Positions 1 to 64,000 of a stretch of DNA of 64,000 nucleotides are shown piece after piece. The DNA lies in the IMG/VR virus record IMGVR_UViG_3300030339_000006; one strand, written 5' to 3'. The translations under genes were made by a program, and so were the position numbers. The first letter of the stretch is position 1, and each line of letters begins with the position of its first letter. Source of the DNA: a virus. The notes beneath the pieces were generated by a model that saw only the letters and a list, made by a program, of their open reading frames with translations, ran no database searches and was not told the origin of the DNA.

Positions 1-312
1 ATGAAAGTCGTTGATGGTAAAGGCAACTCGATGACCCCTGAGCAGGTAAAAGCCGCTCGTGTGGGTAACGGTTCCGTCGCTCGTTGCGTAGTAACTGCGT
101 TCCCATACAACATGGCTTCCGTCGGCGTCGGTATCTCTCTGCGTTTAGAGAAAATCCAACTGCTGAAAGTTGTGGCCTACGGTGGCAACAGCGGTCCAGA
201 TAACGAGCTGGGCGAATACGAAGGTTCTGACTTCGTAGCGGCTCCAGCCAGCTCTACTCCATCAGATCCAGATTTTGCACCTGATGAGCAGCAGACTAAC
301 TACACCGTCTGA
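1..312 (+). CDS. Single-stranded DNA-binding protein, T7 gp2.5-like (5'-partial)
   Basis: GISLRLEKIQLLKVVAYGG motif followed by an acidic tail; replication context. Confidence 0.6.
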   Translation: MKVVDGKGNSMTPEQVKAARVGNGSVARCVVTAFPYNMASVGVGISLRLEKIQLLKVVAYGGNSGPDNELGEYEGSDFVAAPASSTPSDPDFAPDEQQTNYTV

Positions 313-323
313 GTGTAGTAAAT

Positions 324-350
324 AGGGGGCCTTCGGGCCCTCTCTTTTTT
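324..350 (+). terminator. Rho-independent terminator
   Basis: GGGGGCC-TTCG-GGCCCTC hairpin plus T tract. Confidence 0.7.
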
Positions 351-360
351 AGGAGATTCC

Positions 361-1257
361 ATGAGTCAGAAGCAAGAACTTGAAGAGGCACTCGCTCGCG
401 TCCCGCTAGTGACTGACATCTCGCCGACATCGTTCGGTTCGTGGTCCGTGTCAAAACTGAAGATGCTTGAGAAGTGTCCGCTGCAGTTCTTCTTGAAATA
501 CTGCGTGAAACTCGTCGTGGTAAAAGAGGAGAATCCCGATGACGTTCTCCTGCGTAACACGGGGACGACACTGCACCGTATCCTGGAACTCATGTTCTCC
601 GGCTATAACTTTGCAGCGGCTGAAGCGTTGGCCCGCGAAGAGAATATCGCCTCCGTTACTCCCGAGCGTTTCGAGTTCGTTGAGAAGCACTACGCGAACC
701 TGAAGTCCTTTGAGCGCCGTATCGGTGCCTTCGAGGAGAACCACCCGATCGCGTCGATTGATCCTGAGCTCAAGCTCGCGGTTAATCGTAACTACGAACC
801 GGTGGATTTTTTCGCTGAAGATGCTTACTTCCGCGGCGTCCTTGACCTCCCGATTCTCATGGAGAACGAAGACGTGCTCATCCTGGACCACAAACGCGGT
901 GGCTCACCGGCGTACGGTCTGAAGTTCCACATGCCACAGCTCTCCACGTATCACTTACTGTATCACTTCGGTCACCGAAAGGTCCGTGGGTCGCAGGCAG
1001 GGATTCACTTCATGGAAGCCGGGGCGGTGGTCATGTCACCGTACACCAAAGGGAAGAACATCGAGGATCTGTTGCCGACGTGGTTGGACAACAAGATTGA
1101 GACAGCAGTCCAGGTCGTGCTCGAAGCGGAAAACTTCCAGGCGAACAAAGGGACTGCCTGTACGTGGTGCGATTACAAAGCTCTCTGCAAGAATGGCAAA
1201 CGGAATACCGTCGGTGATCTCCAAGAGATCCGAGACGCGACCCGTAAGTTGTTCTAA
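361..1257 (+). CDS. PD-(D/E)XK (RecB/Cas4-like) exonuclease with probable Fe-S cluster
   Basis: WSVSKL..EKCP, GTTLH, RGVLD...ILDHK, QL..Y, C-terminal CxxCx5C; AGGAG RBS. Confidence 0.75.
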   Translation: MSQKQELEEALARVPLVTDISPTSFGSWSVSKLKMLEKCPLQFFLKYCVKLVVVKEENPDDVLLRNTGTTLHRILELMFSGYNFAAAEALAREENIASVTPERFEFVEKHYANLKSFERRIGAFEENHPIASIDPELKLAVNRNYEPVDFFAEDAYFRGVLDLPILMENEDVLILDHKRGGSPAYGLKFHMPQLSTYHLLYHFGHRKVRGSQAGIHFMEAGAVVMSPYTKGKNIEDLLPTWLDNKIETAVQVVLEAENFQANKGTACTWCDYKALCKNGKRNTVGDLQEIRDATRKLF

Positions 1258-1258
1258 T

Positions 1259-1289
1259 AAAAAACCCCGATCTCTCGGGGTTTTCTTTT
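1259..1289. terminator. Bidirectional terminator between convergent genes
   Basis: AAAACCCCGA-TCTC-TCGGGGTTTT. Confidence 0.75.
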
Positions 1290-3648
1290 AGTTACCAATC
1301 ACTCGCCAAGCCGCTCCGGCATAACTTCCGTCCGTCCCTCCTGCAAAGAACACCATGAAGCTCGTCTTGTCGATCACTTTGGCTGACGCATAGCCCGGGT
1401 TACCGTTGTACGTCAGTGTCGCCTGAACCTGGAACATCGCGTTCGGGAACGGTGAAGGCAGCGTTACGATATGCTCACCGGCTGCCGTTGAGGTGATAGA
1501 CCCCCACTGCTCAATCAATCCAGAATCTCCGTCGGTACGAATCCCGGTAACCGCTACTGTGGCCGGAGAAATGGCCGGAGAGATATCCTTGATACGCGTC
1601 TTCGATTCCAGGAAGAATTGCTTCTTCGTTCTCGGGTTCGAGTAAATGCGACCGATTTCCAGGTCGACAAACACTGAAGCCCCAGCCGTCAGAGACCACG
1701 CGGTGCCGTTGTAAGACCAGACCGAACCGTCACGGGCATCGTAGATTTTGTTGTCACCAGAAGATGACGCCAGCGTCGTGAAGGTCGTTGCGTTCTGTGA
1801 CCAAGAGAAGTAACCGTAAGATGACTTGTCGTTGAACTTGGCCAGTGCCGCGGTAGTCAGGTCCAGAGTGATCGTCGCTCCAGCGATGTACGTGTTGGAG
1901 TTTAGGTCACTCGTGTCCAGAGTGATCGTGCTTCCGACGCGAGATGCTTTGATAAGGCAACCCTGTGGGAAACCACTCCATCCCTGTCCGGCGGTGTTGG
2001 TCACGTAACCGGCCGCTGCAGCGTTCGCACCGTAGTTCCCGTTACCCCATTTCACCAGGCTCGTCTTGTTCGTGATATCCGCAACAGACTGAGCAGTTCC
2101 CGCGGCGTTCTGCGTGAAGACTTTAACACCCCAGGTTTGATCACCCACACCACCCGGAGAGCGACAGGCTGCCAGGATGTACTTGTTGGTGGCATCCTGA
2201 GTAACTGCCAGGATCAGACCGACCGAGTCGTCATCCCCGTCCGTCGAAGACATTTGGGCTTCCAGAGACCAGTTGTCAAAACGACCTGGAGAGATAAATC
2301 CGGTCAACCCTGACGTGTTACGCGTACACTGAATCAATCCTGTTGTGGCGTTAAAGGTCCACGACTGGGTTTCATCCACCCCACTCGCGTTCGTCAGGCC
2401 TACACGGCCCCACTTGGCAAAGATATCGCCAGCCGTCAAGATAGTCGCTTTCTCTGCTGCCAGCGTCACGTCAGAGTTGACGATACGGGCGTCCTGAACG
2501 ACTTGTTCCGGAGACATCTTTTTAGATCCCGTTGCATCAACGAAGAGCACATCACCTTCACGGCCGGCCGGTACGTTGGCGTCGTCGAAAGCTCCCAGTT
2601 CTGTCAGCGTCGGCTTGTTCTCCGTAGAGTAGATCGGGATCCACGGCGTTACAGTGGTGCCGTCAGCACTCGGACGTTGATACATCAGCTTCGTCTGGTC
2701 AGAAGGGAAGGCTAGAGTAGCCGCTTTCCCAGTCGGCCCAGATGGAATTGTCATCAGCTGACCAACGTTTGAGCCAGTTGGACGATCTGCAACTGACGTT
2801 GCGGCACCCCCTGAGTCTGTACCCGCTTTATAGCCATAGAATCCCGCACCGATAGGGGAATCATTCACAGTTTGCACTTGGATTGTCCCGTCTGTCAGGT
2901 ATGGGATATTTGTCATACCCAGACCGGCGGCATTATTGATGCTAAGGAAACCATTTACCTTTGCGTCAATTTCCGTTTTGGTGTACGTGTTGAACGCACT
3001 GGCATCCAGCGTCAAGCCGGTACCGGTCATTGGGATATCGTTGATGGTGTACGTGCGAGGGACCGCTTCGGCCTTCGTGTACGCTCCAACATCCCCCGCG
3101 ACCAGGGTGATATCCTGGTAGAGTTGCTTTCCGTTTACCTTGCGAGTGGTCGGAACGTAACCCTGAAGCAGAGTGTCTACTTGACCACTGGTGTAGGCCC
3201 CGAGGTCAGCGGCGGTCAGCGTCAGGTTCTTGTTCAACTGCTGTCCATTGATCGTCACGGTGTTTGGCACGAAGCCCTGCACCTTGGTGTCGATCTCAGA
3301 GCTGCTGTACGTTCCGATATCTCCTGGTGTCAGGGTGATGTCTTTGTCGAGCAGCTTACCATTGACGCGAACAGGATTGTAGCCACCTGCTTCCACGGCA
3401 GCGATCTTCTGATCGATCGTGGTCTTATCGTAAGTATCCAGATCGTCCGCAGTGATCACCACGTCGTCGTCCAGCGTCTTGCCATTCACCATACGGCCAA
3501 CCGGTACGCGGGTACCGAGGTATCGTTCCGTGGTGTTGGCCACGTTAAGAGCATTGTCGGCAATCTGTTGGATCGCTGCGATGTCTTCTTCGGTGGTGAT
3601 GTCTTTACGCTCCACCCCACCGGGTGCTACTAACGTTAAATCGCTCAT
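1288..3648 (-). CDS. Tail fibre / receptor-binding protein
   Basis: Five ~36-aa VNGK.L..DI.L...D.G.Y repeats, central lectin-like region, C-terminal LIEQWG (gp53-like) domain; start moved to MSDLT after a GGAG RBS. Confidence 0.8.
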   Translation of the reverse strand: MSDLTLVAPGGVERKDITTEEDIAAIQQIADNALNVANTTERYLGTRVPVGRMVNGKTLDDDVVITADDLDTYDKTTIDQKIAAVEAGGYNPVRVNGKLLDKDITLTPGDIGTYSSSEIDTKVQGFVPNTVTINGQQLNKNLTLTAADLGAYTSGQVDTLLQGYVPTTRKVNGKQLYQDITLVAGDVGAYTKAEAVPRTYTINDIPMTGTGLTLDASAFNTYTKTEIDAKVNGFLSINNAAGLGMTNIPYLTDGTIQVQTVNDSPIGAGFYGYKAGTDSGGAATSVADRPTGSNVGQLMTIPSGPTGKAATLAFPSDQTKLMYQRPSADGTTVTPWIPIYSTENKPTLTELGAFDDANVPAGREGDVLFVDATGSKKMSPEQVVQDARIVNSDVTLAAEKATILTAGDIFAKWGRVGLTNASGVDETQSWTFNATTGLIQCTRNTSGLTGFISPGRFDNWSLEAQMSSTDGDDDSVGLILAVTQDATNKYILAACRSPGGVGDQTWGVKVFTQNAAGTAQSVADITNKTSLVKWGNGNYGANAAAAGYVTNTAGQGWSGFPQGCLIKASRVGSTITLDTSDLNSNTYIAGATITLDLTTAALAKFNDKSSYGYFSWSQNATTFTTLASSSGDNKIYDARDGSVWSYNGTAWSLTAGASVFVDLEIGRIYSNPRTKKQFFLESKTRIKDISPAISPATVAVTGIRTDGDSGLIEQWGSITSTAAGEHIVTLPSPFPNAMFQVQATLTYNGNPGYASAKVIDKTSFMVFFAGGTDGSYAGAAWRVIGN

Positions 3649-3658
3649 GCGTTCTCCA

Positions 3659-4159
3659 TTAAAGTGTTGGCCAAACCGGATCAACCAAGTTGATACCCAT
3701 TAAAGCTTTGATGTACGTGATATACTTGTTTAACTCGGCCTGTGATTCTTCATCGAGGCTGTCGGTCGATTCAAGCATCTTCAGCCGGGAGACAGTATCC
3801 GTAATCCCATTCAGTAGTACGGTACGTTTAGTCTTCGTCTGATCGATCTTTTCCTGCTCGCTTAACTCCCGAGCGACGAATCCGTCCAGCGTAATGCGAT
3901 ACTTAGAGAACGTGAAATCTTCCGGTATAGTTTCCTGATCGATCTCGGCGACACGAAGTCCACAAGGAGTCAGGTAACTCGGGTCGGTATGGTACGCTCT
4001 CGGTGAGCCATCTTGATCAATCAAGAAGACGTGCGGAGCAGTGATATCCCGGCGATACACGTACCAGTCTTGGCCGAGAGGGTCGGTCAGCCATTCAATT
4101 TTCGCGTCAACCGGTGCATTCTCCGGTGTGTACACTTCCCAAGGTCCAGTTATGATCAT
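3659..4159 (-). CDS. Tail fibre assembly chaperone
   Basis: GQDWY N-terminus and ..VWP C-terminus typical of Tfa/lambda-gpK-like chaperones; ATGA overlap with the fibre gene. Confidence 0.7.
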   Translation of the reverse strand: MIITGPWEVYTPENAPVDAKIEWLTDPLGQDWYVYRRDITAPHVFLIDQDGSPRAYHTDPSYLTPCGLRVAEIDQETIPEDFTFSKYRITLDGFVARELSEQEKIDQTKTKRTVLLNGITDTVSRLKMLESTDSLDEESQAELNKYITYIKALMGINLVDPVWPTL

Positions 4160-5436
4160 AAGCCTACGTTGTACCAAACGCCTCCCATTTTCTTTTGCAG
4201 ATACACATACCAAACGCCATCAACATCTTCGATCCACAGTTTACTAGTCTGGTAATCCGCAACGTTAGTAATAACCCCGCCTGCGGGAACGCTTGTGCGA
4301 CGCCCTTGTGAGTAGTAGGTGAACTGTAGTTTGTCGTTCTGAGTTTCTCCTGACCAACGGAGATCTTGAACGGCACCGAGGTTCGCAATCAGGGCGTTAA
4401 CCTCTGCTTGAGTATACGCACCAACGCCGTGAGCATCAATCGTTAAGTCATTGTCCAGGGTCATTCCGTTGATGCGGCGGGTGAGCGGGACTTTAGAGTT
4501 AGCCGTCTCATAGGCCACACGTACGGCATTGGCAGAACCGGCGTCAGTGGTAGATCCACTCGTGATCGAGTCGAGAACGCGGGTCAGACCTTGAACGCTG
4601 CTGGTCGCAATCGGGATATCCGACAGTTCAATGCGACGGCGCCATCCTGAGAAAGATCCTGCGGTAACAGCGGCGGTATAGAGATTACCGGCATCGGAGA
4701 TCAACGAGAGTGACTTGTAGTTCGTCACTTCATGGCTGGTACAGATGATTTCACCCCATCCGCCGACCACGTCGGTAGGATAGTTCGAATAGCCATTGCC
4801 CGGATAGTTATCCAAGTGATATACGCCGAACGGTTTATCGTTGAAGTACGTCGCCAGGTTAGTGCCCGTCGGGATCATAATCGATTTCGCGCCGACGCCA
4901 TAAAGGTCCAGCAACTGCTGGGTCTTCAGCGAGGTCATCGCACGGGTATTCTCAGTCTTGCTCTGGGCTTCCGCCGTTGCAGCAATCTCAATGAAACCCT
5001 TCTGAATCTCCGTCGCGTACGGGTGGTTCACAGAGGATTCATGCAGAGCAATAGCCGCGGCGATCGCTGCGTTCATCTCTGCCGTCTGTACGAAGGTCTT
5101 CCACCCACGGAAGACGTCCCCGAATACTTCCCCGATAAACAGGTTGTTACCCTTGGTGTTTGCGAAGATCGTGATGTTACCCGGCACGCCGCCGTAAATG
5201 ACGGTGTAGTACGTCTGCAAACCGTTAGGAGAACCGGTGCTCTGGCTGATCGCCGGGTCATCGTAGAAGAATCCACCGGTAGAACGGGCAAAGTAGTTCC
5301 CAATGTTAACGCCGGCCGGGATCGTTTTGGCCATGCCGCCGGTTCCGTACGAATCGAGTAAAGCTTGAGCTTGGTCCTGCGTCATCACGTACGGGTGGTT
5401 TACACCGGCACGGTCGACGACTGTTAATTCATTCAT
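4156..5436 (-). CDS. Tail fibre protein
   Basis: HPYATE.QKGF.EIA and AMTSLKT fibre repeats; RRINGMTL..DL repeat. Confidence 0.8.
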   Translation of the reverse strand: MNELTVVDRAGVNHPYVMTQDQAQALLDSYGTGGMAKTIPAGVNIGNYFARSTGGFFYDDPAISQSTGSPNGLQTYYTVIYGGVPGNITIFANTKGNNLFIGEVFGDVFRGWKTFVQTAEMNAAIAAAIALHESSVNHPYATEIQKGFIEIAATAEAQSKTENTRAMTSLKTQQLLDLYGVGAKSIMIPTGTNLATYFNDKPFGVYHLDNYPGNGYSNYPTDVVGGWGEIICTSHEVTNYKSLSLISDAGNLYTAAVTAGSFSGWRRRIELSDIPIATSSVQGLTRVLDSITSGSTTDAGSANAVRVAYETANSKVPLTRRINGMTLDNDLTIDAHGVGAYTQAEVNALIANLGAVQDLRWSGETQNDKLQFTYYSQGRRTSVPAGGVITNVADYQTSKLWIEDVDGVWYVYLQKKMGGVWYNVGL

Positions 5437-5462
5437 GGAATTCTCCTGTAATAAGCACTATT

Positions 5463-6083
5463 TTACCTGCGGATGATGTTCAGTGCCTGTCCACCTTGGA
5501 TCAGGAATTTCATCGGGGTGTACGTTCCAACCCACTCACCGTTGACATAACGGAGGTTCGTTAGGATACCTGAATTTCCGGAAGCATCATCCGGATTCTG
5601 GGCCACCTGAGTCCCTGTGATCTCTTCTGCAGCGTCGGTATCAAAAAAGAGATACGGACCGGTAGGATCGGCCGGTCCTAGCTTAGCGTCAATCTCTGCT
5701 GCCGTGTACATGTTGAAGTCGTTCAGCGTCAACGTGACGTCGGCGGTCAGGGCTTTCCCGTTGATCTTCACCGTCGGCAGGGCTTTTGTCTGGGCCAGCA
5801 GTTTCTTTGCAGCGTAGACTGAAGCGGCTGTCGTTTGAGACTGGGAGCTGGTCAGGGAGTCAATCTTGGCCAAGCCTACCGCACCGGTAGAGGAATCTGC
5901 GTAGACGGGGTTCTCCACGTCTGACCACGGTACCGCTTCCCCGGCGCCCATTTTCCCTTCCAGGACGTCCATGAGATCATCCGCCCGCTGGCTCTGAGCG
6001 GGAATTTCTTGAGTTAATCCTTCCACGTCACGCGTGGTTAAGAAGCTCGGGTCTACCCCGACTTCGCTTACGAGTGTGATCAT
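5463..6083 (-). CDS. Short tail-fibre-like protein
   Basis: Shares the KINGKALTADVTL...MYTAAEID repeat. Confidence 0.6.
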   Translation of the reverse strand: MITLVSEVGVDPSFLTTRDVEGLTQEIPAQSQRADDLMDVLEGKMGAGEAVPWSDVENPVYADSSTGAVGLAKIDSLTSSQSQTTAASVYAAKKLLAQTKALPTVKINGKALTADVTLTLNDFNMYTAAEIDAKLGPADPTGPYLFFDTDAAEEITGTQVAQNPDDASGNSGILTNLRYVNGEWVGTYTPMKFLIQGGQALNIIRR

Positions 6084-6667
6084 AGATTTACCTTCACGTT
6101 AGTGTATACACCTGTGATCATGTCCCAGATCTGCAGAGGACGAGATAACACCGGGTCCGTCGGTGAGACGAATCGGGTGATAAAGTTCCCCGATGGGACG
6201 GCGGACAGAGAGGTGGTGACTGCTGGGCCCCACAGGAGGGTTCGATCTCCCGGAACGGTAGTGATCAGGGCATCTACCTGGGCCTTCGTCAGGGAGTACA
6301 CGTCTTCTGCCGTCAGCACCACGTCACGGTCAAGTGTGCGGGAGTTAACCTGGCGGGTAATTGGCACGAAGCCATAACCGTTCGAGTTCACCTTCCACAG
6401 GCCCAGCAGTGACGCCGCTCGGGTCTTGTCGTTAGTGATTGCGTCGGACAGTTCTACCACACCGGTCACACCGATTGCCGCTGCGGGTTTACCCACGATA
6501 TCCACCCATTGGATCTTGCCACCTTTATCTACCAAGCCGGCCGAACCGAGTTCCACCCCATTCAGAGTGACGTCCACGGCGGCCATGCGAGTATAGATCG
6601 TGGCGATGTCTGACTTTAAAGCCAGCGGGCGAGGACTCTCCATCCCGCCCAGAGTAATTTGTGTCAT
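6080..6667 (-). CDS. Short tail-fibre-like protein
   Basis: W.DI.GKP, GVVELSDA and RQVNSRTLDRDVVL repeats. Confidence 0.6.
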   Translation of the reverse strand: MTQITLGGMESPRPLALKSDIATIYTRMAAVDVTLNGVELGSAGLVDKGGKIQWVDIVGKPAAAIGVTGVVELSDAITNDKTRAASLLGLWKVNSNGYGFVPITRQVNSRTLDRDVVLTAEDVYSLTKAQVDALITTVPGDRTLLWGPAVTTSLSAVPSGNFITRFVSPTDPVLSRPLQIWDMITGVYTNVKVNL

Positions 6668-7314
6668 GCTACCACACTCCAGATGCCTTTTCTCAGTACG
6701 GCAAATTTATAGTAAGTCATCGTGATCGACGTTGGGGTAATCGCCGTGATCGTGCCCATGGCTCCCGGGGCGTCGGTCGTCGTCGGGTTATACGTCACGG
6801 TCGTTTTCACTAATCGATAGTCGTCCCCGGCCAGGTCTGTCGGTCCGTGGCGCCCACCGGCCTTGGCCAGAATGACATCCGTCGAGTATGACCCGAGATC
6901 TTCTGCCGTCACGAACACGTCATGGCGAAGATCATACCCATTCACCTTCCGGCTGGCCGAGAGGGCACCGAGGAAGTAGTTCTGGATAGCGAGCATCCCA
7001 GCCGGCGTTGCTGCGACCAAGTGATCACCGTCGACCAGAGCACCGGTCACTTCACCGTATTTCAACAGTCCGGCTACCGGTTGGAACCCCCATTGAATCC
7101 CGGGGTTGGGCGTTTGAGCGTACGGGACGCCAGACACGTCGGCCCAGGCCCACGAGGTTTTCTGTGCGAGTTTCGTATCGTAATAAGCTTGTAATGCTGC
7201 CGTTTTGACTTCAAGAGCGGTTACATCCGCATCGAGATTTGGAAGGTCACCGACTCGGACTAATCCGGGATTGATGAACGTACCGTCTGCGACGACAGTC
7301 AGCTGGTCTGCCAT
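6664..7314 (-). CDS. Short tail-fibre-like protein
   Basis: AATP and RKVNGYDLRHDV repeats; CAGGAGG RBS before MADQL. Confidence 0.6.
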   Translation of the reverse strand: MADQLTVVADGTFINPGLVRVGDLPNLDADVTALEVKTAALQAYYDTKLAQKTSWAWADVSGVPYAQTPNPGIQWGFQPVAGLLKYGEVTGALVDGDHLVAATPAGMLAIQNYFLGALSASRKVNGYDLRHDVFVTAEDLGSYSTDVILAKAGGRHGPTDLAGDDYRLVKTTVTYNPTTTDAPGAMGTITAITPTSITMTYYKFAVLRKGIWSVVA

Positions 7315-7387
7315 AGAGGCCTCCTGTTTCGTAGTAGTGTACTGCATGTGTGAGGGTTTAGCTATATTCCCTAATCCGCTATTTTAA

Positions 7388-7395
7388 GGTATAAG
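7388..7395 (+). promoter_or_regulatory. GGTATAAG phage promoter-like motif
   Basis: Recurrent motif, upstream of rnhA. Confidence 0.6.
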
Positions 7396-7428
7396 ATTTT
7401 TAGAAACCACACTACACGTAGAGGACCT

Positions 7429-7920
7429 ATGAACAATTTATCCGATCAAATCAAGTATCTTTCAGACAAGCTCCCAGCGGCCATTGAGATCTACACCGAT
7501 GGCTGTTGCAAGGGCAATCCAGGTCCTGGCGGTTGGGGTGTGTACTTTGAGGCTCTCGACGATGGCCTGTGCGGCGGCGAAGTGATGACGACCAACAATC
7601 GCATGGAATTAATGGCGATGCTCACTACCCTGACCGTGCTCAGCCAAGTCCCCTTCACCTCTGCGAATATCTACCCTGACTCTCAGTACGTCCGTAAGGG
7701 CTTGACAGAGTGGCGTAATAACTGGGAACGTAATGGCTGGCGGACCGCCGATAAGCAGCCAGTAAAAAATAAAGACTTGTGGGTTCAACTTTTGCCGCTC
7801 TATGATACACTAAAGTCCAAACTCTCCTTCCATTGGGTGAAAGGCCATTCCGGTATTCCTGGCAATGAAGCCGCCGATGCACTAGCCAACAAAGGTTACA
7901 TTGAATGTTTAACGAAATAA
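7429..7920 (+). CDS. rnhA: Ribonuclease HI
   Basis: IYTDGCCKGNPGPGG, TTNNRMEL, DSQYV, WVKGHSG..GNE.AD. Confidence 0.95.
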   Translation: MNNLSDQIKYLSDKLPAAIEIYTDGCCKGNPGPGGWGVYFEALDDGLCGGEVMTTNNRMELMAMLTTLTVLSQVPFTSANIYPDSQYVRKGLTEWRNNWERNGWRTADKQPVKNKDLWVQLLPLYDTLKSKLSFHWVKGHSGIPGNEAADALANKGYIECLTK

Positions 7921-10796
7921 AACAACGGGTATCCATCGTCGATGCCTATGACAAGTACTGCCCTGAAGTCCCACTGCGTGCCCGCGGTGAGAACGATTTC
8001 ATCCCCGAGGATGATTGCTGTCCGTGGCATGGAGGCCACGGTTCGTTCCACGTCATGTTCGACATTGAAGATCCGACCAAGGGTTTCGCCAAGTGTTTCT
8101 CCTCAGCGTGTACCCATCCTGAGGAAACGGCCGATGTTATCGAGTTCGTTCGCCGTACGCTGAGCCTGGAGAGCCCGAAAGAGGCTGCCCAGCGTATCAT
8201 CGCGGACTTCGAACTCGGCCTGGTCTTCGAGGTCAGTACCAGCCAGAAGATCTTCAACGAAGCCGCTCAGTATTACCAGAACATGTTCCTGACGTCGAAG
8301 ATCTACGAATCCATCGACAAGAAAACTCCTCTGGACTATCAGAAGGAGAACCGTGGGCATAAAGAGGCTACTCTTTTAGCCTTCCGCATCGGTTGGACTG
8401 ACGGTGCCGAGTTGTGCAAGCACTTGGAAATGAAAGGGTTTACCGTCGATGAGATCGTGGCCAGCGGCCTCGGTGCCAAGACCGGTACGTCCATCCGTGA
8501 CAAGTTGCCGAAGGAAGCGTTCGTCTACACGGCGTACGTCGGCGGCCGCCCGTCTCGCTTTACCTTTAAGACACTACGTCTGGGTAACGACGGCAAGCCG
8601 ATTGCCTACCAGTTGAAGAAAGAGTTCTGGCTGAACGGTGTGGTCGTCATGGGCCAGGATACTGTCGCCAGTCACGAAGACATTGCCGTGGTAGAGGGTG
8701 AGAACGACGCACTCTCCTTGATGGACATGGAGTGGCCGGGCGGTATCATCATCATGAATGGCCAGCCAGGCAAGAACCAATACGAGTACCTGAAGACTGC
8801 CTTGAAGCATAAGCGTATCCATACGTTCTATGACGCGGATGAAGCCGGTGACAAATACCGACTGAACTCCTGGGCGTGGGCGGAAGGTGAAATCCATCAA
8901 TACCGAGTTCCGGAAAACGACGAAGATGTGGATCTGTATATTCAGCGCCGCCGTAATGATGAGCTTAATCCTGTCGAGCGTCTCATGGATGGCGGTGAAG
9001 TTGCTCGTCCGTCTAACGGCGAGGCTGATAACGCAGCTGTTAAGGTTACTGGCTCCGGTCAGATAATCGAGAAGGACGGTTGCTACTTTGGCTTCAAGCA
9101 ATTCACTTCGGCGAACGGTGACGTGAAAGAGCAGCTGACCCAGCTGACCAACTTCACGATCAAAATGAAGACCGTGCTGGTACACCGTGGCGACCGTATC
9201 CGTGAGTTGGAATTCACTCGCGACGACGGTTACCGCTCCGGTTCTGTCTACCTGAACTCCTCGTCCAAGTCCTCTATGCGACTGTTCAAGGAATTCTGTG
9301 CGAAGTCCGGTGACGCTCTGTTCCTCGGAACGGATTCTGACCTGAACAACCTGTGGATGCACTTGGCGGCGACACAGCGTGAACGTGTAGTGAACATCCC
9401 TGAGTACTGCGGTTACGTCGCTGAGTTGAACATGTGGCTGTTCCGTAACGTCATGATCAATAACGCGACCGGTGCTGTGTACTTACCGGACGAGCGTGGC
9501 ATCTTCTGGACGCAGCCGGGCCAGGGTATCATGCCACAATCCATCTCCTCGGACATTCTGCAGGACGGTGTGAACGTGGAAGACGCGATGAATATCCCAA
9601 TGCTTCGCGATGATATCAAAGATCCGGAAGAGTTCATGGAGTGGCAGGGCGAGGTGATTCGTCGTCTGGCGGATATCGTTGGCATGCAGGAAGCCTGTAC
9701 CCTGATGGGTTGGGCCAATGCGAATGCGTACTCGACGGCAATCTTCCAGTCACAGCACTTCTTCCCAATGCTGATGTTCTGGGGCCGCCACGGTAAAGGC
9801 AAAACGACGATCGTGCAGTGGATTCTGTCGACCTTCGACATGCTGGAGAACAACAAAGGCTACATGGTGGTGTCAGCGATGGAGAAATCCACCGTCGGCT
9901 TCCAGCGGAAGATGGAGTATTACTCCAGCCTGCCAATCTGTGTGGATGAACTGCGTGCGGACTTCAAGACCAAAGAGCACTACTCCATGTGGCGTGGTAT
10001 GTTCAACCGTGCACCGCGTACTCTCGGTACTCCGCGTCAGGGTGTCGTTAAGCTGCAGAAAGTCCGTGCCAATCTGGGCTTCGGCGGTCAGGATGCCTTC
10101 ACCGATGCTGCTCTGCAGTCTCGCTGTATTGGCATGAAGACCAGCAACATGCGTAGCGACGAGCGTTCCCAAGCGTCCTACCGCTGGTTGAGCAACGAAG
10201 TGGACTACTTCCCACGCTTTGGTTACCACTGGATTCTCGAGTCCACCCGTGCAGATAAAGCCTCGATGGAACTCGCGTGGGAAGAGATGAAGGAGCGTAT
10301 CAACGCTGCCCTGCCAAAGGGTTCCGACGTTGGTTCCCGTACGAAGGACATGTGGAAAATCGTTGGGTGGTTCGGTGAACGCTTCATGAACACCTACTTC
10401 CCAGGCGAAGAGTACATGCCATGGATGCTCAACCAAATCCGTCAGGACGTTGAGATGCAAACGGAAGTCGATATCGTCACCGAAGTGTGGAGCAAGATTG
10501 CTTCCCGTCAGGTCGGCCGCAATCCCGATATCACCCTGGACCACGTCATGACCGACGGCAGCAAGCTCTACGTGTGGTGGCCGGCAGTGATGGACATTCT
10601 CGACCGTGAGTTGGCTCACTTGGGTCATGCCAAGTCGACGATTCGCACGGCAATGCTAGAGGAAGCGTACTACGAAGGCACCGCTACCCGTCGTATGGGT
10701 GTGGCCAACCATCAGCGTCGCGTCCTCGTGTTCAACCTCGAAAATGCACCGGAAGTCGTGAAGCAAATTGCGATTGTCTCTCCGGACGGCTTTTAA
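7905..10796 (+). CDS. Fused DNA primase-helicase (CHC2 zinc finger, TOPRIM, P-loop ATPase)
   Basis: CPWH...CFSSAC, VVEGENDA, YDADEAG, GRHGKGKTT Walker A, ICVDE Walker B. Confidence 0.85.
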   Translation: MFNEIKQRVSIVDAYDKYCPEVPLRARGENDFIPEDDCCPWHGGHGSFHVMFDIEDPTKGFAKCFSSACTHPEETADVIEFVRRTLSLESPKEAAQRIIADFELGLVFEVSTSQKIFNEAAQYYQNMFLTSKIYESIDKKTPLDYQKENRGHKEATLLAFRIGWTDGAELCKHLEMKGFTVDEIVASGLGAKTGTSIRDKLPKEAFVYTAYVGGRPSRFTFKTLRLGNDGKPIAYQLKKEFWLNGVVVMGQDTVASHEDIAVVEGENDALSLMDMEWPGGIIIMNGQPGKNQYEYLKTALKHKRIHTFYDADEAGDKYRLNSWAWAEGEIHQYRVPENDEDVDLYIQRRRNDELNPVERLMDGGEVARPSNGEADNAAVKVTGSGQIIEKDGCYFGFKQFTSANGDVKEQLTQLTNFTIKMKTVLVHRGDRIRELEFTRDDGYRSGSVYLNSSSKSSMRLFKEFCAKSGDALFLGTDSDLNNLWMHLAATQRERVVNIPEYCGYVAELNMWLFRNVMINNATGAVYLPDERGIFWTQPGQGIMPQSISSDILQDGVNVEDAMNIPMLRDDIKDPEEFMEWQGEVIRRLADIVGMQEACTLMGWANANAYSTAIFQSQHFFPMLMFWGRHGKGKTTIVQWILSTFDMLENNKGYMVVSAMEKSTVGFQRKMEYYSSLPICVDELRADFKTKEHYSMWRGMFNRAPRTLGTPRQGVVKLQKVRANLGFGGQDAFTDAALQSRCIGMKTSNMRSDERSQASYRWLSNEVDYFPRFGYHWILESTRADKASMELAWEEMKERINAALPKGSDVGSRTKDMWKIVGWFGERFMNTYFPGEEYMPWMLNQIRQDVEMQTEVDIVTEVWSKIASRQVGRNPDITLDHVMTDGSKLYVWWPAVMDILDRELAHLGHAKSTIRTAMLEEAYYEGTATRRMGVANHQRRVLVFNLENAPEVVKQIAIVSPDGF

Positions 10797-10804
10797 GGAG
10801 CCCT

Positions 10805-11050
10805 ATGTTCTACCCTGAAATTCTTGATCGCTACGAAGCGATCCTTCGGGGAGCAGAAGACTTCGGTGAGGGTGATACCTCCCGAGGTCACCTTCTCGAC
10901 CTGATCGAGCTGCTCAACGGAAACGACGCCATGAGCCTGACCCGCAAACACCGCTGGCTGGGCTTTATCCAAGGAGTTATGATCTGCCACGGTCTGCTGA
11001 CCGTCTTGGAAGAACGTAACACCACTCGCAGTATCTTTGCTGGAGCTTAA
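10805..11050 (+). CDS. Hypothetical phage protein
   Basis: AAGGAG RBS; RWLGFIQG motif. Confidence 0.6.
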   Translation: MFYPEILDRYEAILRGAEDFGEGDTSRGHLLDLIELLNGNDAMSLTRKHRWLGFIQGVMICHGLLTVLEERNTTRSIFAGA

Positions 11051-11051
11051 T

Positions 11052-11786
11052 ATGAAACTTCAACCCACCCGTGACCTGCCGATCTACTCCCGTGCCAACC
11101 GGCCTGCAGTCATGCCCTCTGAAATGAGAGTCGGCGAGCTCGATAAACCGGTCACGATCGATAACCTGACCCAACGAATTATCGACGATAGTGGCTACAA
11201 CCCGATCTTCCCTCGCCATGCTCTGATGGTGGATATCGAGACGCTGGACACCCGGCCGTACTCGAAGATCCTGTCCATCGCCGGTGTCGTGTTCGATTCT
11301 CTGGCGGATCGCTCCTCGATCGTTGACGCCAACGGTAACGTCATTGCTCCACACTTCTCGATCGTCCTCGAGCTGATCGGCCAGGGGCATCGCACGCAGG
11401 ATGAATCGACCGTCGAGTGGTGGTCTAAGCAATCTCCTGAAGCCCGTGCCCCAATCTTCGGCCCAGGAGTGGCCAAGGTGCCGTACGTGGAAGGTATCCG
11501 TTCGTTCTGGGCGTGGGCCAAAGAACAGCAAGCGGACGGGGCATTTGCATGTTCTCCTGCGTTCGACTATACTATCCTGGATACGGCCGGCGAGGATGTC
11601 CTCGGGTACGGCAACAAGTTCCCCATTCCTTTCTACAACCACACCGACGTCCGCTCCCTGCGTAACTTCGTGTTCGGTAAGAAGAAAATCGACTGGGGCA
11701 TCAAACATGAAGCTCTGGGTGACTGCGTTCGCCAGATCTTCGAAATGCAGGAGTTATACTTATGGCGGAAGCAGAAACAAGGTTGA
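11052..11786 (+). CDS. DEDDh 3'-5' exonuclease (DexA/ExoVIII/Rv2179c-like)
   Basis: MVDIETL, T..WW..Q, FDY.IL, DVRSL, HEALGDC. Confidence 0.8.
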   Translation: MKLQPTRDLPIYSRANRPAVMPSEMRVGELDKPVTIDNLTQRIIDDSGYNPIFPRHALMVDIETLDTRPYSKILSIAGVVFDSLADRSSIVDANGNVIAPHFSIVLELIGQGHRTQDESTVEWWSKQSPEARAPIFGPGVAKVPYVEGIRSFWAWAKEQQADGAFACSPAFDYTILDTAGEDVLGYGNKFPIPFYNHTDVRSLRNFVFGKKKIDWGIKHEALGDCVRQIFEMQELYLWRKQKQG

Positions 11787-12211
11787 TCGATCTATCCATT
11801 GAGAACAGTCACTGGATTCGTGCGTTTGAGTTCATGATGAGTGAGTTCAGACAGGATGCCCAGAAGGGGTTGTACCGTCCGGACCGGCAGGTAGTGGGCG
11901 TAGGGTTAGACCGTCGAGACCTGGCGTTGAACTCCACAGCGTTAACGCTACTGCTGAACACCAACGGTATCGGCTGTGAGTTCCACCCGGGCTTGCTCCG
12001 GGAAGTGAAGATCACCCGGCCGGTCGAGCAGGTTGGCAATGTTGTGTATCTGAACGGTGCACCGTCGCCGGAGCTCTTCGTTGAACTGATTGCGAACGAT
12101 ATCCCTGTTCCGATGGATGCGACCTTGGATGCTATCGCCGAACACTACAACGCGGGAGGGTCAATCTTCATTGTCCCTGCTGAAATTCACTGGCCGTTCT
12201 TACGGCAGTAA
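11762..12211 (+). CDS. Hypothetical protein
   Basis: ORF in operon with AGGAG RBS. Confidence 0.55.
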   Translation: MAEAETRLIDLSIENSHWIRAFEFMMSEFRQDAQKGLYRPDRQVVGVGLDRRDLALNSTALTLLLNTNGIGCEFHPGLLREVKITRPVEQVGNVVYLNGAPSPELFVELIANDIPVPMDATLDAIAEHYNAGGSIFIVPAEIHWPFLRQ

Positions 12212-12213
12212 CC

Positions 12214-12240
12214 AAAGGCCCTTCGGGGCCTTTTCTTTTT
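12214..12240 (+). terminator. Rho-independent terminator
   Basis: AAAGGCCC-TTCG-GGGCCTTTT. Confidence 0.7.
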
Positions 12241-12248
12241 GGTGAACT

Positions 12249-13142
12249 ATGAAACAATACTTGGATAATATCCTGTTCGTTCTTAACAACGGGCTGGAGA
12301 AAGGGGATCGCACTGGGACGGGAACCGTCTCCGTTATCGGTCAGGGTACGTCTTATGATCTGCTGGGTAATAAAGTTCCGGTCGTGACACTGAAGAAGAC
12401 CAACCTTCGCAGCGTCATTCATGAGCTCTTGTGGTTCATCAAGGGTGACACGAATATCCAGTACCTGCTGGATAACAACGTGCATATCTGGGATGAGTGG
12501 GCTGATGATGAAGGCAACCTCGGACCGGTCTACGGGAAGCAGTGGCGTTACTGGGATGATATCAAGCTCACAACTATTGGAAGCGACCGAGCAATTGATC
12601 TGTTAGGTAGAGGCTACCAACTTGAAGGCTCGATGGATACCCGATGGGTATTTACCCGCAAGATTGACCAGCTGCAGAACGCAATCGACCTCCTGCGTAC
12701 CGATCCAGATTCTCGTCGTATCATCGTGTCGTCCTGGAACCCAGGAGATCTCGAAGACATGGCTCTGGCGCCGTGCCATTGCTTCTTCCAGTTCTTCTCA
12801 GAGGAAGTTGAAGGCAAACGCTACCTGACCTGCCTGTTGTATCAACGTTCTGCCGACATGTTCCTCGGCGTGCCGTTCAACATTGCATCCTACGCGATCC
12901 TCACTCACTTGATAGCCTCTATAACGAACCATACGGCTGCTGGCTTGATCCACGTCACCGGGGACACTCACGTATACCAAAACCATTTGGACGTCGCAGC
13001 GAGCCTCTCAGACCTCCCTATGTACGACCTCCCGACCCTTCGGATCAACTCCCGAAAGGAGATCGACGAGTTCACTTTCGAAGATATCGAGATCCTGGGC
13101 TATCAGTCTGGCCCGTGGATCAAGGCGCCGGTGGCGGTGTGA
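12249..13142 (+). CDS. thyA: Thymidylate synthase
   Basis: DRTGTGT, ELLWF, LGPVYGKQWR, MALAPCH, YQRSADMFLGVPFNIASY. Confidence 0.97.
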   Translation: MKQYLDNILFVLNNGLEKGDRTGTGTVSVIGQGTSYDLLGNKVPVVTLKKTNLRSVIHELLWFIKGDTNIQYLLDNNVHIWDEWADDEGNLGPVYGKQWRYWDDIKLTTIGSDRAIDLLGRGYQLEGSMDTRWVFTRKIDQLQNAIDLLRTDPDSRRIIVSSWNPGDLEDMALAPCHCFFQFFSEEVEGKRYLTCLLYQRSADMFLGVPFNIASYAILTHLIASITNHTAAGLIHVTGDTHVYQNHLDVAASLSDLPMYDLPTLRINSRKEIDEFTFEDIEILGYQSGPWIKAPVAV

Positions 13143-13324
13143 AGTACCTGTGGATGGCGATCGCTTGCCTCTTCGCTTCATTCTTCTGCGGGGCGAGCAT
13201 GTTTCTCAGTGCACACGAAGGTTCACCGGAGGTGGTTCGCGGATTGTTCTTACTGGGGGAGTTTATCTTCTGGGTCGTCTGCGGGTATATACTGACGTGG
13301 CTGCTGTTTAAGATCTTCGACTAA
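13139..13324 (+). CDS. Small membrane protein
   Basis: GTGA overlap with thyA; two hydrophobic helices. Confidence 0.5.
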   Translation: MKYLWMAIACLFASFFCGASMFLSAHEGSPEVVRGLFLLGEFIFWVVCGYILTWLLFKIFD

Positions 13325-13405
13325 AAAAGTCCCCCGGCAGGAAAAGGAGGGAAAACCTTTCCGGGGGCAAAGATATAAGTGAGCCTTGATAGTACCCACT
13401 TTCCG

Positions 13406-13413
13406 GGTATAAG
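13406..13413 (+). promoter_or_regulatory. GGTATAAG phage promoter-like motif
   Basis: Recurrent motif, upstream of the ligase operon. Confidence 0.6.
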
Positions 13414-13443
13414 TAAAGTAGGAAATTTAACTGAGGAACGATT

Positions 13444-13875
13444 ATGAAACTGTATGCATTCTGCCAAGGACACCCGAGTGGTGTTGAAGGATTAACAATC
13501 AGTGCTGACGGTGATGTCATCGCCGGGCATTTCTCTTCGAACTCCACCTGGGCCCGTCACGACATGGGTGCCGATGGTCGGAGCGATTGGAAACACGATA
13601 TCTATGACAAGAAGTACGGTGCCGGCAACTGGGAGATCGAGTGGGTTGAAAACCCGGATGAGCATCCTGGCCTGATGGCTGCGATCGCTGCGAACCACGC
13701 TCAGCCACACCGCCTGACTTACGTCGTGAAGGATGGTCATCTGGTTATCAACTACGGCAGCGACGAGATAAAGCTGGGTGAGGAATTCCTCGAGTCAGAT
13801 CTCAAGAGTAATCGCCTTATCTACCGCTTGAACGACATCTTCGGCGGAGAAGAATGGGAGCTTGATCCGGCATGA
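13444..13875 (+). CDS. Hypothetical protein
   Basis: GAGG RBS; ATGA overlap with the ligase. Confidence 0.6.
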   Translation: MKLYAFCQGHPSGVEGLTISADGDVIAGHFSSNSTWARHDMGADGRSDWKHDIYDKKYGAGNWEIEWVENPDEHPGLMAAIAANHAQPHRLTYVVKDGHLVINYGSDEIKLGEEFLESDLKSNRLIYRLNDIFGGEEWELDPA

Positions 13876-14972
13876 AAACCTTCCTACCCAAACTCTTAAA
13901 GCCCAGTAAGGGCGGCCACTTGCAGCAGTGGGAAGTCTGGTATCGTCCGAAGCTCGACGGGACGGCGGAACTGGGCACGGTCTATGGGCGGGCCTGTGGA
14001 AAGCTTCAGGAACACTCGATCATTATCAAGGAGGGGAAGAACATCGGTCGTAAGAACGAAACGACTCCCCTGACGCAGGCGGAAGCGGAAGCCAAATCGA
14101 TGCACGCGAAGCAGATCCGGACGGGGTATTCCCTGACTGGTGAAGTCGTGGCGGAGAAAGGCGTGATGTTGGCCGCAGATTACTTGGTGCTGGCTCAACG
14201 AAGGAAGGGTGTGGATCTTCCGGGCCGCGTTATCGTGTCACCGAAGCTGGACGGGATCCGTTCCCGGTTCATCTCGGGGAATCACGTATCGCGGGGCCAC
14301 TTGAACTTCCGCGGTATCCCGAGTCGTATCACGGAGTACCTCAATCACGTGAACTCTCCCGCCGACGGGGAGATGTACATCCACGGGATCCCTCTGCGTC
14401 GGCTGAACGGGTTGGTGAACCGCTACGAAGAAGGCCTGACGGAACGCCTGCAGTACCACATCTTCGATCTCCCCGTTCCAGGCATTCCAGTTGAGGAACG
14501 CAAGGCGATCATCGCTGAACGTTTCGACAATCAAGAAGCCCGTGACCAAGGGGTTATCGTGGTGCCATACGAGACCGTTGCCTCAGAGCGGGTCGAGGTC
14601 TACAAGAACCGTTACGTGGAGCTCGGTTTTGAAGGCGTCATGATTAACCTGTTGGGCTTCGAGTACCTGTTCCAGAACAAGCGGGATAACCGTCTGATCA
14701 AGTGGAAAGACTTCTTCGAACGTGAGTACATCGTCACTGAACTCGAAGAGGACGCGGACGGCGGGGCGAAGGCGGTGGCCTACACGGATGAGGGTGTGCG
14801 TTTCACCATCACGCTGAAGGCGGAAGACTGGATCAAAGAGGATCTCCTTCGTCATCCGGAGAAGCTCGTAGGTCTGCCACTGACCACCCGCTACCAGACC
14901 ATCCTGGACAGCGGTATCCCGCAGTTTGCCCGCGGTATCGTTGAGCGTATCTATGAAGGAGACATTGGATGA
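13872..14972 (+). CDS. ATP-dependent DNA ligase
   Basis: SPKLDGIR (motif I), DGEMY, YHIFD, FEGVMI, LIKWK. Confidence 0.92.
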   Translation: MKTFLPKLLKPSKGGHLQQWEVWYRPKLDGTAELGTVYGRACGKLQEHSIIIKEGKNIGRKNETTPLTQAEAEAKSMHAKQIRTGYSLTGEVVAEKGVMLAADYLVLAQRRKGVDLPGRVIVSPKLDGIRSRFISGNHVSRGHLNFRGIPSRITEYLNHVNSPADGEMYIHGIPLRRLNGLVNRYEEGLTERLQYHIFDLPVPGIPVEERKAIIAERFDNQEARDQGVIVVPYETVASERVEVYKNRYVELGFEGVMINLLGFEYLFQNKRDNRLIKWKDFFEREYIVTELEEDADGGAKAVAYTDEGVRFTITLKAEDWIKEDLLRHPEKLVGLPLTTRYQTILDSGIPQFARGIVERIYEGDIG

Positions 14973-15400
14973 ACATCGAAGAGCTACAGGAGGTAGTTGC
15001 TAACCCGAAGACCTCCCTGGAACAGTACTTGGCTCTTCAGTTGATTGATCTACTGAAGCAGGGGTCCGTGCGAAAGAATTATCTTGCAGGGTATGATGAA
15101 GGCCATTCACGGGGGGTGAATTGCGGAAGGCTTTACAAAGTGGACGATGGCATGCGGGGTCACCGCCATGCTTGTGCGAATGCGTATTCCACTTCTCCGG
15201 AAGTCTCCTGGATACCCTGCCGTGTAAGGAATCCGGAAGAGAGCGGGCGATATCTATGTTATGTCGAAGAGATAAACTCTCTAGGAAAAAGCCACTACCA
15301 GTGGAACTGCTCCTGGAACGGTCAGGTGTGGTCCGACGCAGCACTGACCGGACGTGTTACCCACTGGCGTGAATTACCGGAACGACCGGAGATCAAATGA
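14969..15400 (+). CDS. DUF551-domain protein
   Basis: WIPC..R.PE...VTHWRELPERP. Confidence 0.7.
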   Translation: MNIEELQEVVANPKTSLEQYLALQLIDLLKQGSVRKNYLAGYDEGHSRGVNCGRLYKVDDGMRGHRHACANAYSTSPEVSWIPCRVRNPEESGRYLCYVEEINSLGKSHYQWNCSWNGQVWSDAALTGRVTHWRELPERPEIK

Positions 15401-15648
15401 GTGAACTGTTGGAAGTAACTCGGGGAAGAACTACTATGGCATTAGTAGGTCGACACCATCAGGAGTGGCTCAAAATCCTTCAGGCTATCGAGGATGGTGC
15501 AAACCGAGGAGAAACATCCATCGAGGTCGATAACGACTACGGTGATCTGGCCCCGGCCCTCGTAGATGCACTGCGTCTTAAGGGTTTCCGGTCGAACTTC
15601 AATCACGAAGGACGCACCCGTATCTACATTGATTGGAGAGTACGCTAA
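15397..15648 (+). CDS. Hypothetical protein (same family as 53218-54430)
   Basis: I...A..G...L..KGF...I.W pattern. Confidence 0.55.
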   Translation: MSELLEVTRGRTTMALVGRHHQEWLKILQAIEDGANRGETSIEVDNDYGDLAPALVDALRLKGFRSNFNHEGRTRIYIDWRVR

Positions 15649-15671
15649 ACTCAATAGGACGCGAGTAAACG

Positions 15672-15695
15672 GGTATAAGTAAGGTGTAACCAACA
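15672..15695 (+). promoter_or_regulatory. GGTATAAG motif, long form GGTATAAGTAAGGTGTAACCAAC
   Basis: Identical long form at 27943. Confidence 0.65.
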
Positions 15696-15709
15696 TAGGA
15701 GCAATCATC

Positions 15710-15814
15710 ATGACCTACGGTAAAGCCATTCTTATCGCGATCTTATTCGCCACCGCATTCACCGCAGCGGGAACGCTGGACTACAATTCTCAACTGACAG
15801 TACTCAGCCGATAG
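15710..15814 (+). CDS. 34-aa hydrophobic peptide (MTYGKAILIAILFATAF...)
   Basis: AGGAG RBS; lies between the promoter motif and a terminator; below the ORF-track cut-off. Confidence 0.55.
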   Translation: MTYGKAILIAILFATAFTAAGTLDYNSQLTVLSR

Positions 15815-15819
15815 TGGCT

Positions 15820-15850
15820 GGCGGGCGCCTTCACGGGCCCGTTCTTTTTT
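15820..15850 (+). terminator. Rho-independent terminator
   Basis: GC-rich imperfect hairpin plus T tract. Confidence 0.55.
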
Positions 15851-15863
15851 AGCGAGGAAAGCA

Positions 15864-16490
15864 ATGAACTGGTCTGATATCGATGGCCTGGATGTGGACC
15901 AGGCAGCCGAAGCGATTTGGCAACACAACCACACGAGAACTCGACTGGAGACCATCCGGTCTATGCTCGGAGCGGCACCGACGGATCTGAAGGGTTACCG
16001 TCCGGACGGTGATTACAAACACCAAATGGTCAATCTCGGCCCGTACGCAGAGAAAGTGGTTGCCAGAGTGTTGACAGACGGGGATAATATAGCCTTACGC
16101 TCACCGGACAATAACAACGCCCGGGACATCTACTTCGTCAACAACGGCCGTGTCCAGGATCGTGGACTGCAGGTCAAACTGGGAGATCCAAATGAACACA
16201 TATTCTATTCTCTACGCAAAAGACTTGCTCGTGGCCACGCTGATGACATTGTTCTTGATGACAGTCTCGTCAGTGACGGACGGCTGGGCGAAGCGTTTAC
16301 GCCTTACAAACGCCGCAGTCTACAGACCGCGATTGATGGGGCCGGCGTTCGGGTACTCGGTGTCCCTGGCCTCCTGGCTCGAGCCCGGACCGAAAGAGCT
16401 ATCGATGCTTCACGAGGGGTCCGCAGTGGGATACTTCGAATGGTCCGTGCGGGACAGAATTTAAAATATTCGAAAAAGATTGATGTGTAA
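15864..16490 (+). CDS. Hypothetical protein, possible restriction-endonuclease-fold (D...QxK) nuclease
   Basis: GPYAE...RDIYF...LQVK spacing. Confidence 0.4.
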   Translation: MNWSDIDGLDVDQAAEAIWQHNHTRTRLETIRSMLGAAPTDLKGYRPDGDYKHQMVNLGPYAEKVVARVLTDGDNIALRSPDNNNARDIYFVNNGRVQDRGLQVKLGDPNEHIFYSLRKRLARGHADDIVLDDSLVSDGRLGEAFTPYKRRSLQTAIDGAGVRVLGVPGLLARARTERAIDASRGVRSGILRMVRAGQNLKYSKKIDV

Positions 16491-16493
16491 GGG

Positions 16494-16522
16494 TTGACAG
16501 CCAGTGAGCAGAAGGATATAGT
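16494..16522 (+). promoter_or_regulatory. sigma70-type promoter
   Basis: TTGACA-17-TATAGT. Confidence 0.75.
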
Positions 16523-16554
16523 AGCTACATCTTCCACCCAACCTGGTAAACACC

Positions 16555-16773
16555 ATGAAACTGAAGCACGAAGGTCAGCAGTACGAAATCCGCCCTATTC
16601 TTCCAAAGAATAAGGATGGTTCCCAGAAGAAAGGCCGTTATGGCAAAAAGCCGGCGACAGAAATTGTCCACGCTTACTCCGCAGACGCGGCGATGAAACT
16701 GGCAGTGGTACGCGGGATTATCCCAGCGAACACACTGATGTCGTACTACGAAGCCATCCCACTTCGTAAGTAA
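16555..16773 (+). CDS. Small basic hypothetical protein
   Basis: Monocistronic between a sigma70 promoter and a terminator. Confidence 0.6.
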   Translation: MKLKHEGQQYEIRPILPKNKDGSQKKGRYGKKPATEIVHAYSADAAMKLAVVRGIIPANTLMSYYEAIPLRK

Positions 16774-16778
16774 CATTT

Positions 16779-16802
16779 GGGCCCACTTCGGTGGGCCTTT
16801 TT
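16779..16802 (+). terminator. Rho-independent terminator
   Basis: GGCCCAC-TTCG-GTGGGCC-TTTTT. Confidence 0.8.
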
Positions 16803-16851
16803 GTTTCTAGAATGTTCCAAACCTTTCCCTTATCCGTCAAGCACTTACACC

Positions 16852-17019
16852 CTTCTGTGACATTGTTACATCGGAACGTCAGAAAGTCACCCTTATTAGA
16901 GACATCTTACCCCTATACATACATTACTATGGATTCAAAATAAGGTATATATAGGATGCTACTACCCTCTAGGGACTAAAGGGGGTGTGTGTTTAGCCGC
17001 GTTGTTCCTGTCACAGAAG
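16852..17019. repeat. Dispersed non-coding element, copy 1 (candidate replication origin)
   Basis: 11-bp terminal IR CTTCTGTGACA/TGTCACAGAAG; 56-bp AT-rich core 16902-16957 identical to 51811-51866. Confidence 0.85.
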
Positions 17020-17100
17020 TTCCAATCATCCCTCGATTCCCCGGTATAACTATCATGACAAGGTATCTCACTCTGAGAGCCTACTTTATTAGGTGACATT

Positions 17101-18270
17101 ATGAATGCATTGACTCCCAAAGAGCTCCGTGGGCTGGCGGCTACCTGTGATTCTGACGTCCGCTACCTGACCACCGGACAGTTAATCGATCTGGCCGACA
17201 AGATCGAGAACCTGGAAAAGGCCCTCGTGACGCTGGCTTCCTCTCAAGCAGCGAGAGTGGACCGCGTCCAGCGAGGCCTGGCCCGCATCCTCCTTGAAGT
17301 TGACCAAAGTCTGCCGGCTGCAGAGTACACTCAAGCGGAAGTCCGCTTGGTGGTCGACGCGTTGGATCTAGAACGTAAAAAAGCCCCACCGCACGTAGCA
17401 CGTTCCTTCAGCTTCATCCGTAATGAAACACGTCGTATGAGCACAGAGCATTTCTACAGCCTCGGGGAAATGATGAACGTCTTCGAGCACTTCACCGGCG
17501 GTGGTGACTTCCGCACGATCGACAAGATTCGTGAAGCTCTGGACCACGAGCCCGGCGCCTTCCGTCCTGACGAAATGCGAATGGTCCTCATGGCACTCGA
17601 CCAAGCCAAGTCTCTGTGGCCCGAAGCACCGCGTAGCATCAGTCAGATAATGGAGGAGTGTAAGGAACACCGTCCTGTACAAACCCGCTTCTACTCACGG
17701 GAAGAGATGACCGCCGTCCTCAAGTTCTACCGAGCGTTCGACGGTAAATACACCTCTGCAGAGTCTATACGTGGTGCTCTCTTTAAAGGTGTGGCATGTT
17801 TCGGTCATGAGGAGGTGGCGGGGATTTTTCGTGAATGGGACTTGAAACTCCTGCAATTTGATGAGATCCGCACCCGCCAGTGGGATATGGACACGATCAT
17901 CGAACACCTGGAAGGGTACGACGGCTACTACTCGGCGTCCGAAATGCGTCTGATGGCCAAGGACTGGATGGCAGGCAACAAGCTGCGTGCGTGGGAAACT
18001 GACGGCGAGTGTGTCATGGAAGAAGCCCGTGAAGGGAATGACCGCTTCTACTCGCTGCAGGAAGTTCGTAACCTGTGCGATTACTACGAAGCCCGTTCTC
18101 GTATCCCTCTCATGCTCCGTACTCCAAAGACCACACTCGCGGAGATCATCGAGTTTCATAATCGTCCTTGTGGCAAAGGGATGTACTTCGAGTCGGAAGT
18201 GGCTATTCTCCTGCAGGAGATCAAGACCCGTGACCACAAGCTCTACATCATTTGCACGGCCCTGAAATGA
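17101..18270 (+). CDS. Internal-repeat protein
   Basis: About 9 copies of (F/Y)S..E(M/V)..(V/L). Confidence 0.65.
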   Translation: MNALTPKELRGLAATCDSDVRYLTTGQLIDLADKIENLEKALVTLASSQAARVDRVQRGLARILLEVDQSLPAAEYTQAEVRLVVDALDLERKKAPPHVARSFSFIRNETRRMSTEHFYSLGEMMNVFEHFTGGGDFRTIDKIREALDHEPGAFRPDEMRMVLMALDQAKSLWPEAPRSISQIMEECKEHRPVQTRFYSREEMTAVLKFYRAFDGKYTSAESIRGALFKGVACFGHEEVAGIFREWDLKLLQFDEIRTRQWDMDTIIEHLEGYDGYYSASEMRLMAKDWMAGNKLRAWETDGECVMEEAREGNDRFYSLQEVRNLCDYYEARSRIPLMLRTPKTTLAEIIEFHNRPCGKGMYFESEVAILLQEIKTRDHKLYIICTALK

Positions 18271-18446
18271 AAGGCATCAAAGACTTCGGCCCCTTCTGGG
18301 TAGATGACGATGGCGTCTACCTTAAACCACTGCATTATAAATCGCCGGGATCCTTCCTGATCTCCATGCAATCCGCCCTTAACTTCCTTGAAAGAGAATT
18401 ACCTGATGAATCACAAACAGAAACTTCGCATCCTGACCAAGAATGA
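18267..18446 (+). CDS. Hypothetical protein
   Basis: ATGA overlap with the upstream gene. Confidence 0.4.
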   Translation: MKGIKDFGPFWVDDDGVYLKPLHYKSPGSFLISMQSALNFLERELPDESQTETSHPDQE

Positions 18447-18870
18447 AAACTCCGTCCGTCGTAAACTGGCCGCCGGCTGGAATGCCTTCACGCGGGAAGA
18501 AGTGGAGACCCTACTGGGTTCGCTGCAGATGTCCCGCGAGAAAGCTAACCGTCACCGTTACCGCCTGAACGCCGCCTTCCCGATCCCGTACGGCTGGCAC
18601 GACGAAGACGGTACCTTTGCCCTGTACCCGGAAGAGAAGCCGGCGACGGCTCGCAACGTGTTCGTGAAGCCACCTTCCGTGAACTTCGAAGCCGGCTGGC
18701 GTCTACAGAAAGGCGAGAGTGTTCGTGGCTACGGGCGTACCGCAGAGGGTATGCTGCTTGCCCACCGCCCGAAACCACAATCTCCGAACGACGTGCTGCG
18801 TCACTGCCAGAACGTCATCGACCAACTCCGTCAAATCAAGAAGGCTCGCAATGACAGCATTCTCGGTTAA
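18406..18870 (+). CDS. Hypothetical protein
   Basis: ORF with phage-like codon usage. Confidence 0.55.
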   Translation: MNHKQKLRILTKNENSVRRKLAAGWNAFTREEVETLLGSLQMSREKANRHRYRLNAAFPIPYGWHDEDGTFALYPEEKPATARNVFVKPPSVNFEAGWRLQKGESVRGYGRTAEGMLLAHRPKPQSPNDVLRHCQNVIDQLRQIKKARNDSILG

Positions 18871-19108
18871 CGAAGAGGGTTCCCTGATTTCCCACATCGG
18901 AGACGGGGTGATCCACTTAACAGGTGGTTACCTTGGTAGTGGAGAGAAAGCTCTGGGCTTCTCGGCCGCCACTCGGAAGTATGAACCCGGGGAATCTATC
19001 CCGATCGAGGACCGCACGACGCCGGTCCATATTATGGCCTTCAAAGATGAAGAAGCGATCGACCGCATGATTGCCTATCTCACCAAACTTAAAGGGATGA
19101 ATAAATGA
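18851..19108 (+). CDS. Tandem paralog family A, member 1
   Basis: AF...E.G.....G.G...F.....H.(M/L).F...A.D pattern shared with the next three genes. Confidence 0.65.
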   Translation: MTAFSVNEEGSLISHIGDGVIHLTGGYLGSGEKALGFSAATRKYEPGESIPIEDRTTPVHIMAFKDEEAIDRMIAYLTKLKGMNK

Positions 19109-19392
19109 GTGCATTCACGCTATACGAAGACGGCACCCTTAACACCACTCTGGGTATCGGAGAGGTTGTTATCGGTACCGGAATCCTCCCCGGCGACCAG
19201 GGGTGTATGGGGTTCTACCAACCGAAAGAAAAAGGCACCCCAGGAGAGGTTGCGGATAACGACCGGCTGGGCGCCCTGGTCCACACCCTTACGTTCACGA
19301 GCCTGGCAGCCGTCGATGCAGCGATAACCGACCTGCAACGTATCCGTCGCTTGATGGAGAGCCGTGCTGAACAAAACCTGGAGAAATCATGA
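19105..19392 (+). CDS. Tandem paralog family A, member 2
   Basis: Shared pattern; ATGA overlap. Confidence 0.65.
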   Translation: MSAFTLYEDGTLNTTLGIGEVVIGTGILPGDQGCMGFYQPKEKGTPGEVADNDRLGALVHTLTFTSLAAVDAAITDLQRIRRLMESRAEQNLEKS

Positions 19393-19655
19393 ACGCATTC
19401 ATACGGTTTCCCGATGGGAGCCGAGGAATAGTCCTGGGTACCGGAGACGCTATTGTTGGCACCGGAATGTTTGGGCCACGGACGGGCTGCCTGACTTTCT
19501 TCAAGCCTAACTGCCCTGGCAACTTTAAAGATGAGGTCGCCGACAGCGAGATCGAACGTGCCGTCGTCAACCTGATGTTCACTTCTCCGGAAGCGGTCGA
19601 CGGCCTCATCGAAATGCTTCTCCATGTTAAAAGCACTATGGAGAAGGCAAAATGA
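19389..19655 (+). CDS. Tandem paralog family A, member 3
   Basis: Shared pattern; ATGA overlap. Confidence 0.65.
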   Translation: MNAFIRFPDGSRGIVLGTGDAIVGTGMFGPRTGCLTFFKPNCPGNFKDEVADSEIERAVVNLMFTSPEAVDGLIEMLLHVKSTMEKAK

Positions 19656-19942
19656 CCACCATACTTCAGGAAGCTTTCACGATAGTTTATGAAGACGACG
19701 GCGCCCCTATCCTGGTAACTCAAATGGGTATCGGTAAGGTGGCGGTCGGTTATGGTCACAATCAGGATGATGAAATGACTACGCTGGAATTCTCAGAGAA
19801 GCTCGGAAAGCCGAAGGAAGGTCTGCTGGATGCTGAGGAAATCGGTGGTAGTACGCACATCATCGCTTTCCCGACCCTGGCTTCTTTAAAGAATTTCCAC
19901 CAGAAGATCGGTGACCTGATCGACAGGGTTTCAGAGGTATAA
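19652..19942 (+). CDS. Tandem paralog family A, member 4
   Basis: Shared pattern; ATGA overlap. Confidence 0.65.
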   Translation: MTTILQEAFTIVYEDDGAPILVTQMGIGKVAVGYGHNQDDEMTTLEFSEKLGKPKEGLLDAEEIGGSTHIIAFPTLASLKNFHQKIGDLIDRVSEV

Positions 19943-19943
19943 G
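19936..19943 (+). promoter_or_regulatory. GGTATAAG phage promoter-like motif
   Basis: Overlaps the upstream TAA; precedes the KilA-N and polymerase N-half genes. Confidence 0.55.
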
Positions 19944-19944
19944 T

Positions 19945-20436
19945 ATGTTAGTCATCTTGGGAAAAGCCATTGAAGAAGATAACGGGTGGTTCCGACTGCA
20001 CGATGTTTTCTTGGTAAGCGACAGACCTGACTATCTGGCACCGTCCGCGTGGGCGGTGTCACGCAGCTTTAAATTCCTTACCGATAAGCAAAAAGGGCGT
20101 GTGCGGAAAATCGGGGATTATGGTACAATCTGGGTCCGGATTGATATCATCCCGATCTACGCAAAGTGGATATCGATCCATTTCAAACGCAAAGTAGAAG
20201 AGGCGATACATGGCTATAAACTCATCAAAGCTTCGTTCGCGGGCTCCTGCTCGAGTGGCCGAAACGGTAACTCCGAAACCTCGAGTCTCGAAGGGTCCCG
20301 CGAAGCTGAAAATCAAAGACATGACGCTCGATCAGCTCTACGAACAAGAGAAGATTACCCCCAGTGTCAAGACGGCTATCTTGGAGAAAGAAGACTTCTC
20401 CCAGATCCAACCTCGCTACTGCGAGAAGGTGTGTAA
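19945..20436 (+). CDS. KilA-N-like DNA-binding protein
   Basis: F.L.D......P..W, GT.WV......YAKWIS..F; 3' end overlaps the polymerase gene. Confidence 0.55.
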   Translation: MLVILGKAIEEDNGWFRLHDVFLVSDRPDYLAPSAWAVSRSFKFLTDKQKGRVRKIGDYGTIWVRIDIIPIYAKWISIHFKRKVEEAIHGYKLIKASFAGSCSSGRNGNSETSSLEGSREAENQRHDARSALRTREDYPQCQDGYLGERRLLPDPTSLLREGV

Positions 20437-21607
20437 GTTACCCTGTGAGATGAAGCATCACAGACTGGCCGGTCAGAACTATAACCGTGCCGACGTGGTG
20501 ATCATCCAGGACCACCGTGCCGGTCCGGACGGGTGGAAGACGGCAGGGCAGGTCAATCGGTTGCAGGAGACGCAGATCCACACGCTCGCCCGCAACGCCT
20601 TCCCTGACTCTAGCTTCAAAGTGCTCAATCTGGTGAAGTGTCCGAACCTCGACGGTGACGACCCGGATACCCAGAGGAAGAAGCTGACCGCCACGCAGAT
20701 GATGTCCTGTGCACCCTATCTGTGGAGTGAGCTGCGAGAAACGAAACCGAAGGTGATCATCTCCCTGTCTACGGAGGTGACCAAGTCTCTAGGCCTGACG
20801 CAGTCGAACTACAACAACCGGGGCGAGTTCGTTTACTCTAACCTGGATGCTCTCCCTGCGACGCCGGTCGTGATCACTCTGCACCCTCGCGTGCTGAACA
20901 TGTTGCGACAGAACGCCAGCGGGAAGATGTACGGTGCGGACTACACCAGCGTCATTCAGCGGGATTTCGGCAAAGCGACACTGATCATGAAGAACCCCGT
21001 CCCAATCGGTGGCCTTCACGAACGTATCGCTCAGATCATTTCCGATCAGGTCTTTGTAACGACGACGCTGCAGGAAGTGAAGGATGCCATGGAGGATATC
21101 CTCCGACTGCCATCCACCTTCGTAATCTCCTGGGACTTGGAGACGACGAGCCTGGACCCGTGGGCGCCGGATGCCCGCATCCTGACCTGTCAGTTCGGTT
21201 ACCGTCGTCCCGACGGGAAGATCCAAGCGATCGTCATCCCACTCTGGCATCGCAATCAAACGTTCTATGATGCCGATGAAGCGTGGGCCCTGGTCGTTCC
21301 GGTGTTACTCTCCCAGTACGCCAAGGTCGGTCACAACGTGAAGTTTGACATCAAGTACTGTGCAGTCACCACCGGTGTCCGTGTGGTCAACGTGAAGTTC
21401 GACACGATGTTGATGCTCCACTCGTTGAACTCTGGGATCGTTGGGTGCTATGGCTTGAAAGCCGGTGCGTGGGATTATCTCCCGATGCTCGGCCTGGGCG
21501 GTTACGAAGAATTACTCGATGAAACACTCGACGCCGAAGAAATGAAGCGTCTCATTAAGCTTGAGAAAGGGGATACCAATGAAGATGACGAAGAATCTGA
21601 TGATTAA
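20210..21607 (+). CDS. DNA polymerase N-terminal subunit: UDG-like domain plus ExoI/ExoII of the 3'-5' exonuclease
   Basis: C..C..C, NLVKCP, SCAPYL.EL..KPKVII, TLHP (family-4 UDG fold); SWDLETT (ExoI); GHNVKFD (ExoII); FDTML; no ExoIII. Confidence 0.85.
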   Translation: MAINSSKLRSRAPARVAETVTPKPRVSKGPAKLKIKDMTLDQLYEQEKITPSVKTAILEKEDFSQIQPRYCEKVCKLPCEMKHHRLAGQNYNRADVVIIQDHRAGPDGWKTAGQVNRLQETQIHTLARNAFPDSSFKVLNLVKCPNLDGDDPDTQRKKLTATQMMSCAPYLWSELRETKPKVIISLSTEVTKSLGLTQSNYNNRGEFVYSNLDALPATPVVITLHPRVLNMLRQNASGKMYGADYTSVIQRDFGKATLIMKNPVPIGGLHERIAQIISDQVFVTTTLQEVKDAMEDILRLPSTFVISWDLETTSLDPWAPDARILTCQFGYRRPDGKIQAIVIPLWHRNQTFYDADEAWALVVPVLLSQYAKVGHNVKFDIKYCAVTTGVRVVNVKFDTMLMLHSLNSGIVGCYGLKAGAWDYLPMLGLGGYEELLDETLDAEEMKRLIKLEKGDTNEDDEESDD

Positions 21608-22214
21608 CGGCCGTTCCATCCGCTACGACCGCGGGTGTTATTGCTTGGAAGATATGTATAACGCTTACTTCTGCCCGCCTCCTAAGATACGGGTCTGGGT
21701 TGAGCAACAGGGTATTAAGGATCGCGTAGTGTGCAAGGGATTCATGATCAAGACCACCTGGGCTGCCCTTCCGGACGTGATCGCGTACGCGGACCACCTG
21801 GGCATCGGTGACTCTGTCCGTAAGCAATTCGGCATGAAGACGCTGGCAGAACAGAAGGCAGAGCGGGAACGCGTTAATGTAGTGACTCGTCGAGAAACGC
21901 AGCGGGACACCCCTCCTGACGACCCACTGTTGAACGCAGCGATGTTTGGTGTCATTCTGAACGATCCAAGTCCGGTTCGTATCATCCAAAATGACCCTAT
22001 CCCGACGCATCGTCACGATAACCACAGCACCAATCATCGTGATACCGACTTCAGCCGTCACTCCGCCAGCGAGACGTATAGCTCTAAAGGTTACGAGTCT
22101 CACTCGAATCACAACCACGGGTCTAGCCATTCCCATGACCACAGCTCCCACTCCAGTCACGACCACGGGTCTAGCTACGACAGCTCTTCCCCTTCAGGTG
22201 GAGATTCATGGTAA
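21579..22214 (+). CDS. KilA-N-like protein with His/Ser-rich tail
   Basis: INGRSIR...YCLEDM, TWA..DVIAYA; C-terminal HSNHNHGSSHSHDHSSH. Confidence 0.55.
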   Translation: MKMTKNLMINGRSIRYDRGCYCLEDMYNAYFCPPPKIRVWVEQQGIKDRVVCKGFMIKTTWAALPDVIAYADHLGIGDSVRKQFGMKTLAEQKAERERVNVVTRRETQRDTPPDDPLLNAAMFGVILNDPSPVRIIQNDPIPTHRHDNHSTNHRDTDFSRHSASETYSSKGYESHSNHNHGSSHSHDHSSHSSHDHGSSYDSSSPSGGDSW

Positions 22215-22534
22215 GACTGTGGGAGATCTTCCTCGGTTGGTATCATCTCAACGATGATCGTAACCTTCTCGAAGAGATGATCATGTGGTATGCCCTAAAG
22301 CGTAAGCCGATACGGTGTGTACCCATTGTCGTTAACGGGACGGTCATCTACACGTTGATCGCTTCGGATCTCCGTCACCACCCGCGAGTTGTCTGCCGCT
22401 CGCGGAGTGTCTACGGGTCGTTCTTGAAGTTCAGTGAGATCGATGCCTTCGTCGTGGGCGGGAAGCGTTACCCCGCTCGATTACTTCCCCTTTATATCAA
22501 AGTGGGTCTCTATCGTGTATCCAGAGAACTATAA
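22208..22534 (+). CDS. Hypothetical protein
   Basis: GGAG RBS. Confidence 0.45.
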   Translation: MVRLWEIFLGWYHLNDDRNLLEEMIMWYALKRKPIRCVPIVVNGTVIYTLIASDLRHHPRVVCRSRSVYGSFLKFSEIDAFVVGGKRYPARLLPLYIKVGLYRVSREL

Positions 22535-23249
22535 GGGTCACCCGCAGCTCGTCAAGGACGACGAGAACGGTCTACCCCTACTCGAACTCGGTAAGTTTTA
22601 CAAAAAGATTGCTTCCACACACCTCAGTGAAGACAATTGGTGTCTGAAGCAAACCTGGCAGCGTCACCCCCCGTTCCTTTTCATCGGCCGAGATCCCGGT
22701 AGCAGCAAGCAATGCTATCCCGGACTATCGGAATCATCATTCCCCTCGATGTTTCCGTACTTCGGCTTTTGCTGTCACTGGTTTGGTAAACGCTATTCTG
22801 ACCACCAAGCCAACTACATCCTGGAACTCTTGCCAGAGGAACAGGAAATCTTCACCCGGTTCTACAAACGGATCAACCAAGACCGTCACCCGAACGACTT
22901 CAAAGCGGAAAGGGTGAAGTCTCGTGAGGATGGTAAACCCGATCTGAAACCCGGAGAGATCTACTTCGTCAGAAGTACCGGTAACTGCAAAGGTCCAACG
23001 GGCTATCAAAGGGCCTCCCTGAGAGGGGACTCGATTTGGCTGTCTGAGCTCACCTGGTATAAGATAGGCGGCCACAATTTTGCAGGTAGCTACGTGACTT
23101 TTGATGGTGATCATGAAGTCTACCGTCCTCCACTATGGGTTCGCCACGCGTACCACCATCTGGCTAAAGATCTTCTGGCAGCAAACACCCCACACAAACT
23201 TAGCTGGGCCTACTACAAGGTATGGTCCTTTGAGGAAGGAAAGTTATGA
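22434..23249 (+). CDS. Hypothetical protein (true start probably further downstream)
   Basis: Long ORF, ATGA-coupled to the next gene. Confidence 0.5.
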   Translation: MRSMPSSWAGSVTPLDYFPFISKWVSIVYPENYKGHPQLVKDDENGLPLLELGKFYKKIASTHLSEDNWCLKQTWQRHPPFLFIGRDPGSSKQCYPGLSESSFPSMFPYFGFCCHWFGKRYSDHQANYILELLPEEQEIFTRFYKRINQDRHPNDFKAERVKSREDGKPDLKPGEIYFVRSTGNCKGPTGYQRASLRGDSIWLSELTWYKIGGHNFAGSYVTFDGDHEVYRPPLWVRHAYHHLAKDLLAANTPHKLSWAYYKVWSFEEGKL

Positions 23250-23836
23250 AATTCTTAATGCCTGTTGAAGTTGCAGTCAATCTAATCACCGAGGTGCGGG
23301 ACGGGGAGTTCTCCATCGGTGGACCCCGCATCAAGTGGACGGGGGATACCCCTTCGGTAGGGGATTACCTCGTGACCGGCGACGGTGTCTATGAAGTGTG
23401 GACCGAGAAGTGCTTCGATGCGAATAAAGCTTCGATGATAGCATCCTTCGGTCCCGGTTTGACCCTGGATGATGAAGGCTGGAAGGCTCCGTATCTCGAG
23501 CTGAGGGCGATCGATCGGGAAACCGCTATCGACTACTTGGACGGGGATATCCCGCTCGAATATACCCTCCTCAAGGATACCGGCTGGGAAGATGAAGGCA
23601 AGCAGGATATCCGTGCCATCTACCTCCGCCACGATAACACCAACAGTAATTTCATTCTGGCCTACTCCCGTGAGGGTGATCCGTGGTCTGGCTACCGGAC
23701 GACCTTCGACGGCGTCGGTATGGTTGCCGCAGTGCCGAAAGTCACCTATGACTTCGAAGAATACTCCGGTTGGGACGTTCGTATTCAGAGCCTGGTCAAT
23801 CCAGGACCGGAGGTACCGCCATGCAAACCCGAGTAG
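23246..23836 (+). CDS. Hypothetical protein
   Basis: GAGG RBS; P.VGDYLV..DG.Y motif. Confidence 0.55.
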   Translation: MKFLMPVEVAVNLITEVRDGEFSIGGPRIKWTGDTPSVGDYLVTGDGVYEVWTEKCFDANKASMIASFGPGLTLDDEGWKAPYLELRAIDRETAIDYLDGDIPLEYTLLKDTGWEDEGKQDIRAIYLRHDNTNSNFILAYSREGDPWSGYRTTFDGVGMVAAVPKVTYDFEEYSGWDVRIQSLVNPGPEVPPCKPE

Positions 23837-24099
23837 TCAATAAGTTCAAAGAACCCTACGGGGTATACATCGGTCGAGGCTCGGAATGGGGTAATCCATT
23901 TACCGTTGAAGATCACGGCCGGGAAGAGGCCATTCGTTTATACGAAAAGTATATGCGGGAGCGTCTCTCCAAAGAACCCGGCTTGGTTATCCAGCTGCTC
24001 AAACTCCGAGGCAAAGTTCTCGGGTGTTTCTGCCATCCTAAACCCTGCCATGGTGACGTACTGATTACCTTAATCGAGGAATACTATGCGGTATCGTAG
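23821..24099 (+). CDS. DUF4326 protein
   Basis: VYIGRGSEWGNPF, LRGKVLGCFCHPKPCHGDVL. Confidence 0.85.
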   Translation: MQTRVVNKFKEPYGVYIGRGSEWGNPFTVEDHGREEAIRLYEKYMRERLSKEPGLVIQLLKLRGKVLGCFCHPKPCHGDVLITLIEEYYAVS

Positions 24100-24301
24100 A
24101 GTAACGCGGATTGATGCCGACGGGACTTACGGCAGCCAGTATTACTTCGAAGATCTGGAAGAACTGCCCGAAGGTTACAAACTGGCTACGATCGGTCCGA
24201 TGGAAATCGGTGACATCGAAGAGCAGGGCGACCACGGTTACTTTATGGGGATTTATCGTCATGTTGACCGCAATAAAGTGGTGAAAAAAGAAGACAACTA
24301 G
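24086..24301 (+). CDS. Hypothetical protein
   Basis: GAGG RBS. Confidence 0.5.
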   Translation: MRYRRVTRIDADGTYGSQYYFEDLEELPEGYKLATIGPMEIGDIEEQGDHGYFMGIYRHVDRNKVVKKEDN

Positions 24302-24363
24302 TCTATACTCAATGGGTGTTCGGAGGTCCGACGCCCCTTTACCTCGCTTAGGAGAGCCTTGCG

Positions 24364-25590
24364 ATGAAGAAATTAGCAGTCATTATCGGCCGTATGCAGT
24401 TCCTGCACAATGGTCACACCCACCTGTTCCGTGAAGCGCTGAAACGTGCTGAGAACGTCCTCGTCCTGATCGGTTCCGCCGATAAAGCCCCAGACCCAAA
24501 GAATCCGTTCTCGTACGCTCAACGTGAAGCGATCGTGCACAAAGTCTTCAGTGACATGCCCGGTAGCCCAACCGTTTGGGTTGCTCCACTGCCCGATCAC
24601 TACCTGGATGAAGTCTGGGCGTCCGGCGTCATGCAGGCCGTCGAGCGTTACTCGCTGGACTCCATGCCGGAGACCGGCTACTTGGTTCGCGATGAAGATG
24701 TCGTTCTGGTCGGTCACGAGAAGGATGAATCTTCGTACTACCTGAAGATGTTCCCACAGTGGGACTTCTACAACGCTCCGAATGAACGTAACCTGTCGGC
24801 CACCGATTTCCGTCACGACCTATTCGCCCGCATCCCAGCTATCGATATTGGTTTCCCTGCTCGTCTCCGCGTGATGATGGAGCAGTTCGACAAGAAGGAC
24901 GCCGGTTCGTTCACCAGTGACGTGATCCGACTGTTGACCGAGAAGTATCCGACCCTGGGGATTCACTTTATTCCGAACACCAACGCCCGTGCTCTGATGG
25001 AACCGTTGGACATGACCCACCTGAAGCTGAACTCGCCGCCGGCCATGCATGAATTCGTTGAGATGTACATCCACTCGCCGGAATACCAAGCGATGCTCGG
25101 TGAGCAGAACGGTTACGACACCAACAAGCTCACCTGGGATATGGCCCCGTACGAAAACATCTTCGTGACTACTGACGCCGTCGTGACCCACAAGTCTTCT
25201 ATCCTGATGATTCGCCGTAAGAACTCTCCGGGCCGTGGCCTGTGGGCGTTACCTGGCGGGTTCCTGGGGCCGAAGCAGTGGATCCGCGATTCCATCATCC
25301 GTGAACTCCGTGAGGAAACCCGAATTGCCGTCCCTAATGAAGATCTTCTGCGAATCATGCAACCGATTCAAGTCTTCGATAACCCGTCTCGATCACTGCG
25401 TGGCCGCACCATTACGCATGCTGCTCGCTTTAATCTCGATCACCTGGGCATTGAACGTCCGAAAGTCCGGGCCGACGATGATGCCGACGCCGTTCGCTGG
25501 TTCTCCTTCGCGGAAATCCAACGGGCCGACGCCGAACTCTTCGAAGATCACGCTGAAATCATCAAACGTCTGGTCTTCTCCCGTGGCTAA
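24364..25590 (+). CDS. nadM: Bifunctional NMN adenylyltransferase / ADP-ribose pyrophosphatase (NadM-Nudix, NatV-like)
   Basis: IGRMQFLHNGH, GSA...KNPF, GH.KD.SSYYL, SATD.R; Nudix box WALPGGF...RELREET; FEDH. Confidence 0.93.
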   Translation: MKKLAVIIGRMQFLHNGHTHLFREALKRAENVLVLIGSADKAPDPKNPFSYAQREAIVHKVFSDMPGSPTVWVAPLPDHYLDEVWASGVMQAVERYSLDSMPETGYLVRDEDVVLVGHEKDESSYYLKMFPQWDFYNAPNERNLSATDFRHDLFARIPAIDIGFPARLRVMMEQFDKKDAGSFTSDVIRLLTEKYPTLGIHFIPNTNARALMEPLDMTHLKLNSPPAMHEFVEMYIHSPEYQAMLGEQNGYDTNKLTWDMAPYENIFVTTDAVVTHKSSILMIRRKNSPGRGLWALPGGFLGPKQWIRDSIIRELREETRIAVPNEDLLRIMQPIQVFDNPSRSLRGRTITHAARFNLDHLGIERPKVRADDDADAVRWFSFAEIQRADAELFEDHAEIIKRLVFSRG

Positions 25591-25831
25591 TAACTTCCGG
25601 AAGGGTCGCTTGGCTTTTCACTGTGATAACTACCCGGAGGATAACCCCTACGTCGCGGGGACTCCAGAGGCACAGGAGTGGGATGACGGGTGGTTGGATG
25701 CTTACGACGATTACTCAGAAGCTCGAGCCATGCAGCATGACACCTTCGGTCAGTCCGCTGCCATCACAATCTTCGGGGTGCTGGCAGTATTGGCTATCGG
25801 AGCGATCTATGTTTCACTTAAGGGGGCTTGA
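25583..25831 (+). CDS. Rmf/CrpP-like domain fused to a C-terminal transmembrane helix
   Basis: F.KG..A.......NPY........W..GW..A; GTG start overlapping the nadM stop. Confidence 0.5.
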   Translation: MANNFRKGRLAFHCDNYPEDNPYVAGTPEAQEWDDGWLDAYDDYSEARAMQHDTFGQSAAITIFGVLAVLAIGAIYVSLKGA

Positions 25832-26328
25832 TGTATAAGTACATAATCGGTGCTCTCGGGGCCGGCGTGATCATGGCCCTGATGTACAACTGGGGTTACT
25901 CCAGCGGTGCAGACTCGGTGAAGACGAAGAATCTCACCACCACCGTCGTTCAAACTGGGGAAGCCCGGAAGATCGAACAGGGGATTGTCGCCAAGCAATC
26001 CGACCTCGACCTTAACTATCAGAAAGGTGCAATCGATGCCAGTAAAAGTACGCAAGTGCTCGTGGATTCTCTGCTTAATGGTTCTGTCCGGATGTCAGTC
26101 CCAAGTCCTGCCGCCACCACCGTGCCCGGTGATACCACCTCCACCAGCAAGCGTCATGATCAAACGTCCTGCGAACTTCCAGGAAAGACTGCAGCAGATC
26201 TTGCCCGTCTCGCAGCTGACGCTGACGCAAACACTCGACAACTCGGTCTCTGCCAAGACGTCATCGATGCCTACCAAGCCTTGATGCCGAAGTGGGCTGC
26301 TCCACAAACGACGCATTTAGCACCGTAA
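25831..26328 (+). CDS. Rz: Inner-membrane spanin (Rz)
   Basis: N-terminal TM, coiled coil, G..R.SV, EL...A..L..L...D....QL..CQ. Confidence 0.8.
   Translation: MYKYIIGALGAGVIMALMYNWGYSSGADSVKTKNLTTTVVQTGEARKIEQGIVAKQSDLDLNYQKGAIDASKSTQVLVDSLLNGSVRMSVPSPAATTVPGDTTSTSKRHDQTSCELPGKTAADLARLAADADANTRQLGLCQDVIDAYQALMPKWAAPQTTHLAP
26036..26284 (+). CDS. Rz1: Outer-membrane lipoprotein spanin (Rz1), embedded in Rz in the +1 frame
   Basis: Signal peptide with lipobox LSGC, Pro-rich PPPPCPVIPPPP; AAAGGT RBS. Confidence 0.8.
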   Translation: MPVKVRKCSWILCLMVLSGCQSQVLPPPPCPVIPPPPASVMIKRPANFQERLQQILPVSQLTLTQTLDNSVSAKTSSMPTKP

Positions 26329-26431
26329 AGTATCATATATGAACCTTTAGGGGTCAAAAGGGCCCCTAAAGGTCTAGATAATGTCTTTTAACGATAGAAA
26401 GTGTCAGAGATGACACTTTTGAGGATAAATT

Positions 26432-27928
26432 ATGCAATTCAGTCACGTTCAGAAAGTCCGTAATTCCGCCCGCGTCCGCGTTGAGACGAATGGCCAGCCG
26501 AACCACACCCACCGCATCTTCGGGGACTATAACTTCAACCCTCTGGTCTGGATGGACGGTTACAAGTACTCGCAGTTCCCACAGTACCCAGAAGGGATGG
26601 AGCACCTGCTGTCCTACGTTGAGGCCCGTACCGGTGCCAAGCACAATAAGATTCCTTTCTTCCTGCAGCCTTTCCTGAAGGAGTATCTAACCCGTCCGTT
26701 GACGCACGCCCACATCGACTACATGATCCCGTTCCTGAAACGCTACGGAGCGATGTTCAATGAAGCCGGCTACCGTCGTGTCGTTGATGAGTTCGGTGGA
26801 CGCTGGCCGGTCGAAATCAAATGCCTCCCAGAAGGCTTTGTAACGAAGGCTGGCACGCCTCAGCTCTACGTTGAGGAAACCCACCCAGACTTCGCGTGGC
26901 TCGTCTCTCCGTTCGAAACAGCCATGCTCCGTGCGGTCTGGTACATGGCGTCCGTCGGTGCCATCGCGATCAACATGTACGACATCCTTCGGAAATCCCT
27001 GGTCGAAACGTCCGATCTGGAAGGTGAAGAGCTGGAAGCCGTTCTGGCTTACATGTTGAATGACTTCGGTGCCCGCGGTGCGACGGGCCATGAAGGTGCA
27101 ACACTCGGCGGGATGGCTCCGCTTCTGGTGGGCTTTAAAGGTTCGGATACCACGGAAGCCGTCCATGGCCTGAGCATCTACTACCACAACACTCCTGGTG
27201 TTGGCGGCGGGACCATCGCTGCGTCTGAACACTCTACGGCCACGGCCTTCGGTCTGGAACCGGAAGAGGAAATCGCCTTCAACAACCACATGATCGAGCA
27301 ATTCGGTGACCTGCCGATCTTCGCTTCTGTGATTGACTCAGTAGACTCTGGTCGTAACGTGGAGTATCACTGGGGTGCGGCTAACCTTGACCGCGTCATG
27401 GCGATGAAGGCCCGCTTGGTCCTCCGTCCGGATTCCGGCGTGCCGGAAGAAGAGATCGTGAAGATTCTGGAATTGCTCTGGAAACGCTTCAGTGGTGATC
27501 TGAACTCCAAGGGTAAACGCGTTCTGAATCCGAAGGTCCGTGTGATCTACGGTGACGGCATCGACGAAGAGAGCATCCTGCGTATCATCACTGCCGTCAA
27601 GGGCGCCGGCTTCTCCATGGAGAACGTGGCATTCGGGATGGGCGGTGGGCTGCTTCAAGCGGTTACCCGTGACTGGGAGCGTTACGCGATGAAGGCCTGT
27701 GAAATCGACACCGGTACCGGCAAGCGTCCGATCGGCAAGAAGCCGGCTACTGACCCAACGAAGACCAGCAAGTTCGGCCCTCGCTGGTTGTACCTGAATG
27801 AGTTCGGCGAAGTACTCGTTTACAGCCAACCGGTGGTGGGTTGTGCCGAGTTGATGTCCGTTCGTTACCGTAATGGCCTTCTTCTGGAAGACTACACGGC
27901 CGATGAAGTGATCTCCCTGGTTCGATAA
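26432..27928 (+). CDS. nadV: Nicotinamide phosphoribosyltransferase
   Basis: DGYKYSQ..QYP, NDFGARG, F.GSDT, AASEHS, LRPDSG, VIYGDGI, FGMGGGLLQ. Confidence 0.93.
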   Translation: MQFSHVQKVRNSARVRVETNGQPNHTHRIFGDYNFNPLVWMDGYKYSQFPQYPEGMEHLLSYVEARTGAKHNKIPFFLQPFLKEYLTRPLTHAHIDYMIPFLKRYGAMFNEAGYRRVVDEFGGRWPVEIKCLPEGFVTKAGTPQLYVEETHPDFAWLVSPFETAMLRAVWYMASVGAIAINMYDILRKSLVETSDLEGEELEAVLAYMLNDFGARGATGHEGATLGGMAPLLVGFKGSDTTEAVHGLSIYYHNTPGVGGGTIAASEHSTATAFGLEPEEEIAFNNHMIEQFGDLPIFASVIDSVDSGRNVEYHWGAANLDRVMAMKARLVLRPDSGVPEEEIVKILELLWKRFSGDLNSKGKRVLNPKVRVIYGDGIDEESILRIITAVKGAGFSMENVAFGMGGGLLQAVTRDWERYAMKACEIDTGTGKRPIGKKPATDPTKTSKFGPRWLYLNEFGEVLVYSQPVVGCAELMSVRYRNGLLLEDYTADEVISLVR

Positions 27929-27942
27929 AGTTAAGTTCCTGG

Positions 27943-27965
27943 GGTATAAGTAAGGTGTAACCAAC
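27943..27965 (+). promoter_or_regulatory. GGTATAAG motif, long form
   Basis: GGTATAAGTAAGGTGTAACCAAC, as at 15672. Confidence 0.65.
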
Positions 27966-27981
27966 CCACAGGAACTTTTCC

Positions 27982-28842
27982 ATGATCACTAAATTGCTCC
28001 AACTGACCGACAAAGATGCTTACTCCAGCTGGGTTGAATTCAACGTTGGGTATCTGCATCAGATCCAAGTGTATCTGGCGGATAAGGCCCCGCCGGATAT
28101 GTTCATCAAGAATATCCTGGCCAAAGACGAAGTCGATCGCTTTAAGTATTCCGTTGCGAAGACTCCACCGAAGCTGCACACGTCACTCTTGAAAGTGGTG
28201 AACGAGCGTATCTTCTACGGGACGAAGGAGCGGAGTATCGTGAACGGCGTCCTGACTTACATGTCATTGACCGGTAAGCCAGACCTCGAGTACATCAACA
28301 GTAAACTGGCTCCGCTCCAAGAACTCCATCAGAACCTGACCGGGCTCGAAGCGGGAAAGGATGCGGTAACGGTCTTCTCGAAGCTGGTCTACAACCGTTC
28401 TCGTATTATGCATCTTCTCTTCGGCGACGGCATGTCTCCGGAAGAGTACGAAACGAAAACGTATCTAAACGAAACGGTACCGGCACTCAACGTGGCAGAA
28501 GCGCTCTGTAAGGTCTCCGGTATTCACCACGCACTTCGCTCTATGTCGTCACAGGCGTTGACCTGTTCTGACACCGAGTTAGGTGCTATGATACGGGATA
28601 TCTCAGAAGCGATGATCTCCTATCGGAAATCTCTGATCGACCCTGAAAAGGCCGGTCTCGGAGATATCGATATGGGTGCTGCGGAGTTGGAATTGGTGAC
28701 TCGCTCACCGTCTCCGGCTGCCGGCAACAATCTGAAGTACGTGATCGAGAAATACAGTTCCGTAGAATCCTTTACTCCGACAGACTTCCTGCTCTGTTTG
28801 AATGAAGGTGTTAGACTGTCAGGCATCGACCTGATGGTATAA
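27982..28842 (+). CDS. Hypothetical protein
   Basis: Long ORF with AGGA RBS. Confidence 0.65.
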   Translation: MITKLLQLTDKDAYSSWVEFNVGYLHQIQVYLADKAPPDMFIKNILAKDEVDRFKYSVAKTPPKLHTSLLKVVNERIFYGTKERSIVNGVLTYMSLTGKPDLEYINSKLAPLQELHQNLTGLEAGKDAVTVFSKLVYNRSRIMHLLFGDGMSPEEYETKTYLNETVPALNVAEALCKVSGIHHALRSMSSQALTCSDTELGAMIRDISEAMISYRKSLIDPEKAGLGDIDMGAAELELVTRSPSPAAGNNLKYVIEKYSSVESFTPTDFLLCLNEGVRLSGIDLMV

Positions 28843-28843
28843 G
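28836..28843 (+). promoter_or_regulatory. GGTATAAG phage promoter-like motif
   Basis: Overlaps the upstream TAA; directly before the polymerase C-half gene. Confidence 0.6.
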
Positions 28844-28845
28844 AC

Positions 28846-28866
28846 AAAGCCCTTCGGGGCTTTTTT
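28846..28866 (+). terminator. Rho-independent terminator
   Basis: AAAGCCC-TTCG-GGGCTTTTTT. Confidence 0.7.
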
Positions 28867-28876
28867 AGGAGACTAA

Positions 28877-30442
28877 ATGGCGAAGTTACGAAAGCCTTCA
28901 AATTTTACCTATGAGTGGTATGACTATCAAACACTCAACGCTTACGCCGGCGTTGACTGTATTGTGACGTCGGAGCTCATGGCGGCGTTAATGCCAACCC
29001 TGGCCGCCAAGAACCCCTTTGCGTGGTATCATCAGGGCGTCCGTTCGGTATCGCCGGCACCGTCAGTACTCCAGGAACAGCTGGAGGTGAAATCCCGTGC
29101 GTTAGAGTTCATCTGCGACATGGAGATTGCCGGGATGGCCTATGACATTCAGGGTAACCGGGCGATGGACAACCGCATGATCGAGGATATCGCGGCCACC
29201 GAGGATCAGATCTTCTCGGCGATCGGGAAGCGAATCGACCTGTCCTCCTCGTCGGTACTCAAGGAATTTCTCTACGGCGAGAAGGGCTTCACTGCACCAA
29301 TTCAGACCAAGCACGGGGATGATTCTACCTCTGGGGATGCTCTGGAGGCGTTGTACAAAGAGCACGAGCTGCAGTGGCTCAAGGATATCAAGAAGCGTAA
29401 CGACGTGACGTCGATGCACGGTTCGTTCATCAAGACGTACGTGGCGGATTGGGTTAAGCACGACGGCCGGGTGCATCCCCAATACAACCTGCACGGGACC
29501 AGTTCCCACCGCATCTCCTCACAGGATCCGAACTTACTGAACCTGCCTCGCGGCTACTACAACTATAATATCCGTCGGTTGTACACGTCGAGTAAGGGGA
29601 TGGTGTTTTTAACCTTCGACTTCTCCTCCTGTGAAGTGAAGATCTTGGCAGCCCTGTCTGGCGACGAGACGATGATCGAGGCCTGTGTCTCCGGTAAGGA
29701 CTTCCACTCCTATACCGCCTCGATGATTTACCACGTCGAGTACGATGACTTCGTGGCGATCGTCAAGGATCACAAGCATCCCGATCATAAGCGTTATAAG
29801 GATTACCGTCAGGGCGCTAAGTCGGTGACTTTCGGTCTGCTCTACGGTGCGACGGTCAACTCGATCGCTCGTGACCTAGGTGTGACCGTTGGAGAGGCTC
29901 AAGAAATCGTTGATGCGTACTTCAAACTCTACCCACGGGTGCAGGCGTTCATCTCGGATTGCCACAAGATGGCCGAAGCGAATCAGTTCATCATCACTCC
30001 GTTCGGTCAACGCAAAATGGAATATGGCACGCTGCCAATGTTCAAAGGCTCCGCTGCGTTCAATGCCGCCAAACGAAATGCTCAGAACGTGAGTATCCAG
30101 TCGCCGGCGTCAACGCTCGGTCTGATCGTGTTCACCGAAATGAACCGCCGTATGAAGGAACTGGGTGGGCAGTGCATCTGTACCGTATACGACTCCATCG
30201 AGATCGAAGTACCGATCGCCCGTCTGGCGGAGGCCATCAACACTGGCTTCTACGTAATGGACGATTGGCCACAGGAGCAGTTTGACTGGCTGAACTTCCC
30301 AATCGGCTCTGACGGTGAAATCGGTTGGAACTGGGGCGACGTGGAGCCGGTTAAGAAAGGCATCACCCAGGCAGAAGCGATCGCTATCCTGGCAGAATGT
30401 GATGCTGGGAAGCTGGCCGAGGCTCTACAAATGGCCGCTTAA
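28877..30442 (+). CDS. polA: Family A DNA polymerase C-terminal subunit (ExoIII plus polymerase domain)
   Basis: YAGVD (ExoIII), RISSQDPNLLNLPR, DFSSCE (motif A), RQGAKSVTFGLLYG (motif B), TVYDSI (motif C). Confidence 0.93.
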   Translation: MAKLRKPSNFTYEWYDYQTLNAYAGVDCIVTSELMAALMPTLAAKNPFAWYHQGVRSVSPAPSVLQEQLEVKSRALEFICDMEIAGMAYDIQGNRAMDNRMIEDIAATEDQIFSAIGKRIDLSSSSVLKEFLYGEKGFTAPIQTKHGDDSTSGDALEALYKEHELQWLKDIKKRNDVTSMHGSFIKTYVADWVKHDGRVHPQYNLHGTSSHRISSQDPNLLNLPRGYYNYNIRRLYTSSKGMVFLTFDFSSCEVKILAALSGDETMIEACVSGKDFHSYTASMIYHVEYDDFVAIVKDHKHPDHKRYKDYRQGAKSVTFGLLYGATVNSIARDLGVTVGEAQEIVDAYFKLYPRVQAFISDCHKMAEANQFIITPFGQRKMEYGTLPMFKGSAAFNAAKRNAQNVSIQSPASTLGLIVFTEMNRRMKELGGQCICTVYDSIEIEVPIARLAEAINTGFYVMDDWPQEQFDWLNFPIGSDGEIGWNWGDVEPVKKGITQAEAIAILAECDAGKLAEALQMAA

Positions 30443-30444
30443 CT

Positions 30445-30452
30445 GGTATAAG
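30445..30452 (+). promoter_or_regulatory. GGTATAAG phage promoter-like motif
   Basis: Intergenic; followed by AATAGTGTAAACC. Confidence 0.6.
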
Positions 30453-30502
30453 AATAGTGTAAACCCGAGGGCTTCGGCCCTCTTCACTATTTAGGAGTCA
30501 CC

Positions 30503-30883
30503 ATGTTTCGCGAAATATCTAAAACTTTACTCATCAACCTTATTGCCCGAATCACCGAGCAGCAAACCAAAGATCCCGCGGCACGGTTTGCTTACTTCCA
30601 CACTCTTAACCAACATCGGCAAGCACGCCTTAATACCCTCAATCAGGAAGGTACTAATGAACTTGACCAGGTGAATATCTTCCTGGACATGTTTGAGCCG
30701 AAAGATCGTCATCCTGCCGCCAACATCATGTTCCATAACGCCATCAGCTTCTTAGGGAGTTCAGAGTCGTATCAGCTGGATATCCACTTGAAGCAACGCC
30801 CGTGGTATCAGTACCCCGAGGTCATGGCTATCACCGTAACCCTTCCTGACAACCAAACTCAAACCTTCGAGCGTGACGCATGA
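30503..30883 (+). CDS. Hypothetical protein
   Basis: AGGAG RBS. Confidence 0.6.
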   Translation: MFREISKTLLINLIARITEQQTKDPAARFAYFHTLNQHRQARLNTLNQEGTNELDQVNIFLDMFEPKDRHPAANIMFHNAISFLGSSESYQLDIHLKQRPWYQYPEVMAITVTLPDNQTQTFERDA

Positions 30884-31263
30884 AAGACTTCAACTTTACC
30901 AAAGCCTGGCAGGCTGAAACTGCCAACCGTAACGAAGACAAGATGATGGCCTTCGCGTACGCCCTATGTAACTCGGTGGCGGTTGCCGTGTCGATAACCC
31001 GACCGGGTCGTTATCAGATCCGTCGTGAACTCTTGAAGTCCATCGCAGAGTTGGAGAACCAGGGGGTAGAGCTGGACGAGATACTCACCGCGTTGTTCTT
31101 CCCGAACAATGAGTTGTTCATGATGACCTTCGAAGCGTTGATGGACTCCGTGACGGTCGACACGGTCTACGAAGTGACCCTACTGCCGGTTCAATCGACG
31201 ATGTTCGACATCCCGACGAATCGTATTCAAACCCTGTCTGTTATAGAGGCGAAACATGTCTAA
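30880..31263 (+). CDS. Hypothetical protein
   Basis: ATGA overlap. Confidence 0.6.
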   Translation: MKDFNFTKAWQAETANRNEDKMMAFAYALCNSVAVAVSITRPGRYQIRRELLKSIAELENQGVELDEILTALFFPNNELFMMTFEALMDSVTVDTVYEVTLLPVQSTMFDIPTNRIQTLSVIEAKHV

Positions 31264-31588
31264 ACCTGAACAATTCCTTGCAGCAATCCACCACTCGCTG
31301 GCCATGAGCGTCGTCGGGGAATCCCATCAGTACGTCACTAAGCTGGTCCTGCGGGCTCGCCGGGAGGACTTCTACGCGACCTGCGAAGACCTGCGGAACC
31401 CTGCTAGGACGACCTTCCTCGACATGCACGTGGAAAAACCGCTGCGGGCTGCCGGTGGGGTGATGTTTGATGAGGCTCTGGCAGTGTGGGAGCCGGGTAA
31501 ACGTGTCATTATCTCTGCTTCCTACCGTAACGCGGGACCTGGCATGCTAGATCCTCTCATCAGCTCAATCCAGATTGCCCGTGAATGA
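31256..31588 (+). CDS. Hypothetical protein
   Basis: GAGG RBS; coupled. Confidence 0.55.
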   Translation: MSKPEQFLAAIHHSLAMSVVGESHQYVTKLVLRARREDFYATCEDLRNPARTTFLDMHVEKPLRAAGGVMFDEALAVWEPGKRVIISASYRNAGPGMLDPLISSIQIARE

Positions 31589-31811
31589 GTACCTGGAGGT
31601 CCTGAAAGAAGACAGAGATTTCTTCATCGAAGAGATCCTCAATCCTTCACGTAGAATAGCCTTGAGCACACCGAGTGCTCGGGGTTTATCCTGGCCTATT
31701 GCAGAGAGCGTCAAACTCACCGTTCCAAAAGAAACACCACACTGGCTCGTCCATTCCAATAAACCTACCGGCGTCGCGAAGGCCCGGAGAAATCGTAAGG
31801 GTAAAAAATGA
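31581..31811 (+). CDS. Hypothetical protein
   Basis: Coupled to the next gene. Confidence 0.45.
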   Translation: MNEYLEVLKEDRDFFIEEILNPSRRIALSTPSARGLSWPIAESVKLTVPKETPHWLVHSNKPTGVAKARRNRKGKK

Positions 31812-33874
31812 ACTTTAAACCTTTTGCTACTGCATTGGCGGAACATTTCGCTGCACTGTCAACGTCTGAGCTGTATCGCGTTAACGTTCCTGGCGAAGAG
31901 CTTTGGGACCACTACCTGGCGTCCTTCCCGGAAGGCACCAACCCGATCTTCCGCGTCCGTACCGAGCATGACGGTTCCTATGACCGTAACTTCGTGCGTC
32001 GTGTCGGTAACGTTGTGCGTATCAATGCCGACGGCTCGTTGACCAGCATCTGGGATCTGAAGAGTCTGAACTATCCGTACAACGAAGTCGCTGCCAAGCT
32101 GGCGGAAATCGTTAAGGCCGGCGTAGTGGTTTCACCGTTCCGTATCGACGAGAAGAAGCTGGGCTACGTGGCCACGGTAGAAACCTCGAAGATTGATGGC
32201 TCTACGATTACCTGGAACCACTTCAATGCGGTTATCGCCGATCGTCACTTTACTAAGAGTGAAGGCCAGGTGGTGGGTGATCTGACGACGACCGTTGCGG
32301 TCTTCCGTCGTGGTCTGGAGAGCATTACCCGTGACGCTATCGTGACGATGCTCGACTTGATCGACAACGATAACCTGTACCGTGGTGCGGAATACCGTAA
32401 AGCAGTAGCCGCCTTCGTGGAAGCTCAAGCAGCGTTCGCCAAGTTGCCGGATGAACAGGCTCGTAGCGTTTACCTGTGGAATAACGTGAATGAACCGTTC
32501 GCTCGTTTCCGTAACACTGCAATCGGTACGCTGGCCGTTGACCTGTCTGAGGGTAAAGACCTCGACGCGTCGGTCCGTGCTTTCGAGAAGAAAGTGGCAC
32601 CGGAAAACTACAAGCGTCCTACCGCGGTCATCACGCAGGGTATGGTGAAGGAAGCCATGAAGACTATCCAGGATCTGGGCCTCGAGCCGGCACTGGAACG
32701 TCGTCACGCGAAGTTCTCTGACGTGTCGGTCAATAACGTCCTGTGGGTCAATAACGCAGCGGCGGCGAAGATGAAGGGCGGAATCGAAAGCTTACTGGCT
32801 GCCGAAGTGACCCGTCGTCCGAGCACTGACAAAGCGGAAGACATTTCGATCGAAGACTTCATGTCCCAGATCGTGCCGAAAGCCCGCACCATTGAGGCTT
32901 TAGTGAAGAATGCTCTGCAGAAGAACTTCATGAGCCTGACCGCACCGGTCCATGATGACGTGGCTCCACTGTTCAAGTGGGACAACAACTTCGCGTGGTC
33001 CTACAACGGTAACATCGCTGACTCATCAATGCGTGCTGCCGTTCAGGCACGTGGTGGTTCCGTTACCGGCGTCTTCCGCTTCACCCACCAGTGGAACCAC
33101 GCAGAGCGTAATGCGTCATTGATGGACCTGCACGTGTTCTTCCCGAACCACAATGGCCACGAAGACGGTATCCATAACACCTACGGTAATAGCAACCGTG
33201 TGGGCTGGAATAACCGCACCGACAGTGCAACCGGTGGTGTGCAGGACGTCGATTACACTACTGCGGCTCCAGTGGGTTACGTGCCAGTTGAGAACATCAC
33301 GTTCCCAAGCCTGTCCCGTATGCCTGACGGGGATTACACCTGTAAGATCCACAACTGGAACCTGCGTTCACCGACCGAAGGTGGCTTCCGTGCCGAGATT
33401 GAGTTCTCCGGTCAGATCTTCGAGTACGAACTCACCCGTCCTCTGAAGAACCACGAGTGGGTTACCGTTGCCGTCGTGACCAAGCGTGGCTCGGAGTTCT
33501 CTATCCGTCACGTACTGCCATGCGGCTCGGCTCAGCAGGATGTCTACGGCGTTAAGACCGAGACCTTCGTGCCGGTCGAAACGGTGATTCAATCGCCGAA
33601 CTTCTGGGACGATAAAGCGATCGGTAACAAACACTGGTTCTTCATCCTGGAAGGCTGTCGCACTGAAGAGAACGTCCGTGGAATTTATAACGAATTCCTG
33701 CGTGGCGATCTGACCAAGCACGGCAAAGTGTTCGAACTCCTGGGTAACAAAACGAAGTGCGAGCCGGCAGCAGAACAGATGTCTGGCCTGGGCTTCAGTT
33801 CTACCCAACGCGAAACCCTTACCGTCCGTGTCGTCGGTGAGAAAATCAACAAAACCTATAACGTTAAATTCTAA
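31808..33874 (+). CDS. Large conserved phage hypothetical protein with a YfaP/DUF2135-like domain
   Basis: MDLHV, GG.QDVD, VENI, G.Y...IHNW; strong codon bias. Confidence 0.7.
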   Translation: MNFKPFATALAEHFAALSTSELYRVNVPGEELWDHYLASFPEGTNPIFRVRTEHDGSYDRNFVRRVGNVVRINADGSLTSIWDLKSLNYPYNEVAAKLAEIVKAGVVVSPFRIDEKKLGYVATVETSKIDGSTITWNHFNAVIADRHFTKSEGQVVGDLTTTVAVFRRGLESITRDAIVTMLDLIDNDNLYRGAEYRKAVAAFVEAQAAFAKLPDEQARSVYLWNNVNEPFARFRNTAIGTLAVDLSEGKDLDASVRAFEKKVAPENYKRPTAVITQGMVKEAMKTIQDLGLEPALERRHAKFSDVSVNNVLWVNNAAAAKMKGGIESLLAAEVTRRPSTDKAEDISIEDFMSQIVPKARTIEALVKNALQKNFMSLTAPVHDDVAPLFKWDNNFAWSYNGNIADSSMRAAVQARGGSVTGVFRFTHQWNHAERNASLMDLHVFFPNHNGHEDGIHNTYGNSNRVGWNNRTDSATGGVQDVDYTTAAPVGYVPVENITFPSLSRMPDGDYTCKIHNWNLRSPTEGGFRAEIEFSGQIFEYELTRPLKNHEWVTVAVVTKRGSEFSIRHVLPCGSAQQDVYGVKTETFVPVETVIQSPNFWDDKAIGNKHWFFILEGCRTEENVRGIYNEFLRGDLTKHGKVFELLGNKTKCEPAAEQMSGLGFSSTQRETLTVRVVGEKINKTYNVKF

Positions 33875-33883
33875 GGAACTGTC

Positions 33884-34285
33884 ATGAACTTATTCGAAAT
33901 CGCAACACGCAACAAATTCCGCTTCGCCTCTGTAAAGGGTGAACTGAACGTAGAACAGCTGTGGGAACTGAAGCTGACCGAACGTAATTCCTTCGATCTG
34001 GACAACGTGGCCCGTGCCGTTGCGGATGAGCTGAAGGCGATCACCGAAACCAGCTTCGTGAAAACCAACCAGAACCCTAAACAGGCGATTCTGGAAGCCA
34101 AGCTGGAATTGGTCAAGTATATCATCCAGGTGAAACAGGAAGAGATTGCCGCGGCAACTCAACGTGCACATCGTACGGAAGAAGCCCGTAAGCTGCGTGA
34201 ACTGCTGGCCAATAAGAAAGACGCAGCTCTGCAGGAATTGACCACTGAAGAGATCCAAGCCCGCCTGAAAGAACTGGGCGAGTAA
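33884..34285 (+). CDS. Coiled-coil conserved phage protein
   Basis: LFE.A.R.K.RF.S.KG.L.VEQLW.L; AAGGA RBS. Confidence 0.7.
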   Translation: MNLFEIATRNKFRFASVKGELNVEQLWELKLTERNSFDLDNVARAVADELKAITETSFVKTNQNPKQAILEAKLELVKYIIQVKQEEIAAATQRAHRTEEARKLRELLANKKDAALQELTTEEIQARLKELGE

Positions 34286-34344
34286 TCCTACCGGCCGTAC
34301 CTTCGGGTGCGGCCCTTTCCCCCTGCTTTATTTTTGGTGAAGAC

Positions 34345-34677
34345 ATGAAAATTCAAATCACACACGTGGGCGGCTGGAACAACGGTGGCTTCCAATACAA
34401 CGGCCAGTACTACAACGATTTCATCAAGGCACACGGCCGTAGCCCTACTCCCGTGATGGGAACCCTCTTGATGATCACTCTGGACGGCGTCGAAGATACT
34501 GCTGTCGTAACCGGCGAGCGTACGATCCACGGGTCTGACAGCGATCACGGCCATGAATACTCGTGGACGTTCACCGATTACGAATTCTTCCTCGACGGTG
34601 ACCGCCTGAAGCGTAAAGAGAAGATCCAGCGTCTCTTAGATCTCGGTGCAGAAATCACTTACGTGGTACGCGGATGA
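34345..34677 (+). CDS. Hypothetical protein
   Basis: ORF with phage codon usage. Confidence 0.55.
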   Translation: MKIQITHVGGWNNGGFQYNGQYYNDFIKAHGRSPTPVMGTLLMITLDGVEDTAVVTGERTIHGSDSDHGHEYSWTFTDYEFFLDGDRLKRKEKIQRLLDLGAEITYVVRG

Positions 34678-34808
34678 AAATCAAACAGCTTATGGCCTGG
34701 GATGACGGTATAATTAACTGCTCCCGCTGCCGATCACCAAATGACGTCACGTGGACCCGCTGCTGCCAGTGCGGGGCAGAACCTCTCGAGGATATCCTAA
34801 ACCCATGA
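34674..34808 (+). CDS. 44-aa zinc-ribbon protein
   Basis: CSRC...CCQCG; ATGA overlaps at both ends; missed by the ORF track. Confidence 0.55.
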   Translation: MKIKQLMAWDDGIINCSRCRSPNDVTWTRCCQCGAEPLEDILNP

Positions 34809-35074
34809 CACTACAGGAACTGCTGGACCCCACAGGTCCGGCCCTTCAGCAATATCTGTCGGTACAAACGGCCGAGCACTTCATCGCTCTCATCGTGGGT
34901 ATTCTCATGGTCGTTCCATTCTTCTTCGTCAAGAAGGACTGGCCGGAGTTGGCAATTGGGCTGGCCCTTGCAGGGCTTGGCCTCGGTATACTTCTCATCG
35001 GCATCAGTGCCTTTAACCTCTTTCAAATCCACTATAACCCACTCGGCTGGGCCATCTCGGAGCTTACCTCATGA
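34805..35074 (+). CDS. Two-TM membrane protein (family B)
   Basis: Hydrophobic helices; C-terminal Y.P..W shared with the next two genes. Confidence 0.55.
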   Translation: MTLQELLDPTGPALQQYLSVQTAEHFIALIVGILMVVPFFFVKKDWPELAIGLALAGLGLGILLIGISAFNLFQIHYNPLGWAISELTS

Positions 35075-35445
35075 ATGAACAACTGCAACAGGCATTGCTA
35101 GAATTTATCCAGAAAGCCAACCACGGAGTTAACTTCGCCGTGGACCAACTCCCTGATGCCCTACGGGATACGATGTCATACGTGGCCACAGCCTCCCTGA
35201 TCTACGCGGTGGTGCTAACACTGCTCGCTATCACTCTGAGCATACTCTCCAAAAAGGTGTATCGGTTCGTTATAAAAAGGGACAACGATATGTTTGACGA
35301 TCTCGGCCTTTGGATAGTCTTCGGGGTATTGATGTCGGCTTCCATACTCTTGTCCCTCCCGATTGTCGGTCAGATAGTAGATTGGATCCACGTGGTTTTC
35401 TATCCTAAAGCCTGGATCCTCGAGTACGTCAGGAGTTTCCGATGA
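35071..35445 (+). CDS. Two-TM membrane protein (family B)
   Basis: MNEQLQQAL...FYPKAWILEY. Confidence 0.6.
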   Translation: MNEQLQQALLEFIQKANHGVNFAVDQLPDALRDTMSYVATASLIYAVVLTLLAITLSILSKKVYRFVIKRDNDMFDDLGLWIVFGVLMSASILLSLPIVGQIVDWIHVVFYPKAWILEYVRSFR

Positions 35446-35828
35446 ACGAACAGCTACAGAAGGCCTTGACAGAGCTGCTCAATAAGGTCACAACCAGTTT
35501 GGAGGATCTCTCGGGTAAGCTGCCGGAGCTCGTTAACCAGCTGATCGGCTACCACATCGTGAAGGAGTGGATCTACACAGGCCTGCTCTTGGCACTGTTC
35601 TCGGTGTTTGTGTTCCTGTCGGTTTGGTCGTTCAGAGTGCTTCAGAGATTTGAGCGAAGCGTAAAAACCCGGGATGATGAGGAAGCCCCCGGGTTCGTCC
35701 TCTTCGTTATGATATTCTTCTCTGTCGTAATCTTCATCATCATGGCATTCCAGATCGTCGAACTCGTCAAACTGTATTGCTTCCCGATGGTCTGGGTTCT
35801 TGATTACTTAAAAGAGGCTGTAAAATGA
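35442..35828 (+). CDS. Two-TM membrane protein (family B)
   Basis: MNEQLQKAL...FPMVWVLDY. Confidence 0.6.
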   Translation: MNEQLQKALTELLNKVTTSLEDLSGKLPELVNQLIGYHIVKEWIYTGLLLALFSVFVFLSVWSFRVLQRFERSVKTRDDEEAPGFVLFVMIFFSVVIFIIMAFQIVELVKLYCFPMVWVLDYLKEAVK

Positions 35829-36295
35829 TTCTCCTCCATGAAACGGACGACAAGAATGTCCTGGCTGCTGCAGCCGACCTGTCTACCCGTTCCGCAACAG
35901 AACGCCTGCGGGCGTCTCTGTCCGTCATTACCTGTCCGACCGGCCGCGTGGTGGTCACCCACCGTGCCAAAGATGGCCAACTCGGACTGCCCTGTGGTAA
36001 GCACGACGCCGGCGAAGACTCGCTGGAAACGGCCTACCGTGAACTGGAAGAAGAGACCGGGATTGGTAAAGGCTCTCTGCTCAACGGTCTGACCTTCGTT
36101 CAAGATATCAACTTCGAAGGCTGCATCATCTCCGTCTTCTTTGGGGAGACTGAAAAGGAAATTCCCGTCGGGCCGAGCAAAGGCTTCGAAGTGGAAGGTC
36201 CTGCCGCCTGGATGACGCCGAAGGAAATCATCTCGACTACTTCTCGCTTCCAGAACTTCAACATCGTCAGCTTATTCAACACGGGAGTACTATGA
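35825..36295 (+). CDS. Nudix hydrolase
   Basis: LPCGKHDAGEDSLETAYRELEEETG Nudix box. Confidence 0.85.
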   Translation: MILLHETDDKNVLAAAADLSTRSATERLRASLSVITCPTGRVVVTHRAKDGQLGLPCGKHDAGEDSLETAYRELEEETGIGKGSLLNGLTFVQDINFEGCIISVFFGETEKEIPVGPSKGFEVEGPAAWMTPKEIISTTSRFQNFNIVSLFNTGVL

Positions 36296-36687
36296 AGGTT
36301 AATATTCTGGATCCGATCACCAGCGATCGCTATAAGGATTGCTTCGTGGCATCTTGTCAGTTTCACTGGCAGGATGTTTTACCTGAATACCGCACGATCA
36401 GGATAGAATCAGAGGCAGACGTCCTGGACTTCATGAAACTCTGGAATGCCTGTGAAAACAAGCCGGCACCAGTCGGTGGGTACCTCTCCCTGAAAGAGTG
36501 CACGGATATGATCCAGACGGGGTACTGGAGTGATTTGGAAGACCTCTTCCCGTTCACTACTACTCCGAAATCCGGAGGTTGGGCTACACCGACCAGCGTG
36601 GAATTCGTCTACTATAACGAGCTCGGTCAAGCCTTCAAAGTGGAGATCGAACGTGATCAAGACACCGATACCAACAAAGTACTCTGA
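36292..36687 (+). CDS. Hypothetical protein (family C)
   Basis: C-terminal FVYYNELGQAFKV. Confidence 0.55.
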   Translation: MKVNILDPITSDRYKDCFVASCQFHWQDVLPEYRTIRIESEADVLDFMKLWNACENKPAPVGGYLSLKECTDMIQTGYWSDLEDLFPFTTTPKSGGWATPTSVEFVYYNELGQAFKVEIERDQDTDTNKVL

Positions 36688-36970
36688 TTGCTACACCCTG
36701 TCCGGCGCTTCCTTTGACACGATCAGGATCTCGGAGGAAGAAGCCCGCGGTATCATCGCGATGAAGGAGGCGGTGAAGCCTCTCATGAAGGGTACTATCG
36801 CCATCCACGCCCCGCAGATTTACTTCAAGCGGGCGTTCCTCTATCTCTCGGACATCACCGTTCACTGGTATAACGACCTCGGAGTCAAACATGACGTTTC
36901 ATACAAAGATGAAGTCGGAAGCCGTCTTCGCGATGAAAAGGCAACTCGCGGAAGCGGAACGGACTCTTAA
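36653..36970 (+). CDS. Hypothetical protein (family C)
   Basis: GGAG plus GTG start; VHWYNDLGVKHDV. Confidence 0.5.
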   Translation: MIKTPIPTKYSDCYTLSGASFDTIRISEEEARGIIAMKEAVKPLMKGTIAIHAPQIYFKRAFLYLSDITVHWYNDLGVKHDVSYKDEVGSRLRDEKATRGSGTDS

Positions 36971-37082
36971 CCTTATCACGTCCACCGCCAGAGCCCGTGG
37001 ATATACCCTTGATCTCAGCATTTCAGACAACGGCGAGGTTAAGGTCGCCGCCTCTGTCCCTTTGAATCTCCTGGAGGAGTAA
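36891..37082 (+). CDS. Small hypothetical protein
   Basis: GGAG RBS; TAATG overlap with the next gene. Confidence 0.4.
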   Translation: MTFHTKMKSEAVFAMKRQLAEAERTLNLITSTARARGYTLDLSISDNGEVKVAASVPLNLLEE

Positions 37083-38017
37083 TGGTCCAACTTAATCGCT
37101 GGAAAGAGTACGAAGTGATTACCGGGGAGAACCCGGACGTCTTCAAGTTCATCTTCAAGAATGACGACGCGATCGCCGAAACGGTACTCTATAAATACCC
37201 GACCTTCGAGAAGCGTACAGTGATGTGCATCTCGACACAGACCGGCTGCCCGATGGGCTGTTCTTTCTGTGGCACCGGTAAGTTCTTCGGTCGCAACCTG
37301 CACCACGAAGAGATTGTCGAGCAGGTTGACGTCATGATCGATCACTTCGGCCTGGACCTGAATGCCTCCGAGCGGACGCAGATCATGTTCATGTCAATGG
37401 GTGAACCGCTGCTGAATTTCTACGAGCTGGAGATCGCAATCCGAATCTTCCATCGTGACTTTCCGAAGACCGCTCTGCTGGTCTCTTCCTCCGGCCCATA
37501 CACCAAGGCCTGGGAAGATTTCATGACGCTGGCCAGCGAGGTCCCGACGATCGGCCTGCAGTTCTCCGTCCACGAGAGCACGAACGGTGCCCGCGACCGC
37601 TTGATCCCGATGAAGGCGAAGATGTGCCTCCAGCAGATTGCCTTCACCGGCTGGGAGTTCATGCAGACGACCCGTCGTAAACCGTTCTTCAATTACTGCG
37701 TCCACGCGGAGAACGCCACGGACGAGGATGTTGAGCGTCTGTTCGAGCTCTTCCACCCGAATGTTTGGGAAGCCACTCTCTCGGTCATCTGTACGCCGGA
37801 CGAGTCGGCCGAAGCCGTTAAGCACAACCTGGACTTGATCAACGAGTTCTCCGGCAAGTTAGTGGCGAAGGGTTACAACACCCGCGTCTTTAACCCAGCC
37901 GGCCAGGACGATATCGGCGGCGGTTGTGGTCAACTCTGGCAGGTCCAAGCCTTCGCGGCGGAGCATCCTGAAATGCTGCGTCAATCTCCGGGTGACAAAA
38001 TGAGGGAGCGAGCATGA
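37082..38017 (+). CDS. RlmN/Cfr-family (class A) radical SAM RNA methyltransferase
   Basis: CISTQTGCPMGCSFCGTG, MSMGEP, SVH, DIGGGCGQL with the methyl-carrier Cys. Confidence 0.85.
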   Translation: MVQLNRWKEYEVITGENPDVFKFIFKNDDAIAETVLYKYPTFEKRTVMCISTQTGCPMGCSFCGTGKFFGRNLHHEEIVEQVDVMIDHFGLDLNASERTQIMFMSMGEPLLNFYELEIAIRIFHRDFPKTALLVSSSGPYTKAWEDFMTLASEVPTIGLQFSVHESTNGARDRLIPMKAKMCLQQIAFTGWEFMQTTRRKPFFNYCVHAENATDEDVERLFELFHPNVWEATLSVICTPDESAEAVKHNLDLINEFSGKLVAKGYNTRVFNPAGQDDIGGGCGQLWQVQAFAAEHPEMLRQSPGDKMRERA

Positions 38018-38454
38018 TCGTTCAAGATCCCTACGGTAACGCTTTGATCTGCATCATCGTTATCCCTTTCGCATTCTTCGTCGGTTCCGCTTTGCTCCTG
38101 TTTGTGTCATTACTCCTGAGAAGTCTTTGGGCATGGATGGACGACAGTGAGCCTTGCAAATGCCCTCTCCTCCGGGCGTGTGCAGCGGCTTGCGGCTGGA
38201 AGTACATCTGGGATGATTATTTCGAGGAACGCCGCTGGAAGAAAGGTTCGAGAACGGTGAATCAGGAGGAGTTCATCGGCAGTTACTTCGGTGTTTGTAC
38301 GCTGCTGGGGCTGCTAATCGGTATTTACCTGCTGTCTGCCGGTGTGGCTCTGGGAGTTATCCTGGCGATCGCACTGGCCCACCTGACTCGCTTCACCCGC
38401 CGTCTGTCCAAAGCGTACAACAAACACGTAGAGGATAAGAATGCTCATCGATGA
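38014..38454 (+). CDS. Membrane protein
   Basis: Hydrophobic helices; ATGA overlap. Confidence 0.55.
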   Translation: MIVQDPYGNALICIIVIPFAFFVGSALLLFVSLLLRSLWAWMDDSEPCKCPLLRACAAACGWKYIWDDYFEERRWKKGSRTVNQEEFIGSYFGVCTLLGLLIGIYLLSAGVALGVILAIALAHLTRFTRRLSKAYNKHVEDKNAHR

Positions 38455-38821
38455 ACTGTTGGCAAAATGGCTCGAACCCTGCCAGACTATCCTCGATGCA
38501 ATCGACCCTGATAAGCCGGAGACCACTCGGGAGGAGTTCGCCGAGGTTAGGCGTCACTGGAGAGAGTTGGGTGACCCACGAACTATCTTCGGTATCCTGG
38601 CCGCCGCCGCGGACTCTTCCCGGGTTCGTCGTAATCTGGAGGATGAACTCCGTGTTCTCGAGACCCGACTGAAGAACTCCGAGGAAGCCCGTGAGCGTCT
38701 GGAGGACGTGCGAGATGGGAACGTTTGGTACTGGCAGGGAGCAGAAAATCACTTGGAGAGCTTGTCCCTTGACGTCGTCATCAAGCCTTCTGAACTTTTG
38801 GAACTTTTGAGGAAATCATGA
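38441..38821 (+). CDS. Hypothetical protein (Ead/Ea22-like)
   Basis: Coiled coil, then WYWQG.ENHLESL...VVI. Confidence 0.5.
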   Translation: MLIDELLAKWLEPCQTILDAIDPDKPETTREEFAEVRRHWRELGDPRTIFGILAAAADSSRVRRNLEDELRVLETRLKNSEEARERLEDVRDGNVWYWQGAENHLESLSLDVVIKPSELLELLRKS

Positions 38822-39150
38822 ATAAAGTCTACCCCACTAATGCCGGCGTCTGCCCGGTAAGTACCTTCAGCATTGACCGCTCCGCACTGAAACTGGGCTA
38901 CCGTGAAGTCTTCATCGGTACCGTGCTCTACGAGAATGGCCGGAAGGCTGAAGTCCTCATTCAGGAAGAGGACCTGCTGCTCGCCTTCAATTACTTCCTG
39001 GCTTGTTCGCAGGTTACCTGTAACCTCTACCGCACTCTGGATGGCGGGGATAAGTATATCTCCTTCGTGGATCGCGGTCAGCAGTTCGAAGGGTTCTATA
39101 TCCGTTACTATGATGAGAATGGCATGCCGTTCCGGGTGGATTTCGAATGA
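38818..39150 (+). CDS. Hypothetical protein (family C)
   Basis: IRYYDENGMPFRVDFE. Confidence 0.55.
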   Translation: MNKVYPTNAGVCPVSTFSIDRSALKLGYREVFIGTVLYENGRKAEVLIQEEDLLLAFNYFLACSQVTCNLYRTLDGGDKYISFVDRGQQFEGFYIRYYDENGMPFRVDFE

Positions 39151-39479
39151 CCTACACCAGAGCGGTAGTCGGTGAGTACGTTAAGCCGAAACACGTCAAC
39201 TGTTTCGTCGCAGACGTCTCTTGGACGGAGAACGACGGGGACCACGAGCAGAAGCACACGTACCCGTGGGACGAAGCAGATATCGTTCCTTTCGCCAACT
39301 TCTGGGAACTGGCCGGGGATACCGATGGGCCTGACGATATCCTGAAGTTGGAGGAGTGGGAACGTTGGGCTGACCTGTGGCCGAATCAGTACGAAAGTTC
39401 CACTCCCTGCTCTCCGGAATCTCTGCAGTTCTTCTGGTGTGATCACGTAGGTAATCGCAAAGAGGTGCTGCTAGGATGA
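39147..39479 (+). CDS. Hypothetical protein (family C)
   Basis: FFWCDHVGNRKEV. Confidence 0.55.
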   Translation: MTYTRAVVGEYVKPKHVNCFVADVSWTENDGDHEQKHTYPWDEADIVPFANFWELAGDTDGPDDILKLEEWERWADLWPNQYESSTPCSPESLQFFWCDHVGNRKEVLLG

Positions 39480-39802
39480 TTCGCCGGGCAACGATATCGC
39501 GGTCACCGAAGTATCCTGCCCGCTACACCTCTCGCTATGTCCTTCGGGTACATATCGGGATGGTTGAAGTCTTGGAGTTTGAAACAGAGGTAACAGCAAG
39601 GCTTTTTGAGATCGCTGAAACAATCGACCAGATGGTGGACCTTACCCCAGAAGAATATTCTGAGGTTTTCGGGTTCGCTTCCCTAAAATGGCCGATCAGC
39701 GACTGGACCGGACTGCCGGAGATGATCTGGAAGACTCAGAATTGCTGGTCAGCTTCGTGGTTTGACGCAAGTGGCGTAGAATATGAGGTAAACTTTGAAT
39801 GA
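39476..39802 (+). CDS. Hypothetical protein (family C)
   Basis: SWFDASGVEYEVNFE. Confidence 0.55.
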   Translation: MIRRATISRSPKYPARYTSRYVLRVHIGMVEVLEFETEVTARLFEIAETIDQMVDLTPEEYSEVFGFASLKWPISDWTGLPEMIWKTQNCWSASWFDASGVEYEVNFE

Positions 39803-40143
39803 GTGATTTTAATGACATTTTCGTAGACGATCTGATCGGTGCCATCAGTAAGGCCTTGATTTCAGAATCATCTGACGCTTCCGCGGTGTATTTAATACCT
39901 AAAACATTAAAGACATCTGTGACAATGGAACTTCAGTTGTGTGGATTTCAGACCACCGAAGGCTATCACGCCGTTCTGAGTAACTACCTGGGGATTTCCT
40001 TCGCGGAAATCACTGCGTGTTACCAGGAATGGTACATCGCCCACGTGGCCGCCCGGCCGTTTGACTTCGGGGTTCAGTTAGCACTGAGTAACGGACGACC
40101 GACCGGAGATATCCGTTTGGACTTCTGCATTAAGGATCACTAA
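39799..40143 (+). CDS. Hypothetical protein
   Basis: GAGGT RBS; ATGA overlap. Confidence 0.55.
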   Translation: MSDFNDIFVDDLIGAISKALISESSDASAVYLIPKTLKTSVTMELQLCGFQTTEGYHAVLSNYLGISFAEITACYQEWYIAHVAARPFDFGVQLALSNGRPTGDIRLDFCIKDH

Positions 40144-40200
40144 ATAGGTGCCACCTTCGGGTGGCCCTGCTATAATACCTCAAACTATAGGAGATACGCC

Positions 40201-40803
40201 ATGTATGCTAGCAACATTACCAGGGCGGCACGCCGCTTGGAAACGTTCGGGCTTACGTCAAAACGCTTTTCGCTCTACTTTTTAGCCACGTCAGTGATTA
40301 TGCTGATTATGGTCACGGTTCTCGTCCCCGGTTTTTCCCTGTTTCAGGTTCTGACCGGTTCATGCATGCTGATTCTCCCCGCAGCGGCGTACTTCTCGTC
40401 TACCGTCCTCGTGACGACCATGACCGGAGTCCGTTGGTGTAAGCTCAACCAGCCGCAGTTCGCAAAACGCTTTAACTTCAGCCTGAATGGCCCCTTCAAT
40501 GGAGTCCGATGGTTTGACCTCTTCTTGGCATTTCTCACCGGTTCTGCGGTGATGCTCGTTGACGTCTTTACGTTTGCCCACTTCGGGTACTACCCCCTAC
40601 TCTTGGTCGCTGCGATCATTCTCTGGCTCGTCGTTCTGTTCCGTCTGTACCGACGCTTTAAAGAATCCATCCAGGCACTCGAAGCCTTCTCGAAACGAGT
40701 GGCCTCACCGACTGATGAAATCATGTTGTCGTACGTCATGGAGGCTCGAAAGGGTAACGTGGAGATTTTGATCGATAAAAGGGACGCAATCGACTCCTTA
40801 TAA
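40201..40803 (+). CDS. Multi-pass membrane protein
   Basis: About 4 hydrophobic helices; AGGAG RBS; TATAAT upstream. Confidence 0.65.
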   Translation: MYASNITRAARRLETFGLTSKRFSLYFLATSVIMLIMVTVLVPGFSLFQVLTGSCMLILPAAAYFSSTVLVTTMTGVRWCKLNQPQFAKRFNFSLNGPFNGVRWFDLFLAFLTGSAVMLVDVFTFAHFGYYPLLLVAAIILWLVVLFRLYRRFKESIQALEAFSKRVASPTDEIMLSYVMEARKGNVEILIDKRDAIDSL

Positions 40804-40816
40804 CTTGCGATTTATT

Positions 40817-40824
40817 GGTATAAG
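40817..40824 (+). promoter_or_regulatory. GGTATAAG phage promoter-like motif
   Basis: Intergenic. Confidence 0.6.
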
Positions 40825-40847
40825 TAACATGTAGAATAGGAGCACTT

Positions 40848-41501
40848 ATGCAAATCTCATGTTATTTAGGCAAGTTCGACGTGGTGGAGTATCGCCATCA
40901 CACCTCACAGATCAGGGAGAAAGCCGTCACGGTGGACTCCCTGGCCTCCTCTCTTAAGATCGCACTCAAGGATTTACCGCGTGGTGTTCAGTACGTTGAC
41001 GTTGGTACCGTGGGGATTTCTGTCCCTCTTTCCCAGCTGAATAACTTCCTGTACGCCTGTGACGCTCCCGAAGAAGCCCGTAGTCAACTCCTGCTGCTGT
41101 TGCACTCCCGTGCCAGCGAGCCGGGCTTCATGTCGTACGCTCACCTGCACATCCAAGATGCTCTGACGGCCCTCGATCTGTATTACTCCGAAACGGGGTA
41201 CGATCAAGAGTATCCGGTCGGCGAGGTCGAGGAAACACTCTACCTGATCTACGCAGAGTTCCTGAAGGTAGGTTCCTATGACCCTCTGCTGATGCGAGTA
41301 GATAAATCACCGATGACAGCAGCGGAAGCCTGGATGTTAACGATGCTCGAGACCACGACAGCAGACGTGATCTTCGACTTCATCCGCCAGGGTGCTGAAC
41401 CGTCATCAATCCTGACTTACATCACGGCCACGCTCAAAGAACGGCTCATGCACATCTCCCGGGCTATTCTTGACATGACCTCTGACTTCACCGCGATATG
41501 A
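40848..41501 (+). CDS. Hypothetical protein
   Basis: AGGAG RBS; VPLSQLNNFLY weakly resembles the antirepressor-like family at 45629-50611. Confidence 0.6.
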   Translation: MQISCYLGKFDVVEYRHHTSQIREKAVTVDSLASSLKIALKDLPRGVQYVDVGTVGISVPLSQLNNFLYACDAPEEARSQLLLLLHSRASEPGFMSYAHLHIQDALTALDLYYSETGYDQEYPVGEVEETLYLIYAEFLKVGSYDPLLMRVDKSPMTAAEAWMLTMLETTTADVIFDFIRQGAEPSSILTYITATLKERLMHISRAILDMTSDFTAI

Positions 41502-42139
41502 AACCCATAATCCGACTCCCACACTCCCTTCTTGATTCGACCGGGGAGAAGTGGGTCTATGCTCAACACTTCCAAGTCCCGGACGATCCGAAGTTCTACT
41601 GGGTCGGCGGGGTACCTCTTCTGCGGGTTGAAGATCTTCCAGAGTTCATCATCAGACATGGCCTGGAAACGGCCTGTGCGGGCCTCTACGAGACGATCGT
41701 AGGGGACTGGTATGATTGGTTCGATTCCACTTCCAAAACGCCTGAGGGGCCTGCCAGGCGTTCTAACAGAGAGTCAACCAAAGTCGTTGATTCAGCAATG
41801 GCTCGCTTCGAGTCAATTTACCGTCAGCGGAAGGGCACGGAGTATGCCACTACCGTCGATTATCTTTACACACACTTCATGCAGATCATGGGTTTGGAAC
41901 GCAACGTGGAATGGGATGACCTCTCACAGTGGGAGCTCAGCCTATTGACAACAGTACAGATGGCCTTTGCAGGCATCATGCTGGCTTATCTCGACGGTCC
42001 CATGGAGATGGAGCTGGATGAAGTAATCCCAGTCACGATGTCGAAGTTGCACGCGGTCTTCAGTGGCGTGGCACTCTCAATGTCGTATGCAGTTGACAAC
42101 TTAACAGAAAACCTCAATGAATTTACGGAGAAATACTAA
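41498..42139 (+). CDS. Hypothetical protein
   Basis: Coupled ORF. Confidence 0.6.
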   Translation: MKPIIRLPHSLLDSTGEKWVYAQHFQVPDDPKFYWVGGVPLLRVEDLPEFIIRHGLETACAGLYETIVGDWYDWFDSTSKTPEGPARRSNRESTKVVDSAMARFESIYRQRKGTEYATTVDYLYTHFMQIMGLERNVEWDDLSQWELSLLTTVQMAFAGIMLAYLDGPMEMELDEVIPVTMSKLHAVFSGVALSMSYAVDNLTENLNEFTEKY

Positions 42140-42723
42140 TGTACGATATCTACTTGCAAGCCCTGGCGGTCTTGGAGGTCCTTGAGTGGGCCGAACGCCG
42201 TATCAAAAAGGGGCGACCGGTTCGGGTCGTCAGTCGTCTAGTTCGTAACGGTCTCTTCAAAGAGAAGGCCGTCGTGTACCTCCTGGATGCTCTGCGTCCG
42301 AATGAAGCTCTGCGGTTTCGTAATGCGGTGGCTACAATCGAGGGTCACTACGCTCGGTTGAACCTGGCAGACAAGGAATGGATTCGTCGGGAAGGACCGG
42401 TCGCTACTGGGTTTTACCTGTCCTATCTTAACGATCACACTCAGGTCATCGACACGGCATACCAGTTCCTCTTGGGTATGCCGATAACGACGGAAAACGA
42501 TCAGGTAGCCTCTGTGGCCGGTGTTCTGGTTATGTCGCCATCTTGGGTCGTCAAGGTCCTGATGGATGAAATCTCTCCGGAGAAAGTCCCGCTCGCCGGG
42601 GCTCAGGTGATGAATCTGTTCGCAGTAACTCTCAACTCGACCGTGAAGATGCGAATCCCGGATTCTCTCATCGAACGGTTTAATGAACTCACTGAAATGG
42701 TAAGGATAAGACTTAATGCTTGA
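42139..42723 (+). CDS. Hypothetical protein
   Basis: GGAG RBS; TAATG overlap. Confidence 0.6.
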   Translation: MYDIYLQALAVLEVLEWAERRIKKGRPVRVVSRLVRNGLFKEKAVVYLLDALRPNEALRFRNAVATIEGHYARLNLADKEWIRREGPVATGFYLSYLNDHTQVIDTAYQFLLGMPITTENDQVASVAGVLVMSPSWVVKVLMDEISPEKVPLAGAQVMNLFAVTLNSTVKMRIPDSLIERFNELTEMVRIRLNA

Positions 42724-43132
42724 TGATATCAAAGAAGGGCATCCGGTAGAGACGACCGAGGGCTACCCGATCGAAGTCCTAAAGATCTTCGACGGTTCGC
42801 ATGGGACTTTAATTGCCGGGATATACCGTGTAGGCCAGGGGGAGTACGTGTCGGGGTTGTGGGATGACGTGGGGTCTGCCCTACAGGATCACCCTGACTT
42901 GGAACTTCGGGAAATGGCCATGGACCTCCATTGGGATCTGATCCATGAAGATATTACGCATGTGGTAATGGACCAGGATGGTGATTTGGTGCTCTTTAAG
43001 GAGGAACCTGAATTGGGTCGTCATCACTGGCTATCCGACGAGGATAACTGGGAGGTCACCGGTCTCGTCAAGCTCCTTAAAACCCCGTATGACCCAGTGA
43101 ACTGGAAGTTCTCCCTCACGGAGCGTCCATGA
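42716..43132 (+). CDS. Hypothetical protein (paralog of 43410-43856)
   Basis: T..G..(I/V).VL N-terminus; ends SLTERP. Confidence 0.6.
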   Translation: MLDDIKEGHPVETTEGYPIEVLKIFDGSHGTLIAGIYRVGQGEYVSGLWDDVGSALQDHPDLELREMAMDLHWDLIHEDITHVVMDQDGDLVLFKEEPELGRHHWLSDEDNWEVTGLVKLLKTPYDPVNWKFSLTERP

Positions 43133-43413
43133 ACCTGCAACTGTCGGTGAAGGGAGAGTATTTTGACGCGATGGTGGCCGGCGAGAAGGTCTTTGAGTTT
43201 CGCGATCGAAATGAGTACTGGAAGAAACGCATCGAAGGCCGGGAGTACGACCGACTGATCATCACCAAGGGTTATCCCAAACGTGATGATCAGTCTCGTC
43301 GCCTGGACCTTCCCTACCTAGGCTATGAAGAACAGACGATCACGCACCCGCACTTCGGTGACGATCCGATTGACGTCTATGCCCTTCACATTGATATATC
43401 GAGGCGCCAATGA
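43129..43413 (+). CDS. ASCH-domain protein
   Basis: L.VKGEYFDAM.AGEK.FEFR...YW.KR, GYP. Confidence 0.8.
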   Translation: MNLQLSVKGEYFDAMVAGEKVFEFRDRNEYWKKRIEGREYDRLIITKGYPKRDDQSRRLDLPYLGYEEQTITHPHFGDDPIDVYALHIDISRRQ

Positions 43414-43856
43414 GACTGATTAACTTTGACCCCGCCATTCATAACCCAAAACGAGTACCGCTGTACACCAGTGATGGTTTTCGCGTTCGTGTCCTGCGAA
43501 CGGCCCGCTGGATTGACCGCAATTACTACGCCTGCTTGATCACCGTCAAGGACGGCTCGGAGATGGAGGGCTTCTACGTGGACAACGGAGTGTCGCTGTC
43601 GGGACGCCGTATCCTCATGGTAGACATCTCCGTCGCCCGGCCGGTGATTGATTGGTCTAAGATCCCGCAGCAGTTCAACCGGATCTCCGTAGACCACGAG
43701 AAAATCGTGATGCACAATCTCGATGAAGTCCCTACCCAATGGACGCCTATTCAAGAGGGAGTTTATGAGTACGCCCCGATCGAGGCTTATCCAAAGGGTT
43801 TCCGCAAGACCCACGCGAATCGACTTAAAGAACACTCACTTCAGGAACGCCCATGA
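43410..43856 (+). CDS. Hypothetical protein (paralog of 42716-43132)
   Basis: Ends SLQERP. Confidence 0.55.
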   Translation: MRLINFDPAIHNPKRVPLYTSDGFRVRVLRTARWIDRNYYACLITVKDGSEMEGFYVDNGVSLSGRRILMVDISVARPVIDWSKIPQQFNRISVDHEKIVMHNLDEVPTQWTPIQEGVYEYAPIEAYPKGFRKTHANRLKEHSLQERP

Positions 43857-44356
43857 ACTTCCAAACAGCACTGTCCTTCTACAAAGATCTCAACGAAGGT
43901 GTTACCGCCGTCATGTCTAGCGGTGAACTGTCCGCAGCCTTGAAGTTTCTCTCTCCGTCTCAACAGTTCGCCATGATGGCTGATATCCGGGCAAGGCAGC
44001 TGGAGGCCGTTGTCCTTCGGAGTTCCTACGACGTAGAGCTGAAACTTGGCATGGACGTGGTGGAGAAACACTCTGAATTCTTGGAAGACCACTACGCCAT
44101 TGCCATAATGAACCTCTCTTCGTTTCTCGAGGAGATCAAAGGTCTCGAGGTTAAGGGCCTGGAGCACGCTCAAATAACCATGGAGGTCCTTACCCGTTGC
44201 AATAACCGCCGACATGTCGGGATTGATTTGATCCATTGGTTAAACGACCCACAGTGGATCACCACCGTGTTCCTGCCGTTGATCAAGCTCGAAGACCGTG
44301 ATGCACTCTTCACTTCGTATAGCCAACACGTACTCCCGTACGTGACCAATAACTAA
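43853..44356 (+). CDS. Hypothetical protein
   Basis: Coupled ORF. Confidence 0.55.
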   Translation: MNFQTALSFYKDLNEGVTAVMSSGELSAALKFLSPSQQFAMMADIRARQLEAVVLRSSYDVELKLGMDVVEKHSEFLEDHYAIAIMNLSSFLEEIKGLEVKGLEHAQITMEVLTRCNNRRHVGIDLIHWLNDPQWITTVFLPLIKLEDRDALFTSYSQHVLPYVTNN

Positions 44357-44383
44357 GGGGACCTCCCCTTTTAGGAGACAAAA

Positions 44384-45223
44384 ATGAAAATATGGTATGG
44401 TTCAGATCTGCACTGCGACTTCTGGGAAGGCAAGACGATCACCGACTTCCTTGACTTGGCGAAGTACGACAATTATATCCTGGCCGGCGACACCGGTGAG
44501 TGGAAGATGGGTAAAGGCCCTTGCCGCCCGGCCGTCCTGGATCCTCTGCGGGAAGCCGGAAAGTCAGTCATTGAGATTGCCGGCAACCACACCTACTACC
44601 GTGGCGAATTGGCCCTCACGCTAGAAGATCTCTGGGATATGGATGACCGCCATCGGGATTACACCTTCTTGGAAAATCAATGCCGGGATTTCCCCGAGCA
44701 GCGTCTGCGTATCTGGGGTTCAACGCTCTGGACGAACTTCCTGAACAGTGAAGACTGCCGAGAGGCGGCAGGGATGTACATGAATGATTACCGTCAGATC
44801 CTGATGAATCGCCCTCGTGGTGACATCTATCTGCGTCCAGAGGATACTGAAGCGATGTTCTATAAGGCCCGGGCGTCCCTGAAGGAAGCCAGTGATGGCC
44901 TGCCGGCGGGCTGGCGACTCGTCGTCGTCACCCATCATGCCCCAACCCTACTGTCCGTCGGCCGGAAATTCCAAGATCCCCGCTACGCCAGGCTGAACGG
45001 CGCCTACGCGAACAACATGTATGATTGGCTCTGTGAGAATAACATCCAGCCCGACGTGTGGATCCACGGCCACATTCACGAGCGGGCGAACTACGAGTTG
45101 GACATCAACGGTCGAATCTGTCGTGTCGTGTCGAACACCTTCGGTTATCCGGAAGAGATCGACCGCTCGAAGTTCGCCGACCGCTACATCGAGATTCTTG
45201 AGGATCGAATTATCGTGGTATAA
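44384..45223 (+). CDS. Calcineurin-like metallophosphoesterase
   Basis: SDLH, LAGD, GNH, TLWT, THHAP, WIHGH.H. Confidence 0.9.
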   Translation: MKIWYGSDLHCDFWEGKTITDFLDLAKYDNYILAGDTGEWKMGKGPCRPAVLDPLREAGKSVIEIAGNHTYYRGELALTLEDLWDMDDRHRDYTFLENQCRDFPEQRLRIWGSTLWTNFLNSEDCREAAGMYMNDYRQILMNRPRGDIYLRPEDTEAMFYKARASLKEASDGLPAGWRLVVVTHHAPTLLSVGRKFQDPRYARLNGAYANNMYDWLCENNIQPDVWIHGHIHERANYELDINGRICRVVSNTFGYPEEIDRSKFADRYIEILEDRIIVV

Positions 45224-45224
45224 G
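45217..45224 (+). promoter_or_regulatory. GGTATAAG phage promoter-like motif
   Basis: Overlaps TAA; followed by AAAGGTGTAACC. Confidence 0.6.
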
Positions 45225-45251
45225 AAAGGTGTAACCCACTGGAGACTTATC

Positions 45252-45629
45252 ATGATAACCACTTTGATTCTTACCGTAGTACTGGGCGGCCAGGACGTCG
45301 CGAAATTCGGCTACGTGTATCCTGACCAGGCTCAGTGTGTGAGTGCCACTCATCGTGCCGGCTACGCGACGACCGGTCGATACACCGTAGAGCTCGAATG
45401 CCGCCCGGAACCTACTCCTTCGCCAGCAGTCTACCAAGCGCCGACCGATTGGCAGGCCTTGGTAATGTCCATGGTGCTCGACACGAAAGTCGTCGTCATG
45501 GACCCGACTGAGGTCAGTACCCTCCCTGATTCCGCATCCTGTGATGCTTATATTGCTCAGGCAACTAAGCGGTTCAAGATGTTGGGCGGGAGGGATTTTG
45601 TCAGCTTCTGCTTACCTAAGGCACCGTAA
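45252..45629 (+). CDS. Small exported or Cys-paired protein with a duplicated domain
   Basis: GGAG RBS; two C...C modules joined by a Pro-rich linker. Confidence 0.5.
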   Translation: MITTLILTVVLGGQDVAKFGYVYPDQAQCVSATHRAGYATTGRYTVELECRPEPTPSPAVYQAPTDWQALVMSMVLDTKVVVMDPTEVSTLPDSASCDAYIAQATKRFKMLGGRDFVSFCLPKAP

Positions 45630-46318
45630 TGAAATCCCTGACCTTCCGCCGAGCGGAGTTCATCAGTATCGACGGAGGACCCGGCGTTTCAACCTTCTTG
45701 GATGAGACCGGGGATATCGTCTTCGTGGACGTCCGCTCGCTGATCGAACAGATTGGCCTGCCACTCTTGGCCGAAAGCGATCGCTTGACGAGCGACCCAC
45801 GGCTGGTTACTCAGTTACAGCTCTGTTCAGATTACAGCTATAACGAGGGATTCAAACAGAATTCCCTCTTCATTCCGCTCGATAACATCAACGATTACCT
45901 GTACTCCATACCGGAGCAGGATGGTGCACTGCAGGGTAACCTCCAGCACTATCGTGTGCGTTTCGCCATCGAAGCCGATCGTCACTGGTCTCGCTTGGAG
46001 AAAACACACGCAGCAGAAAACGCACTGGACTGGCGACGATTGCTCGTCATCCAGGGGCGTCAACAACTTACCCAGGCTGTCCGTGCGTTGGACGGGGAAG
46101 CGGTAGACATTATCCAGGCAGGTGTTCGACAGGTGGCTTTCGGGGCGTTGGTCCCTATCGACAACCTGGATTCTCGACAACTGGATCTTCTAAATCTCGC
46201 GTACAGCCTGGCCCTCGACGTGATTGTCTTCTGTGTGGAGAACGGGTATGACTTCGGTTATGCCTCGTCCGCCATCCAGCAAGGCTTCGATGAACACATC
46301 CGACCGTGGAATTTCTAA
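45629..46318 (+). CDS. Antirepressor N-terminal (P22 AR-N)-like protein
   Basis: V.VRSLIEQIGL, IPL..INDYLYSI. Confidence 0.55.
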   Translation: MKSLTFRRAEFISIDGGPGVSTFLDETGDIVFVDVRSLIEQIGLPLLAESDRLTSDPRLVTQLQLCSDYSYNEGFKQNSLFIPLDNINDYLYSIPEQDGALQGNLQHYRVRFAIEADRHWSRLEKTHAAENALDWRRLLVIQGRQQLTQAVRALDGEAVDIIQAGVRQVAFGALVPIDNLDSRQLDLLNLAYSLALDVIVFCVENGYDFGYASSAIQQGFDEHIRPWNF

Positions 46319-46360
46319 TGGTCACCCGGGAGGATCCTCTCCCGGTTTTTAGGAGCCAGC

Positions 46361-46588
46361 ATGCTCATAGATTACTCGCTAAATGGGAACACCATCTTGA
46401 TGGTCCCGCTGTCCTCCCTGTCAAAAGGGGAGTTCTTCATGCACCACAATCAGCTCTACAAGCTTCTGTCCAAGCAGGAGCACTGTAGCGTACTGCATAT
46501 GGAGTTCTTGGAGCTCCACATCTTTGCGTCTTCCGGCCTGGTCCTCCCTACTATCATCCACGGTATCAATCTGGAGATTACCCTGTGA
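46361..46588 (+). CDS. Tandem paralog family D, member 1
   Basis: L.SL..G.FF.....LY pattern. Confidence 0.6.
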   Translation: MLIDYSLNGNTILMVPLSSLSKGEFFMHHNQLYKLLSKQEHCSVLHMEFLELHIFASSGLVLPTIIHGINLEITL

Positions 46589-46815
46589 CAAAATACGCTT
46601 ACGAAGAGGACTGGCGGTCTACCTCTGTCAAAGCCTCCTCGATTCCCCAGGGACGTTTCTTCCGTATAGAAGGCGACCTGTATAAAGTCCTGTCTCATCG
46701 GAAAGATGACTTGCTCGCCCTGCTGATGGAGACTCTTGAACTCCGCTTCATTACTGATACTCAGTGCGTCACCCCAGTTTCTGTTAGTTCAGTAGAAACG
46801 AAGGTGATACTATGA
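46585..46815 (+). CDS. Tandem paralog family D, member 2
   Basis: SSIPQGRFFRIEGDLYK. Confidence 0.6.
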   Translation: MTKYAYEEDWRSTSVKASSIPQGRFFRIEGDLYKVLSHRKDDLLALLMETLELRFITDTQCVTPVSVSSVETKVIL

Positions 46816-47057
46816 CGGTAGATTTCATCGAAACTAACCGTGCCATGCTGCAGATTAAGCTGGATAGTGTCCAACAATGTGCCTTCTTCTTCCATGAGGG
46901 TACGCTCTTTCGCCGGATAACCGATACTGGATCGTCTACGACAGCGGGGATAGAGTGCCTGGATATGGAACTGCTAGACGTATGCTACCTCGATAGCGGG
47001 TCCATTATTGACCCCGTTGAAGTTGATAAAGTCATCGTTAAGGTAACTTACAAATGA
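46812..47057 (+). CDS. Tandem paralog family D, member 3
   Basis: LDSVQQCAFFFHEGTLFR. Confidence 0.6.
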   Translation: MTVDFIETNRAMLQIKLDSVQQCAFFFHEGTLFRRITDTGSSTTAGIECLDMELLDVCYLDSGSIIDPVEVDKVIVKVTYK

Positions 47058-47293
47058 TTAACCTAAAGGAAACCCGTGTTGAACTCCGAGACCTCCGCCT
47101 GGAGGACCTCATAACCGGCAGCTACTTCCGTTTCGAAGAGGACGGCGTCCTGCTGCGTTGTGACGTGTATGATGGCATGGGGAATGTCCTCTGCGTCGCT
47201 CTGGATGACCTGGCGATCTCCCAGGAAAACCCCGGCCGTCGCGTTATCCCGGTGGATATCCATCGCATCAGCATTGAAGTGGAGTACCTATGA
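47054..47293 (+). CDS. Tandem paralog family D, member 4
   Basis: LEDLITGSYFRF. Confidence 0.6.
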   Translation: MINLKETRVELRDLRLEDLITGSYFRFEEDGVLLRCDVYDGMGNVLCVALDDLAISQENPGRRVIPVDIHRISIEVEYL

Positions 47294-47697
47294 AATTATC
47301 CAGCCTGAAAGACGGGCAACGTTTTATCCTGGACGGCCTCTTCTATCGCAAACTGGACCGTGATACGGACAATTACGATTACGTCAAGTGCTTCGATGAG
47401 TCGTCCCAGGAGATCGTGGATATTCAGGCATGCATCCCTATCTCCCCCGTTGCCCAGAATCCAGAAGTGGACATCCTGCTGACGGAGCCCGAGGATACTA
47501 TCACCCTTGGTAGCCTACCGTTCGGTTCCTTGTTTACTCTCGATCGGGATTCTTTGGATATGGTGCTTAAAGTTGCAGCCTGCGGGGTGAACTTCCACGT
47601 GGTCCGTCTTCAGGATATGTCCCCGCGTATATACGCAGAGTGTCAGGTCTTTTGGCCGAACGTGACAGCAATCAATATTGAGGTCAAGGTGGAATGA
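47290..47697 (+). CDS. Tandem paralog family D, member 5 (two copies of the domain)
   Basis: LSSLKDGQRF and LGSLPFGSLF. Confidence 0.6.
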   Translation: MKLSSLKDGQRFILDGLFYRKLDRDTDNYDYVKCFDESSQEIVDIQACIPISPVAQNPEVDILLTEPEDTITLGSLPFGSLFTLDRDSLDMVLKVAACGVNFHVVRLQDMSPRIYAECQVFWPNVTAINIEVKVE

Positions 47698-47897
47698 GCC
47701 CGGCTTACATGGTCTACCTTCGGCTCCGTCAGCTGGAGCTCGCCCTGGCCCTACCCGGCGCCCTGGAGAACCTCCGAGATGTGAATGGTAATGCCCTGCA
47801 GTTTGCGATCGATGTGAGGGACGCGATTGATAACTATGAAAGAATGTACCCAGAAGTTAAAGACATCGATGTTTGTGGCGTCGCTGTGCAATCGTAA
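47694..47897 (+). CDS. Small hypothetical protein
   Basis: ATGA overlap. Confidence 0.45.
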   Translation: MSPAYMVYLRLRQLELALALPGALENLRDVNGNALQFAIDVRDAIDNYERMYPEVKDIDVCGVAVQS

Positions 47898-48078
47898 CGA
47901 TACTCGAGAAGCCGTCATTCTGCTTGATGCTAAGGGGAGCGAGGCGGCGATAGAGGAGACCTACCGATTGATGGATGAGCGGAGCTTCTCTCACGCCGGA
48001 CTCTTTGAGATCGGCAGGGGCTATACCGTCCTCTTACTCATTATCGATGATCAATCTCGCTCCGTTACGCGGGTATAA
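47827..48078 (+). CDS. Small hypothetical protein (start uncertain)
   Basis: Fills the gap; its stop lies within GGTATAAG. Confidence 0.35.
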   Translation: MITMKECTQKLKTSMFVASLCNRNDTREAVILLDAKGSEAAIEETYRLMDERSFSHAGLFEIGRGYTVLLLIIDDQSRSVTRV

Positions 48079-48079
48079 G
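48072..48079 (+). promoter_or_regulatory. GGTATAAG phage promoter-like motif
   Basis: Directly before a GGAGG RBS. Confidence 0.6.
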
Positions 48080-48096
48080 TAAGTTGGAGGATACCC

Positions 48097-48927
48097 ATGA
48101 AAAATTACAGCCCTGATGATATAAAGATGGTCGAGTTCTATGGCCGTTTGATACCGACCGTGAAGTACCCTGATTCCAACGACCTGGCCGTCGTGATCGA
48201 TGACATCATCGTTCAGCTCGGTCTGCAGGATTGGAAGGACGAGTTGATGCAACGTGCTCTGTATGACACGAAGTTTCTGGCTCAGTTAATCAACATCGAA
48301 GACGGTCCTGGCCAGCAGTTGGTGGTCATTCCGTTGCACAAACTGAACGCGTACCTGTACTCTATCCGTATTCGCAAAGATGATGACCTGTGGTTCAAAC
48401 AGGAAGTGATCGACGCGATGACCGGTGAAGTGAAAGAAGAGACCGTCAACCTGCGTGAAAACCTGATTCGCTATCAGGACGAATGCTCGATGGCATTGCA
48501 CTCTTACTGGACCAACGGTATTGCGATTAACCCTAATGCCAACTCCCCCTTCGCGGCGCTCGGCTCGCTCTGGCGTACTGCCCGAATGAACCTGACCACT
48601 GTGATTGCTCGCTTCTCGGAGTTCGCAGAAACGACCGGTGAGGACTTCCCCGAAAAGACTGTTCAGCGTGGCATCAACATCCTGCTGAAGGAATTTCTGC
48701 CGGCCCAGCTGGTGGATGAACCGGAACTGTCAAACAACGGGTATGACCTGTACCGTCTGGCTCTGGCTGAAGACTACATCGCCCGCTACCTGAATAACTG
48801 TATCGTAACCAAAGATTCACCGACGCATTGCTTCACCCAGTTGGATGCCGACATGGTCGTCGCGTTCCACTCGATTGCCTCGGGCTTGCTCGAAGCGGTA
48901 AACAACTGGAACATCCCCACTCGATAA
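48097..48927 (+). CDS. Antirepressor N-terminal (P22 AR-N)-like protein
   Basis: VEFYG, IPLHKLNAYLYSI, YQDEC..AL..YW..G.AINP. Confidence 0.75.
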   Translation: MKNYSPDDIKMVEFYGRLIPTVKYPDSNDLAVVIDDIIVQLGLQDWKDELMQRALYDTKFLAQLINIEDGPGQQLVVIPLHKLNAYLYSIRIRKDDDLWFKQEVIDAMTGEVKEETVNLRENLIRYQDECSMALHSYWTNGIAINPNANSPFAALGSLWRTARMNLTTVIARFSEFAETTGEDFPEKTVQRGINILLKEFLPAQLVDEPELSNNGYDLYRLALAEDYIARYLNNCIVTKDSPTHCFTQLDADMVVAFHSIASGLLEAVNNWNIPTR

Positions 48928-48940
48928 TCTGCGGATTACC

Positions 48941-48948
48941 GGTATAAG
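48941..48948 (+). promoter_or_regulatory. GGTATAAG phage promoter-like motif
   Basis: Intergenic. Confidence 0.6.
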
Positions 48949-48992
48949 AGACCTGAGGGACAGTTCCGTCCCTCTTATTCTTAGGAGTTATT

Positions 48993-49766
48993 ATGTCTAC
49001 CCATTTCCTGTTAAAAGAGATCCACCGTGTAACCGTCCTCGGCACCGTAATTGAAATCCTCGGTGATGATAAAGGTCAACCAATGGTGCCGATTCGTTCA
49101 CTCTGTGACGCGATCGGTACGGTATACGGTGATGAATTCGCTCGTCTGCGTAGCGACCGCCGCCTGGGCGCCTATAGCATTCGTCTGCGTGCTGAAACGG
49201 ATCCAGTGGACATCGTCTGCGTGCCGTTAACCAAACTGCATGCGTTCCTGTACACCATGAATCCGGACGCTCTGGACAGCGTGGCCCGTGCCAAACTGGA
49301 AATGTTCCAGGACGAGTGCGTTGACGTTCTGAACGATTACTGGAACAAAGGCATTGCGATTAACGATCGTGAAGAACGTGGTAGCACTGAAGGCAGCAAA
49401 TTCCGTGATGCTCGTAAGCTGTCCCGCCCAGCGTTGGTCGAAGCGGTTAAGCGTCTGACGGCGTACGCAGCGACTACCGGTGTCGAACTGGATCCGGACG
49501 ACGTGTATCACCACTTGATCACTTTCTGCTGGGATCGTCTGGGCCGCAACCCGATGAAGTCCGAGTATGAAGAGATCGACACCAATACTCACGGTGCAGA
49601 CTCCTACTTCCTGGCTCTGATGGAACGTACGGCCGTCAAGTTGATCGATGTGGTTATCCAGGAAGGTTACCAGGTCAGTGATGTCATCAACTACCTCGGT
49701 GAAAACATCGACGTGGAACTGGCCAAACTGACTGAACGTGGATTCGAGCTGCTGGAAGCGAAGTAA
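48993..49766 (+). CDS. Antirepressor N-terminal (P22 AR-N)-like protein
   Basis: VPIRSLCDAIG, VPLTKLHAFLYTMNP, FQDECVDVL.DYW.KG.AIN. Confidence 0.75.
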   Translation: MSTHFLLKEIHRVTVLGTVIEILGDDKGQPMVPIRSLCDAIGTVYGDEFARLRSDRRLGAYSIRLRAETDPVDIVCVPLTKLHAFLYTMNPDALDSVARAKLEMFQDECVDVLNDYWNKGIAINDREERGSTEGSKFRDARKLSRPALVEAVKRLTAYAATTGVELDPDDVYHHLITFCWDRLGRNPMKSEYEEIDTNTHGADSYFLALMERTAVKLIDVVIQEGYQVSDVINYLGENIDVELAKLTERGFELLEAK

Positions 49767-49772
49767 CAAAAC

Positions 49773-49790
49773 GGGACCCTTCGGGGTCCC
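49773..49790. terminator. UUCG hairpin (terminator or RNA stabiliser)
   Basis: GGGACCC-TTCG-GGGTCCC. Confidence 0.5.
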
Positions 49791-49822
49791 TATCCTAACT
49801 GAATTTCTCTATTTGAGGTTGT

Positions 49823-50611
49823 ATGAAACTGATTGATTTTTATGGCGATACTCTTGAAGTCGTCGAAATGGAAGGTGGTCCCGGTGTTACTGCTCGTCGT
49901 CTGGTCGAGAACCTGGGGTTAGAATGGTCTGGTCAGTTAAAGAAACTGGAAGATCCTATCTACGCTTGTGTACATATGTACACAACTGGATCTGACGACA
50001 AGAAGTATGAAATGATGGTCATGCCTGTGAAGTCTCTGCCGGCTTTCCTCTTCTCGATTAACCCGAAGAAAGTCCGTGAAGACCTGCGTGAGAAACTGGC
50101 CCACTATCGTCTGGAGTGTGTGGACGTGCTATACCAGTACTGGGCAAAAGGCTACGCGATTAACCCTCGGCCGACGGTAGAATCCTCCCTGGAAGACTAT
50201 CTGAGCGGTACCGGTAAGGCCCACTACGCGTTCCTGGACAGCATGCTGGAGTCCGAGTGCAACGGTCCAGAGCATCGTTCCGCGATGGCGAAGGTCATTG
50301 AGCGTATTCTGAGTGAAGCACTCGAAGTTGAAGAAGTTGATATCGAGCGTAACTTCGTGCACCGCAAGCAGGGTTGGGTCTGCATGAGTCCTGTGGAAAT
50401 CACTGTGGTTCAAGCAGTCGAATCAGAGATTGGCCTGTACTTCGCCAAGAACGGCGTGCCGGCTAATGCAGAAGGTGTCATGGAAATGGGTCAGCAGGTT
50501 GGCCGTAAAGTGACAAGCCGTCTGCGTAAAGCGATGTTCATCTCTGAGACATTCTCTGAGAAGTTTGAGACGTCTTTGTTCGAGTTGCTGGGCATGAAAG
50601 AAACGGCTTGA
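49823..50611 (+). CDS. Antirepressor N-terminal (P22 AR-N)-like protein
   Basis: IDFYG, LVENLGLEWSGQ..KL, SINP.KVR..LREKL..Y..EC.DVLY.YW.KG. Confidence 0.85.
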   Translation: MKLIDFYGDTLEVVEMEGGPGVTARRLVENLGLEWSGQLKKLEDPIYACVHMYTTGSDDKKYEMMVMPVKSLPAFLFSINPKKVREDLREKLAHYRLECVDVLYQYWAKGYAINPRPTVESSLEDYLSGTGKAHYAFLDSMLESECNGPEHRSAMAKVIERILSEALEVEEVDIERNFVHRKQGWVCMSPVEITVVQAVESEIGLYFAKNGVPANAEGVMEMGQQVGRKVTSRLRKAMFISETFSEKFETSLFELLGMKETA

Positions 50612-50701
50612 TGCGTTCTGGTACCAGAACACGTGGTTTGAAGTAAGCATTCGTACACATATGTGTACACGTGGTCAGTCGTTCTGGTATCGGAACGACT
50701 G

Positions 50702-50733
50702 AAAACAAAGAGGGCTCCCGAAGGAGCCCTCTT
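50702..50733 (-). terminator. Terminator of the HU gene (probably bidirectional)
   Basis: AAGAGGGCTCC-CGAA-GGAGCCCTCTT. Confidence 0.75.
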
Positions 50734-50746
50734 AAAGCCGAATCAA

Positions 50747-51022
50747 TTACGCGTTTACAGCGTCTTTGAAGCTACGGCCAGAGCGGAAGTGTGGAGCTTT
50801 GCGAGCTTCGATGGTCAGAGCTTCGCCGGTCTGTGGGTTACGACCATTACGCTCAGCACGATCGCGGCTTGAGAAAGTACCGAAGCCAGTAATACCAACA
50901 GTTTCGCCTGCAGAGACTTTTTCAACTACCAGATCCAGTGCAGCATTCAGTACTGCAGCAACGCGAGTTTTTGGTACTTCCAGAGTTTCAGCTACTTGTG
51001 CGATCAATTCAGATTTGTTCAT
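50747..51022 (-). CDS. hup: HU family histone-like DNA-binding protein
   Basis: MNKSELI, GFGTF..R.RAER.GRNPQTGE; upstream TTGCGC-17-TACTAT. Confidence 0.95.
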   Translation of the reverse strand: MNKSELIAQVAETLEVPKTRVAAVLNAALDLVVEKVSAGETVGITGFGTFSSRDRAERNGRNPQTGEALTIEARKAPHFRSGRSFKDAVNA

Positions 51023-51099
51023 GGGTGGTTCCTCTTTGTTTGGGTTGAACAGATAGTATATCAAGATAAAGCCAGGCGCAAGCCTTTTTGGAGAATTTT

Positions 51100-51777
51100 A
51101 TGGAAATTACTAAAATTTATGCTGCAGTGAAAGATCTTGGGGTGGAACCGATCGTTGTTATCCCCTTGGGCGAATGCTACGGAGAGTCCTTCGGGTTCGG
51201 CCGAGTGAAGTACTCCGTCGTCTACCTGGAGTCACCAATGAAGGTGCTCTACGGTGGCGGACTGCCGAAGGCCCACTTCACGGTGGACGGGGTGGACATC
51301 AAGTTGATTCGCTACGCCGCTTTCATTCAGCATTGCCTCAGTGGCACTCAGGGTTACGCCCAGCAGTTGTTTATGAAGACCGATCACTTCAACGAGTACT
51401 GGGAGAACATCCAGGATCACCGCGATACCTTTATGAGCTCCCGCCAGACGATCCAGGAGTCGATCAACCACATCGACCACGGCCTCATGAGCCAGACCCT
51501 CCTGCTCTCCCGCCACATCCTCCGCAAGACTGAAGCCCTCCTGCAGTTCTGGGAGACGGGCGACATCGACTTCCTCTCCCTGAAAGACTGTTTAGTCCCA
51601 CCCGAAGAGATCGACGGCATGCTGAATCTGCACCGCGGTAAGCTTCGAGAGCTGCTGCACCTGTCCGAAGAGCTCGACGTGACACGTTTCGGAACTTTGG
51701 TACTTGGGCCGTATCGCGATATGTTCCAAGATAAGTGCAGGCAAACCAGTGACTTACGCGATTTTGTGACATTGTGA
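51100..51777 (+). CDS. Hypothetical protein, possibly a degenerate YcgL/Pol-beta-type nucleotidyltransferase
   Basis: G...FG, D.KL....F...L.G pattern, but no DxD motif. Confidence 0.35.
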   Translation: MEITKIYAAVKDLGVEPIVVIPLGECYGESFGFGRVKYSVVYLESPMKVLYGGGLPKAHFTVDGVDIKLIRYAAFIQHCLSGTQGYAQQLFMKTDHFNEYWENIQDHRDTFMSSRQTIQESINHIDHGLMSQTLLLSRHILRKTEALLQFWETGDIDFLSLKDCLVPPEEIDGMLNLHRGKLRELLHLSEELDVTRFGTLVLGPYRDMFQDKCRQTSDLRDFVTL

Positions 51778-51933
51778 CATCGGAACATGGAAAAGTCACC
51801 CCTTTTAAGAACATCTTACCCCTATACATACATTACTATGGATTCAAAATAAGGTATATATAGGATACTACCTACTCGATAGGGATAAAGGGGGTGTGTG
51901 TTTAGAGACGTAGTTCCTGTCACAATGTCACAA
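51764..51933. repeat. Dispersed non-coding element, copy 2 (candidate replication origin)
   Basis: 16-bp perfect terminal IR TTGTGACATTGTGACA/TGTCACAATGTCACAA; 56-bp core identical to copy 1. Confidence 0.85.
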
Positions 51934-51935
51934 GC

Positions 51936-51964
51936 TTGACAGATCAGCCATTTGGGCGTAACCT
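51936..51964 (+). promoter_or_regulatory. sigma70-type promoter
   Basis: TTGACA-17-TAACCT. Confidence 0.55.
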
Positions 51965-52113
51965 GTGTGACAGGACGCTCTCATGGCAAGTTGACTGTCT
52001 TTCTCATTCTCAATGTAAAATAGAATAGTCAATCATGAGTGTTGTTCTCCTTGTTAAAAACCCGAGAGGGTTCTACCGGCCTTCGGGCCGGTCAGTTTTT
52101 ACTGGAGACTCTC

Positions 52114-52470
52114 ATGCTACTGATCCTGCTGCTCATCAAACACTTTCTTTTAGATTTCCCTTTCCAAACCCCTTACATGCTCCGTAAGTCACAGCCGACT
52201 GGATGGTTCTTCCCGCTCTTCCTCCATGCTGCCGCTCACGGTGCCGCCACCTTTATACTCCTGCTGTTCTTCGCACCGACCCTGGCCATTCCTCTGGCTC
52301 TGGCGGAAGGCGTCGTACACTTCGGGATCGACTACTGGAAAGCCCAGAAAGCGAAGGCCGAGTTTGCCTCTGCGAAGTTCTGGACGTACCTGGGTCTGGA
52401 CCAATTGTTCCACAATCTGACCTACGTCGCGATTATTTTCATCGTTTCCCTTTACATGACGGGACTTTAA
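52114..52470 (+). CDS. DUF3307 membrane protein
   Basis: KHFLLDF.FQ, LHA..HG, HF.IDY.K, GLDQL.H. Confidence 0.8.
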   Translation: MLLILLLIKHFLLDFPFQTPYMLRKSQPTGWFFPLFLHAAAHGAATFILLLFFAPTLAIPLALAEGVVHFGIDYWKAQKAKAEFASAKFWTYLGLDQLFHNLTYVAIIFIVSLYMTGL

Positions 52471-52504
52471 GCATATGCTACTCCTAACTAAACAGGAGAA
52501 GTCT

Positions 52505-53149
52505 ATGTCAACCTTTAAATTACCTAACCGTCGTGCCGACTACGTGGATCTACGCACCCTCTTCGAAGAGTATGATCTGCCAGGACGCTTTCGAGATTGG
52601 ATTCGCCGCCAGGTAAAACCCCTGCTGGGCACTGCAATCGTAGAGTACACCAAATCGGGTGCTCCGAGAGGCCAACAGGATTACGCTCTGGCTGAACAGA
52701 ATGCTGCGGCATTGATCGCCACTCTGCCGGCCGACAAGCGGGCTCTGAAGACCGAGCCTGCGGCTGCCGCTCCAGCGAACCCGTTCCCGAACCACTTCCG
52801 CTTCCGTATCCCGGTCCACGCGATTTCCCATAACGCGATGTACGTGCCGACGAGCTTCGGTGCTCGCAAGCAGCTGCGTCGTTCTCCGGAATACAACGAG
52901 TGGGCTGAAGTAGTATCGAGCCTGGTCCCCGCTAAGCCTCGCTGGCTGAAGAAAGGCAAAGCGTGCCACGTGGCGATTAAGTTCGGTCACACCGCACCGT
53001 TTGACACCGAGAACCTGATGAAGGGCACGATCGACACGGTCTTCACGACCTGGCGTCTGAACGACAACAACATCCGTTCCGGTTCGTTCTCCTCCGAGAT
53101 CGTTCGCAGCAAAGATGATGGCTACATTGTCATTGATGTGTACCAATAA
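52505..53149 (+). CDS. AntA/AntB-like DNA-binding domain fused to a RusA-like Holliday junction resolvase
   Basis: VDLR.L.....F.DWI..QDY.L; S.N..Y, DTENLMK..ID, NDN.I. Confidence 0.6.
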   Translation: MSTFKLPNRRADYVDLRTLFEEYDLPGRFRDWIRRQVKPLLGTAIVEYTKSGAPRGQQDYALAEQNAAALIATLPADKRALKTEPAAAAPANPFPNHFRFRIPVHAISHNAMYVPTSFGARKQLRRSPEYNEWAEVVSSLVPAKPRWLKKGKACHVAIKFGHTAPFDTENLMKGTIDTVFTTWRLNDNNIRSGSFSSEIVRSKDDGYIVIDVYQ

Positions 53150-53150
53150 C

Positions 53151-53158
53151 GGTATAAG
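53151..53158 (+). promoter_or_regulatory. GGTATAAG phage promoter-like motif
   Basis: Intergenic; followed by CAATGTGTAAAC. Confidence 0.6.
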
Positions 53159-53217
53159 CAATGTGTAAACAAAAGGCTCACTTCGGTGGGCCTTTATCAT
53201 TTCTTAAGGAGAACAAA

Positions 53218-53667
53218 ATGAAATTGGCACAAGAACTGAACTTAATGGCGAACGAGACCGACCGCGTTGTTCGTAAGATCTGCACGACCCTCACCACTCG
53301 TATGTACAATAATGCACATAATGGTGGACAAGAAACACTGTACGCCTTCGCGGCCAAGACTAAAAAGGACATTAAGGACGGTGTCAAATCCTGGCTTACC
53401 GAACAAGGGTTCTCTGTCGTGATTGATGAAGATGGGGATCTGACCATCTCTTGGGATGTCCTGCGTATCCTGCTACCCGTAACCCTACTGGATCGCGTTC
53501 GTGAGCGTATCTTGGCAGCGTCGCGTTATGAGAAGAAATCGGTAACCATGAGCTTCAGCGTAGTGGAGTTCGAGGAACTTGAAGCGGCGAAGGAAGGGCT
53601 CCTCTATGATGGCTACACCGTGGATGTAGACGATGTCTTCCAGGAGATTTCCGTGTCATGGGAATAA
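53218..53667 (+). CDS. Family E protein (two domain copies)
   Basis: L..QGFSV....LTISW and L..DGYTV....ISVSW. Confidence 0.6.
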   Translation: MKLAQELNLMANETDRVVRKICTTLTTRMYNNAHNGGQETLYAFAAKTKKDIKDGVKSWLTEQGFSVVIDEDGDLTISWDVLRILLPVTLLDRVRERILAASRYEKKSVTMSFSVVEFEELEAAKEGLLYDGYTVDVDDVFQEISVSWE

Positions 53668-53912
53668 CAGCAGAAGATCACATGATGTTCCAGTTGGCCA
53701 GCTTCGGGTTGGCCTATTGTGAACCGAAACCTCAGAAGTACCTGCCAATCAGCGATTGGCCGTACATGAAGGAGGGGCTTCGGGAGCTGACCACCCGATA
53801 CTTGGAGTCCAAGGGTTTCCAAGTAATTCCCGAAGGTTCTTCAGCGAAGGTGTTCAATCCGGAGAAAACCCGGTGGATGAAGATTAAGGAGTGGTATGAA
53901 GCTTGCCGATAA
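53658..53912 (+). CDS. Hypothetical protein (family E-like)
   Basis: LESKGFQV. Confidence 0.5.
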   Translation: MGITAEDHMMFQLASFGLAYCEPKPQKYLPISDWPYMKEGLRELTTRYLESKGFQVIPEGSSAKVFNPEKTRWMKIKEWYEACR

Positions 53913-54144
53913 AGTCCGTGCGATAGCCAACTCGACTTGTCACCTGCCGATGTATAAAGCCTGGGGTAAGATTTGCCGCAGCATAGAAGATCGGGCCCAC
54001 GACGGCCATTATGACCACCAGTATCTTATTGAGAGCACGAGTCCTTACTTTGATGCCCTCAATAAGCGCCTGGTGGATCAAGGCTTCGACGTGCGTTATG
54101 AAGGTAAAACCTTACACATTTCCTGGAGGAAGAATGAAGAATGA
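53896..54144 (+). CDS. Family E protein
   Basis: LVDQGFDV....LHISW. Confidence 0.6.
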   Translation: MKLADKVRAIANSTCHLPMYKAWGKICRSIEDRAHDGHYDHQYLIESTSPYFDALNKRLVDQGFDVRYEGKTLHISWRKNEE

Positions 54145-54430
54145 TCTGGAACAAGCCGTGCATGATGGATTCGCTATTCTTACGGCCGCTATTGCTAAAG
54201 AGCGTAGCCAAGCAGTTGTTCAACGAGAGACTGACCAGCTCATGGTCAAGGTCATGACAGAGATCGACAAGGCCACCACTAAGGGCGCCTTCCGGATTGC
54301 CATGGAGATGGCTGCTGTTCCTGCGAATGTCTGTCGGCAGGCCGTTAAGGTACTGAAGGAAAAGGGTTTTGTTACTGACGTCAACGGGGCGGTACTCCGG
54401 GTCTCTTGGGGTGGAATGGATGATGCATAA
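54134..54430 (+). CDS. Family E protein
   Basis: LKEKGFV.....LRVSW. Confidence 0.6.
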   Translation: MKNDLEQAVHDGFAILTAAIAKERSQAVVQRETDQLMVKVMTEIDKATTKGAFRIAMEMAAVPANVCRQAVKVLKEKGFVTDVNGAVLRVSWGGMDDA

Positions 54431-54809
54431 GGATCTGCATCAGTACGAAAGCCCAGAGGCCTTCTTGGTGGAGTTCATTCCATACTTGGAGGCAACGCGG
54501 GAAGAAGACTGGGTGCAGGATGTCGTGCGGCGAGGTGGGCAGAACTGTTTGATGGGGCATTTCATCAACTTCTGTGAACACGACCTGGATGATAACGTTG
54601 CACCCTCTTGGGATTGGTTCGAGCAGATGGTCGCTACACCCTACATGGTGTACCCGGTCAATGACGGTACTGACCCCGATTATCCTCAGGGCTCCGCCCG
54701 TGAACGTTGTATTGCGTTCATGAAGGATATCCTCTCTGGTACCAAACCAAATACCCTCCGGGCAATGCAAGAAGATTACGAGGAGTGGAAATGCAGAAAT
54801 CACATGTAG
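54420..54809 (+). CDS. Hypothetical protein
   Basis: Coupled ORF; CLMGH, VNDG motifs. Confidence 0.55.
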   Translation: MMHKDLHQYESPEAFLVEFIPYLEATREEDWVQDVVRRGGQNCLMGHFINFCEHDLDDNVAPSWDWFEQMVATPYMVYPVNDGTDPDYPQGSARERCIAFMKDILSGTKPNTLRAMQEDYEEWKCRNHM

Positions 54810-55057
54810 CCCTGTGCGTTAATATGGCCGTGGGCTGCCGGCCTACCGAACCGAAAGCCGAGTGGCCGCTGACCATCGGTAACCTCGACCCGTGGCTCTC
54901 AGACTACTTCATCCAGGGTAAGGACATCGGGAAGACACGGCCCTCACTGAGCGACTTAGAGTTCCGCGTGCTGCTCAACGAATCTCAGAGTCTACGCGAG
55001 AACGAAGGGCTTCGTCAGGCAATGAAAGCTCGCTTACTGTCTTATAACTATAAATAG
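54791..55057 (+). CDS. Hypothetical protein
   Basis: GAGGAG RBS. Confidence 0.5.
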   Translation: MQKSHVALCVNMAVGCRPTEPKAEWPLTIGNLDPWLSDYFIQGKDIGKTRPSLSDLEFRVLLNESQSLRENEGLRQAMKARLLSYNYK

Positions 55058-55060
55058 TAC

Positions 55061-55090
55061 TTGACGAGCCCTTCGGGGCTCTGATAGTAT
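55061..55090 (+). promoter_or_regulatory. sigma70-type promoter overlapping a UUCG hairpin; may drive tRNA cluster 1
   Basis: TTGACG-18-TAGTAT with extended TG. Confidence 0.5.
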
Positions 55091-55120
55091 CACTCTTACC
55101 TTTTTAGCTGGAGAAACACT

Positions 55121-55405
55121 ATGTTGATTACCAACCAGTATAACGCCCGAGCAAAGAAGAATTTGACCCGCAGTCAGATTGAGACGCTCCTGGGACTGTC
55201 TAAGTACACCCGAGATCGTGCCCTGAGAGCCTTTGAAGCTCTGACGGATATCTCTCTGAGTACTGCGGATTACGACCTCCTGTTGCTCGTGAAGAGTATC
55301 GTGACGGAAGTCAAGAAAGATCCTGATCCCTTTAAGATGTTCGGGAAAGATGGCAGCCGCGGTCCGTGGGTCGTAACAGATATCCCACTGCAGGCAACGT
55401 TTTAA
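55121..55405 (+). CDS. Hypothetical protein
   Basis: GGAG RBS. Confidence 0.55.
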   Translation: MLITNQYNARAKKNLTRSQIETLLGLSKYTRDRALRAFEALTDISLSTADYDLLLLVKSIVTEVKKDPDPFKMFGKDGSRGPWVVTDIPLQATF

Positions 55406-55406
55406 T

Positions 55407-55483
55407 CTCGGTTTAGCTCAGTCTGGTAGAGCACTTGCTTTGGGAGCATGGGGTCGAAGGTTCGAGTCCTTCAGTCGAGACCA
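55407..55483 (+). tRNA. tRNA-Pro(TGG)
   Basis: Cloverleaf; loop TT-TGG-GA; encoded CCA. Confidence 0.9.
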
Positions 55484-55488
55484 AATTT

Positions 55489-55575
<87 letters not shown>

Positions 55576-55577
55576 CC

Positions 55578-55652
55578 GGGGATGTAGTTTAATTGGTAGA
55601 ACGTCTGCCTTGCACGCAGAAAACGAGGGTTCAAATCCCTACTTCTCCACCA
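55578..55652 (+). tRNA. tRNA-Ala(TGC)
   Basis: G3-U70 pair; CT-TGC-AC; CCA. Confidence 0.88.
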
Positions 55653-55692
55653 CTTCGATAGAGTCCTGGCTCTCTAAAACCGGGAGAATTTT

Positions 55693-55769
55693 GGGGCTAT
55701 AGTTTCAAACGGATAAAATACCCGCCTGTCACGCGGGAGATCCGGGTTCGATCCCCGGTAGCCTCGCCA
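55693..55769 (+). tRNA. tRNA-Asp(GTC)
   Basis: CT-GTC-AC; GCCA end. Confidence 0.9.
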
Positions 55770-55775
55770 TACAAT

Positions 55776-55863
55776 GGACCGATAGTTTAACGAGCCAGAG
55801 CTCGAAGGGAAACGCCCAGGCGCCAAATCTGGGAGGTGAGGTGAAAGTCCTCAGAGTCCGCCA
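55776..55863 (+). ncRNA. Atypical tRNA-like RNA (expanded D region; loop CG-CCA-AA; T-loop TGAAAGT)
   Basis: GGAC../..GTCC-G-CCA ends; CCCAGG/TCTGGG stem; TGAGG/CCTCA stem. Confidence 0.55.
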
Positions 55864-55866
55864 AAC

Positions 55867-55947
55867 ATACCTATCGTCTAACTAGGACGCTGCTGTAGCC
55901 GCATGTGCTTCAGGGAAATGCAGGTTAGACTCCTGCTGGGTATACCA
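55867..55947 (+). ncRNA. Atypical tRNA-like RNA (extended anticodon arm; loop CG-CAT-GT)
   Basis: ATACCTA/TGGGTAT acceptor plus ACCA; GCAGG-TTAGACT-CCTGC T arm. Confidence 0.6.
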
Positions 55948-55949
55948 CT

Positions 55950-56038
55950 GGAAGATTGGCTGAGCCGGTCGAAAGCAGCAGATTGCTAATCTGTAGATCC
56001 CCTGGGGTCCGTGGGTTCGAATCCCACATCTTCCTCCA
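55950..56038 (+). tRNA. tRNA-Ser(GCT)
   Basis: Long variable arm; TT-GCT-AA; CCA. Confidence 0.9.
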
Positions 56039-56100
56039 CACTAAGTTACTTTCTGAAATACCCCTTCCTCGTAAAATTCATTCAAGTAATGGAGGTTTCC

Positions 56101-56403
56101 ATGCGTGAATGGCTTATAAAACTCTTAGGAGGAATTGTGGACGAAAAACCTGTAAGTGAACTGACCCCGATCGTTGACTCAGCCCCGGCTGACGTACCTG
56201 CACCGGTAACGGACTTCGATAAAGTGAAGTCAGTCCTGGTACTGATCGACGCCGGTATCGACGAAGCCTATGATGACGCTCTGGCAATCGCCCAGAAAGT
56301 CGGTGGCGACGTGCAAGGCAAGCTCAAGGTGTTCCTGAACGTAGCCGGTTATGCCGTCCCTGCGTTTGACGACATCGTGGCTTTCATCAAGAAGCACGGT
56401 TAA
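56101..56403 (+). CDS. Hypothetical protein
   Basis: GGAGG RBS; followed by a terminator. Confidence 0.6.
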   Translation: MREWLIKLLGGIVDEKPVSELTPIVDSAPADVPAPVTDFDKVKSVLVLIDAGIDEAYDDALAIAQKVGGDVQGKLKVFLNVAGYAVPAFDDIVAFIKKHG

Positions 56404-56404
56404 G

Positions 56405-56429
56405 AAAAGGCTCCTCACGGGGCCTTTTT
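56405..56429 (+). terminator. Rho-independent terminator
   Basis: AAAAGGCTCC-TCAC-GGGGCCTTTTT. Confidence 0.7.
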
Positions 56430-56463
56430 CATGTTATCCTCCTGATTCACACAGGAGATCACC

Positions 56464-56886
56464 ATGTTAATCATTTCTGCATTCCCGGGAACGGGTAAAT
56501 CCTACTTCCACGAGAAGTTCCCTCACGTCGCCGACTCAGATTCGAGCCAGTTCGACAAACGTTACTTCCCAAGCAACTATCTCACCCACATTCAGAATCG
56601 CTACGAACGCGGTCTGTGCACCTTCGTGTCCAGTCATGAAGCTGTCCGTAAGTCGATCATTTCGTCAGGCCTTCCTTTCATGCTGGTGTACCCGGCCAAG
56701 GAATGCAAAGCGGAATACCTGGAACGTTACCGTCTTCGTGGTTCCCCACAGGCCTTCATCGATCTGATCGACGCCAACTGGGACGCGTGGCTGGATGGCT
56801 GTGCCGCTGAACAGGCAGAACACGTTGTGCTTAAGCCTGGCCAGTACCTCAGCGACGTCATCCAGTGGGGCTTCAGTTTGAAATAA
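56464..56886 (+). CDS. Small P-loop NTPase/kinase
   Basis: IISAFPGTGKS, DSDSS.F, Y..RG. Confidence 0.7.
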   Translation: MLIISAFPGTGKSYFHEKFPHVADSDSSQFDKRYFPSNYLTHIQNRYERGLCTFVSSHEAVRKSIISSGLPFMLVYPAKECKAEYLERYRLRGSPQAFIDLIDANWDAWLDGCAAEQAEHVVLKPGQYLSDVIQWGFSLK

Positions 56887-56899
56887 AAGAGTGTCTCCT

Positions 56900-56907
56900 G
56901 GTATAAG
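56900..56907 (+). promoter_or_regulatory. GGTATAAG phage promoter-like motif
   Basis: Intergenic; followed by TAAGGTAC. Confidence 0.6.
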
Positions 56908-56932
56908 TAAGGTACACAACCAGGAGATCTTC

Positions 56933-57199
56933 ATGAAACTCACTCTGAAACAAAAAGGCCTTCGCCAATTCACCGTCCTGTTCCACCGTAAGAACGTCCA
57001 CTCTTTCTATCTGCCGGAAGACGAATCGCTGGCCTACGACCGTATCTACCAGATTCTCGATGAGACCGCCCCAACGCAGGACCCGGTAGACTTCTTCGAT
57101 GGCATGCATGACGCCGGCAACTCCCTGTTCCGGGCCTTCCGGGATAGACATCCGACGTCGTTCTACTGCGGGGCGGTGTGTCTCACTCTGGAGAAGTAG
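56933..57199 (+). CDS. Hypothetical protein
   Basis: AGGAG RBS. Confidence 0.55.
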   Translation: MKLTLKQKGLRQFTVLFHRKNVHSFYLPEDESLAYDRIYQILDETAPTQDPVDFFDGMHDAGNSLFRAFRDRHPTSFYCGAVCLTLEK

Positions 57200-57200
57200 T

Positions 57201-57707
57201 ATGCTCGAACACCTGCTTAGTCGTCACTATGACCCCGCTCGTTACCCGACGCAGTGGATCACCGACAACCAACTCGTCGTTCCGCTCTTTGATTTCATCG
57301 GGCGGCTTCGTGGCTGCCTGACCTACACCCGAGATGCCCCGAAGGAGCACGAGAATCCCCGCTTGAAGCGGTATCTTCCTCGAGCACCGGCAGGGTATCA
57401 ACCCCTCTGGGGTACTGAACTCCCGGTGAAAACCGGAGTCGTTTTCCTGACGGAATCCATCTTCAAGTCCGCTTCGCTGCACGCCCTGGGGTATGACTCG
57501 TGGGCGGTCTGTTCGTCGGCCCTGTCGGATCCTCTCTACCAGCAGCTCATGACCCTGCCCTACCAGTTCGTCTGTCTGGGCGACGATGATAAAGCCGGTC
57601 GGGAGCTTGCCCGCTCGTTAAAGTACGGCGCCACCTCAAGGGACTTGGATGAGTTGACCGTCCCGGAGCGTCTGGCGGTGATAAAACAATTTGACTTCCT
57701 TTTTTGA
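57201..57707 (+). CDS. Stand-alone TOPRIM (primase-like) domain protein
   Basis: PLF...G.L.G...Y, LWG, FLTESIF, GDDDKAG. Confidence 0.65.
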   Translation: MLEHLLSRHYDPARYPTQWITDNQLVVPLFDFIGRLRGCLTYTRDAPKEHENPRLKRYLPRAPAGYQPLWGTELPVKTGVVFLTESIFKSASLHALGYDSWAVCSSALSDPLYQQLMTLPYQFVCLGDDDKAGRELARSLKYGATSRDLDELTVPERLAVIKQFDFLF

Positions 57708-57728
57708 TTCCCTTAAACTTCAGTCACT

Positions 57729-57810
57729 GGGGGATTGGCAGAGCGGTCGAATGCGCCTGACTGTAAATCAGGTATCCCACACGGTGGTTCAAATCCATCA
57801 TCCCCCACCA
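57729..57810 (+). tRNA. tRNA-Tyr(GTA)
   Basis: CT-GTA-AA; ACCA end. Confidence 0.9.
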
Positions 57811-57811
57811 T

Positions 57812-57886
57812 TGGAGTGTAGCCAAGCGGAAAGGCACTGGTCTCTGAAGCCGGTATGCGGTGGTTCGATCCCACCCACTCCAGCCA
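57812..57886 (+). tRNA. tRNA-Gln(CTG)
   Basis: U1-A72; CT-CTG-AA; GCCA. Confidence 0.9.
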
Positions 57887-57888
57887 TC

Positions 57889-57974
57889 GCAGGAATGATG
57901 GAAAGTAGACATAGGCATCGTCGGATGTCTTGCCGGTTGGCATTGGGAGGTTAGAGTCCTCTCTTCCTGCACCA
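57889..57974 (+). ncRNA. Leu-type tRNA body with an aberrant anticodon loop (CGTCGG)
   Basis: GCAGGAA/TTCCTGC plus ACCA; long variable arm TGCC-GGTT-GGCA; 6-bp T stem. Confidence 0.6.
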
Positions 57975-57978
57975 CTTT

Positions 57979-58061
57979 TGAAGAAGATAGTCGGACTGGT
58001 TGCACCAGGCGGAAAATTAGCAGACATTGGGTTCGAGTCCCTACTTGCTATCTTCTTCACC
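57979..58061 (+). ncRNA. Structured RNA with a T-arm and a 12-bp closing stem
   Basis: TGAAGAAGATAG/CTATCTTCTTCA; GGG-TTCGAGT-CCC; CTGGT-TGC-ACCAG. Confidence 0.5.
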
Positions 58062-58068
58062 TAACGAT

Positions 58069-58143
58069 TGGGGTTTAGTTTAGTTGGTAAAACACCGGGC
58101 TTTGATCCCGGTATCGGGGGTTCGATCCCCTCAACCCCTGCCA
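58069..58143 (+). tRNA. tRNA-Gln(TTG)
   Basis: CT-TTG-AT; GCCA. Confidence 0.9.
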
Positions 58144-58152
58144 CGAGGATTT

Positions 58153-58347
58153 ATGATAATCTCCCTAACCATCTTCATTTTATCGTTCATCGCTATACTT
58201 GCGGCTATCTCTGCAGGTACTTACTTTGGTATGAAGCACCAAGGATGTACTCCTCAGCAGGCTCATGTTGCGACCAAGATCGTACTGTATTCTGTGGCGA
58301 TTACTTTCATGCTCATCAACCAGTTAGGCCCTATCCACATACTGTGA
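58153..58347 (+). CDS. Small two-TM protein
   Basis: GAGGA RBS; hydrophobic. Confidence 0.55.
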   Translation: MIISLTIFILSFIAILAAISAGTYFGMKHQGCTPQQAHVATKIVLYSVAITFMLINQLGPIHIL

Positions 58348-58354
58348 GGTTCTT

Positions 58355-58552
58355 ATGGCTATCGTCGGTTTCATCATCTGCTTTATCTTCAGTTTGATCA
58401 TCACTCTCGTCCTCCCTTTCTTCTGCGTCATCGGTGCTGCCTTCAGTGGTAAATCCGGAGAAGGCTGGTGGGCCCTTGTACCATTCGCCATCGGGTGCGG
58501 TTTACTCTACCTGACTATCGCTAATTCTCCGTTCCATATCGCCATCTCGTAA
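58355..58552 (+). CDS. Small two-TM protein
   Basis: GAGGT RBS; hydrophobic. Confidence 0.55.
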   Translation: MAIVGFIICFIFSLIITLVLPFFCVIGAAFSGKSGEGWWALVPFAIGCGLLYLTIANSPFHIAIS

Positions 58553-58553
58553 T

Positions 58554-58561
58554 GGTATAAG
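58554..58561 (+). promoter_or_regulatory. GGTATAAG phage promoter-like motif
   Basis: Directly before a tRNA-like element. Confidence 0.6.
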
Positions 58562-58571
58562 TAATGTGAGA

Positions 58572-58645
58572 AAGACAAGTAGCTCAACTGGTTAGAGCAT
58601 AATCATACCCGATTAGTGTTGGGGGTTCGAGTCCCCCCTGTCTTA
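58572..58645 (+). ncRNA. tRNA-like RNA or tRNA pseudogene (6-nt loop ATACCC, no CCA)
   Basis: Canonical D arm TAGCTCAACTGGTTAGAGC and T arm GGGGG-TTCGAGT-CCCCC. Confidence 0.6.
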
Positions 58646-58675
58646 GCTTTAAAATCTCCCTATTAGGAGAACTTC

Positions 58676-59452
58676 ATGGAAAAAGAATCTGGCTTCATCA
58701 TGACCGCCCTCGGTGGCCACGCCCTGCAGAACATCGCCGGGGCGAAACTCGTTAAATCAAAAAGCTTTATCACGGATACCGCCAAGCATTTGACTGCTGG
58801 AGCACTGGGGCGTAATGGCCGTAATGGTACTCTGAAGGAAGGCTTGAAGACGGCAGTGACCAGTGTCGGTGTGCCGGAAGCGGTAATGGCTCACAACCGT
58901 GCGTATGCTGCAGGACAGGGATTACACCATCGAGCCAAAGCTCTCGGGGTTAACCTGGAGAATCTTGGTCGTCGTGACGTCGCGAAAATGCGAATGGCAG
59001 CAGAAGGCCGTCTTCCGGAGAAACACCGCACACCTCTCACGGACCGAGCTCGAGATCTCTTGAAGGGTAATCACCTTCCGAAGAAGACGTTGAAGGCCGG
59101 GCACATTAAGGAGATTATGAAGCGTCCTGCAGGTAACCTTAAGCCCCACAGCACCAAGGCAATCGTCGCTGGGAACGCCGTAGCGTCGGTAGCAGAACCG
59201 GGAATCGGGGTGTTAAACGCCGCTAAGTTTGCGACGGAGCACAAGGGCTTCCAGAAAACCCGAGTGGGTAAATACATCGAGCACAACTTCGTGCACAAAC
59301 CGTTGACCGACGCCTTTAAGAAAGGTGCGACAGGCCAGGCGGTGAATAAGGCGAAGGAGTTGGGCTACAAATATGGCGTCAACGGGGCCGTTGGTGAAGC
59401 AATCTCACAGGCTCATAAGGCCGGGGCTAAAGCAGTCGGGAGAGTAAAATGA
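58676..59452 (+). CDS. Basic Gly/Ala-rich protein (candidate virion internal protein)
   Basis: Lys/Ala/Gly-rich; begins MEKESG. Confidence 0.6.
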
Positions 59453-59508
59453 CAGGCATCGGGATTATCGCAGTAGCCATCATCATCGTCTGGTGGTGGA
59501 ATCGATGA
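59449..59508 (+). CDS. 19-aa hydrophobic peptide [19 protein letters not shown]
   Basis: ATGA overlaps on both sides; GGAG RBS. Confidence 0.4.
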
Positions 59509-59651
59509 GCTACGAACATAAACGTGGTGACATCAAGGAGAGCGCCGTAAAGGCGCTACTCTTCGACCCTCTTTTTAGACAGCGAATTGTGGTGGCTAAG
59601 AAGGGGAAGGGGTCCTATCGCCGTGTCAAAGCGGCAAAGGCTTACCCATAA
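59505..59651 (+). CDS. arfA: Alternative ribosome rescue factor A (48 aa, C-terminally trimmed)
   Basis: [40 protein letters not shown] matches the ArfA signature ALL.DPLFRQR....KKGKGSY.R. Confidence 0.9.
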
Positions 59652-59802
59652 ACTTCGTGATCTTCGGCGGCTTGAATCCTACGGTCGCCTTAACCTTTTC
59701 AACCAGCTGACTCACTGAGCCCTGGCGGATCGCCTTCGGTCCCGGGATCACCGAGTTCGAAGCGACATTGTAATTCTGCGTGTAACGTGCGGGATTAATC
59801 AT
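59626..59802 (-). CDS. 58-aa basic protein converging on and overlapping arfA
   Basis: GGAGGT RBS; [11 protein letters not shown]...KPLPL. Confidence 0.5.
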
Positions 59803-59816
59803 AGCGTACCTCCAAA

Positions 59817-59845
59817 TTGATTTTACCCTGCCGTCAGTGTATAGT
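59817..59845 (+). promoter_or_regulatory. sigma70-type promoter
   Basis: TTGATT-17-TATAGT. Confidence 0.55.
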
Positions 59846-59867
59846 CGAGTAAAACAGGAGGCCTCCT

Positions 59868-60374
59868 ATGCTGCAACACATGCTCGTCACTGGATTCGAA
59901 TGCTCTAACGTCGCCAATCCAGAAACCGTCACCAAAATCACTGACTTCTCTTCAGCATCCGCCTGCACCGATGCCCTACTCGCTGTCCTGGCTGAAAAGC
60001 CCGGCAACTTCGTGTCTGTCTACATCGAGCTGTACAAAGAGTTAGAAAACGCCCATCCCTGGGACGAAATCATCATTCGCTACGCCTTTACCGGCGACCC
60101 CAATATCCTGATGTGCTCCATCATGGATTACGAGGGGGTGAGCCTCACCCAGGGTTTCTTCATCAGCATCAACCGGGAGACGAGAAAACTCGGTGGATTA
60201 CGCTCAGATGGACGTTCTGACGACGACGCGAAGGACGAAGTGATTAAAATCATCAAGGAATACGGAATGCACATCGACAGCGGAGTCCGCTGGAGTGCCT
60301 TCCTGCTGCATCAGTATCTGAGCGGCAACCTCGATAATTACTTCTCAGAAGAACGCTACATGGAGATCCACTAA
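59868..60374 (+). CDS. Hypothetical protein
   Basis: AGGAGG RBS. Confidence 0.65.
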   Translation: MLQHMLVTGFECSNVANPETVTKITDFSSASACTDALLAVLAEKPGNFVSVYIELYKELENAHPWDEIIIRYAFTGDPNILMCSIMDYEGVSLTQGFFISINRETRKLGGLRSDGRSDDDAKDEVIKIIKEYGMHIDSGVRWSAFLLHQYLSGNLDNYFSEERYMEIH

Positions 60375-62032
60375 TGACTGAGACCACCAAGACTCTTCAC
60401 CAACGTGTGTCGAGCCTGATCAAGAACCCGAAGCGTGTCAAGGGTGTGATCAAAGAAGCCGGCGTGCGTTTCGTACCGCCATCCCATTACCTTAAAGGTA
60501 AGAACGTTGCTGAGGCAGCGGAAAAGATCAAACAACTAAAAGCCCCGAAAGGGCTCAACGGAGAGACGCCAGTGCCTGGAGCATCTAAGTTTTTCAAAGA
60601 AGCAAGCCTGCTTGATACCGCTCGCGGTCTGATCAAAGCGGCCAAAGATGAAGCGGCCAAGGGTGCTGCAGCCGGTGCCGCTATCGGTGCGGCGAGTACG
60701 GCCGGCAAGATTTACAACGGCAAGCGCATTCTTGAACGCGGTGCAACGGCCCGTGGCGGTGTAGCGAATCCTAAGACGATCGCCCGCCTGGCCAAGACTA
60801 AGCTGAAACGCTCCATCCCAGGGATTGCCGGGGCAGCCGCTATCGGTGCCGCCGCCGGAGCTGCGATCAAAGGAATGAAGAAGGAAGCCAGTATCGCATC
60901 CACTGCTAACCGTGCCGGGCGTGCGGTAGAAGCCTTCAAGGCTCGTACTAAGATGAAACCGGTCTTCGAAATGGCTGACGTGAAGGGTAAAGCGAAGGCG
61001 GCCCTGAAGAAAGCTGTCGTTCCTGCTGCTGTCCTGGCCGGTGGCGTTGCTGTCACTAAGAAGAACGAGAGCATGAAGAAGGAAGCTTCTGAACTCGTGA
61101 TGAAAGATGGCAAGAAGTACCGTAAAGGTACCGTTGCATCTGCGGCGAATAAGGTCGGTACTGCCGGTGCCGTTCTCGGTGCCATAAAGGGTAAGGGTAT
61201 CAAGCAGATTGCCAAGGGTGCTCTGAGTGGTTCCGTTCTCGGCGGTGGCTACGGTACTCTGCGTGGGGCCAACCGTATCCGTAAGGGTGAGATCTCTCTG
61301 GATAAGAAGGAAATGTCCCAGCTGACCAAGAAGGCGGCGGAGAAGTTGACCCACAAGGGTGTGACTTACCGTCGTGGTACCGTCGGTTCTGCCGCTAAGA
61401 AAATGGCAGTCGGCGGTGCAGCTCTCGGTGCTGGTGTAGGTATGGCAGGTATGGGCCCTGCCGGTGGCGCCATGGCCGTCCCGGGAGCTGCTCAGGGTGC
61501 CGTTACCGGGGCGCTGTACGGCCTGGCCCGCGGTGTCCTGCGTGCTCAGAAGGGTGAGCGCTCAATGGCTCCGGCCGAGTTTGACCGTTTGAAACACCGT
61601 CTGACCAAGGAGGCGGCGGAGTTGATAATTCGCGACGGGAAAAAGTACCGTAAGGGCAACGATGCTTCTGCAACGGCCTTAATGGGGGGTATCAATGCCA
61701 CCCTTGCAGTTCCTAACGCGGTTAAAACTGTGCAGCAACACCGTACAGCGGGGATTAAGGTCCCTACTAAAGCAATAGCGAAATACCTCGGAGCGGCTAC
61801 TGCTGCTGGGGCTGCAACGGGTTACATCTACTCCAAGGTCCGTGGAATCGGTCGTGATCGTCGAGGCGAAACCTCTGTATCCCACACTCGTTTCCAAGAG
61901 CTGAAGAAGAAAGCGGAACTCTCCGTCGGTGACAAGGGTACCGAAGAGATGAAGAAGGTTGTTAAATCCGGTGGTAAATCAGGCAAGATGGCCCAAATGA
62001 AAGGGTCTGATAAAGGTCCTAAGGGGGCATAA
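60374..62032 (+). CDS. Basic Gly/Ala-rich modular protein with repeated K-E-A-[AS] motifs (candidate internal head/ejection polyprotein)
   Basis: About 8 KEA/KKA motifs; three G..YR(K/R)G...GE.S modules; glycine-zipper helices. Confidence 0.65.
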   Translation: MTETTKTLHQRVSSLIKNPKRVKGVIKEAGVRFVPPSHYLKGKNVAEAAEKIKQLKAPKGLNGETPVPGASKFFKEASLLDTARGLIKAAKDEAAKGAAAGAAIGAASTAGKIYNGKRILERGATARGGVANPKTIARLAKTKLKRSIPGIAGAAAIGAAAGAAIKGMKKEASIASTANRAGRAVEAFKARTKMKPVFEMADVKGKAKAALKKAVVPAAVLAGGVAVTKKNESMKKEASELVMKDGKKYRKGTVASAANKVGTAGAVLGAIKGKGIKQIAKGALSGSVLGGGYGTLRGANRIRKGEISLDKKEMSQLTKKAAEKLTHKGVTYRRGTVGSAAKKMAVGGAALGAGVGMAGMGPAGGAMAVPGAAQGAVTGALYGLARGVLRAQKGERSMAPAEFDRLKHRLTKEAAELIIRDGKKYRKGNDASATALMGGINATLAVPNAVKTVQQHRTAGIKVPTKAIAKYLGAATAAGAATGYIYSKVRGIGRDRRGETSVSHTRFQELKKKAELSVGDKGTEEMKKVVKSGGKSGKMAQMKGSDKGPKGA

Positions 62033-62670
62033 TGAAAGACAGTGATAAGGCAGTAGCCGGCGGGGCCGCAGCAGTGGTCCTCGGACATAAAGCACCGAAG
62101 AATATCCTGGGTTACGAGAAGGTTCACCACGGCACCAGTACAGAAGCTGCGGCCAGTATTCGTAAGACTGGTCTGCAGAAGAGCAAGTCGGGTACCGGTG
62201 TGTCAGCTAACGATGCAGCGATCGGTCGTGCCAAGATTGAAGAACTGAAGGGTAAAGTCTATACCGCCAAGATCAAGGCGACGGCGGATGCCCACCAGCC
62301 CGGCTTCCTGGGCCACAAGATGGGTGATACGGTCACTGCCCGTGTTCCTTATCGTGCTCCTCACCGCCTGGCGAAGGATAAAGTCTTCTCAGACCTGGTT
62401 GACCAAGCGAAGGGTGCGGAGAAGACCTCTGGGAAACATCAGCTGAAGAATCTGCGTATCTACAAGCACTCTATCCACCAGCGTTTCATCGAAGGGCCGG
62501 AGTATAAGGGTACCAAGCAGTTCGCCACCAAGGGCAACATCCGTCGTTATCTCGGTCAGGCCGGCGGTAAAGCCCGCTTCGCCAAGGGTGTCGCTCAGGC
62601 GGTAGGTGCCGGAGCTTCCGGTCTCTACGCTGCCGCTCACGCTCTGAAGGCGGCTAAGGAGAAAGTGTGA
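62032..62670 (+). CDS. Basic protein with an ADP-ribosyltransferase-like motif
   Basis: HHGTS..AA.SI..TGL ... KVYTA. Confidence 0.5.
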   Translation: MKDSDKAVAGGAAAVVLGHKAPKNILGYEKVHHGTSTEAAASIRKTGLQKSKSGTGVSANDAAIGRAKIEELKGKVYTAKIKATADAHQPGFLGHKMGDTVTARVPYRAPHRLAKDKVFSDLVDQAKGAEKTSGKHQLKNLRIYKHSIHQRFIEGPEYKGTKQFATKGNIRRYLGQAGGKARFAKGVAQAVGAGASGLYAAAHALKAAKEKV

Positions 62671-62987
62671 GTCTATACGATATTGCCCTAGGTATCCTCA
62701 AAGAGGCCGCCAATATCGAGGAGTTGAAAAAACAGCGGGATAAAGGACGGGGTAAGATTCTCGGCAGTGCCGCTACTATGGGCATTCTCCCCGCAGTAAT
62801 TGGCACTCAGGTGGCAGCGTATGATGTGGGTCTGAAGAAACTACCGAGCCGGGAGGGCATAAAGGCCATTGCCCGTCACGGTAAAGGTTCTGCCAAGATG
62901 ATGGGGAAATACATAGCCCCGATGGCAGGGGCAGCCACCCTTATCAACGAAGCTCGTTATCATATCCGTAAGCGTAAAGCTGATTGA
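62667..62987 (+). CDS. Basic protein with a KEAA motif
   Basis: ILKEAA; same composition as the upstream genes. Confidence 0.55.
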   Translation: MSLYDIALGILKEAANIEELKKQRDKGRGKILGSAATMGILPAVIGTQVAAYDVGLKKLPSREGIKAIARHGKGSAKMMGKYIAPMAGAATLINEARYHIRKRKAD

Positions 62988-63040
62988 TCTTGTAAAAGGT
63001 TAGCCCTTGGTTCATACTGAGGGCTCAACCTGGAGAACCT

Positions 63041-63268
63041 ATGAAAGACCAACACACTCTGATTAAGGGCTACCGCGACCTCACAGCGGACGACATCGAG
63101 CAGATGAACCAGATCAAGTCAGCCGGTAACGCACTGGGTGCCCTGATTGAAGCACTGCAGGAACTGGACGGCTTCGACCAACGCTTCATCGCACTGGGCA
63201 AGAGCGACATTCAGAAAGGCCTGGCGATGGTCATCCGCGGTATCGCACAACCGTCGACCTTCTGCTAA
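63041..63268 (+). CDS. acb2: Anti-CBASS cyclic-nucleotide sponge (Acb2/Vs.4 family)
   Basis: QH..IKGYRDL...I..MN.IK and R..A.GK.DIQ.G....IR.IAQP.TF. Confidence 0.9.
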   Translation: MKDQHTLIKGYRDLTADDIEQMNQIKSAGNALGALIEALQELDGFDQRFIALGKSDIQKGLAMVIRGIAQPSTFC

Positions 63269-63435
63269 TGGAGTGGTGGATGGTGTGCAACCTGATTCTC
63301 GCTGTCGGTATTCTCCTTATGATGATCTACAGCGATCTGATGGAGGCCAACATCAAGTATCGCCAGACCGGAGACAGCACTCCGATCAAAGAAGAAGTCG
63401 TTTGGTGGGCATTCCTCATCATACTGTTTAGCTAA
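63268..63435 (+). CDS. 55-aa membrane protein
   Basis: TAATG overlap with acb2; two hydrophobic segments. Confidence 0.45.
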   Translation: MEWWMVCNLILAVGILLMMIYSDLMEANIKYRQTGDSTPIKEEVVWWAFLIILFS

Positions 63436-63456
63436 GGCCCTCCGGGGCCTTTTTTG
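63434..63456 (+). terminator. Rho-independent terminator
   Basis: AAGGCCC-TCCG-GGGCCTTTTTT. Confidence 0.7.
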
Positions 63457-63464
63457 GAGCTATC

Positions 63465-63581
63465 ATGACCCTTACCTGGACACTGGCGATCATCGCCTTG
63501 ATAATTATTTTGATCATCATAATCGGCTATCCACAAGTCTTTCTCATCATCGGGGATATCCTTTCCATCTTTTTTGATTAA
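63465..63581 (+). CDS. 38-aa hydrophobic peptide
   Basis: GGAG RBS; Ile-rich TM. Confidence 0.45.
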   Translation: MTLTWTLAIIALIIILIIIIGYPQVFLIIGDILSIFFD

Positions 63582-63587
63582 AACCTG

Positions 63588-63616
63588 TTGACAGTTTTGA
63601 GTGGGTTAGTTAAAGT
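63588..63616 (+). promoter_or_regulatory. sigma70-type promoter for tRNA cluster 3
   Basis: TTGACA-17-TAAAGT. Confidence 0.65.
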
Positions 63617-63786
63617 TAACCCATCGCTCCCCGGTAGCTGGGAGCCTAAATGTTGAGGAGCCCAGTACGTGGACCTTCTCTGATAAGCTGCTAGACAGGG
63701 TTTGTAATCGAGGTTTTCTGCTTTTCCCTTGGTTAATTTTTCCCATATCGTCAGTAGCCCCGCTGATGTCGAAAGAGGGGCTTTAT

Positions 63787-63862
63787 GGTTCTGTAGCTCA
63801 GCGGTTAGAGCGCTCGCCTGTTAAGCGAGGGGTCGGTGGTTCGAATCCACCCAGTTCCGCCA
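63787..63862 (+). tRNA. tRNA-Asn(GTT)
   Basis: CT-GTT-AA; GCCA; two acceptor mismatches. Confidence 0.85.
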
Positions 63863-63921
63863 ATTTAGGAGGATCGATGTTAACATCAGAACAGTGTCGA
63901 TCTTACGAGAAGTTTTGTGTA

Positions 63922-64000
63922 GGGGCGGTGGCGAAATTGGTAGACGCACCGGATTTAGGTTCCGACGGGGAAACCCGTGAGAGTTCGAGTCTCTCCCGCC
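63922..64000 (+). tRNA. tRNA-Leu(TAG), cut by the window end
   Basis: GGCGAAATTGGTAGACGC D arm; TT-TAG-GT; long variable arm. Confidence 0.88.

Follow-up and report, generated by a model that had tools for sequence, protein, structure and literature searches.

A family A DNA polymerase encoded by two separate genes was identified in a 176 kb phage genome from a peat metagenome, a relative of Salmonella phage Arash. The split is confirmed: the first gene (N-half) lies at 20210..21607 and the second (C-half) at 28877..30442, both on the plus strand of the window, that is, the whole stretch of 64,000 nucleotides that was analysed. Both ORFs are found exactly at the coordinates given by an earlier reading made from the letters of the DNA (the sequence-only reading). 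The genome is rated complete and contains one match to PF00476, one partial match to PF01612 and no match to PolB; the N-half and the C-half are its sole polymerase and exonuclease pieces. The favoured explanation, with a probability of roughly 0.85, is that an old gene fission gave rise to a two-subunit, UDG-fused PolA with a shared exonuclease site, the genes of which were later separated in Arash-like phages.

Domain structure of the N-half

The N-half gene encodes 465 amino acids and was characterized by its ORF and translation, Pfam, AlphaFold2 and Foldseek. It contains a UDG-like domain, the Exo I and Exo II motifs and a C-terminal tail. The UDG-like (family 4) domain occupies residues ~71-246 (20420..20947) and was delimited by NCBIfam Arch_udg, a profile match to 4zbx and invariant columns. 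Its UDG fold is supported by PF03167 (27 bits against a cut-off of 24.3), by the PDB profile match to 4zbx (E 6.7e-11, with motifs visible in the alignment) and by Foldseek; Arch_udg spans residues 71-228, NCBIfam scores being far under the cut-offs. Motif A is diverged, with QDHRA (QDH(R/K)A across relatives) in place of GEAPG, while His225-Pro226 of motif B is retained and His225 is nearly invariant. Four cysteines of this domain, C71, C75, C144 and C167, are near-invariant.

Exo I (D309-L-E311, 21134..21142) and Exo II (H375..D380, 21332..21349) align with the corresponding blocks of Klenow, and D309-L-E311, H375 and D380 are invariant in 45 N-halves. Pfam DNA_pol_A_exo1 (PF01612) matches the N-half at 41 bits, covering only profile positions 4-108 of 173. 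The tail (residues 437-465, 21518..21604) was defined by secondary structure and pLDDT. The AlphaFold2 model of the N-half alone has a mean pLDDT of 87.6, and its best Foldseek match is the phiLo UDG-PolA (9qhs), with further matches to the Klenow exonuclease and to UdgX and family-4 UDGs, the last two at TM (target) 0.54-0.65. The true 5' end of the gene is uncertain because residues 1-30 are modelled with low confidence and the start codon overlaps a conserved upstream ORF. The homologue in Arash, Gp168, has been detected by mass spectrometry (PMC10585845).

Domain structure of the C-half

The C-half gene encodes 521 amino acids comprising the last exonuclease helices with Exo III, followed by thumb, palm and fingers, as delimited by the ORF and PF00476. 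Full-length PF00476 (215.6 bits against a cut-off of 34.3, profile positions 6-381 of 381) and polymerase motifs A-C both place it in the family A DNA polymerases, and PDB profile matches to Taq and Klenow have E values of 1e-59 to 1e-68. Exo III is Y23-A-G-V-D27 (28943..28957). Motifs A (residues 248-257), B (311-324) and C (437-442) lie within 29618..30202 and were located by invariant columns; their key residues are D248 and E253 in A, R311, K315, F319 and Y323 in B, and D439 in C. Across 45 C-halves D248, E253, R311, K315, F319, D439, S440 and E442 are invariant and Y323 nearly so. Motif C reads YDS, not HDE.

Position of the cut

No single polypeptide carries all three motifs of a DEDDy exonuclease (PF01612). 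Exo I (DxE) and Exo II (NxxxD) are on the N-half and Exo III (YxxxD) is on the C-half, all invariant in 45 sequences each. Pfam and the invariant columns agree with the sequence-only reading, which had assigned a UDG-like domain with Exo I and Exo II to the first gene and Exo III with motifs A-C to the second. On the profile of PHROG family 17, the N-half matches positions 519-786 and the C-half positions 795-1251, so nothing is missing between the halves. The fused relative P0143 (858 amino acids, 38-41% identity to both halves) aligns with the N-half up to residue ~376 and with the C-half from residue 379; fused relatives put the cut in a linker.

Distribution and history of the split

The identical break point is shared by Arash, Vibrio phage D69 and IMG/VR loci L004-L008 and L014-L022. 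Vibrio phages D181 and D148 are near-identical matches to D69, which was the one inspected individually. Each half is represented by more than 120 clusters at 90% identity, on contigs of up to 202 kb, and ~35 clusters at 50% identity match with E<1e-55. The two halves co-occur on every locus that extends far enough downstream. In most relatives they are adjacent genes without a spacer, the first stop overlapping the second start, and the ancestral junction has no insert. The stop/start overlap measures 11 nt in L015, L017 and L021, and wherever the genes are adjacent the C-half is read in the +1 frame relative to the N-half. The stop/start overlap in most relatives therefore points to an old gene fission with coupled translation. 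An insertion of 7-9 kb between the halves occurs only in the Arash-like subgroup, where this spacing is kept in six genomes. These comparisons of gene order indicate an old fission that first lay between adjacent genes, the distance having arisen later in the Arash-like subgroup. The sequence-only reading was right about the 7.3 kb between the halves, but the separation came after the split itself. In the phylogenetic tree, two fused proteins sit within the split clade, which implies either a single fission followed by re-fusion or several fissions.

Region between the two genes

About 11 ORFs, all on the plus strand, lie between the halves (21579..28842; ORF list, Pfam, PHROG and tblastn against relatives), close to the dozen genes counted previously. 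The first overlaps the N-half stop. Five are common to Arash-like relatives, namely a 108-aa ORF, NMNAT-Nudix, an Rz-like gene, NAMPT and a gene for a 286-aa protein, and the others are variable (tblastn). The NMN adenylyltransferase and Nudix gene (24364..25590, plus strand; PF01467, PF00293, phrog_395) and the nicotinamide phosphoribosyltransferase gene (26432..27928, plus strand; PF04095, PF18127, phrog_448 at E 4.5e-110) form an NAD-salvage pair within the insert.

The leader of the C-half (28836..28872, plus strand) consists of GGTATAAG at 28836-28843, a hairpin with a T-run at 28846-28866 and an AGGAGA ribosome-binding site at 28867-28872. GGTATAAG has 15 matches, all on the plus strand, against 0.8 expected. 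The hairpin and the ribosome-binding site are kept in L057 and L004. GGTATAAG is not, and it is absent before the C-half in all five Arash-like relatives checked (L057, the closest, Arash, L004, L006 and L008). It had been proposed that each half has its own ribosome-binding site and an upstream motif; the former holds in the window, but the copy of GGTATAAG nearest to the N-half lies 267 nt upstream and precedes another ORF (19945).

Predicted complex and the acidic tail

Structure prediction of the two halves together, a check suggested along with the sequence-only reading, gave a score of 0.89, compared with 0.00 for the best of three controls. Of 80 solved complexes, 58 attain this mark, as do 2 of 110 mismatched pairs; the calibration is rough, since our own alignments were used. 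Prediction runs agree in at least 93% of contacts, with partner pLDDT of at least 81. In the predicted complex, C-half residues 3-42 pack against N-half residues 305-452, and the contacts that are defined best link residues 21-38 of the C-half with residues 281, 307, 338-342, 373-375 and 399-402 of the N-half. The Exo III segment is thus placed among the best-defined contacts with the exonuclease core of the N-half, and the interface predicted here is internal to a single domain. Because intact PolA structures have already been solved, the score may reflect the predictor's knowledge of them, and the prediction shows likeness to intact polymerases, not binding.

The N-half tail is modelled as two short helices (433-439 and 442-453) followed by a disordered acidic end (454-465). 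Residues 432-452 belong to the predicted interface, while residues 454-465 are modelled with low confidence and lie outside it. Of 38 relatives, 37 have an N-half tail with a net negative charge, and the C-half head has a median of 4 residues and a net charge of +1. Among the novelties of the split forms the acidic tail is the most conserved, but it is left unplaced by the model, and the predicted interface is independent of it. Docking of the acidic tail to the basic start by charge had been suggested; the tail is conserved, but such docking is not supported.

Proposed origin and alternative explanations

The two genes would encode two subunits of a single replicative family A polymerase of the UDG-fused (SPO1-like) kind and derive from one fused ancestral gene, severed in the linker that separates Exo II from Exo III. 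The N-half would contribute the UDG-like domain together with the exonuclease beta-sheet core, which carries the metal ligands in Exo I and Exo II. The C-half would bring the final helices of the exonuclease, including Tyr and Asp of Exo III, as well as the entire polymerase domain. As Exo III is on a different chain from Exo I and Exo II, the proofreading site would be present only in the heterodimer. To judge from the model, a short helical segment of the N-half tail would add contacts to the C-half and leave the acidic end free. At first, the two cistrons produced by the fission would have overlapped and been coupled in translation; later, in Arash-like phages, accessory genes amounting to 7-9 kb, the NAD-salvage pair among them, would have come between the halves, each of which now has a separate ribosome-binding site. 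A heterodimeric Pol A with its exonuclease site assembled in trans, as the sequence-only reading had it, is supported by the invariance of Exo I-III, the selection on both genes, the lack of other polymerase or exonuclease pieces in the complete genome and the predicted packing.

A further proposal is that fission created a detachable editing module, made up of the UDG-like sensor and the exonuclease core, whose conserved, free acidic tail would dock onto another replisome protein or onto the DNA-binding surface of the polymerase, allowing regulated fidelity. This is considered unlikely. If true, proofreading and base surveillance could be loaded, unloaded or exchanged during infection, and fidelity would be a regulated property and not a fixed one.

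A heterodimer might also be formed in amounts that vary, the separation and the separate signals in Arash-like phages changing the supply of the proofreading/UDG-like subunit and with it fidelity or base discrimination. This idea comes from the sequence-only reading, and it would add to the favoured explanation without replacing it. The individual ribosome-binding sites, the promoter-like motif and hairpin before the C-half, and the spacing retained in the six Arash-like genomes are in its favour. It is nevertheless improbable, as the cistron overlap in most of the clade favours equal production, GGTATAAG is missing before the C-half in the five Arash-like relatives checked, and a free C-half may not function, since the stability of PolA polymerase domains is reported to depend on the exonuclease domain (PMC10201439).

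That the halves work separately, as a stand-alone UDG-like/exonuclease protein and an exonuclease-less polymerase, might be suggested by the 7.3 kb between the genes, by the high confidence with which the N-half model folds alone and by known exonuclease-less PolA enzymes such as Taq and CCPol (PMC10201439). However, Tyr23 and Asp27 of Exo III do not vary among 45 C-halves, and an enzyme without an exonuclease would have no need for them. Neither Exo III nor the final helices of the exonuclease are present in the N-half, where the PF01612 match ends at profile position 108 of 173; both halves are present wherever the locus reaches far enough downstream, and the predicted interface is the inside of a single domain. 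Separate functions are therefore quite unlikely.

Joining of the halves after transcription or translation, by trans-splicing, a split intein, ribosomal frameshifting or bypassing, is very unlikely. Group I introns are known in this polymerase of relatives: the one in Arash motif B (L001 12218-12489, 58.9 bits) was recovered as the positive control for the intron search. The constant +1 frame in adjacent-gene relatives also makes a programmed +1 shift conceivable there. Here, however, no Rfam intron was found in the window at the gathering score or in 21300-29200 at E<=1, and no intein or Hint family was found by Pfam, in agreement with the lack of intein or intron signatures noticed earlier. 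The new termini, an acidic or helical tail of 29 aa and a head of 6 aa, have no Cys/Ser/Thr junction residues. Eleven conserved or expressed-looking same-strand genes intervene, and 7.3 kb is too far for frameshifting.

An assembly error or a decaying gene, conceivable for a window derived from a metagenome assembly, is refuted: the arrangement recurs in isolate Arash, in three Vibrio phage isolates and in many independent assemblies; contigs from four other peat-metagenome runs tile the region colinearly without joints, bridging both gene ends and containing no joined form; comparison with the close relative L057 gives a dN/dS of 0.093 (N-half) and 0.036 (C-half), showing strong purifying selection on both genes; and the catalytic residues are invariant.

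Comparison with other split and fused enzymes

Among the closest published systems is the PolA of T7-like cyanophages such as S-SBP1, in which a gene fission has placed the exonuclease on one protein and the polymerase on another (Czernecki et al. 2023, PMC10201439). Its genes lie next to each other and overlap, the junction involving a frameshift, and its AlphaFold complex is predicted to match the intact enzyme. That enzyme belongs to another PolA subfamily and has no UDG domain. In the pair described here, by contrast, the cut falls inside the exonuclease domain and puts Exo III on a different chain from Exo I/II; the clade is large and old, the N-half acidic tail is conserved, and in one subgroup the genes are 7-9 kb apart. 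The single published split family A case would thus be extended to the UDG-fused subfamily, to a cut within the exonuclease domain and to genes that are no longer neighbours.

Fused UDG-PolA enzymes are found in SPO1-like, SP15-like (phiLo, PDB 9qhs, and YerA41; PMC13697223) and N4-like phages (PMC10201439). They have the same domain order as the split pair (UDG-like, 3'-5' exonuclease, polymerase) but are single polypeptides, and no split form of UDG-PolA is mentioned in either paper. SPO1-like Bacillus phage polymerases match at 20-26% identity (tblastn). SPO1- and SP15-like enzymes retain the UDG catalytic motifs, whereas motif A is diverged here, and the large SP15-type inserts are absent from the split pair.

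Two proteins also make up one replicative polymerase in phiKZ (DNAP-N/DNAP-C), where the halves form a 1:1 complex (PMC13648687), and in Aeromonas phages 25 and 44RR (gp43A/gp43B), the products of phage 25 co-purifying and being active (PMC2988022). These are family B enzymes with other cut sites, and in phage 25 a homing-endonuclease gene or untranslated spacer lies between the halves (PMC2988022). CCPol of staphylococcal elements is a PolA with only the last three exonuclease helices, which are predicted to hold its partner MP, and the C-half retains about the same piece; MP, however, has an unrelated beta-barrel fold and does not stand for the exonuclease part that CCPol lacks, and no proofreading site is rebuilt (PMC10201439). 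The split nrdA of phage Aeh1 and T4 genes 39/60 (PMC2988022) are likewise essential phage enzymes in two reassembling polypeptides. They were made by homing endonucleases, whereas none (HNH, GIY-YIG or LAGLIDADG) was found here in 8 of the ~11 intervening ORFs, nor, among relatives examined, in the spacer ORF of D69 or the spacer ORFs of L019.

The pair would represent a natural DEDDy proofreading site built from two polypeptides and kept by selection in a large, diverse set of phages of 165-200 kb. As Arash can be cultivated, direct tests are possible of the two-subunit enzyme and of what its acidic tail does. Annotation pipelines label the N-half as 'uracil-DNA glycosylase' and the C-half as a eukaryote-type polymerase, as in Arash, and polymerase-based phage phylogenies and marker-gene surveys will therefore mis-score these phages.

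Domain content of the two genes

The two open reading frames lie where the sequence-only reading had placed them, both on the plus strand: the N-half at 20210-21607 (465 aa) and the C-half at 28877-30442 (521 aa). The N-half matches the Pfam UDG family at 27 bits (cut-off 24.3) and covers the first part alone of PF01612, the PolA 3'-5' exonuclease (profile positions 4-108 of 173). The whole family A polymerase domain is present in the C-half, which scores 215.6 bits against PF00476 over positions 6-381 of 381. The N-half carries Exo I (D309, E311) and Exo II (H375..D380); Exo III (Y23..D27) lies on the C-half together with polymerase motifs A, B and C. The PHROG 17 polymerase profile is covered at positions 519-786 by the N-half and at 795-1251 by the C-half, so the two are consecutive pieces of one enzyme from which no piece has been lost. 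In structure comparison the phiLo DNAP (9qhs) ranks first for the N-half. The pair is best explained as a heterodimeric polymerase whose proofreading site is composite, with a probability of roughly 0.85. The split seen by the sequence-only reading is confirmed; its charge docking and ratio tuning are not supported.

The UDG-like domain of the N-half (20420-20947) has a diverged catalytic motif A. It possesses four near-invariant cysteines (residues 71, 75, 144 and 167), and a retained iron-sulfur cluster is suggested by the alignment of two of them with cysteines of the family-4 UDG 4zbx. Polymerase motif C, at 30185-30202, reads YDS (Y438, D439, S440) throughout the clade, as against HDE in Pol I and T7.

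Relatives and history of the break

The closest isolate is Salmonella phage Arash, with about 76% nucleotide identity over the aligning parts. Its N-half is annotated as 'uracil DNA glycosylase' and its C-half as 'DNA polymerase nu' plus 'DNA polymerase theta', and the split is not mentioned in the Arash paper (PMC10585845). The next isolates are the Vibrio phages D69, D181 and D148 (43-54% amino-acid identity). Related loci were recovered with an alignment as query, a single N-half protein having recovered none. The N-halves of the window, Arash and D69 have a conserved GGYE motif near the end, followed by an acidic tail, and their C-halves start a few residues ahead of the Exo III motif. N-halves of 400-470 aa form more than 120 database clusters at 90% identity; C-halves of 500-600 aa form a similar number and frequently share a contig with an N-half, the contigs being up to 202 kb long. 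An exhaustive search with clustering at 50% identity left about 35 clusters at E<1e-55, almost all as long as an N-half. In a quick maximum-likelihood tree the split clade is separate from ordinary fused UDG-PolA enzymes (SH-aLRT 100). The break point, which the sequence-only reading proposed to look for in relatives, is shared by the window, Arash, D69 and the database clusters; it is common to the relatives and old.

The distance between the halves differs among lineages. They are adjacent in most relatives (L014-L018, L021 and L022, IMG/VR loci of 43-48% identity), where the C-half is without exception in frame + 1 relative to the N-half. Start and stop overlap in at least L015-L017 and L021, and in L015, L017 and L021 the overlap of the C-half start codon with the N-half stop is 11 nt. 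The halves are separated by a single unrelated 186-aa ORF in D69, by 1.3 kb in the relative L019, and by 7.3-9 kb in the Arash-like subgroup (the window, its closest relative L057, Arash, L004, L006 and L008). The +1 shift and the start/stop overlap are the mark of a gene fission from which translationally coupled cistrons remained.

Two fused members are found inside the clade, P0143 (858 aa) and P0146 (717 aa), both with UDG, exonuclease and polymerase domains. The N-half aligns up to about residue 376 of P0143 and the C-half from residue 379, so the cut is a clean break in a short linker, about 56 residues past the Exo II Asp and 22 residues ahead of the Exo III Tyr. Since P0143 (L011-L013) and P0146 nest in an otherwise split clade, their subclade having an SH-aLRT of 99, they suggest that the cistrons either split once and were re-fused later or underwent fission repeatedly.

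Integrity of the split and of both genes

The split is neither an artefact nor joined later. The sequence-only reading had allowed for a spliced product, although it saw no intein or intron signature, and searches agree with it: no Rfam intron model matches the window at the gathering score or 21300-29200 at E<=1, and no intein family is found in the 29-residue tail or the 6-residue head. The intron search works, since it finds a group I intron in Arash. Pseudogene-like evolution of one half is not seen either. The residues of Exo I and Exo II do not vary among 45 N-halves, nor do those of Exo III and motifs A, B and C among 45 C-halves. Comparison with L057 gives dN/dS values of 0.093 (N-half) and 0.036 (C-half), with neighbouring metabolic genes in the same range. 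An assembly error is contradicted by independent contigs: those of four further peat-metagenome runs tile 20000-30600 colinearly, bridging the N-half 3' end and the C-half 5' end and containing no joint between the halves. The window belongs to a 176-kb IMG/VR record rated complete by CheckV, and its DNA is present in many peat-metagenome runs.

The genome contains one PF00476 match, one partial PF01612 match and no PolB match; the two genes are therefore the phage's only recognisable DNA polymerase.

The C-half of the window is uninterrupted. The polymerase domain of Arash contains its group I intron inside motif B (L001, the Arash locus, 12218-12489; OQ632216; Rfam RF00028, 58.9 bits), and the interrupted pieces are named 'DNA polymerase nu', hypothetical protein and 'DNA polymerase theta' in its record. 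D69 is interrupted at the residue matching the Arash intron site, and small HNH-like ORFs are present there. Interruptions at or near residue 319/320 recur in several metagenomic relatives, L021 having another near residue 220. The sites listed besides that of Arash are L003 (about 16733-17250), L004 (20395-21072) and ones in L018, L021 and L022.

Predicted complex and the acidic tail

Complex prediction from both whole chains and their 45-row alignments scored 0.89 (three controls: 0.00 at best), a mark attained by 58 of 80 solved complexes and by 2 of 110 mismatched pairs; these counts are only rough because own alignments were used. Contact agreement between runs was at least 93% and partner pLDDT at least 81. 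In the best-defined predicted contacts the Exo III helix (C-half residues 21-38) meets N-half residues 281, 307, 338-342, 373-375 and 399-402, which adjoin Exo I and Exo II in the predicted complex; additional ones involve C-half 64-84 and N-half 432-452. As intact family A polymerases have been solved, the score may reflect likeness to those structures; what the prediction shows is a resemblance of the pair to the intact enzyme and not binding.

Modelled alone, the N-half has a mean pLDDT of 87.6. Residues 433-439 and 442-453 are helical with moderate confidence, and residues 1-13 and the acidic end (454-465) fall below 50. Beyond the GGYE motif, 37 of 38 N-halves have a tail of net negative charge (median 26 residues, median charge -7), and fused P0143 has no acidic tail at the corresponding place. 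The acidic tail is thus genuinely new in the split forms and conserved among them, and its helical part, as modelled, may be an added latch on the C-half. The simple clasp between acidic tail and basic head that had been envisaged finds no support: the head, which precedes the conserved block, is short (median 4 residues) with a median charge of +1, and only 22 of 40 C-halves have a positive one, a count limited to those of 500-530 aa (longer Lys-rich heads occur in L014-L016).

Comparison with known polymerases

UDG-fused PolAs were described by Czernecki et al. as single chains only (PMC10201439), and split forms are not mentioned in a 2026 structural paper on the phiLo and YerA41 UDG-PolAs (PMC13697223). 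phiKZ (PMC13648687) and Aeromonas phage 25 (PMC2988022) provide known examples of family B polymerases that are split and assemble. Our literature search, in which subscription journals were thinly covered so that absence is unproven, returned no split UDG-fused PolA and the T7-like split alone, which belongs to a different PolA subfamily. By this comparison a two-protein polymerase is already known and the present form is new, in its UDG-fused subfamily, its cut inside the exonuclease domain, its large old clade and its conserved acidic tail, as well as in the one subgroup with halves 7-9 kb apart.

Expression signals

The motif GGTATAAG occurs 15 times in the window against 0.8 expected, always on the plus strand (for example at 15672, 27943, 30445, 45217 and 53151). 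Most copies lie 20-60 nt ahead of start codons, often extended to GGTATAAGtaaGGTGTAAcc. Behind four copies comes a GC hairpin with its T-run, and after that the ribosome-binding site. GGTATAAG is probably a phage promoter element with 5' leader hairpins. The sequence-only reading had placed such a motif upstream of each half. This holds for the C-half (28836), but for the N-half the nearest copy is 267 nt upstream, ahead of another ORF starting at 19945. The C-half copy is absent in L057, Arash, L004, L006 and L008, and was rejected as a conserved private promoter; the leader hairpin, T-run and AGGAGA are retained in L057 and L004. Independent promoters are therefore not a conserved feature. 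This, and the coupling of the two cistrons in most relatives, argues against tuning of proofreading by subunit ratio as the reason for the split.

Upstream and intervening genes

The conserved upstream ORF (19945-20436) shows a weak KilA-N match (22.3 bits, just below cut-off) and extends 227 nt into the N-half gene in a different frame. Despite indels in multiples of three, L057, L004 and Arash keep this frame open to roughly the same position. The ORF is unannotated by gene callers and in the Arash record; BLASTP gives no match to annotated Arash gp169, the real Arash counterpart being unannotated. The longer N-termini of two N-half relatives, P0122 and P0032, were considered as fusions with this ORF and rejected for want of similarity.

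About 11 plus-strand ORFs lie between the halves in the window, close to the dozen first counted. Five are conserved in the Arash-like subgroup, namely the NAD-salvage pair, an Rz-like protein and proteins of 286 and 108 aa, and the remainder are variable. The ORF at 21579-22214 overlaps the N-half stop, in the +1 frame used by the C-half in other lineages. It has no family match and, like its Arash counterpart gp167, ends in a long His/Ser/Asp-rich low-complexity tail. The D69 spacer ORF is not detectably related (12% identity) to the ORF that follows the N-half in the window and in Arash, so a conserved 'third subunit' between the halves was rejected. The NAD+ salvage pair, NMNAT-Nudix (24364-25590, plus strand) and NAMPT (26432-27928, plus strand), is conserved at 64-69% identity in every Arash-like relative examined. 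The Rz-like spanin protein (25828-26328, plus strand; PF03245 at 28.7 bits, phrog_1327) is located amid replication and metabolism genes, away from any obvious lysis cassette.

Follow-up and report, generated by a model that had tools for sequence, protein, structure and literature searches.

The tRNA clusters of a 176 kb phage of metagenome-only origin contain three tRNA-shaped genes, here called E1, E2 and E3, that are interspersed with ordinary tRNA genes, and they raise the question of whether such RNAs decode, decay or serve some other purpose. The next sections discuss their setting, their structure and relatives, and the roles that may be proposed for them; the window referred to throughout is the whole stretch of DNA that was analyzed, 64,000 nucleotides long.

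Gene setting

The features of the two tRNA sub-clusters are the following, with coordinates in the window, strand and the basis of each assignment.

55061..55090 (+): promoter-like site, TTGACG, 18-nt spacer, TAGTAT, with TG, 5' of a small ORF and the first tRNA sub-cluster; consensus scan, pattern match only
55653..55684 (+): spacer of 32 nt separating tRNA-Ala from tRNA-Asp, near-identical across Arash-like relatives; relatives compared, one copy in this genome
55693..55769 (+): tRNA-Asp(GUC), 6 nt 5' of E1; ARAGORN, Rfam 55.2 bits
55776..55863 (+): E1, tRNA-Trp-like cloverleaf; fold, model R1 75.4 bits, covariation
55867..55947 (+): E2, tRNA-Met(CAU)-like; fold, relaxed ARAGORN, signature scan
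55950..56038 (+): tRNA-Ser(GCU), starting 2 nt past E2; ARAGORN, Rfam
57691..57719 (+): promoter-like site, TTGACT, 17-nt spacer, TAAACT, 5' of tRNA-Tyr and the second sub-cluster; consensus scan, pattern match only
57729..57886 (+): tRNA-Tyr(GUA) and tRNA-Gln(CUG), E3 beginning 2 nt past the latter; ARAGORN, Rfam
57889..57974 (+): E3, class-II tRNA-Leu-like; fold z = -3.09, D-arm motif, Ag3 analogue
57978..58062 (+): E4, a fourth odd RNA; fold z = -3.02
58069..58143 (+): tRNA-Gln(UUG), last of the second sub-cluster; ARAGORN, Rfam

The three elements share the strand of the flanking true tRNAs, from which they are 2-6 nt away, the spacers being 6, 3, 2 and 2 nt, and all three end in NCCA. An earlier note on this DNA, made from the sequence alone, had described their positions and folds, with a complete acceptor stem in two, a partial one in the first and an encoded CCA in all, and this description was borne out by sequence and fold checks (7/7 acceptor pairs in E2 and E3, 4/7 in E1). 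The genome as a whole encodes 24 tRNAs, including a tRNA-Trp, two tRNA-Met(CAU) and a tRNA-Leu, and contains no tmRNA detectable by ARAGORN -m. The spacer at 55653-55684 was considered as a repeated phage promoter and discarded, because it occurs only once in the genome. The phage Arash has its own tRNA-Asp, with a truncated T arm.

Detection by standard models

Eleven tRNAs were found in the window by ARAGORN at default settings and by Rfam at the gathering score, the latter a score check of the Infernal type that the earlier note had proposed, and E1, E2 and E3 are not among them. The general tRNA model RF00005 (threshold 29 bits) matches none of them at the gathering score or at E ≤ 10. In searches with the single elements at E ≤ 10, no model of the tRNA clan (CL00001) matches E1 or E2, and the best tRNA-clan match of E3 is tRNA-Sec at 22.6 bits, for which the gathering score is 47. 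Once its thresholds are relaxed, ARAGORN reports E2 as tRNA-Met(cat) at 90% and E3 as a tRNA of undetermined type at 80%, while E1 is never reported. The tmRNA models and YrlA in Rfam have no match over E1-E3, and E1 falls within no Rfam family, whether the window copy or those of Ackermannviridae are considered.

A genome-wide scan for a structural signature (7/7 acceptor pairs, 5-bp T stem and NCCA) returned 23 matches, namely 18 true tRNAs, E2, E3 and three placed elsewhere. Simulated genomes gave 2.7 matches each, so that the three stray matches are accounted for by the chance expectation and E2 and E3 go beyond it. Alignment of E1-E3 with the 24 tRNAs of the phage, as a search for paralogy, gave scores no higher, or hardly higher, than those of shuffled sequences.

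The E1 family

The acceptor stem of E1 has four of seven Watson-Crick pairs (GGAC/GUCC) and a conserved 3-nt mismatch block, CGA facing AGA. U8 is kept, the D stem is GUUU/AAAC, and a hairpin (55791-55804) is inserted where the D loop would be. The anticodon-like stem is 6 bp long and carries the loop CGCCAAA (55821..55827, + strand), the T stem UGAGG/CCUCA bears the T loop UGAAAGU, and the molecule terminates in G73-CCA. The folding energy of E1 is like that of shuffled sequence (z = -0.6).

Homologues of E1 occur in 7/7 Arash-like phages when this one is counted (the others being Arash and five IMG/VR relatives), and also in 187 Ackermannviridae records, where the gene is nearly always unannotated and is present at full length, with 85-100% identity within the family. 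The hosts of the element include cultivable phages of Salmonella, E. coli, Klebsiella and Dickeya, such as Arash, Det7 and Vi01. The Arash-like group is unrelated to Ackermannviridae, and the E1 family there includes a mosaic copy.

A single four-way junction fold is common to all 14 of the 14 E1-family sequences tested. The family was defined by a 4-6 bp acceptor stem, a D stem GUUU/AAC carrying the inserted hairpin, a 6-bp stem whose loop contains CCAA, a T stem of 4-5 bp with a T loop of 6-10 nt, and G73-CCA, and all of these features are present in the window's E1. The covariance model built here for the family, R1, scores 75.4 bits on this E1, 64.2-64.5 bits on the Arash-like copies and 104-121 bits on those of Ackermannviridae, compared with ≤24 bits on ordinary tRNAs.

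The earlier note had named covariation in relatives as a check, and for E1 the check came out in its favor. When the alignment is the one fitted by the covariance model, pairing holds in 97.1% of cells, and 14/26 pairs vary on both sides, a figure reached by 0/500 shuffles and compared with 2-3 in slid controls. A structure-blind MAFFT alignment gave a similar picture, as 94.8% of cells pair and 10/26 pairs vary on both sides (0/500 shuffles reach this value; slid controls 1-5). Compensatory changes are found in every helix that varies, the anticodon-like stem included. As judged from these alignments, E1 is a real RNA under selection and not a decaying one, because it has been kept in both groups of phages and its varying helices show compensatory changes throughout.

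The loops of the family read GUCCAA, CGCCAAA, GGCCAA or CGGCCAAA, that is, 6, 7 or 8 nt, and decoding by E1 appears unlikely because loops of these different sizes are set on a 6-bp stem. Every E1-family sequence has CCAA in the loop and the discriminator G73. This conservation bears on the claim that the loops of the three elements all begin with CG instead of YU: the letters are there in the window, but they depend on where each loop is taken to start, and in E3 the C and the G can pair with each other. As a unifying signature the CG start is ruled out, since it is absent from the E1 homologues GUCCAA, GGCCAA and CGGCCAAA, where CCAA is conserved instead.

Tryptophan marks in E1

The loop CGCCAAA of E1 equals that of tRNA-Trp, CUCCAAA, with U33 changed to G; both the phage's own tRNA-Trp and that of E. 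coli have this loop together with G73. The A that follows CCA in the loop of E1 corresponds to A37 of tRNA-Trp, and the gene order, tRNA-Asp then E1, mirrors that of aspT and trpT in E. coli. In the first 15 nt, counted from the 5' end, one indel and one base separate the Ackermannviridae E1 from E. coli tRNA-Trp.

Taken over the whole molecule, similarity does not point to tryptophan in particular, as R1 gives E. coli tRNA-Trp 16.7 bits, less than the 24.1 bits of the phage tRNA-Asp. In alignments of the skeleton, E. coli tRNA-Trp ranks 2nd, 2nd, 5th and 4th of 54 tRNAs, and blastn of the Vi01 copy of E1 against E. coli genomes found nothing. According to published identity rules, the Trp synthetase reads the anticodon and G73, CAU alone suffices for Met identity, and LeuRS charges without need of the anticodon arm (PMC9976931). 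The mismatch block, the 6-bp stem and the variable loop size of E1 may block binding of TrpRS or EF-Tu.

E2, E3 and the neighboring E4

E2 has a fully paired acceptor stem (7/7), a 5-bp D stem with the 5-nt D loop AACUA, which lacks GG, and a 7-bp anticodon stem including one U.U mismatch. Its loop is CGCAUGU (55900..55906, + strand), with G33 and with the anticodon at position 36 according to ARAGORN; the T loop reads UUAGACU, and the element ends in A73-CCA. While 24/25 pairs are intact, the folding energy is like that of shuffled sequence (z = -0.75). E2 could be regarded as a borderline tRNA-Met(CAU) with G33, for which the retained 7-nt CAU loop leaves decoding possible. The slot of E2 is occupied in Arash-like relatives by other elements or by a terminator; descent of E2 from that terminator, or from the "X element" filling the slot in relatives, was considered and dropped because the similarity is too weak.

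E3 also has a 7/7 acceptor stem, together with a Leu-type D arm with a single G in the D loop, a 4-bp hairpin as variable arm (57931-57942), the T loop UUAGAGU and the 3' end A73-CCA. Its anticodon arm (57913-57930) is sealed by a 7-bp stem closed with a GUCG loop, which becomes the 6-nt CGUCGG when the C-G pair is left open, and decoding by E3 appears unlikely because the loop is sealed. The fold is better than that of all 200 shuffles (z = -3.09; 0/200 as good), with 27/27 predicted pairs intact. Descent from tRNA-Leu was judged from a Leu-type D arm (3-bp stem, GGAA..GUAGAC) accompanied by a long variable arm and A73, and E3 has the class-II body, the D arm, the variable arm and A73, with the anticodon absent; 103/120 IMG/VR matches to its D-arm motif and T loop are genuine tRNA-Leu. 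An analogue with the same body, a sealed hairpin shorter still and different helix sequences is present in Agtrevirus Ag3. A sealed Leu-like element of this kind goes under the name tRNA-Ser(UGA) in the annotations of Ag3 and MK-13, while that of EspM4VN lists it as tRNA-Undet.

The neighboring E4 consists of a 12-13-bp closing stem enclosing a T-arm-like GGG-UUCGAGU-CCC, and its 3' end is ACCU. The slot of E3 and E4 holds a tRNA-Phe in Arash-like relatives.

A proposed role as non-decoding mimics

The three elements share more than their setting. U33 is absent from all of them (G33 in E1 and E2, a sealed loop in E3), the anticodon stem is lengthened in E1 and E2, and position 56 of the T loop is A throughout, so that the elbow pair G19-C56 is lost; this agrees with the earlier statement that U33 and the T-loop TTC are missing from all three. 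The accompanying statement that the D-loop GG is missing holds for E2 (AACUA) and E3 (single G) but only loosely for E1, whose D region contains a GGG run. The remodeling is limited to functional loops, and the helices are intact (24/25 pairs in E2, 27/27 in E3).

The explanation that we prefer, and to which we give about an even chance, is that E1-E3 are tRNA-derived RNAs (Trp-, Met- and Leu-like), processed like tRNAs, which would act as non-decoding mimics, the identity marks for synthetases being retained. They would be genes derived from tRNAs within the phage's two tRNA transcription units. Because they keep an acceptor stem stacked on the T arm and an encoded NCCA, they would be cut from the precursor like their neighbors, with RNase P cutting at the 5' side and the 3' side being trimmed as far as CCA, and the products would build up as stable small RNAs. 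The ability to read codons would be gone from E1 and E3, and probably from E2, because the parts needed by the ribosome (U33, the anticodon arm and G19-C56) have been rebuilt. The idea that the elements are non-decoding, already put forward in the earlier note, fares well for E1, with its loop sizes and 6-bp stem, and for E3, with its sealed loop, but less well for E2, whose 7-nt CAU loop could decode.

By the published rules, the identity marks kept would be the loop CCA and G73 in E1 (Trp), CAU and A73 in E2 (Met), and the Leu-type body and A73 in E3. The RNAs may thus be mimics occupying proteins that recognize one particular tRNA. The first candidate target would be the synthetase itself, the mimics being charged but not decoding; alternatively, they may serve as decoys for a host tRNA-targeting enzyme. 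The earlier note had named, as roles that they may have, those of nuclease decoy, inhibitor of tRNA-sensing defenses and aminoacyl donor off the ribosome. A more specific proposal, which we advance tentatively and rate well short of even, is that the E1 family is a Trp-specific mimic, recognized and probably charged by TrpRS via CCA(A) and G73 and barred from the ribosome, which baits or buffers a host factor that senses or attacks (Trp-)tRNA, with E2 (Met) and E3 (Leu) as lineage-specific inventions on the same principle. We know of no nuclease specific for tRNA-Trp in enterobacteria. The phage genome contains no class-Ib synthetase of the TrpRS/TyrRS type (PF00579), no FemAB and no L/F-transferase that could use a charged mimic, and neither a PF09414 RNA ligase nor a homologue of the Arash gp120 RNA ligase; no link to tRNA repair or aminoacyl transfer is therefore claimed.

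Alternative explanations

E2 and E3, though not E1, might instead be functionless relics of tRNA genes that one lineage acquired recently and that have not yet decayed, an explanation that we consider unlikely. The search for relatives speaks for it. Neither E2 nor E3 has a homologue in the syntenic slots of six complete or near-complete Arash-like relatives, where these slots are otherwise filled, and whole-genome BLAST of E2, E3 and E4 against five complete relatives returned only chance matches of 13-29 nt. Among 50,697 phage records, blastn with the same three elements gave only chance-level matches, the one match for E3 being a 28-nt T-arm match to a Caulobacter phage tRNA-Leu, and two metagenome pattern scans gave 0 matches, with patterns so strict that distant homologues would escape. 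The folding energy of E2, no better than shuffled, and the quick turnover of the tRNA cluster, of which the truncated tRNA-Asp of Arash is an example, point the same way. Since E2 and E3 have no homologues in these searches, selection is demonstrated for E1 only, and the other two may be young. On the other hand, intact helices with departures confined to functional loops are unlike random decay, Ag3 has an element of the same design as E3 (Leu-type body, sealed arm) whose helices differ in sequence, E2 and E3 still end in CCA and still lie 2-3 nt from their neighbors, and the adjacent E1, remodeled likewise, is demonstrably selected. The earlier argument that the elements are tRNA-derived and not randomly decaying is thus upheld for E1 by conservation and compensatory changes, and reaches less far for E2 and E3, which are private to this phage.

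It is distinctly unlikely that E1-E3 act in cis as "punctuation", that is, as modules that recruit RNase P and other enzymes to cut or stabilize the tRNA transcript, the released RNA having no task of its own. All modules of the operon end in a stem plus NCCA, as do plain hairpins in the operons of relatives (e.g., the 46-nt minihelix L005:4568-4613, z = -3.94), and in those operons the inter-tRNA content changes fast while the stem-plus-CCA design stays. However, the adjacent tRNAs are RNase P substrates themselves and require no helper, and such a function leaves unexplained the covariation of the anticodon-like stem of E1 as well as its CCAA, G73, U8/D stem and acceptor mismatch block, which are found in two phage families.

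Little probability attaches, in our judgment, to the suggestion that one or more of the elements, chiefly E2, are working tRNAs in which an unusual G33 loop confers resistance to anticodon nucleases while decoding is kept. E2 has the 7-nt CAU loop, the full acceptor stem and the T arm, and reaches 90% of the ARAGORN threshold for tRNA-Met. Loops without U33 do exist in otherwise normal phage tRNAs, as ARAGORN called 636 tRNAs in the viral loci retrieved, of which 603 have U at position 33, 15 have C, 4 have G and 1 has A, and phage tRNAs have been proposed to evade VapC, PrrC and colicins by anticodon-loop changes (PMC10264068). Against this stand the simultaneous loss of U33, the G18G19 pair and C56, the failure of E1 and E2 to match an Rfam tRNA model even at E ≤ 10, the 7-bp anticodon stem of E2 with its U.U mismatch, the 6-8 nt loops of the E1 homologues and the closed loop of E3; moreover, the genome already has a tRNA-Trp, two tRNA-Met(CAU) and a tRNA-Leu.

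A far fainter chance is left for the notion that the (G/U)CCAA of E1 is not an anticodon but an internal copy of the NCCA end, baiting CCA-readers (e.g., RNase P, toxins of the acceptor end and the CCA-adding enzyme), or a kissing-loop partner pairing with UUGG: the motif is fixed though the loop size is free, and the loops of the window and of Ackermannviridae read GCCA, as does the 3' end of E1, but the Arash-like forms have UCCA in the loop against GCCA at the 3' end, and a Trp anticodon origin accounts more simply for G73, the order Asp-then-E1 and the A after CCA.

Comparison with known systems

The closest known systems are RNAC (species 1) and RNAD (species 2) of T4, small RNAs of unknown role that are located within the phage tRNA region and co-transcribed with it (PMC3014915), and whose expression was seen by Northern blot (PMC9697503). 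E1-E3 are likened to them by gene setting, being encoded inside a phage tRNA cluster on the same strand, and are themselves clear cloverleaf derivatives of particular tRNAs with synthetase marks. With canonical phage tRNAs, for which anticodon-loop change is a proposed escape route from host tRNases (van den Berg et al. 2023, PMC10264068), they share operon, strand, spacing and encoded CCA. Unlike these, E1-E3 fail the tRNA models, lack U33 and G19-C56 and have lengthened or sealed anticodon arms, losses with which E1 and E3 could not be ordinary decoders.

A tRNA-derived RNA recruited outside translation is known in the tRNA-Other of Bacillus cereus (Rogers et al. 2012, PMC3399842). That gene is chromosomal, flanks a genomic island and is part of a larger regulatory transcript, whereas E1-E3 are CCA-ended units in a phage tRNA operon. 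Viral tRNA mimics are also found in plant RNA viruses, whose TLS-Val and TLS-Tyr are recognized by synthetases without decoding (PMC7749636, PMC10870377). Those structures act in cis at the 3' end of an RNA genome, belong to viruses of eukaryotes and in many cases contain pseudoknots, whereas E1-E3 are stand-alone genes of a DNA phage for which charging is predicted from identity marks.

Significance

That phage tRNA clusters encode extra small RNAs has been known since T4, and the role of these RNAs is still obscure after fifty years. E1 would be an undescribed and widespread phage RNA family, carried by seven Arash-like phages and about 190 Ackermannviridae genomes. The finding also bears on annotation, as the E1 gene is unannotated in about 190 phage genomes and a related sealed Leu-like element is annotated as a tRNA. 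Being conserved with compensatory changes in cultivable phages, E1 offers a tractable entry to the role of the extra small RNAs, and because it carries recognizable tryptophan marks, a specific and cheap hypothesis is available, namely that it may be bound or charged by TrpRS.

Genome and Operon Layout

The virus record that contains the window is a complete genome of 176,021 bp in IMG/VR, and the 'orphan' Salmonella phage Arash is a relative of this virus, with a gene and tRNA order common to both. ARAGORN and Rfam recognize 11 tRNAs in the window; the genome total is 24. All of them lie on a single strand, and nearly every one has its CCA encoded. The three tRNA-like elements E1, E2, and E3 are tRNA-derived genes within these tRNA operons, and each of the two sub-clusters in which they lie has a candidate sigma-70-like site (pattern match only) on its 5' side.

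First sub-cluster: tRNA-Asp; 6 nt; E1, 55776-55863; 3 nt; E2, 55867-55947; 2 nt; tRNA-Ser(GCU)
Second sub-cluster: tRNA-Tyr; tRNA-Gln(CUG); 2 nt; E3, 57889-57974; E4 (a fourth odd RNA), 57978-58062; tRNA-Gln(UUG)

A 32-nt spacer, CTTCGATAGAGTCCTGGCTCTCTAAAACCGGG (55653-55684), separates tRNA-Ala from tRNA-Asp and is present in one copy per genome. It is unchanged or differs by 1 base across seven Arash-like phages, its surroundings all being variable, and three relatives have an insertion, an ORF of about 150 codons, directly 3' of it.

Folds and Detection of E1-E3

The folds proposed in the earlier note for E1, E2, and E3 were all reproduced by fold prediction. E1 has U8, an acceptor with just 4 Watson-Crick pairs, a D stem (GUUU/AAAC) bearing an inserted hairpin where the D loop would be, a 6-bp anticodon-like stem with the loop CGCCAAA, the T loop UGAAAGU, and a 3' end G73-CCA. 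In E2 the acceptor is complete and the 5-bp D stem carries a loop of 5 nt. Its anticodon stem spans 7 bp with one U.U mismatch and bears the loop CGCAUGU; the T loop is UUAGACU, and the 3' end is A73-CCA. E3 also has a complete acceptor and A73-CCA, together with a Leu-type D arm, a variable-arm hairpin, and the T loop UUAGAGU, and the position of its anticodon arm is taken by a 7-bp stem capped by GUCG.

The Rfam tRNA model and ARAGORN with default settings both miss all three. When searched singly at E<=10, E1 and E2 matched no tRNA-clan model, and the best score of E3 was 22.6 bits against tRNA-Sec (threshold 47). With relaxed thresholds, ARAGORN reported E2 as tRNA-Met(CAU) and E3 as an undetermined tRNA, E1 still being uncalled. 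The whole genome was scanned for acceptors paired 7/7 together with a 5-bp T stem and NCCA. Of the hits, 18 were true tRNAs, two were E2 and E3, and three were strays, where simulated genomes gave an expectation of 2.7 hits each; because E2 and E3 match this pattern and adjoin tRNAs at 2-3 nt, they are not chance structures.

Loops that begin with CG instead of YU had been proposed as the mark common to all three. E1 and E2 do read C32-G33, but the E1 homologues differ and the C and G of E3 most likely pair, so CG was rejected as a unifying signature. Across 636 ARAGORN calls in the fetched viral loci, position 33 is U in 603, C in 15 (often within CCNNNAA loops), and G in 4; G33 is rare in phage tRNAs. 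The real common feature of E1, E2, and E3 is A56, with which the G19-C56 elbow pair is lost.

Conservation and Covariation of E1

A partial blastn match of E1 pointed to the Ackermannviridae, and with the copy of Shigella phage Ag3 as query, full-length E1 was found in 187 records, in which it is hardly ever annotated. E1 is also present in six Arash-like relatives (Arash and five IMG/VR phages), preceded every time by tRNA-Asp. In Arash itself a deletion has removed most of the T arm of this tRNA-Asp (L004:9851-9916), which ARAGORN does not call, and the adjacent E1 is intact.

One common four-way junction is predicted for 14/14 diverse E1 copies. A structure-blind MAFFT alignment had 94.8% of its cells paired and changes on both sides in 10 of the 26 pairs, a covariation equalled by 0/500 shuffles, with slid controls at 1-5. 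The alignment fitted to R1, a covariance model of the E1 family built in this analysis, gave 97.1% of cells paired and both-side changes in 14/26 pairs, again equalled in none of 500 shuffles (slid controls, 2-3). The covariants lie in the acceptor (GGAC/GUCC, GGGG/CCCC, GGGUUG/CGGCCC), in the anticodon-like stem (CCCAGG/UCUGGG vs GCUGGA/UCCAGC), and in the T stem (UGAGG/CCUCA, GCAAG/CUUGC, GUGGC/GCCAC, GUGGU/ACCAC), and the inserted D hairpin covaries too. E1 is under purifying selection on its cloverleaf fold, on CCAA, and on G73; no Rfam family covers it. Because the window's copy is a mosaic, with an Arash-type acceptor and a T arm and loop close to the Ackermannviridae form, its sequence suggests exchange between co-infecting phages.

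CCAA and G73 are found in all E1 copies, on loops of differing size that always sit on a 6-bp stem: 6 nt in the Arash-like phages other than the window's (GUCCAA) and in most Ackermannviridae (GGCCAA), 7 nt in the window (CGCCAAA), and 8 nt in Ag3, Det7, and PhaxI (CGGCCAAA). A loop of 6, 7, or 8 nt on a 6-bp stem is out of keeping with codon reading. Genuine tRNA-Trp of both the window's phage and E. coli has the loop CUCCAAA and G73, and the window's E1 loop is that of tRNA-Trp with U33 changed to G. For E. coli, Trp identity is assigned to the anticodon, to G73, and to the upper end of the acceptor stem (review, PMC9976931). Furthermore, the first 15 nt of Ackermannviridae E1 are one indel and one base apart from E. 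coli tRNA-Trp, and the E. coli order tRNA-Asp, 8 nt, tRNA-Trp matches the phage order of tRNA-Asp and E1. From these sequence marks E1 likely descends from tRNA-Trp, although by overall similarity tRNA-Trp does not stand out. Two conserved traits are foreign to tRNAs, namely a block of 3 mismatched nt in the acceptor stem (CGA facing AGA) and a T loop that lacks psi55-C56.

Lineage Restriction of E2 and E3

Conservation in relatives, whose absence the earlier note had named as a refutation, was not found for E2 and E3 in the six relatives; neither has a counterpart in whole-genome BLAST of five complete relatives, in the phage collection, or in two strict metagenome scans. In the six relatives, the slot 3' of E1 is taken by a terminator, by additional RNAs that end in CCA, or by another element that is itself conserved, and that 3' of tRNA-Tyr holds tRNA-Phe. 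E2 and E3 are private to the window's phage.

This restriction raises the question of whether E2 and E3 (only these two) are relics, which we regard as unlikely. The helices are intact in 24/25 pairs of E2 and 27/27 of E3, and all departures from a normal tRNA are confined to functional loops; the same kinds of remodelling occur in the adjacent E1, which is under proven selection. This pattern of change speaks against simple decay.

The D arm of E3 matches a motif that, when paired with a T loop, picked out genuine tRNA-Leu in 103 of 120 IMG/VR hits. An element of the Agtrevirus Ag3 has the D arm, variable arm, and A73-CCA of E3, with an even shorter sealed hairpin, UCCC-UGAG-GGGA. Since the shared D arm is of a generic tRNA-Leu type, it fits homology or convergence alike, and either way the design recurs. 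This Ag3 element (L002:2353-2433; identical in MK-13 and EspM4VN), a tRNA-Leu-type body with A73 and a sealed 12-nt hairpin replacing the anticodon arm, is annotated as tRNA-Ser(tga) in Ag3 and MK-13 and as 'tRNA-Undet' in EspM4VN; judged by its sequence, the tRNA-Ser(UGA) annotation is probably wrong.

Other Odd RNAs in Phage tRNA Operons

E4, directly 3' of E3, has a 12-13-bp closing stem around a T-arm-like GGG-UUCGAGU-CCC, ends in ACCU and not ACCA (fold z = -3.02), and is absent from the five complete relatives. Another gene, reported by ARAGORN as 'tRNA-???', belongs to a family of its own.

Members of the 'tRNA-???' family
Window 58572-58645 (38 bits in Rfam)
L004:12348-12421 (Arash)
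L005:6912-6987
L022:5200-5278
L151:3857-3933, minus strand

Its D and T arms are canonical and conserved and an encoded CCA is absent; the 'anticodon' loop, borne by a stem that covaries, is hypervariable (6 to ~12 nt), and two small membrane-protein ORFs always precede the gene.

Beyond the window, on its scale, structured RNAs lie between tRNAs at 64682-64845 (~165 nt, canonical T arm GGGG-UUCGAAU-CCCC, GCCA end) and 68316-68410 (~95 nt, ACCA end). Relatives carry private sets of odd RNAs in equivalent slots (L005:4489-4562, 4568-4613, 4777-4865; L022:3695-3777), namely a tRNA-like element whose loop has 6 nt, a 46-nt minihelix ending in CCA (z = -3.94), a cloverleaf of class II that has the loop UGCGUAU (again G33) and ends in ACC, and a CCA-ended 83-nt hairpin RNA. 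The long 'spacers' of Ackermannviridae operons (L002:2939-3195, 3280-3590; L003:2681-2937) are further stem-plus-CCA modules, all unannotated, for example one of ~75 nt with a 14-bp closing stem and an ACCA end.

IMG/VR viral contigs with odd tRNA bodies or loops
L066, L072, L074, L077, L089, L116, L119, L131
L046, L098, L102, L125, L130, L141

Several of these combine a class-II body of tRNA-Leu type with non-Leu anticodon loops, e.g., GUU in a gene that ends in GCCA; in others the loop has 4-6 nt and CCA is lacking.

Possible Functions

The best reading of E1-E3 is as tRNA mimics that engage tRNA-specific proteins, whether charged or as decoys. The stacked acceptor and T arm and the NCCA end suggest that they would be processed in the manner of tRNAs. 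Pure processing punctuation is an improbable explanation, which would not account for the CCAA and G73 kept in E1. That they are odd yet working nuclease-resistant tRNAs (compare PMC10264068) is improbable, and would apply chiefly to E2, which retains CAU and A73 and has G33, a long anticodon stem, A56, and no D-loop GG; CAU is reported to be sufficient for MetRS (review, PMC9976931). That the E1 loop imitates a CCA end is very unlikely.

As tRNA mimics, E1 and E3, and probably E2, would be non-decoding, each presumably still recognisable by the synthetase whose identity marks remain, and they would occupy tRNA-specific proteins. They may be charged by a synthetase with no decoding to follow, or they may be decoys for host enzymes that target tRNAs. 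Searches of the genome for a user gene of a charged mimic (class-Ib synthetase, FemAB, L/F-transferase) found none, nor was an RNA-repair ligase found. A precedent for a pseudo-tRNA recruited to a non-translational role is tRNA-Other of B. cereus (PMC3399842). What is new here is the occurrence of the E1 family in two unrelated phage groups, the Trp marks on E1, the Leu-type counterpart of E3 in Ag3, and the lineage-specific status of E2 and E3.

Follow-up and report, generated by a model that had tools for sequence, protein, structure and literature searches.

We found that the phage DNA analysed here (the window, i.e., the whole stretch of 64,000 nucleotides taken from the IMG/VR virus record IMGVR_UViG_3300030339_000006) carries a true ArfA-family gene, whose resemblance to the family in sequence lies far beyond a chance match, and which probably supplies the phage with an ungated rescue factor of its own. 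ArfA is known from textbooks as the reserve for ribosome rescue, its synthesis being gated by the very pathway that it backs up. Indeed, the E. coli arfA gene encodes 72 residues and contains a stem-loop that leads to termination or RNase III cleavage, thus giving a non-stop message and tmRNA tagging of the product (PMC8012679). The gene of the window is an ArfA-family member by its protein and a variant by its regulation, the latter because it lacks the regulatory hallmark of the family, namely the non-stop mRNA. Taken as a whole, the data are best explained, and in our view with good likelihood, by an ungated, RF2-recruiting phage ArfA, the production of which would not depend on the state of tmRNA. 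The gene is placed as follows:

59505..59651, plus strand: arfA, 48 codons plus TAA, without the 3′ regulatory hairpin or tail

Family membership, carrier and conservation of the gene

Translation of this interval reproduces exactly the 48 residues that the first-pass annotation had read from it, and the ORF ends in the genuine TAA that had been claimed. The HMM search proposed there for the ArfA identity settled the question, since the Pfam model PF03889 matched with 67.9 bits (cut-off 25.5, E-value 5.2e-19) over profile positions 2–41 of 44; phmmer against the PDB also retrieved E. coli ArfA, as present in ribosome structures, at an E-value of 2e-12, and no model of NCBIfam or PHROGs matched the 48-residue protein. 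When aligned with residues 3–41 of E. coli ArfA, the phage protein is identical at 24 of the 39 positions (62%). The features said to be conserved are present, with A17 of the phage protein aligned with A18 of E. coli in a segment that is also conserved around it, and with DPLFRQR and KKGKGSY identical, the latter being followed by RR; KKGKGSYRR was invariant across the family alignment made here. As for the start of the gene, the N-termini of the homologues agree with the ATG at 59505, which is preceded at 5 nt by a ribosome-binding site (GGTGG) and shares an ATGA with the TGA of a 19-codon micro-ORF. The GTG at 59493 retained by the ORF finder was rejected as the arfA start, since it adds four residues without any match in the homologues.

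The carrier is a 176-kb phage of the lytic type, rich in tRNA genes and syntenic with Salmonella phage Arash. The source virus record comprises 176,021 bp (rated 100% complete) with 24 tRNA genes and no tmRNA, and profile searches of this genome for SspB, the RF-1/RF-2 domain and peptidyl-tRNA hydrolase found none of them. One RNA-ligase family had no match in the phage genome, and a second had none either there or in the controls. When the neighbourhood was compared with isolate phages by Megablast, the tRNA genes alone gave matches; at the protein level, identity to Arash amounts to 70% for ArfA, 63% for the upstream 258-aa protein (gp100) and 28% for the downstream protein (gp98).

An arfA gene is present in six phage genomes of 172–183 kb (the window's, Arash, L004, L005, L006 and L022), and the orthologues of the Arash type have 47–50 residues, a conserved frame, genuine stops and 70–73% identity with the protein of the window. 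Between the window and L004, dN is 0.17 and dS 1.68 (i.e., near saturation), giving a dN/dS of 0.10. From these comparisons, arfA is under purifying selection, and because its orthologues are conserved with such a ratio, the gene is maintained by selection and is no recent host fragment. The best bacterial matches were found in Arsenophonus and Mannheimia (~72–74%), Salmonella reaching 66%. Note that in Arash the corresponding gene, gp99 (L001 3923–4147), carries the erroneous name ‘ribosomal protein L2’ and was annotated from an incorrect start further upstream; the true Arash arfA begins with an ATG behind AGGAGA and has 47 codons followed by a TAA. The Arash proteome table lacks gp99 and lists its neighbours, with gp100 detected in particles.

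The 3′ end in bacterial and viral arfA loci

The first-pass annotation had further claimed that the phage copy lacks the whole regulatory 3′ part and is trimmed to its active core, and the trimmed reading was upheld by hairpin position, folding of the stop region and tail length when the gene was set against bacterial loci. The comparison covered 80 bacterial arfA loci (77 usable for hairpin position) and 49 loci from viral contigs, and the strongest local hairpin was sought in the 240 nt that follow the KGKGSY codons. In 76 of the 77 bacterial loci, this hairpin (−19 to −43.5 kcal/mol) starts less than ~40 nt after these codons and is contained in the ORF or spans its stop, whereas that of the window is found more than 110 nt after them, within the next gene. 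In addition, the 101 nt around the phage stop fold no better than their shuffles (z −0.88), while Xenorhabdus and Pantoea arfA, used as positive controls, gave z-scores of −5.97 and −4.01, respectively. A terminator-like site was searched at the phage arfA and none is present, so that neither hairpin nor terminator stands at or before its stop.

The tail of the phage protein, counted after KGKGSY, has 10 residues and is neither hydrophobic nor LAA-ending; many bacterial ArfA tails are hydrophobic, or end with LAA as the ssrA tag does. Once the loci were dereplicated, the median tail was 11.5 residues in 26 viral clusters versus 24 in 29 bacterial ones, and the tail did not exceed 15 residues in 20/26 viral versus 2/29 bacterial clusters (Mann-Whitney p 5e-6, a value that ignores relatedness). 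For the folding of the first 90 nt after the motif, the median is −18.7 kcal/mol in viral and −35.6 kcal/mol in bacterial loci. Among 131 family representatives drawn from a library of 1.8 billion proteins, the median tail has 32 residues, and that of the window stands at the low extreme. As a separate observation, many bacterial ArfA ORFs end in ...LAA (Pseudomonas, Stutzerimonas, Azotobacter, Aeromonadaceae, Vibrio and Alteromonadaceae; loci L090–L148). This ending resembles the ssrA degradation tag and therefore suggests, by analogy, a possible built-in degron on the full-length bacterial product.

The first-pass annotation had proposed to look for similarly trimmed copies in other phages. 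Most viral clusters are short as counted above, and short forms recur across unrelated viral contigs, but others keep a terminator or a long tail. Indeed, five viral clusters (L027, L029, L043, L051 and L066) display a terminator-like hairpin with a U-run, placed within the reading frame or overlapping its stop, and three further ones have long tails of the bacterial type with hairpins. The idea that all viral ArfA genes are ungated was thus ruled out by the in-frame terminators, and because some viral genes keep them, the loss of gating is no general phage rule. On these sequence features, viral ArfA genes fall into gated and ungated kinds, and the ungated kind comprises the gene of the window, its Arash-type orthologues, that of Pseudomonas phage pf16 and the abundant marine short type.

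Operon layout, coding RNA structure and the question of gating

The features that surround arfA in the window, together with the other copies of the motif found at the head of its unit, are the following:

58554..58563, plus strand: GGTATAAGTA motif, probable late-type phage promoter of the arfA unit (8 copies in the window)
13406, 15672, 19936, 27943, 40817, 48072, 56900 and 58554, all on the plus strand: GGTATAAGTA copies obtained by motif search
58573..58644, plus strand: tRNA-like gene with an abnormal anticodon loop (Rfam tRNA, 38 bits versus a gathering threshold of 29)
58676..59452, plus strand: 258-aa protein, orthologue of Arash gp100 (63% identity over 252 residues)
59449..59508, plus strand: hydrophobic, Trp-rich micro-ORF of 19 codons, read by translation, with ATGA overlaps at both ends
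59626..59802, minus strand: conserved convergent ORF of 58 codons with its own GGAGG site, its last 26 nt being antisense to the arfA end
59817..59848, both strands: divergent pair of sigma-70-like promoters (TTGATT-17-TATAGT on the plus strand, for the next gene)

The eight copies of GGTATAAGTA compare with 0.04 expected in the window, and mostly stand directly before ORF starts, in all cases on the plus strand; three copies were also found in the 8-kb Arash locus. The motif resembles the T4 late promoter, TATAAATA, and is probably the phage's own late-type promoter. The tRNA-like gene that follows it received no amino acid from ARAGORN, which reported a two-base ‘anticodon’; in the relatives, its acceptor, D and T arms are conserved and its anticodon arm is hypervariable, with indels. 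Given its place after the promoter-like motif and ahead of the first ORF of the unit, this gene may act as an RNA-processing signal. Downstream, the stop of the 258-aa gene overlaps the start of the micro-ORF (ATGA), the stop of which in turn overlaps the start of arfA. The unit thus seems to start at the late-promoter-like GGTATAAGTA and to run through overlapping ORFs to arfA, which would be its last cistron and coupled in translation to those before it; the expression of arfA is therefore probably late and coupled rather than constitutive, the term used in the first-pass annotation.

The Arash-type relatives also have a hydrophobic, Trp/Tyr-rich micro-ORF of ~20 codons directly before arfA (L001 3916–3984; L004 ~2915–2970). 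In Arash, L004 and L005, a short GC hairpin and five U occur at or just after the stop of this micro-ORF, ahead of a separate arfA ribosome-binding site (AGGAGA), an arrangement reminiscent of attenuation through a leader peptide, whereas no such hairpin was found at the micro-ORF/arfA junction of the window, which has the direct ATGA overlap instead. On the opposite strand, orthologues of the convergent ORF (44–58 aa) overlap the arfA 3′ end by 26–35 nt in five relatives; the N-terminus of this ORF reads M-I/E-N-P-A-R, it has its own promoter-like site (the minus-strand site of the divergent pair is predicted to serve it, the plus-strand site being conserved in the Arash-type relatives), and no match to it was found in Pfam and PHROG. 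Two other candidates were set aside. The Rfam ‘SgrS’ match at 59504–59576 (19.7 bits versus a gathering threshold of 37) was taken as a chance match. A tRNA-gene neighbourhood was rejected as a general trait of viral ArfA, since the Arash-type loci and two others alone have tRNAs within 2.5 kb.

This layout, with the structure of the coding RNA, bears on an alternative that we regard as rather unlikely, in which arfA would still be gated: its structured RNA, or a duplex formed with the convergent transcript, would be cut (e.g., by RNase III), leaving a stop-less or inactive message, and the output would be set by the RNase, by tmRNA status or by infection timing. The arfA ORF folds with an MFE of −57.4 kcal/mol and is far more structured than dinucleotide shuffles (z −4.46) or its synonymous permutations (z −3.41, 0/300 as stable), whereas control coding segments of the same phage have a mean z of −0.32, a single one of the 55 reaching −3 or lower. 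Upon synonymous recoding, viral full-type arfA ORFs gave a z of −2 or lower in seven of eight cases, a value that the same 38 codons did not reach in 13 bacterial arfA genes (median near −0.8). Gating is also consistent with the in-frame terminator kept by other viral copies and with the convergent overlap kept in all five relatives; because the conserved convergent ORF overlaps the last 26 nt of arfA, there is room for antisense effects. However, RNAalifold on the alignment of the arfA ORF found no single conserved structure (−1.9 kcal/mol), the one hairpin examined was 66% paired versus 57% in shuffles while being derived from the window's own sequence, and RNA structure could as well give resistance to RNases. 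We observed structured coding RNA in the window and in L020, L023, L025, L027, L028 and L029, with z-scores of −2 to −4.9 against synonymous recodings.

The ungated reading may be extended, in a tentative way that we hold to be doubtful, to a functional pair formed by ArfA and a tRNA of the same phage. The genome encodes a tRNA(CUA) of the amber-suppressor type with an encoded CCA end (G000:C1:23167–23242, minus strand, outside the window), which is kept with its anticodon and 86–91% identity in all six Arash-type short-ArfA genomes (L151–L155 ~1501–1576); TAG is the rarest stop among the long ORFs (27/228). Read-through by suppressors has been documented to give rise to non-stop complexes (Ueda 2002, as cited in PMC3985003). 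As a pair, UAG read-through would bring ribosomes to mRNA 3′ ends and overload tmRNA, the ungated late ArfA would resolve the non-stop complexes without tagging their products, and the structured arfA RNA would keep its own message whole during the decay of other mRNAs. A suppressor tRNA as a general partner of ArfA was rejected, as none occurs among the eight tRNAs listed for pf16.

Proposed activity and relation to known systems

Under the ungated reading that we prefer, the basic segment of the phage ArfA would enter the mRNA channel left empty when a ribosome stalls at the 3′ end of a truncated message, its N-terminal half (the helix around A17 and the strand around RQRI) would recruit and activate the host RF2, and the peptide would be released without an ssrA tag. 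In bacteria, with the arfA stop removed or buried by the hairpin, ArfA is destroyed through tmRNA as long as the latter is not saturated; in contrast, the phage ArfA would accumulate whenever its operon is expressed, independently of tmRNA status, because an accessible TAA stands ten codons past the motif, without any hairpin, terminator, or hydrophobic or LAA tail. The likely benefit would be more free ribosomes and untagged products as non-stop complexes build up in the infected cell. Overall, we infer RF2 activity, tmRNA escape, expression timing and phage benefit from the gene and its setting, and the role in countering host defence or mRNA decay that had been proposed earlier would be a purely inferential addition.

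The length of the protein is compatible with such an activity. The active form of E. coli ArfA lacks the last 17–18 residues, the cryo-EM structures allowed no more than 46–48 residues to be modelled, and a form cut to 40 residues is inactive while those of ~54–60 residues are active (PMC8012679). With 48 residues, the phage protein exceeds the inactive form and covers the part modelled on the ribosome; it ends near E. coli residue 49, i.e., between the inactive and the active forms. Its sequence departs from E. coli ArfA at E30-K31-N32, which is V-V-A in the phage, and at the KH motif (K44 H45), which is described as fitting into a pocket of the mRNA channel (PMC8012679) and is replaced by AA. 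These substitutions, with the divergence of the C-terminal part, would fit a quite unlikely alternative in which the protein is an ArfA-derived ribosome binder without release, occupying the channel, competing with tmRNA-SmpB or titrating RF2, possibly of use for preventing the tagging of phage products; indeed, A18T abolishes ArfA activation, and ArfA(A18T) separates binding and RF2 recruitment from it (PMC8012679). However, the A18 equivalent and the RF2-contacting N-terminal half are kept under purifying selection, and a mere channel plug is improbable since it would not need this conserved half. The KH motif, moreover, is no strict family criterion, because Pseudomonas-type bacterial ArfAs likewise lack it. 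Finally, that the gene is a passenger (a captured host gene fragment, silent or without any role in infection) is very improbable, although it is tiny, missed or misannotated in Arash and pf16 and missing through its orthologue from the Arash proteome table, given its presence in six genomes with saturated synonymous change and the dN/dS reported above, its bacterial matches, which are best in Arsenophonus and Mannheimia rather than in Salmonella (i.e., it is not host-like), its ribosome-binding site and coupling to upstream ORFs, and the recurrence of short forms in unrelated viral contigs.

If the ungated reading holds, a phage ArfA without the gate suggests that non-stop stalling or ssrA tagging limits phage yield, and that phages may counter stalling by supplying rescue capacity themselves. 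The gene of the window also provides a natural minimal ArfA of 48 residues without KH for structure-function work, and Arash, a cultured Salmonella phage with an orthologue, makes the gene directly testable. Altogether, tail length, taken with whether the stop is accompanied by a hairpin or terminator, offers a simple rule to sort phage ArfA-like genes into gated and ungated ones.

The uniqueness implied by the first-pass annotation goes too far, since two earlier papers annotate a phage ArfA and the stop-less design is retained in some viral copies; our literature search found no paper on an ungated phage ArfA. Pelagiphage HTVC027P gp30 is an annotated ArfA, reportedly with high transcription at both early and late stages of infection (PMC12753301); another is g10 of Citromicrobium phage RXM (PMC8953757). 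These papers discuss neither stop codons nor hairpins nor regulation (PMC12753301, PMC8953757). Both phages infect Alphaproteobacteria, and a survey of 2,376 genomes of this class found arfA in none. Short-N-terminus PF03889 members were observed in phages of alphaproteobacteria (RXM and Roseobacter phage CRP-212, L150 ~1480–1605) and in marine viral contigs (L045–L062), the CRP-212 ORF being unannotated beneath the end of a large annotated gene. The pf16 ArfA ORF is also unannotated, an ORF of the opposite strand being annotated over its start, and this phage encodes in addition an SspB analogue (an adaptor for ssrA-tagged proteins).

Compared with these known systems, E. coli ArfA (YhdL; PF03889; PDB 5MGP, 5MDV, 5U4I, 5H5U and 7OJ0) shares A18, DPLFRQR and KKGKGSY with the phage form. 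They differ in that the E. coli gene has 72 codons with an RNase III/terminator hairpin and encodes a hydrophobic tail and KH, whereas the phage gene has 48 codons with an accessible stop, encodes neither, and sits inside a phage tRNA island. HTVC027P gp30 and RXM g10 are phage-borne PF03889 members like the gene of the window, but of the short-N-terminus type, and RXM g10 (L149 1495–1677) has 60 residues with a long, partly hydrophobic tail versus the 10-residue tail of the window. The small basic PF03889-like phage ORFs of L027, L029, L043, L051 and L066 retain the bacterial gating design, which the window gene lacks. The pf16 ORF (L002 4001–4144) comes close to the window gene by its 47 residues, a Pfam ArfA score of 72.5 bits, a genuine TGA and a short tail, but it belongs to a T4-like phage of a different lineage and with a different host genus. 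The closest counterparts remain Arash gp99 and its equivalents in L004, L005, L006 and L022, in which the neighbours, the convergent overlapping ORF and the upstream micro-ORF are all as in the window; in Arash and L004, a GGTATAAGTA copy stands just upstream of the micro-ORF and arfA, whereas that of the window heads the whole unit at 58554.
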